Of a stretch of DNA of 13,203 nucleotides, positions 1 to 13,203 are shown one piece after another (the stretch's first letter is position 1; each line of letters opens with the position of its first letter). The notes beneath the pieces are model-generated. The model saw only the letters and a program-made list of their open reading frames with translations. It was not told the DNA's origin and made no database searches. The translations under genes were made by a program, and so were the position numbers. Origin of the DNA: Promethearchaeota archaeon (GTDB lineage Archaea > Asgardarchaeota > Lokiarchaeia > Sigyniarchaeales > SOKP01); NCBI GenBank assembly GCA_048938005.1, contig JBHLMQ010000071.1, positions 1 through 13,203 on the forward strand, written 5' to 3'.

Positions 1-1571
1 TTTATATTTATATCTTTAAAACAAGAATCTATTGATTCAACTTCTTCTAATTCTCTGATAGAAATACGATTTTTATCATTTGGATCCTTTGCAGCCCAAA
101 TCAATTTATTAAATCGTTGGTGATGATTGTGAAATCTTTGGTTTGCATATTCTTTTGCCTGTTTAGTGTAGAGAAGAAAGGGCCAATCACTCCCTTCCAT
201 CAATAAAAGTTCACGTGCAGTCTGCTTAAGAATTCTTTCTCCCCAACTATTTGGATTGGGGTTATTTTCTAAAACTTGTTCAAAATTCGTTATAGATGAA
301 TTAATGTAAGGCCAAATCCAACCATGTTCTGGATTTTTCCAGACTTGAAAGTGACCTCCTTCACCCCAACTACTCTCTCCCATTTTAATTACAGAGAAAT
401 TATCCTTAAATTTTGATATATAATCAGAAATAGTTATCATCTCAATATTTTTATTGTTATGGATCAATTCGAATACTTTTTTTAACCATAATATCCCCTC
501 CATCCACCAATGACCATAAAACTCAAAATCGTATAGAGAAACAATAATTCCATTAGTTTCAAAATTATCTGAAAGCAGTCTTAATTCTTCAGAAACCAAC
601 GAAACAAAGTGATTAGCATGAGAACCAACCAGTTCTTTTGCCCTTTCAATATTATAAAACTGTTTTTCTCCCTTTCCTAATTCTTTACTAGTGATTCTCC
701 AATAATGTAAGCCGGATTCATGATCTTTTCTGTGAAATTCTCTATAATATTCATTCCCGGGGTAACCTACTTCAGCATCCCATACTTGTCTACTTGTTAT
801 TTTATTTCTGCCAAATACGGAGACTCCTGTTTCTAAAAGATATCCATAATTTGTTGTTAATCCTAGATTATTCTTTTGTTCCAATAACTCAGCATCTAAT
901 ATCCCATGAGAATCTACGAAAAAATATTCAATTCCAGAATTTTGTAACCAATAATCTATACTCTCCCTAACTTGACCGTTTTTATATTCTTTCGGTCTAT
1001 AAGCGCATTCAGGGAGCCATATTCCTTTTGGATCTCTTTGGAAATATTTTTTATGTGAATCTACTGCTAATTGAATTTGTGAAAAGACTGCAGAATCACT
1101 TTCAAATAAAGGTAAAAATCCATGTGTTGCTCCACATGTTATTAATTCAATCATTCCTTCATCCTGGAGCCATTTAAATGATCCTAACAAATCTCTATAA
1201 TAATTATGGTAAAATGTGTTTAGGACATGCTCAAACTTAGTTAAATAATATTCAGCAATAGCTTTTCTTTCTTGATGGTTTTCAAACCGTTTAATATCAT
1301 TTTTAGTTCGTGATATCAAATTCTCCATATAATCTATAAATCGTTGTTTCATATATTCATCTGCTAATTGTTCAGCCAATATTGGCGTTATATTTATAGT
1401 AACTGCTGTTTTTATTCCTCTTTCTTTTAATTCCCTTAAAATATTTAAAAATGGAATGTATGATTCATTCATTGCTTCCATGAGCCATTCTTCCCCAGCT
1501 GGCCAAATTCCTGATTTCTTACACCAAGGAATATGGCCATGGAGAACTAATCCAAAATATCCTAAACTCAT
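1..1571 (-). CDS. GH57-family 1,4-alpha-glucan branching enzyme (DUF1957 type); 3' end runs off the window
   Basis: Not in the ORF track; translated by hand from ATG at 1571: MSLGYFGLVLHGHIPWCKKSGIWPAGEEWLMEAMNESYIPFL. GH57 branching-enzyme motifs present: HGHIP, ELITCGATHGFLPL, GIWLPECAY (nucleophile Glu), SLYDFEFYGHWWMEG (acid/base Asp), ESSWGEGG, ARELLLMEGSDWPF. The same frame reaches position 1 (IDSCFKDINI), close to the usual C-terminus. Confidence 0.93.
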   Translation of the reverse strand, partial: MSLGYFGLVLHGHIPWCKKSGIWPAGEEWLMEAMNESYIPFLNILRELKERGIKTAVTINITPILAEQLADEYMKQRFIDYMENLISRTKNDIKRFENHQERKAIAEYYLTKFEHVLNTFYHNYYRDLLGSFKWLQDEGMIELITCGATHGFLPLFESDSAVFSQIQLAVDSHKKYFQRDPKGIWLPECAYRPKEYKNGQVRESIDYWLQNSGIEYFFVDSHGILDAELLEQKNNLGLTTNYGYLLETGVSVFGRNKITSRQVWDAEVGYPGNEYYREFHRKDHESGLHYWRITSKELGKGEKQFYNIERAKELVGSHANHFVSLVSEELRLLSDNFETNGIIVSLYDFEFYGHWWMEGILWLKKVFELIHNNKNIEMITISDYISKFKDNFSVIKMGESSWGEGGHFQVWKNPEHGWIWPYINSSITNFEQVLENNPNPNSWGERILKQTARELLLMEGSDWPFLLYTKQAKEYANQRFHNHHQRFNKLIWAAKDPNDKNRISIRELEEVESIDSCFKDINI

Positions 1572-1645
1572 CTTATTACACTCTCTTCCAACTAATAAAG
1601 CTATATTTATTATCTAATATTATATGATTATAATATATAATTAAA

Positions 1646-2827
1646 ATGTACGAAAGAATAATGAGTACAAAAATAAAAGCTATTACTTCCCCACCAAGTA
1701 AAGAAGAATTATCAAAACGTTTAGAAAGAGTAAGAGAGAAGATGAAAGAGCAGGATTTGGACTTTTATGTGTCGTTCGATCCTGTGAATATTTATTACCT
1801 AACCAATTTTGCTTTTTATATTCATGAACGACCTTTTATTTTAGTGATACCTATTGAAGGATTGCCACGGATGTTAATTCCACTTCTAGAAAGAGGACAT
1901 TTTGAAGAGAGAGTTCGATGTGAAATCGATACAATTACTTATTATGAATTTCCCGGAAGAGATGGGGAAAATTGGTATGATCGTTATAAAGAACTCATTG
2001 GGAAAGATAAGAAGATTGGTATAGAATCAAGAATGCCAATAGGGATAGTTAATAAAACACCTGGGACTCAAATCGTTACTGATATTATTGATGAAGTACG
2101 TATAATAAAAACAAAATATGAGAGAGGGAGAATTGTACATGCTTGTAAGGTTGCTAATAAGGGACATAGAATATTATTGAAAAAATGTCGTCCGAAAGTT
2201 CTCGAATTTGCTTTATATAAGGAGGTCAGCGATGCAATAATTTCCAAAATAGTGCAAGATATACCTAAAGCTAATTTTAAAGTAACAGAGGCAATAGGGA
2301 TAGTTTGGCCTCCATCAATATCGCATGATCCCCATTCAGTGCCACATATTTTTGCCGAAATGGAAGAAGGTGGACCACATGTCTCTATGATTCAAATACA
2401 AGTTGATGGTTATGGTGTAGAAATTGAAAGAACATTTTTTTTAGATAATATCCCTGAAAAAGCAAAAAAGCCATTTGAAATAATGCTCAATGCTAGGTCA
2501 TTAGCTTATGATTTATTAAAACCAGGGGTTATAATGAGTGAAATTGATAAAAAAGTACGGAGTTTTATCAATTCTCATGGTTATGGAGATTTTATACTTC
2601 ATAGGACAGGACATGGCTTTGGAATTACTGGTCATGAAGCACCTTTTCTAGCTGAGGGATATGATAGACCACTTAAAAAAAATATGGTTATTAGTGTTGA
2701 ACCTGGTATTTATTTACCTGGAATAGGTGGATTTCGTCATTCAGACACAGTACTCATCACTGAAGAAGGATATCAAAAACTGACAAGAGCACCTGAAACT
2801 CTAGAAGAGGTTACTATTCCGATTTAG
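1646..2827 (+). CDS. M24-family (Xaa-Pro peptidase/creatinase-like) hydrolase
   Basis: Creatinase_N-like start (RLERVREKMKEQDLD...NIYYLTNF) plus pita-bread domain motifs PH, ERT, HRTGHGFG..GHE.P, SVEPGIY, GFRHSDTVLIT. An alternative start is ATG at 1661. Confidence 0.9.
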   Translation: MYERIMSTKIKAITSPPSKEELSKRLERVREKMKEQDLDFYVSFDPVNIYYLTNFAFYIHERPFILVIPIEGLPRMLIPLLERGHFEERVRCEIDTITYYEFPGRDGENWYDRYKELIGKDKKIGIESRMPIGIVNKTPGTQIVTDIIDEVRIIKTKYERGRIVHACKVANKGHRILLKKCRPKVLEFALYKEVSDAIISKIVQDIPKANFKVTEAIGIVWPPSISHDPHSVPHIFAEMEEGGPHVSMIQIQVDGYGVEIERTFFLDNIPEKAKKPFEIMLNARSLAYDLLKPGVIMSEIDKKVRSFINSHGYGDFILHRTGHGFGITGHEAPFLAEGYDRPLKKNMVISVEPGIYLPGIGGFRHSDTVLITEEGYQKLTRAPETLEEVTIPI

Positions 2828-2839
2828 TGACCTATTTAT

Positions 2840-3346
2840 TCAATTTATATATTTCACTATTTTATTTAGCGATTTTCTGGAAGTAGGTTCAGGAATCTCT
2901 CCTTCAATATATCCGAAAGGCAAAATTGTTAAAATGTGGTCATTTTCTTCTAATCCAATTACTTGTTTCGCTTTTTCCCTGTTCATAGCACCAATCCAAC
3001 AAGTTCCAATCCCTAAAGACCAGGCCATTAACATCATATGCATTGAAACTAAGGATGTATCAATTATATACCACTTAGGACTTGTTTTAACTTTAGCAAC
3101 TATTGCTATAACCAGTGGAACTGTTTTTACAAATTCCCCATAAAATGCAGTTTTAGAGAGTTTATTCAATATTTCCTTGTTTTTTATAACAATAAACTCC
3201 CATGGTTGACGATTTGATGCACTAGGAGTCCACCTTCCTGCTTCTAAAATCATTTCAATTTCTTTTTCTGATATACTCTTATCTTGAAATGATCTTATAC
3301 TTCTTCTCCCTTTAAGAAATTTTAGAAAAACTTCTGGTTCGATCAT
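2840..3346 (-). CDS. Nitroreductase-family FMN-dependent oxidoreductase
   Basis: RRSIRSF, WTPSASNRQPWEF and LGIGTCWIG motifs; 168 aa; convergent with the M24 gene across a 12-bp gap. Confidence 0.93.
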   Translation of the reverse strand: MIEPEVFLKFLKGRRSIRSFQDKSISEKEIEMILEAGRWTPSASNRQPWEFIVIKNKEILNKLSKTAFYGEFVKTVPLVIAIVAKVKTSPKWYIIDTSLVSMHMMLMAWSLGIGTCWIGAMNREKAKQVIGLEENDHILTILPFGYIEGEIPEPTSRKSLNKIVKYIN

Positions 3347-3501
3347 TTTTATATTATTTTATTTTATATTACCAAAGATATTTAATTAAATATCAATGAA
3401 ATCGTAGATTAAATAATTAATAGTTATATTTTATTTAATTCCGAAATTAAGATAAACATTATACTATTCAATTAATTTCTAGCTAAGAATATCATAATTT
3501 A

Positions 3502-3832
3502 ATGCCTTTAACAGATTTAAAAGCCCAATATTCAAGAAAAGAGCTCAAGTATGGTCCAAGGAAAAAAGGATATAAATTAATGATAAAATGTTATGAATCT
3601 CATAGTCATGATCCTCATAATACTTTTCTATATGGCTTTCTTTGCTTAATATATGATGGAATAAACGCTATTACTAACATTAAGTCAAAAATGCGTCTTT
3701 TTTTTATTTCCTCTACTAGACAAGTTGTTGCGTTTTAAATGGCAAAATTTATTATGTATTTTATTCTTAGTTTTGTTTATATTAATAATTATATTTGCCC
3801 CTCAAATTAACTCTTGGTTTGCCAGTCTTTAA
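3502..3832 (+). pseudogene. Probable decayed small membrane protein gene
   Basis: The basic N-terminus of the 78-aa ORF (MPLTDLKAQYSRKELKYGPRKKGYKLMI) can be joined by a +1 shift near 3586-3592 to a frame reading MNLIVMILIILFYMAFFA*YMME*TLLLTLSQKCVFFLFPLLDKLLRFKWQNLLCILFLVLFILIIIFAPQINSWFASL*. That frame has TM-like segments, internal TAA at 3647 and 3662, and a final TAA at 3830-3832, 9 bp from the convergent stop. Confidence 0.4.
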
Positions 3833-3841
3833 TTGACTTGC

Positions 3842-5095
3842 TTATTTTTGATTGAAATAGTCTGATTCAAAATTGGGATATATTTTCTTTTTTCTTCCTT
3901 CTTTTTCAAATTTAATAAGTCCAAGGTCAACTAATTTATCTAAATGATATTGAATCGTCTTATGATCTACTTTAAATGTTTTAGTGATTAGATTATTCCA
4001 GATCCCTGGTTTTTGCTCAATCATCTCTAAAATCTCTAAAGTTAATTTACTCTTTTGCAACTTTAAATCTACGTTCGATATTGGATTTTTTTGATAATAG
4101 GGAAAATAAGCAATAAAATTTCCTATCCTTTTTTTTCCAATTACTTTATATGTAAGTAATATATCAAGATGCCAAACTAAATTCCCTGCTGCTAGTCCAG
4201 TTTTTCGTAATAATTCATTGAAATGAATTCCAGGTTCATCTAGAATTAAATCTATTATTTTATTACGATTCTCGTTTTCTAAAACTTCATCTAAGGATAA
4301 TCGATGAGCTCCTTTTTCAATTGATATCGTTCTTTTTCTAAGATATTGGAAATAATCTTTCTTTGAAATCAAGAATGCTAGGGATGCAACACCAAGAATT
4401 ATTATTACAATTATAGTTATTAACCAGGTCCAGTCGGCTAGAACCTCCTGTATTTCAAAAAGAGTTATGAAATATTCATTATCTTGTTGTAAATTTGTAA
4501 GGGTACTTTCTAAATATTTTTCAGAATTAGATTCATTGACAAACTCAATTGTATCAATTAATTCCCATGAATCTTGATTAGATTCAAATATGGCTAATGT
4601 AAATGAATTCTCTGGATTTAAACCATAATATTGAAGTTTTTTGTATCTAATAGTCAAATTTTCTATTGATGTATTCGATCTTATCTTATAAATACAGTTA
4701 TATCTATATTGAAATCGAAAATTGCCCCTTTGAGGTTGTCGTGGGGGTTGCATTACTCCAAAATTCTGTAGACTCGATTTAATGGATATATTTAATGAAA
4801 TTGGATTACTATTATTAATTATAAAAAAAGTTTGGCGATTTGCAATATTATTTTCATATTCTATGGAAAGATTGATTAAGGTATCAGTTGAAATTTCAAA
4901 AGTTATATTGTTCAAAAAATTATAAGTTACCCTCTCGTTTGGATTAATAGTATCTTGAGTTGAAAAACCAGGAATATCTTCTTTTCGAGCATTAATATTT
5001 ATTAATAATAGATTAAATTCAAGTAAAGTTATTAATATAAGTAGGATAACGGCAAATCTGTAGTTTTTCTTTTTAAATAAGTTAATACTAACCAA
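3842..5095 (-). CDS. Membrane-anchored transcriptional regulator: signal/TM, ectodomain, TM, tandem winged-HTH (ArsR-like, COG3398-type)
   Basis: TTG start. N-terminal basic then hydrophobic segment; beta-rich region with 7 N-x-S/T sequons; TM at about aa 222-243; two wHTH repeats (RNKIIDLILDEPGIHFNEL...WHLDIL and TLEILEMIEQKPGIWNNLI...YHLDKLVDLGLI) with no sequons. Confidence 0.85.
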   Translation of the reverse strand: MVSINLFKKKNYRFAVILLILITLLEFNLLLININARKEDIPGFSTQDTINPNERVTYNFLNNITFEISTDTLINLSIEYENNIANRQTFFIINNSNPISLNISIKSSLQNFGVMQPPRQPQRGNFRFQYRYNCIYKIRSNTSIENLTIRYKKLQYYGLNPENSFTLAIFESNQDSWELIDTIEFVNESNSEKYLESTLTNLQQDNEYFITLFEIQEVLADWTWLITIIVIIILGVASLAFLISKKDYFQYLRKRTISIEKGAHRLSLDEVLENENRNKIIDLILDEPGIHFNELLRKTGLAAGNLVWHLDILLTYKVIGKKRIGNFIAYFPYYQKNPISNVDLKLQKSKLTLEILEMIEQKPGIWNNLITKTFKVDHKTIQYHLDKLVDLGLIKFEKEGRKKKIYPNFESDYFNQK

Positions 5096-5135
5096 ATAAG
5101 TTCATTCCAATATCTTTAATTATTATAGATAAATT

Positions 5136-5146
5136 AAAAAAAAAAA
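5136..5146 (-). terminator. Oligo-T (T11) archaeal terminator-like tract between the surface protein gene and the regulator gene
   Basis: An A11 run on the plus strand begins 15 nt after the stop at 5161 in the minus-strand reading direction. Confidence 0.5.
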
Positions 5147-5160
5147 TTTTTTGAATGCTT

Positions 5161-5853
5161 TTACTTTCTTTTTTTGAGATAAAGCACTAAAAATATGGCA
5201 ATAACTCCTATGATTGTTCCGATGCTAACAGTAATCAAAAGTGTATTATCAGTTTCCGGGATTAAAATGGTCCAATAAGAGAAATGGTCAGTTTGAGCAA
5301 CTAAATATCCGTTTTCTATAGTAGTTGGTACTGTTACCCACTCTTCGGAATTTTCATCGTAATATGCCCAATTTCCATTGCGATTTTGATTATTTACCTG
5401 CATTTTAAGTTTTGCTTGACAGGAATCGTTGCATTGTATATAAGCGCAGAAACCTTCTTGATATTGAAAGCGATGTCGTTCTCTTATTTGATATGTATAT
5501 CCTTTAATTAAACCAAGTTGAATTTGCTCTTCTGTGCATATCATATTCATTGTTAGATTTCTCTCAGCTTCAATCTCAATTTCAAAATATTTTTCGCCAA
5601 TTTGTAATGCTTCACATTTAATATTCACATCTATATCAACAGTAGAATTCCATGTTAGACGAGTTCTTTGCCTAAATGTAAACATTACCCTATTATTTGC
5701 TTGTATTTGTGCTTGAATAGTATCTCCATTAACATTAATATCTGTTTCTCCAACAGCCAACACTGAATTTACGTTGAATATTGAAAATAAAATTGAGAAA
5801 GTAAAGATTGTGAGTGCAATTTTGTTAATTTTTTTCATTTTTTTTTTAAACAC
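5161..5853 (-). CDS. Single-pass cell-surface protein with juxtamembrane HFS motif (GPS/ZU5-like)
   Basis: Signal peptide (MKKINKIALTIFTFSILFSIFNVNSVLA); beta-rich ectodomain ending WAYYDENSEEWVTVPTTIENGYLVAQTDHFSYWTIL; TM at aa 205-226; KKRK tail. The true start may be ATG at 5838, with AGGTG (5851-5855) as ribosome-binding site. Confidence 0.85.
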   Translation of the reverse strand: MFKKKMKKINKIALTIFTFSILFSIFNVNSVLAVGETDINVNGDTIQAQIQANNRVMFTFRQRTRLTWNSTVDIDVNIKCEALQIGEKYFEIEIEAERNLTMNMICTEEQIQLGLIKGYTYQIRERHRFQYQEGFCAYIQCNDSCQAKLKMQVNNQNRNGNWAYYDENSEEWVTVPTTIENGYLVAQTDHFSYWTILIPETDNTLLITVSIGTIIGVIAIFLVLYLKKRK

Positions 5854-5884
5854 CTAAATTGGTCTAAGTAAATTAACGTGAATG

Positions 5885-5918
5885 ATATAAAAAGGATTGA
5901 GGAATAATTTTCCCCAAT
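5885..5918 (-). promoter_or_regulatory. TATA box with abutting imperfect palindrome (candidate operator) upstream of the surface protein gene
   Basis: Minus strand reads ATTGGGGAAAATTATTCCTCAAT-CC-TTTTTATAT. The palindrome at 5896-5918 has 9 of 11 complementary pairs; the TATA-like element at 5885-5893 lies about 30-45 nt upstream of the candidate starts. Confidence 0.5.
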
Positions 5919-6147
5919 TAATTTAGAATACCTTAATTGAATTTGGTTATTTTTTCAGACATTTTAGTCATAATTCAATTTGGAATTATTAAAGGTTTCA
6001 AATAAATTTAGTATAACAAATTCCCTTGAAGCTTAAGTTTTAATATTATAATTTTGAAAATATTATTATATAAATTCAAATTAAAATATTTATATAAAAC
6101 TCATCTTAAAATTAATTTAAGATAAAATATCGAATTTTATGTTATTT

Positions 6148-6153
6148 AAGGAG
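6148..6153 (+). promoter_or_regulatory. Shine-Dalgarno sequence of the 751-aa gene
   Basis: AAGGAG followed by an 8-nt spacer and ATG at 6162. A TTTATATA box at 6089-6096 is a possible promoter, but the region is very AT-rich. Confidence 0.6.
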
Positions 6154-6161
6154 ATAAATTT

Positions 6162-8417
6162 ATGTCATTAAAAGATTTTACAAAGGAAGTATTCACTCGA
6201 TATGGATTTACAGAGGATCATATCAATATTTATTTAGTCTATTTAAGAGTTCCTCGCGCAACACCTTCTGAAGTTTACATGACTTTAATAGATGAACATG
6301 AAACCCTACAGTATGAAACTGTATTAGAAATTACTAATTGGTTAGTTGAAAAAGGTTTCCTTAAGAGAATTGAAGGTATTGTCGATAGATATATTCCACT
6401 TCAGCCATATTTTGAATTATTTACAAGTGAATCAGAGAATTTTAGAAATGAAATTGCCAAAATTAAAGATACAATATTAGCCGATCAGTCTGACCGCTTT
6501 GAAAAACTCGAAGCGATACAAGATAAAAGCATAAAAGAAGTAGAAAAAGCTGTTGATACCCAAATCAAAGCCTTTTTTGAAGATTCTGATTCAAAAAATA
6601 ACACCAAAAAAAATCGGATAGATAGTGCAACTAATCGGTTTACTGAGACCAGCAAAGCTTTAGAAAGTAATATTCATTCCATCATGGACACTTTAAATTC
6701 GAATTTAAAAAATATCTCAGACACAAGCGTTAATAGAAATGAATCTGAAATTACCAAAACTAAAGAGAATCTAACAACCTTAATTTCGAATTTATTAAAT
6801 GATTTTTCAACAAGAGTTGAAAATTTAGACAAAGAATTGAAAATGGAACTTGATGAGCATGTAGAAAGACATAAAAATATCGCAAACCAGCTTAAACCTA
6901 AAATGGAACAAATTCTGGAGAAGTATTTGGAACGTATGGATAAAGTTGTTACCGATTTAAAAGCAAAAATTTCCAATTTATTAAATGAACATTCGAATCA
7001 TATAAAGAACACCACAGATACTCTCCAAGTGAACTTAAAAGCTATGGTTGATGAAAGACATAGAACATTAACCAACCAGACCAATGATTTTAAAAGTATG
7101 ACACTGACTTTAATTGAGAATTTGCTTGAACATGCAAACAGATTTACTGATTTTTCAGAAGATATGGCTAAAAAAGGATTTTTCTGGATGGGAAAAAAGA
7201 AAAAATATAAAGCGAGACACGAAACTACAATTCAGAATATATTGAAATACACAGAACCAATGAAACCTGATTTCACCAAAACCTGCGATGATTATGTCGT
7301 GGATACTCGAGAAACCACAGAACACATTAAATCTGATGTTACTGATATTATGGTAAAAGAAAATGATGGATTAGGTGCGGAAACTAACGATCTTGATTAC
7401 AAAGCTAAAGAAACAATTGAAGCTCAATTAGAGACTTTAGCAACTGATTTAGCTGGAGAAGTTGATGATACTTTACAAAATGGTGTAAAAGATTGTTCTG
7501 ATACCAGAATAAAATTAAAGGATTCTCTAGAAAGTTCACTTAAACAACATCATAGACAATATGATGATGCAATAAATAATCATAAAGAAAATTCATTAAA
7601 ACATTATACCGATTTTGATGTTGAAATTAAACGAATAAATGCTGATTGGACCAGAGATGTTAATACTAATTTCGAAGATGGGAAAAGAGATTGTTCAGAT
7701 AAAATTGATAGTGAAATTAGATTATGGGATGCTGAAGCAAAAGATATGAATACTAATTTAACCAATATGCTCACAGATCATAAGTCTAAATATGAACAAA
7801 ACGCAAAAACTCTCCAAAATAGTTTGTCAAATACCACAAGAGACACCGCTCAAAATATTAAAGATAATATCGCTGATTTTACTCTACAATTTATGAATTC
7901 CATCGATGATGCCACTGAACTAGCTGAAAATAACGAAAGCAAGCTAATGGACATTTTTAACGCTTCTGGTTCAATTCCAGAAATATCTAAGGTGACAACT
8001 TGGCCGGTAGTCGGAAAAGATGCGATGGTTGCCGCTATAAAAGATGCAATTTATCGTGTAAAATCTTCAATCATTATTGTTACTCCATACGTAGTCCCGG
8101 ATATACTACAAGTTGTTTCTGAATACGCCTTTCAGAAAAAAGCTGTCAGATTTATGTTGACTAGTAGATGGGAACTTGACCAATATAGTGGGATAATTTC
8201 AAAGATGAAACAACTTGGAAACATTCAATTCCGGCAATTACAAACTGCAGGTGAATTTTTCGCAGTTACTCGGGATGCTGAAGAAGTCATTCTTGCACCT
8301 GCCACAGAAAAAGAAGCAGAAATGATTGCAGTTGTTTCAAATCAAGAAGGGTATTCTAAACTCTATTCCCAATTCATTGGACCAATATTCCAAGCGAATT
8401 CCCGCCCTATAAAGTAA
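6162..8417 (+). CDS. TrmB-like protein: N-terminal wHTH, about 520-aa hendecad-repeat helical region, C-terminal PLD-like/TrmB effector-type domain
   Basis: aa 1-82 match the TrmB wHTH pattern (YGFTEDHINIYLVYL..PRATPSEV...WLVEKGFLKRIEGIVDRYIPLQP). aa 83-602 are helical with 11/22 periodicity. aa ~612-751 match the TrmB/PLD-like pattern (WPVVGKDAMVAAIKDAIYRVKSSIIIVTPY...FFAVTRDAEEVILAP) without an HKD motif. Confidence 0.75.
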   Translation: MSLKDFTKEVFTRYGFTEDHINIYLVYLRVPRATPSEVYMTLIDEHETLQYETVLEITNWLVEKGFLKRIEGIVDRYIPLQPYFELFTSESENFRNEIAKIKDTILADQSDRFEKLEAIQDKSIKEVEKAVDTQIKAFFEDSDSKNNTKKNRIDSATNRFTETSKALESNIHSIMDTLNSNLKNISDTSVNRNESEITKTKENLTTLISNLLNDFSTRVENLDKELKMELDEHVERHKNIANQLKPKMEQILEKYLERMDKVVTDLKAKISNLLNEHSNHIKNTTDTLQVNLKAMVDERHRTLTNQTNDFKSMTLTLIENLLEHANRFTDFSEDMAKKGFFWMGKKKKYKARHETTIQNILKYTEPMKPDFTKTCDDYVVDTRETTEHIKSDVTDIMVKENDGLGAETNDLDYKAKETIEAQLETLATDLAGEVDDTLQNGVKDCSDTRIKLKDSLESSLKQHHRQYDDAINNHKENSLKHYTDFDVEIKRINADWTRDVNTNFEDGKRDCSDKIDSEIRLWDAEAKDMNTNLTNMLTDHKSKYEQNAKTLQNSLSNTTRDTAQNIKDNIADFTLQFMNSIDDATELAENNESKLMDIFNASGSIPEISKVTTWPVVGKDAMVAAIKDAIYRVKSSIIIVTPYVVPDILQVVSEYAFQKKAVRFMLTSRWELDQYSGIISKMKQLGNIQFRQLQTAGEFFAVTRDAEEVILAPATEKEAEMIAVVSNQEGYSKLYSQFIGPIFQANSRPIK
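6771..7100 (+). repeat. Protein-level 22-residue (2x11) amphipathic repeats within the 751-aa gene
   Basis: Consecutive 22-mers LTTLISNLLNDFSTRVENLDKE / LKMELDEHVERHKNIANQLKPK / MEQILEKYLERMDKVVTDLKAK / ISNLLNEHSNHIKNTTDTLQVN / LKAMVDERHRTLTNQTNDFKSM, mostly hydrophobic at positions 1, 5, 12, 15/16 and 19. Confidence 0.65.
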
Positions 8418-8423
8418 AATAGG

Positions 8424-8450
8424 TTTTTTTCTCTATTTTTTATTTATTTT
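8424..8450 (+). terminator. Oligo-T terminator-like tract
   Basis: TTTTTTT-CTCTA-TTTTTT-ATTTATTTT starting 6 nt after the stop at 8417. Confidence 0.55.
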
Positions 8451-8697
8451 GGATCAATATTTAAACAGGGAAAGAAAATTAATACCAAATTTTTACAAAT
8501 TAAGAGTATAAAAGAAAATCTTTAAGATCCTTACTCATATTCATATTGATTTTATTTTCCCAATCTTTTTTATCTAGGTTCTGTTCTTAATAAAAAATTG
8601 ATAAATCAACATAGAGAAATTAATAATTATTTAGCCAATGTTAAACTATTTTCATTTAGATAAAACTTGAATTAAATACCTATTTGAAAAAAATGCG

Positions 8698-9945
8698 ATG
8701 AAGAATATTGTTGAAAAAAAAGTAGAATTGATGGCTCCTTTAAAAAACTACAAATCTTTAAATGCTGTATTAAGTAAAACTGATGCAGTATATTTTGGTG
8801 TTGAATCTTTTAACATGCGAATGTATAGTGATAATTTTAAACTAGAAGAGCTAAATAACATCGTAAAAACTTGCCATAATAATAACACCAACGCTTATCT
8901 CACTACAAATGTAGTAATATATGAGAATGAATTCTTTTTTCTAGATCAAATATTAGAGAAAGCTGTAGAGGCAGACATTGATGCTGTAATTATTCATGAT
9001 ATTGGAGCTATTAATTTAGCGAAAGAAAAAGGCTTAAACTTCCATATCTCTACTCAAGCTAATATTTCTAATTCTCAAACAGCAATATTTTATGAATCAA
9101 TAGGAGCTCAAAGATTAATTCTAGCAAGAGAGTTATCACTAAAACAAATTAAGGAAATTAAAAATAAATTAAGTAAAACTGAAATTGAAACATTCGTCCA
9201 TGGTGCTCAATGTACTTCAATATCAGGTCGGTGTTACTTTTCTGCTGAAATTTGTCAATCTCAGGATTACTCAGCAAACAGAGGAAAATGTATACAGCCT
9301 TGTAGAAGAAAATGGAGAGTATTTGATGATCAGAATAATGAATTGTTATATGATGGAGTTTTTTTTATTAATGCTAAAGATCTGTGTATGATCGAATATA
9401 TTCCAGAATTAATTGAAGCAAAAATTGATGCTTTTAAAATTGAAGGTCGCATGAGAGATCCAATTTATATTGAAGAAACAGCATCATGTTATAGAGAAGC
9501 GATTGATGCATATTATGGGAACACTTTTACGCAAGAAAAAGTTAAAGATTGGCTTAAACGTTTACATAAAGTATATAATCGAGGTTTTTCTAGAGGATTT
9601 TATTTTGGATTACCAAGAGGTACAGAAATACAAAGAGATTTTGATGGAAATGTCTCAAAATATAAAAAGGTTGAGATTGGTAAAGTTTTGAATTACTTTC
9701 CAGAAAAAAAGGCAGCTAAGATTCTTTTAACATCAGGCAAACTAAAATTAAAAGATGAGATATTTGTCATTGGGACTCATACTGATACTTTTTTAAGACA
9801 AGAAGTTAAATCAATTCAGATTAAGCAAAAGAAAAACTTGACTGAAACTCCCCTAATTTCGTCAAAAAAAGAACGAATAACAGTTGGGATTGTCGTTGAT
9901 AAACCCGTTCGGAAAAATGATAAAATTTTCAAATTAAAACAATAG
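8698..9945 (+). CDS. Peptidase U32-family Fe-S protein (TrhP/RlhA-like, probable RNA hydroxylation factor)
   Basis: ELMAP, DAVYFG, HISTQANISN, RLILARELSL, ETFVHGAQCTSISGRCYFS...ANRGKCIQPCR (four cluster Cys), DLCMI, FKIEGRMR, followed by a C-terminal beta-barrel-like region. Confidence 0.9.
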   Translation: MKNIVEKKVELMAPLKNYKSLNAVLSKTDAVYFGVESFNMRMYSDNFKLEELNNIVKTCHNNNTNAYLTTNVVIYENEFFFLDQILEKAVEADIDAVIIHDIGAINLAKEKGLNFHISTQANISNSQTAIFYESIGAQRLILARELSLKQIKEIKNKLSKTEIETFVHGAQCTSISGRCYFSAEICQSQDYSANRGKCIQPCRRKWRVFDDQNNELLYDGVFFINAKDLCMIEYIPELIEAKIDAFKIEGRMRDPIYIEETASCYREAIDAYYGNTFTQEKVKDWLKRLHKVYNRGFSRGFYFGLPRGTEIQRDFDGNVSKYKKVEIGKVLNYFPEKKAAKILLTSGKLKLKDEIFVIGTHTDTFLRQEVKSIQIKQKKNLTETPLISSKKERITVGIVVDKPVRKNDKIFKLKQ

Positions 9946-10005
9946 TATTATCTATAAATTTCTGCTTTAAACATTAAATATAGGAGTTTTGATTAAAAAG
10001 AGATC

Positions 10006-10014
10006 AAAAAAAAA
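10006..10014 (-). terminator. Oligo-T (T9) terminator-like tract downstream of fae-hps
   Basis: An A9 run on the plus strand about 35 nt beyond the minus-strand stop at 10049. Confidence 0.45.
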
Positions 10015-10048
10015 TTATTTCTAAATAGAAGCACCGTATAATATATTT

Positions 10049-11347
10049 CTAATCCCATGTAGCTCTTTTTACGGATTCGTCATCATCTTCGCTGTGAATT
10101 CTCTTAAGATTGATATCTTGATACCCAGGGAGAACACTTAACATTCTTCTCATTGCAAATTTAACATCCTTCGCACTAGCTATGAACCTGCCTACGATGA
10201 GGATGTCTGCCCCTTGTTCTAATGCATAAGCGGCAGTACTAGGTTCAATACCACCAGCAACAGCGACTAAAACTCTATCCCTTCCTGAAGCTTTCTTTTG
10301 ACCCGTATATAATTCCTTAATTTTTGGTACTAATCCCCATCGGGCTTTTTGAGCTGCGTCAGGAGATTGATCTCCAGCTGTGGATTGCTCAACGTCAATA
10401 GCTCGATGAATAATCACAACATCGGGGATTTGTCTTAGTGAACTCAATTTTTCAAGTGGATCTTGAACTTCCATAGTATCAACAAATGCATGAATACCAA
10501 GCCTCTGTGCTTCTAGAATAAATTTGTCAAGCGAAGCAGATGAAGCTAAACCACTTGCTACAACCCCATCGGCGGTAGCATCAAATGCAAAATCGACCTC
10601 TAATTTTCCAACGTCTAGGGTTTTTAAATCGGCTACAATAAATTTATCTTTTGCTAATTCTCGAATTTTTTTGATCGATTCAACACCATATTTCTTAAGA
10701 AATGGTGTGCCAACTTCAAGTAAGATTCGATCACTTTTAGGTAATTCTTTAACAACTTTCATTTGTTTTTCCAAGGCAGGATGATCTAATGCTACCTGTA
10801 TATAGGGAGGCCGCCACAGTCTGGGAACTCTTATTCCTGCAACTGGGTGTTTAGCTCGGTCTTTATCGTAAAAAATCTTTTCTATTGGAGGATATCCTCT
10901 TAATGCTCTCTGAATTGCTAATTTTGTTGCACCATAATTATATTGATAGATTTTTCGATAATCATTAGCGCTTGGATGTATATATACACTCGCAATTATT
11001 AACCAATCATCTATTTTGTTCATTGGAATAATACCCTCTTCAACGGCATCTGCAATTCCTTTAGCAACTGCAGCTTGAGCAGGTCCAAAGATTTTGCTTG
11101 CATCATCCATTTTAGCAAGAGTTACTTTAGGGACTATAAGACTTACTGGTTTTGCTAAAAGATTAGGCCGAATTCCAGCGAGCAAACCACCGTGTCCTTT
11201 AGAAGGTGTACTAAGTGCATTTGCAAATGAAACACCTACTGGTCCATTCTTAGAACCTATTATTAAATCTATATGAGCTAAATCATCCCCTTCTCCAACT
11301 AATGCTTCTCCAACATAATACTCCACTGCTTTTGGCATAAATTTCAC
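10049..11347 (-). CDS. fae-hps: Bifunctional formaldehyde-activating enzyme / 3-hexulose-6-phosphate synthase
   Basis: Fae domain: VGEALVGEG..AHIDLIIGSK.GPVG..FANAL, IRPNL.KP, IFGPAQAAVAKGIADAVEEG, YNYGATKLAI. HPS domain: IQVALD, LLEVGTP, VADLKTLDVG, IIHRAIDVE, VAVAGGI, GADILIVGR. The probable start is ATG at 11338 rather than GTG at 11347. Confidence 0.95.
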   Translation of the reverse strand: MKFMPKAVEYYVGEALVGEGDDLAHIDLIIGSKNGPVGVSFANALSTPSKGHGGLLAGIRPNLLAKPVSLIVPKVTLAKMDDASKIFGPAQAAVAKGIADAVEEGIIPMNKIDDWLIIASVYIHPSANDYRKIYQYNYGATKLAIQRALRGYPPIEKIFYDKDRAKHPVAGIRVPRLWRPPYIQVALDHPALEKQMKVVKELPKSDRILLEVGTPFLKKYGVESIKKIRELAKDKFIVADLKTLDVGKLEVDFAFDATADGVVASGLASSASLDKFILEAQRLGIHAFVDTMEVQDPLEKLSSLRQIPDVVIIHRAIDVEQSTAGDQSPDAAQKARWGLVPKIKELYTGQKKASGRDRVLVAVAGGIEPSTAAYALEQGADILIVGRFIASAKDVKFAMRRMLSVLPGYQDINLKRIHSEDDDESVKRATWD

Positions 11348-11617
11348 AACAAATTTTTACTTAAAACTTAAATTTTTGTATAACTTGTAGAGTTTTATTA
11401 TTTATAATAGTGTGTTTTATAGATAATATAAAAAAATGCTTATCTACAATATTCTAGAGTTATTCCTCTATTAATAAAATTATCCTTGATGGATAAGTAT
11501 ATTAGATTGAATTATTATCTTAAAAGAACAGTAAAAGATACAATATATTGCTTTTTTTCCATGAAAAAGGAAAAATAGTAATTAAGTTAAATGCAAAAAA
11601 GTCGTCAGTTGATAATT

Positions 11618-13203
11618 TTATCTCGTACTTTGTATAAATTGCTTTTCTTTCTCCTGTATTTTTTGCCACTTTTTACGTTCTGAACGTAGTTTAAAGAGGT
11701 CGATATCCTTATAGATTAAACCTTCTTCTTTGGGTGGTATAGTTCTTTCAGTCCTTTCTTTTTCTGGAGTGTAAATTAGTGAATTTCCGTATTCTCCAAT
11801 ATTAGCAAAGAAGCAGTAAGCATAGATTGATCTACGAGCATCGAAGTGAGCTGCTTTGAAATCTTCGGTAACAGGAGTGAAAGCGGGATTAAAAATAAGG
11901 TCCACTGGGGGTTCAAAATTCTTTAATTCTACTCTTAAATCCATATCGAGAAAATCTCGGCATATAGCAATCGCAATCCTGCCATATTCTGTATTGCATA
12001 TAATAACTTTTCTTGGAAATCTCCCAGCTTCTATACCTTCTTTGAATCTTGTACCTTTGAAATTAATCATAGCAGGAATATTCTTCTCCTGTTCCCATAG
12101 TATTCCTTCTGGACTTATTACCAAACAAAGATTTTGTTTCGTTGCTGGGTCGTGATAGGAACCAGGAATAATATACATATCATAATTTTTTGCGAGATTT
12201 GAAATATCTTCGAGTAATGTGCCATAATTTAAATCAACAGCCATTTCTGGAAAGATTAGAATATTTACTCCATCGTTATGGGCATTTTTTATCATATCTA
12301 TAACTTTTATACTTATAATATCGACTTTATCTTTTCGTAGTTTTAAAAGACCATTATGTTCTCTGTAAAATTCGCCTAATAGATCACCTGCAGTTGATAT
12401 TCCTATTTGAGCAATACCAACTCTGAATTCTTGTTGTTGCCTTTCAGGATGATCTTTTAGTAAATCTTTATAGATTAATGTGTATTTCTCTCTTGGTCTT
12501 TCAATAATTTCTGCTTCCAGTATTTCATCACTAAATTCACGTACTTCACTAATTCTTGGCGATTGGCTAGATTCAATGGGACAAGCAGGAGTAATAATAC
12601 CTACAGTGCTTTTTGTTATGGAAGGTTCACTAATAGTGTTTAAAGCAGATACAATTATTTTTTCTTCTTTTGTTACTAATTCTAATTGTTCTAATATTTC
12701 GTTTTCTTTATTTCTATAACCTGACTTTCCAAATAGATTTGCTGCAGACTTAAGAATTTCTGAACCAATTTTAAGAAGGCTCTTTTTTTTTTCCAGATTC
12801 ATTTCTTCATCTGCTTGTATTAGATGCCAAGCTGCATCAAAATAAGTTGAGGTTGCTAAAGCCCAGTCAGCTTCGTTAATAAAGCCTCCTTTCTTATAAG
12901 AAGATGCAGCTTTTCTAAGTATTACTTTAATTTTCGGATATAACTCGGATTTTATCGAAGTTTTTGTTGATTCATCAAATCTACAACCAAGCTCTAGGGC
13001 TTCGCAAAATGCAGAATTACTTGAAGATAATATCTTTAACTTATTATTACTAAAAAAACTACTTGCTTTTTCGAATAAATGAGCTGCTTCTGCAAATTTA
13101 TTAGAATCTTTATTATTTTCAGCAAATTCCATACTTTCCCATGCTTTACAAAGATGATAAATTGCTTCTAATTCTCTTCGCTCTCGTTCGAGTTTAAACT
13201 TAT
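11618..13203 (-). CDS. TPR-like helical-repeat protein fused to a C-terminal carbon-nitrogen hydrolase (nitrilase) domain; 5' end lies outside the window
   Basis: The frame stays open upstream of the track's ATG at 13132 to the window edge (KFKLERERRELEAIYHLCKAWESMEFAE). Ala-rich helical pairs (FAEAAHLFEKASSFF, ILRKAASSYKKGG, ILKSAANLFGKSG) precede a nitrilase fold with E-K-C triad: IFPEM, EQEKNIP, IAICRDF. Confidence 0.85.
   Translation of the reverse strand, partial: KFKLERERRELEAIYHLCKAWESMEFAENNKDSNKFAEAAHLFEKASSFFSNNKLKILSSSNSAFCEALELGCRFDESTKTSIKSELYPKIKVILRKAASSYKKGGFINEADWALATSTYFDAAWHLIQADEEMNLEKKKSLLKIGSEILKSAANLFGKSGYRNKENEILEQLELVTKEEKIIVSALNTISEPSITKSTVGIITPACPIESSQSPRISEVREFSDEILEAEIIERPREKYTLIYKDLLKDHPERQQQEFRVGIAQIGISTAGDLLGEFYREHNGLLKLRKDKVDIISIKVIDMIKNAHNDGVNILIFPEMAVDLNYGTLLEDISNLAKNYDMYIIPGSYHDPATKQNLCLVISPEGILWEQEKNIPAMINFKGTRFKEGIEAGRFPRKVIICNTEYGRIAIAICRDFLDMDLRVELKNFEPPVDLIFNPAFTPVTEDFKAAHFDARRSIYAYCFFANIGEYGNSLIYTPEKERTERTIPPKEEGLIYKDIDLFKLRSERKKWQKIQEKEKQFIQSTR

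What the first reader, a model, noticed from the sequence alone, without database searches (positions are those of the whole stretch)
3842..5918. Paired paralogous-ectodomain membrane module: HFS surface protein plus membrane-tethered tandem-wHTH regulator
Seen: the two adjacent co-oriented single-pass proteins have related ectodomains. Hand alignment of aa 46-142 of the 230-aa protein (IQAQIQANNRVMFTF...LGLIKGYTYQIRERHRFQYQEGFCAYIQCN) with aa 46-141 of the 417-aa protein (TQDTINPNERVTYNF...FGVMQPPRQPQRGNFRFQYRYNCIYKIRSN) gives 20 identities in 97 columns with one gap, including a shared RFQY. Similarity continues near the membrane (WAYYDENSEEW..YL versus LAIFESNQDSW..YL). One copy keeps HFS and has only a KKRK tail; the other lacks HFS (TLTNLQ) and carries two cytoplasmic wHTH domains. 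Known: ToxR/ToxS and TcpP/TcpH are membrane regulator plus partner pairs, but their wHTH is N-terminal. Inference: a duplication-derived receptor/co-receptor pair relaying surface state to transcription through heterodimerisation or proteolytic release of the wHTH. I do not know of a characterised example.
Basis: partly seen in the sequence, partly recalled or inferred. Interest (0 to 1): 0.82.

Follow-up and report, generated by a model that had tools for sequence, protein, structure and literature searches.

The report
Cleavable surface sensor paired with membrane regulator
Two neighbouring Asgard-archaeal genes encode related outer domains: one looks like a self-cleaving GAIN-like surface domain, and the other is a dead copy wired through the membrane to a DNA-binding module, which may link surface shedding to gene control.

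Summary
Gene A (230 aa, window 5161-5853, minus) and gene B (417 aa, 3842-5095, minus) have homologous ectodomains. The ectodomain-only profile comparison gives E 9.8e-6, score 40.3, against at most 19.1 in 100 shuffles. The A profile finds B-type proteins at E 1.6e-7 in 1.84 billion proteins. The two AlphaFold models share 82% of secondary-structure states.

A's ectodomain is one HFS-type beta-sandwich. It best fits the recently described microbial GAIN-like (MAIN) autoproteolytic domain: HFS lies in the turn before the last strand, next to the membrane anchor, in 106 of 118 family members. B keeps the fold, has lost the motif (0 of 111), and carries a transmembrane helix plus two cytoplasmic winged-helix domains.

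A sits directly upstream of B in 40 of 41 genomic loci. Natural fusions (A-type HFS ectodomain, TM, B's winged helices) occupy the same genomic slot. A second Asgard family pairs HFS proteins with a related regulator in the reverse gene order.

I read this as a two-gene transmembrane switch. Heterodimerisation, cleavage and regulator release are all untested. It is a new variant of known kinds.

The parts
5885..5919 (-). Conserved promoter block upstream of gene A: a TATA box plus an upstream element, about 63 nt before the ATG. It is a candidate operator.
   Evidence: The same block sits at a fixed distance in all 45 unique A-upstream regions examined. The exact 21-nt core occurs once in the own genome. 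Two-mismatch matches (5) do not exceed the reversed-pattern control (5).
5161..5853 (-). Gene A: signal peptide, one HFS-type (MAIN/GAIN_B-like) beta-sandwich, C-terminal TM anchor and KKRK tail. Probable start is ATG at 5838.
   Evidence: ORF. 262 homologs, all unannotated Asgard proteins. AF2 model pLDDT 85, ectodomain about 95. No Pfam family.
5248..5754 (-). A ectodomain (aa 34-202), a single HFS domain with an insertion at about aa 80-106 flanked by invariant Cys80 and Cys106.
   Evidence: hhalign against canonical archaeal HFS domains gives Prob 99.3, E 3.5e-20, 126 columns, with a gap opposite A 80-106. Invariant columns.
5278..5286 (-). HFS (H190, F191, S192), the candidate autoproteolytic site, in the turn between the penultimate strand (183-188) and the last strand (193-199).
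   Evidence: HFS in 106 of 118 family members; F and S in 118 of 118. Strand positions. The F|S cleavage site of MAIN domains is taken from the preprint.
5176..5247 (-). A's transmembrane anchor (aa 203-226), followed by KKRK (5164-5175).
   Evidence: Helix 203-229 in the model; sequence.
5096..5160 (-). A-B spacer with a run of 11 T (5136-5146), an archaeal terminator-like signal, followed by AT-rich sequence.
   Evidence: Sequence. The spacers printed from the 55 unique ones (52-90 nt, one of 290) show a run of about 8-13 T, read by eye, not tallied.
3842..5095 (-). Gene B: N-terminal hydrophobic helix, pseudo-HFS ectodomain, TM, tandem wHTH. It is a transmembrane transcription regulator.
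   Evidence: ORF. Pfam. 264 homologs. AF2 model pLDDT 80.5. Only winged-helix fold matches in PDB.
4433..4996 (-). B ectodomain (aa 34-221), paralogous to A's.
4466..4480 (-). Degenerate site in B (aa 206-210). H190 of A aligns to the invariant Y208 and S192 to I210.
   Evidence: hhalign mapping. 0 of 111 B-family members have HxS/T in aa 150-222.
4364..4432 (-). B's transmembrane helix (aa 222-244), with a basic cytoplasmic flank.
   Evidence: Helix 223-253 in the model; sequence.
4100..4276 (-). wHTH 1 (aa 274-332), PF24266 HTH_HVO_0163_N.
   Evidence: E 2.4e-17.
3875..4048 (-). wHTH 2 (aa 350-407), PF13412 / ArsR / MarR type.
   Evidence: model elements.

Best explanation
A and B form a two-gene transmembrane signalling module of one order of Asgard (Lokiarchaeia-type) archaea.

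A is a minimal surface protein whose whole ectodomain is one HFS-type beta-sandwich of the MAIN/GAIN_B-like class. It probably cleaves itself between F191 and S192, leaving a roughly 158-residue outer fragment held non-covalently on a 39-residue stub (last strand, TM, KKRK).

B is its paralog. It keeps the fold but cannot cleave (H to Y, S to I). It is fused through one TM helix to two cytoplasmic winged-helix DNA-binding domains.

Inferred steps: loss or ligand-induced change of A's outer fragment, by force, ligand or turnover, is read by B through ectodomain or TM contacts. B's output then changes, either by regulated proteolysis that frees the wHTH pair or by altered oligomerisation while it stays membrane-bound. 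The strongly conserved promoter of A is a candidate target.

Shown: homology, motif pattern, architecture, synteny and the natural fusions. Inferred: cleavage, the A-B contact, the stimulus, and the mode and targets of the output.
For: - Paralogy.
- A's ectodomain equals one HFS domain: hhalign to canonical archaeal HFS domains gives Prob 99.3, E 3.5e-20. Those domains in turn match HF(S/T) repeats that sit just before the SLH anchor of a bacterial protein, at Prob 95.6, E 1.1e-8.
- HFS sits in the last beta-turn next to the anchor. The MAIN preprint shows F|S autoproteolysis at that position.
- The best Foldseek row is an adhesion-GPCR (CD97) entry, and several further rows among the first 30 are ankyrin ZU5 structures. 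All are weak.
- B has 0 of 111 HxS/T. Its cytoplasmic part is far more conserved than its ectodomain (87% against 64% mean identity).
- Coupling: A lies directly upstream of B in 40 of 41 loci and in 62 of 62 metagenome loci that have room for it.
- Fusions of an A-type HFS ectodomain, TM and B's cytoplasmic part occur in 4 clusters from 2 sources, 81-86% identical to each other. The closest unfused A is 84% identical. One fusion is followed by the same nitroreductase gene that follows B here.
- In family f22, 6 of 6 genomes put a roughly 500-aa TM-2xwHTH protein directly upstream of a 2xHFS protein.
- Second B copies carry a different small exported partner upstream in 5 of 8 loci. A 'partner plus regulator' layout is therefore general.
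- A is the only HFS-domain gene in this genome. The genome encodes several M50 site-2 proteases, which is a generic observation.
Against: - No fold match reaches significance: the best is E 0.074 with TM 0.21. The stronger structural aligners were unavailable.
- Pfam ZU5/GAIN/GPS models do not hit A.
- B's ectodomain does not match canonical HFS domains directly (E 0.007, Prob 5.5). It is linked to them only through A.
- The link to experimentally studied MAIN domains is a chain through unnamed proteins. I could not compare with YfkN itself.
- A lacks the large adhesion or enzyme cargo typical of MAIN proteins.
- 12 of 118 A-family members lack the His.
- The whole neighbourhood is syntenic in this order: nitroreductase lies downstream in 30 of 38 loci and the TrmB-like gene upstream in 19 of 25. 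Adjacency alone is therefore weak evidence.
- A-type paralogs stand alone (G165:C17 and the Cys-rich variants). Eight B-type second copies have no A.
- In three other families HFS proteins have no wHTH neighbour detectable with the B-cytoplasmic profile.
- The T-run between A and B suggests partly separate transcription.
- There are no expression data.
Confidence: 0.5

Rival explanations
1. The two genes are a tandem duplicate with independent jobs. A is a plain surface or adhesion protein. B is a transmembrane regulator that senses its own ligand through its ectodomain. They stay adjacent only because gene order in this order is conserved.
For: Flanking genes are just as syntenic. Stand-alone A paralogs and B paralogs without A exist. 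A T-run separates the genes.
Against: Fusions join an A-type ectodomain to B's output in the same genomic slot. An HFS protein is paired with a related regulator in reverse gene order in a different family.
Confidence: 0.2
2. Regulator and target. B senses the envelope state on its own and controls transcription of A, the regulated surface product. The shared fold lets B monitor A-like material, for example shed A fragments acting as ligand, rather than forming a fixed heterodimer.
For: A highly conserved 35-nt promoter block lies upstream of A, unique in the genome. B often starts with TTG (26 of 55) and follows a T-run, which suggests low B and high A expression.
Against: No binding data. 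The divergent TrmB-like gene is an equally good candidate for that operator. The fusions argue for direct cis coupling.
Confidence: 0.15
3. The HFS motif is structural, not catalytic. A is an uncleaved beta-sandwich anchor, and no shedding-based signalling exists.
For: 12 of 118 members replace the His. There is no significant GAIN or ZU5 fold match. A carries no cargo to release.
Against: F and S are invariant and H is present in 90% of members. The position and context are the same as in domains shown to cleave at HF|S. The motif is strictly lost in the paralog that carries the output domain (0 of 111).
Confidence: 0.15

Closest known systems
MAIN (Microbial Autoproteolysis INducing, GAIN_B-like) domains; Brogan & Rudner, bioRxiv 2026, doi 10.64898/2026.05.12.724683 (abstract and sections 5, 6, 8, 9, 10 read)
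   Same: An extracytoplasmic beta-sandwich with HX(S/T), mostly HFS, in the turn before the last strand. It follows a signal peptide and lies immediately before the surface anchor. It is found in bacteria and archaea.
   Different: A has no adhesion or enzyme cargo and is anchored by a TM helix rather than sortase or SLH. The preprint states that no signalling has been associated with the retained fragment. Here the domain is paired with, or fused to, a TM-tandem-wHTH regulator. B is a catalytically dead copy. Membership rests on a homology chain and on the motif, not on a significant fold match.
SEAL-domain anti-sigma factors RsgI/SigI (Brogan et al. 2023, bioRxiv 10.1101/2023.06.27.546760; search listing and abstract start only, plus its description in the MAIN preprint)
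   Same: A juxtamembrane autoproteolytic domain whose fragments stay associated. Their separation is proposed to license intramembrane proteolysis and release a cytoplasmic transcription component.
   Different: RsgI has a different fold (SEA-like), the opposite topology (its cytoplasmic part is N-terminal), and its output is an anti-sigma factor rather than a DNA-binding wHTH. It is a single protein, not a cleavable and dead paralog pair.
   Same: A membrane-tethered DNA-binding protein with an extracytoplasmic domain, encoded next to a small membrane or exported partner.
   Different: In ToxR the wHTH is N-terminal and OmpR-type, and the partner is not a paralog. Here the tandem ArsR/MarR-type wHTH is C-terminal, and the partner is a paralog carrying an autoproteolysis-type motif.
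Adhesion GPCR GAIN domain and Notch-type receptors (recalled, plus the preprint introduction)
   Same: A cleaved juxtamembrane domain, a last strand tethered to the membrane part, and force-dependent shedding as the trigger. In Notch the output is a released transcription regulator.
   Different: The archaeal module has no 7TM and no EGF or LNR modules. Homology to GAIN_B is not established here (Foldseek E 0.074). The resemblance is in how it works, not in family membership.

Membership tests
MAIN / GAIN_B-like autoproteolytic domain | HX(S/T) motif with a hydrophobic X | tested here: met
   Gene A: HFS at 190-192. 106 of 118 family members have HFS, and F and S are present in 118 of 118. Gene B: 0 of 111, so B fails this feature.
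MAIN / GAIN_B-like autoproteolytic domain | Motif lies in a beta-turn between the last two strands of a beta-sandwich | tested here: met
   In the AF2 model of A, strands 183-188 and 193-199 flank residues 189-192, with pLDDT about 93-95.
MAIN / GAIN_B-like autoproteolytic domain | Fold and topology like GAIN subdomain B | tested here: inconclusive
   Foldseek against PDB: the best row is a CD97 entry at E 0.074, TM 0.21. Ankyrin ZU5 rows have probability up to 0.77. Nothing reaches E <= 1e-3. The VIA-align libraries were not available.
MAIN / GAIN_B-like autoproteolytic domain | Sequence relationship to bacterial MAIN domains | tested here: inconclusive
   A against canonical archaeal HFS domains gives E 3.5e-20. 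Those domains against the HF(S/T) repeats before the SLH anchor of bacterial P0358/P0389 give E 1.1e-8.
MAIN / GAIN_B-like autoproteolytic domain | Signal peptide in front and cell-surface anchor directly behind | tested here: met
   Read from the sequence and the model: an N-terminal hydrophobic helix, and a C-terminal TM at 203-226 followed by KKRK. No signal-peptide predictor was run. The anchor type differs from sortase or SLH.
MAIN / GAIN_B-like autoproteolytic domain | Large adhesion or enzymatic ectodomain N-terminal of the domain | tested here: not met
   A's ectodomain is the domain alone, about 169 aa.
MAIN / GAIN_B-like autoproteolytic domain | Autoproteolysis with fragments that stay associated | not testable with these tools
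   Needs protein expression with an S192A control.
Transmembrane transcription regulator (TTR) | A DNA-binding domain plus at least one TM segment in one protein | tested here: met
   B: PF24266 and PF13412, TM helix 223-253, winged-helix fold matches.
ToxR/ToxS-type pair | N-terminal OmpR-type wHTH, C-terminal periplasmic domain, non-homologous partner | tested here: not met
   B's wHTH pair is C-terminal and ArsR/MarR-like. The partner is a paralog.
ZU5 domain (Pfam PF00791) | Match to the family model | tested here: not met
   No ZU5 hit for A, or for any of 75 family members, at E <= 1. The only hit is sub-threshold (17.1 bits against a cut-off of 21) on a distant bacterial relative.

The most novel reading that the evidence does not exclude
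This is an archaeal counterpart of aGPCR/Notch-style mechanotransduction. A GAIN_B-like domain self-cleaves at HF|S. Force or ligand pulls off the outer fragment. The exposed stub, in the fused form or through the dead paralog B, then licenses intramembrane proteolysis that frees a tandem winged-helix regulator to act on DNA. That would be the first GAIN-like domain wired to an intracellular output outside eukaryotes, and it would sit in Asgard archaea. It would directly answer the question left open in the MAIN preprint: whether the retained tethered fragment signals.
Probability: 0.3. Interest if true: 0.9.

Novelty: new variant of a known kind. Interest (0 to 1): 0.7.

Why it matters
GAIN-like autoproteolytic domains were reported in microbes only in 2026. 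The authors state that no signalling has been tied to the fragment that stays on the cell.

This locus, its fused relatives and the f22 pairs are natural architectures in which such a domain is wired to a membrane-tethered DNA-binding output. A conserved cleavable and non-cleavable paralog pair comes with it as a built-in contrast.

If the cleavage and the coupling are real, this is a simple, testable prokaryotic model for force- or shedding-gated transcription. Because it is in Asgard archaea, it also bears on how old the logic of adhesion-GPCR and Notch signalling is.

The proteins are small (225 and 417 aa). The decisive tests are ordinary bench work: a cleavage assay, pull-down and EMSA on a defined 35-nt promoter block.

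Tried and rejected
- Complex prediction of the two ectodomains: no verdict, score 0.00. It counts neither for nor against binding.
- Structural aligners pdb_via_wide and pdb_via: not on the machine.
- Foldseek on the B model returned only winged-helix hits, because the cytoplasmic part dominates.
- PDB sequence search with the A profile gave only a 23-residue motif match to picornavirus capsid VP2 (E about 0.03). I treat it as chance. The search with the canonical-domain profile gave nothing below E 0.2.
- Pfam on A, on 75 family members, on canonical domains and on distant relatives found no family. DUF5803 matched weakly in 25 of 75 (best E 0.0013). ZU5 matched sub-threshold once.
- ESM Atlas on A's ectodomain returned only its own unnamed Asgard clusters.
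- Sequencing runs: no RNA holder listed.
- Regulon search with the A promoter core: one exact site (A itself), and two-mismatch sites no more frequent than the control.
- A paper search for HVO_0163 found one unrelated proteomics paper (listing only). 'Asgard' plus 'GAIN domain' found 0 papers. 'Asgard' plus 'autoproteolysis' found 1 unrelated paper (listing only).
- The idea that the second B copies have a diverged A upstream was rejected. Their roughly 190-aa upstream partners show no relation to A, B or canonical HFS domains (hhalign Prob <= 14.5).
- A mirror-tree co-evolution test was considered and not run, because shared phylogeny would dominate it.
Supplementary tables of the MAIN preprint and the TTR paper, which may list these proteins, could not be seen.
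Full report
**What is there**

The window is AT-rich (26-38% GC). By the names on its homologs it belongs to a Lokiarchaeia/Promethearchaeota-type Asgard archaeon. The genome is 3.72 Mb in 101 contigs and 95% complete.

Two co-oriented genes lie on the minus strand.
- Gene A is 5161-5853, 230 aa from GTG. The likely start is ATG at 5838, giving 225 aa, the length of the identical database entry.
- Gene B is 3842-5095, 417 aa, with a TTG start.
- A has an N-terminal hydrophobic signal-like segment, a roughly 169-aa beta-rich ectodomain, one C-terminal TM helix and a KKRK tail.
- B has an N-terminal hydrophobic helix, a roughly 188-aa beta-rich ectodomain, one TM helix and two winged-helix domains: PF24266 at E 2.4e-17 and PF13412 at E 1.2e-10. 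Its only PDB fold matches are winged-helix proteins.

**Is the ectodomain similarity real?**

Yes.
- On single sequences, the ectodomain-only Smith-Waterman score is 73 against 33.2 +/- 5.5 for 1000 shuffles. None of them reaches it. BLASTP gives E 0.011.
- With family profiles (118 and 111 sequences), ectodomain-only hhalign gives Prob 82.5, E 9.8e-6 over 139 columns.
- The controls score much lower: the reversed profile 16.5, 60 column shuffles at most 18.8, and 40 block shuffles at most 19.1.
- Full-length profiles give Prob 96.6, E 5.4e-10 over 207 columns, but that alignment includes hydrophobic segments.
- Independently, an HMM of the A family picks up the B gene next door in other genomes at 1e-8 to 1e-11 per genome.
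- The same HMM finds B-type proteins at E 1.6e-7 and 5.9e-6 in a library of 1.84 billion representatives. Only 185 proteins in that library score E <= 1e-3 at all.
- The two AlphaFold models were built from non-overlapping alignments. They have the same strand order and the same DSSP state at 134 of 164 aligned ectodomain positions (82%), against 34-54% when shifted.

**What the ectodomain is**

A's C-terminal half matches a repeat found in other Asgard families and, weakly, in bacteria.
- I cut 41 such domains around their HF(S/T) motif, so that set is selected on the motif. The A ectodomain profile aligns to them over its whole length: Prob 99.3, E 3.5e-20, 126 columns.
- That alignment has a gap opposite A residues of about 80-106. 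This is an insertion bracketed by invariant Cys80 and Cys106, and B shares it without the cysteines.
- The canonical archaeal domains in turn match the HF(S/T) repeats of two bacterial proteins at Prob 95.6, E 1.1e-8 over 120 columns. In one of them the repeats lie just before three SLH anchoring domains.
- HFS in A (190-192) sits in the turn between the penultimate strand and the last strand. The last strand runs straight into the TM anchor.
- The motif is HFS in 106 of 118 A-family members. F and S are invariant. The His is replaced in 12 members.

This is the signature of the MAIN domains described by Brogan and Rudner (bioRxiv 2026; abstract and sections 5, 6, 8, 9, 10 read). They are GAIN_B-like beta-sandwiches of bacteria and archaea that cleave themselves between F and S of HFS in a beta-turn. 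They keep their fragments associated and sit directly before a surface anchor.

My structural test of this assignment is weak.
- Foldseek's best PDB row for A is an adhesion-GPCR (CD97) entry at E 0.074.
- Several ankyrin ZU5 structures follow among the first 30 rows, with probability up to 0.77.
- Nothing is significant, and the stronger aligners were unavailable.
- Pfam has no model that hits.

I therefore call A 'MAIN/GAIN_B-like' with about 75% confidence. Actual cleavage is unproven.

B has lost the motif. By the profile alignment, H190 maps to the invariant Y208 and S192 to I210. 0 of 111 B-family members have any HxS/T in residues 150-222. B's ectodomain does not match canonical HFS domains directly (E 0.007). 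It is tied to them only through A. The shared insertion argues that A and B are each other's closest relatives.

B's cytoplasmic part is much more conserved than its ectodomain: 87% against 64% mean identity to the window protein.

**Are the two genes linked?**

In 201 genomes sampled across the phylum, full-length A occurs in 41 loci of 40 genomes, all in two families of one order. In 40 of the 41, B follows directly on the same strand. The exception is G165:C17.

In 80 metagenome loci fetched with a fused relative as query, 62 of the 62 that have room upstream of B carry A there. These loci are not independent and not de-duplicated. The other 17 B loci begin within 378 nt of a contig end, and one locus is a fusion.

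This by itself is weak evidence, because the whole neighbourhood is syntenic.
- Nitroreductase lies downstream in 30 of 38 loci.
- A divergent TrmB-like 751-aa gene lies upstream in 19 of 25 loci.

Three further observations carry more weight.
1. Four 90%-identity clusters from two data sources encode a single protein of 384-407 aa: signal peptide, A-type ectodomain with HFS, TM, and B's cytoplasmic tandem wHTH.
   - They are 81-86% identical to each other.
   - Their closest unfused relative is an ordinary A at 84% identity.
   - On the one contig I could read, the fusion is followed by the same nitroreductase gene that follows B here. It therefore replaced the A-B pair in place.
2. In a different Asgard family (f22), all 6 genomes with a match have a roughly 500-aa protein with an unrelated ectodomain, TM and a homologous tandem wHTH. 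It lies directly upstream of a 360-aa protein with two HFS domains and a TM anchor, which is the reverse gene order.
3. A distant 481-aa representative (P0310) also joins an HFS ectodomain to TM-2xwHTH.

Against an obligate pair:
- A-type paralogs with long Cys-rich insertions stand alone.
- Eight second B copies have no A. Five of them instead have an unrelated roughly 190-aa exported protein in A's position.
- HFS proteins of three other families have no wHTH neighbour that the B-cytoplasmic profile detects.

**How it most likely works**

Shown: the architecture, the motif pattern, the paralogy, the synteny and the fusions.

Inferred:
- A cleaves at F191|S192 and keeps its roughly 158-aa outer fragment non-covalently on a 39-aa stub.
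- B, which is uncleavable, reads the state of A and switches its wHTH output.
- In the fused relatives the logic would be the cis version. Loss of the outer fragment exposes a stub and licenses intramembrane proteolysis, as proposed for SEAL-domain RsgI (described; abstract listing) and as in Notch (recalled).

The genome has several M50 site-2 proteases, but so do all 14 control genomes. Alternatively, B acts from the membrane like other transmembrane regulators (PMC10269533, passages read).

A candidate target is A's own promoter. A 35-nt block containing the TATA box (window 5885-5919) is conserved at a fixed distance in all 45 unique upstream regions, although the proteins are only about 55-65% identical. 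Its core occurs once in the genome.

The A-B spacer shows a run of about 8-13 T in the loci printed, and B starts with TTG in 26 of 55 unique loci. That suggests abundant A and scarce B. This is an inference, and no RNA data were found.

**Comparison with what is known, and novelty**

B is a member of the broad class of transmembrane transcription regulators. A is best filed as MAIN/GAIN_B-like, pending a fold test. It is atypical in having no cargo and a TM anchor.

What is not described in the papers I could search is any wiring of such a domain to an intracellular output. The preprint says explicitly that none is known. Searches for 'Asgard' with 'GAIN domain' or 'autoproteolysis' found nothing relevant.

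I rate this a new variant of known kinds, with interest 0.7. The boldest reading still open is an Asgard Notch- or aGPCR-like shedding-to-transcription switch. I give it a probability of about 0.3.

Noticed in passing
window 5885-5919 (-): A 35-nt promoter block (upstream element plus TATA box) is conserved at about -63 of A's ATG in all 45 unique homologous loci. Its core is unique in the own genome. It is a candidate operator for B or for the divergent TrmB-like gene.
   Followed up: partly
window 5096-5160 (-): The A-B spacer has a run of 11 T followed by AT-rich sequence. The other spacers printed from the 55 unique ones show a run of about 8-13 T. B uses TTG in 26, ATG in 26 and GTG in 3 of the 55. 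This suggests attenuated, low-level expression of B.
   Followed up: partly
window 6162-8417 (+): A divergently transcribed 751-aa gene has a weak TrmB/penicillinase-repressor-like N-terminal wHTH and a long coiled-coil middle. It is conserved next to A in 27 of 80 metagenome loci, and in 19 of 25 loci with enough flank.
   Followed up: partly
L006:1899-2783 (+), L007:1897-3105 (-), P0247: A-family paralogs carry a long Cys-rich insertion (a repeated C-x-C-type unit) between the two halves of the HFS domain. They are not next to a B gene.
   Followed up: no
P0243, P0248, P0313, P0440; L003:1281-2846 (-); L098:762-2393 (+): Tandem arrays of two or three complete HFS domains occur in one TM-anchored protein, each copy keeping HFS. 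Next to the 3x protein (L003 15-1226, L098 2455-3684) lies a CARDB protein with an SFSEW motif.
   Followed up: no
L110-L114 (for example L110:3461-4033, -): Second B-type copies have, in A's position, a conserved roughly 190-aa N-terminally anchored protein unrelated to A, in 5 of 8 loci. 'Small exported partner plus regulator' therefore seems a general layout.
   Followed up: partly
L012:3747-4619 and 1881-3557 (-): In another Asgard family, a 290-aa protein with an N-terminal wHTH and several TM helices lies directly upstream of a 559-aa surface protein whose C-terminal domain has HTS in place of HFS.
   Followed up: no
gene A aa 121-143 (window about 5425-5493, -): The A-family profile gives a short (about 23 residues) match to a conserved stretch of picornavirus capsid VP2 in PDB, at E about 0.03. 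It is probably chance.
   Followed up: no
G000:C7:12427-13029 (L008:1943-2644, -): The own genome has one more TM plus tandem-wHTH protein (233 aa, no large ectodomain). It lies next to small multi-TM proteins.
   Followed up: no
L048:1842-2321 (+): In one metagenome locus the A gene is shortened, lacks the HFS region and is followed by a 290-nt gap before B. It may be a decayed A.
   Followed up: no
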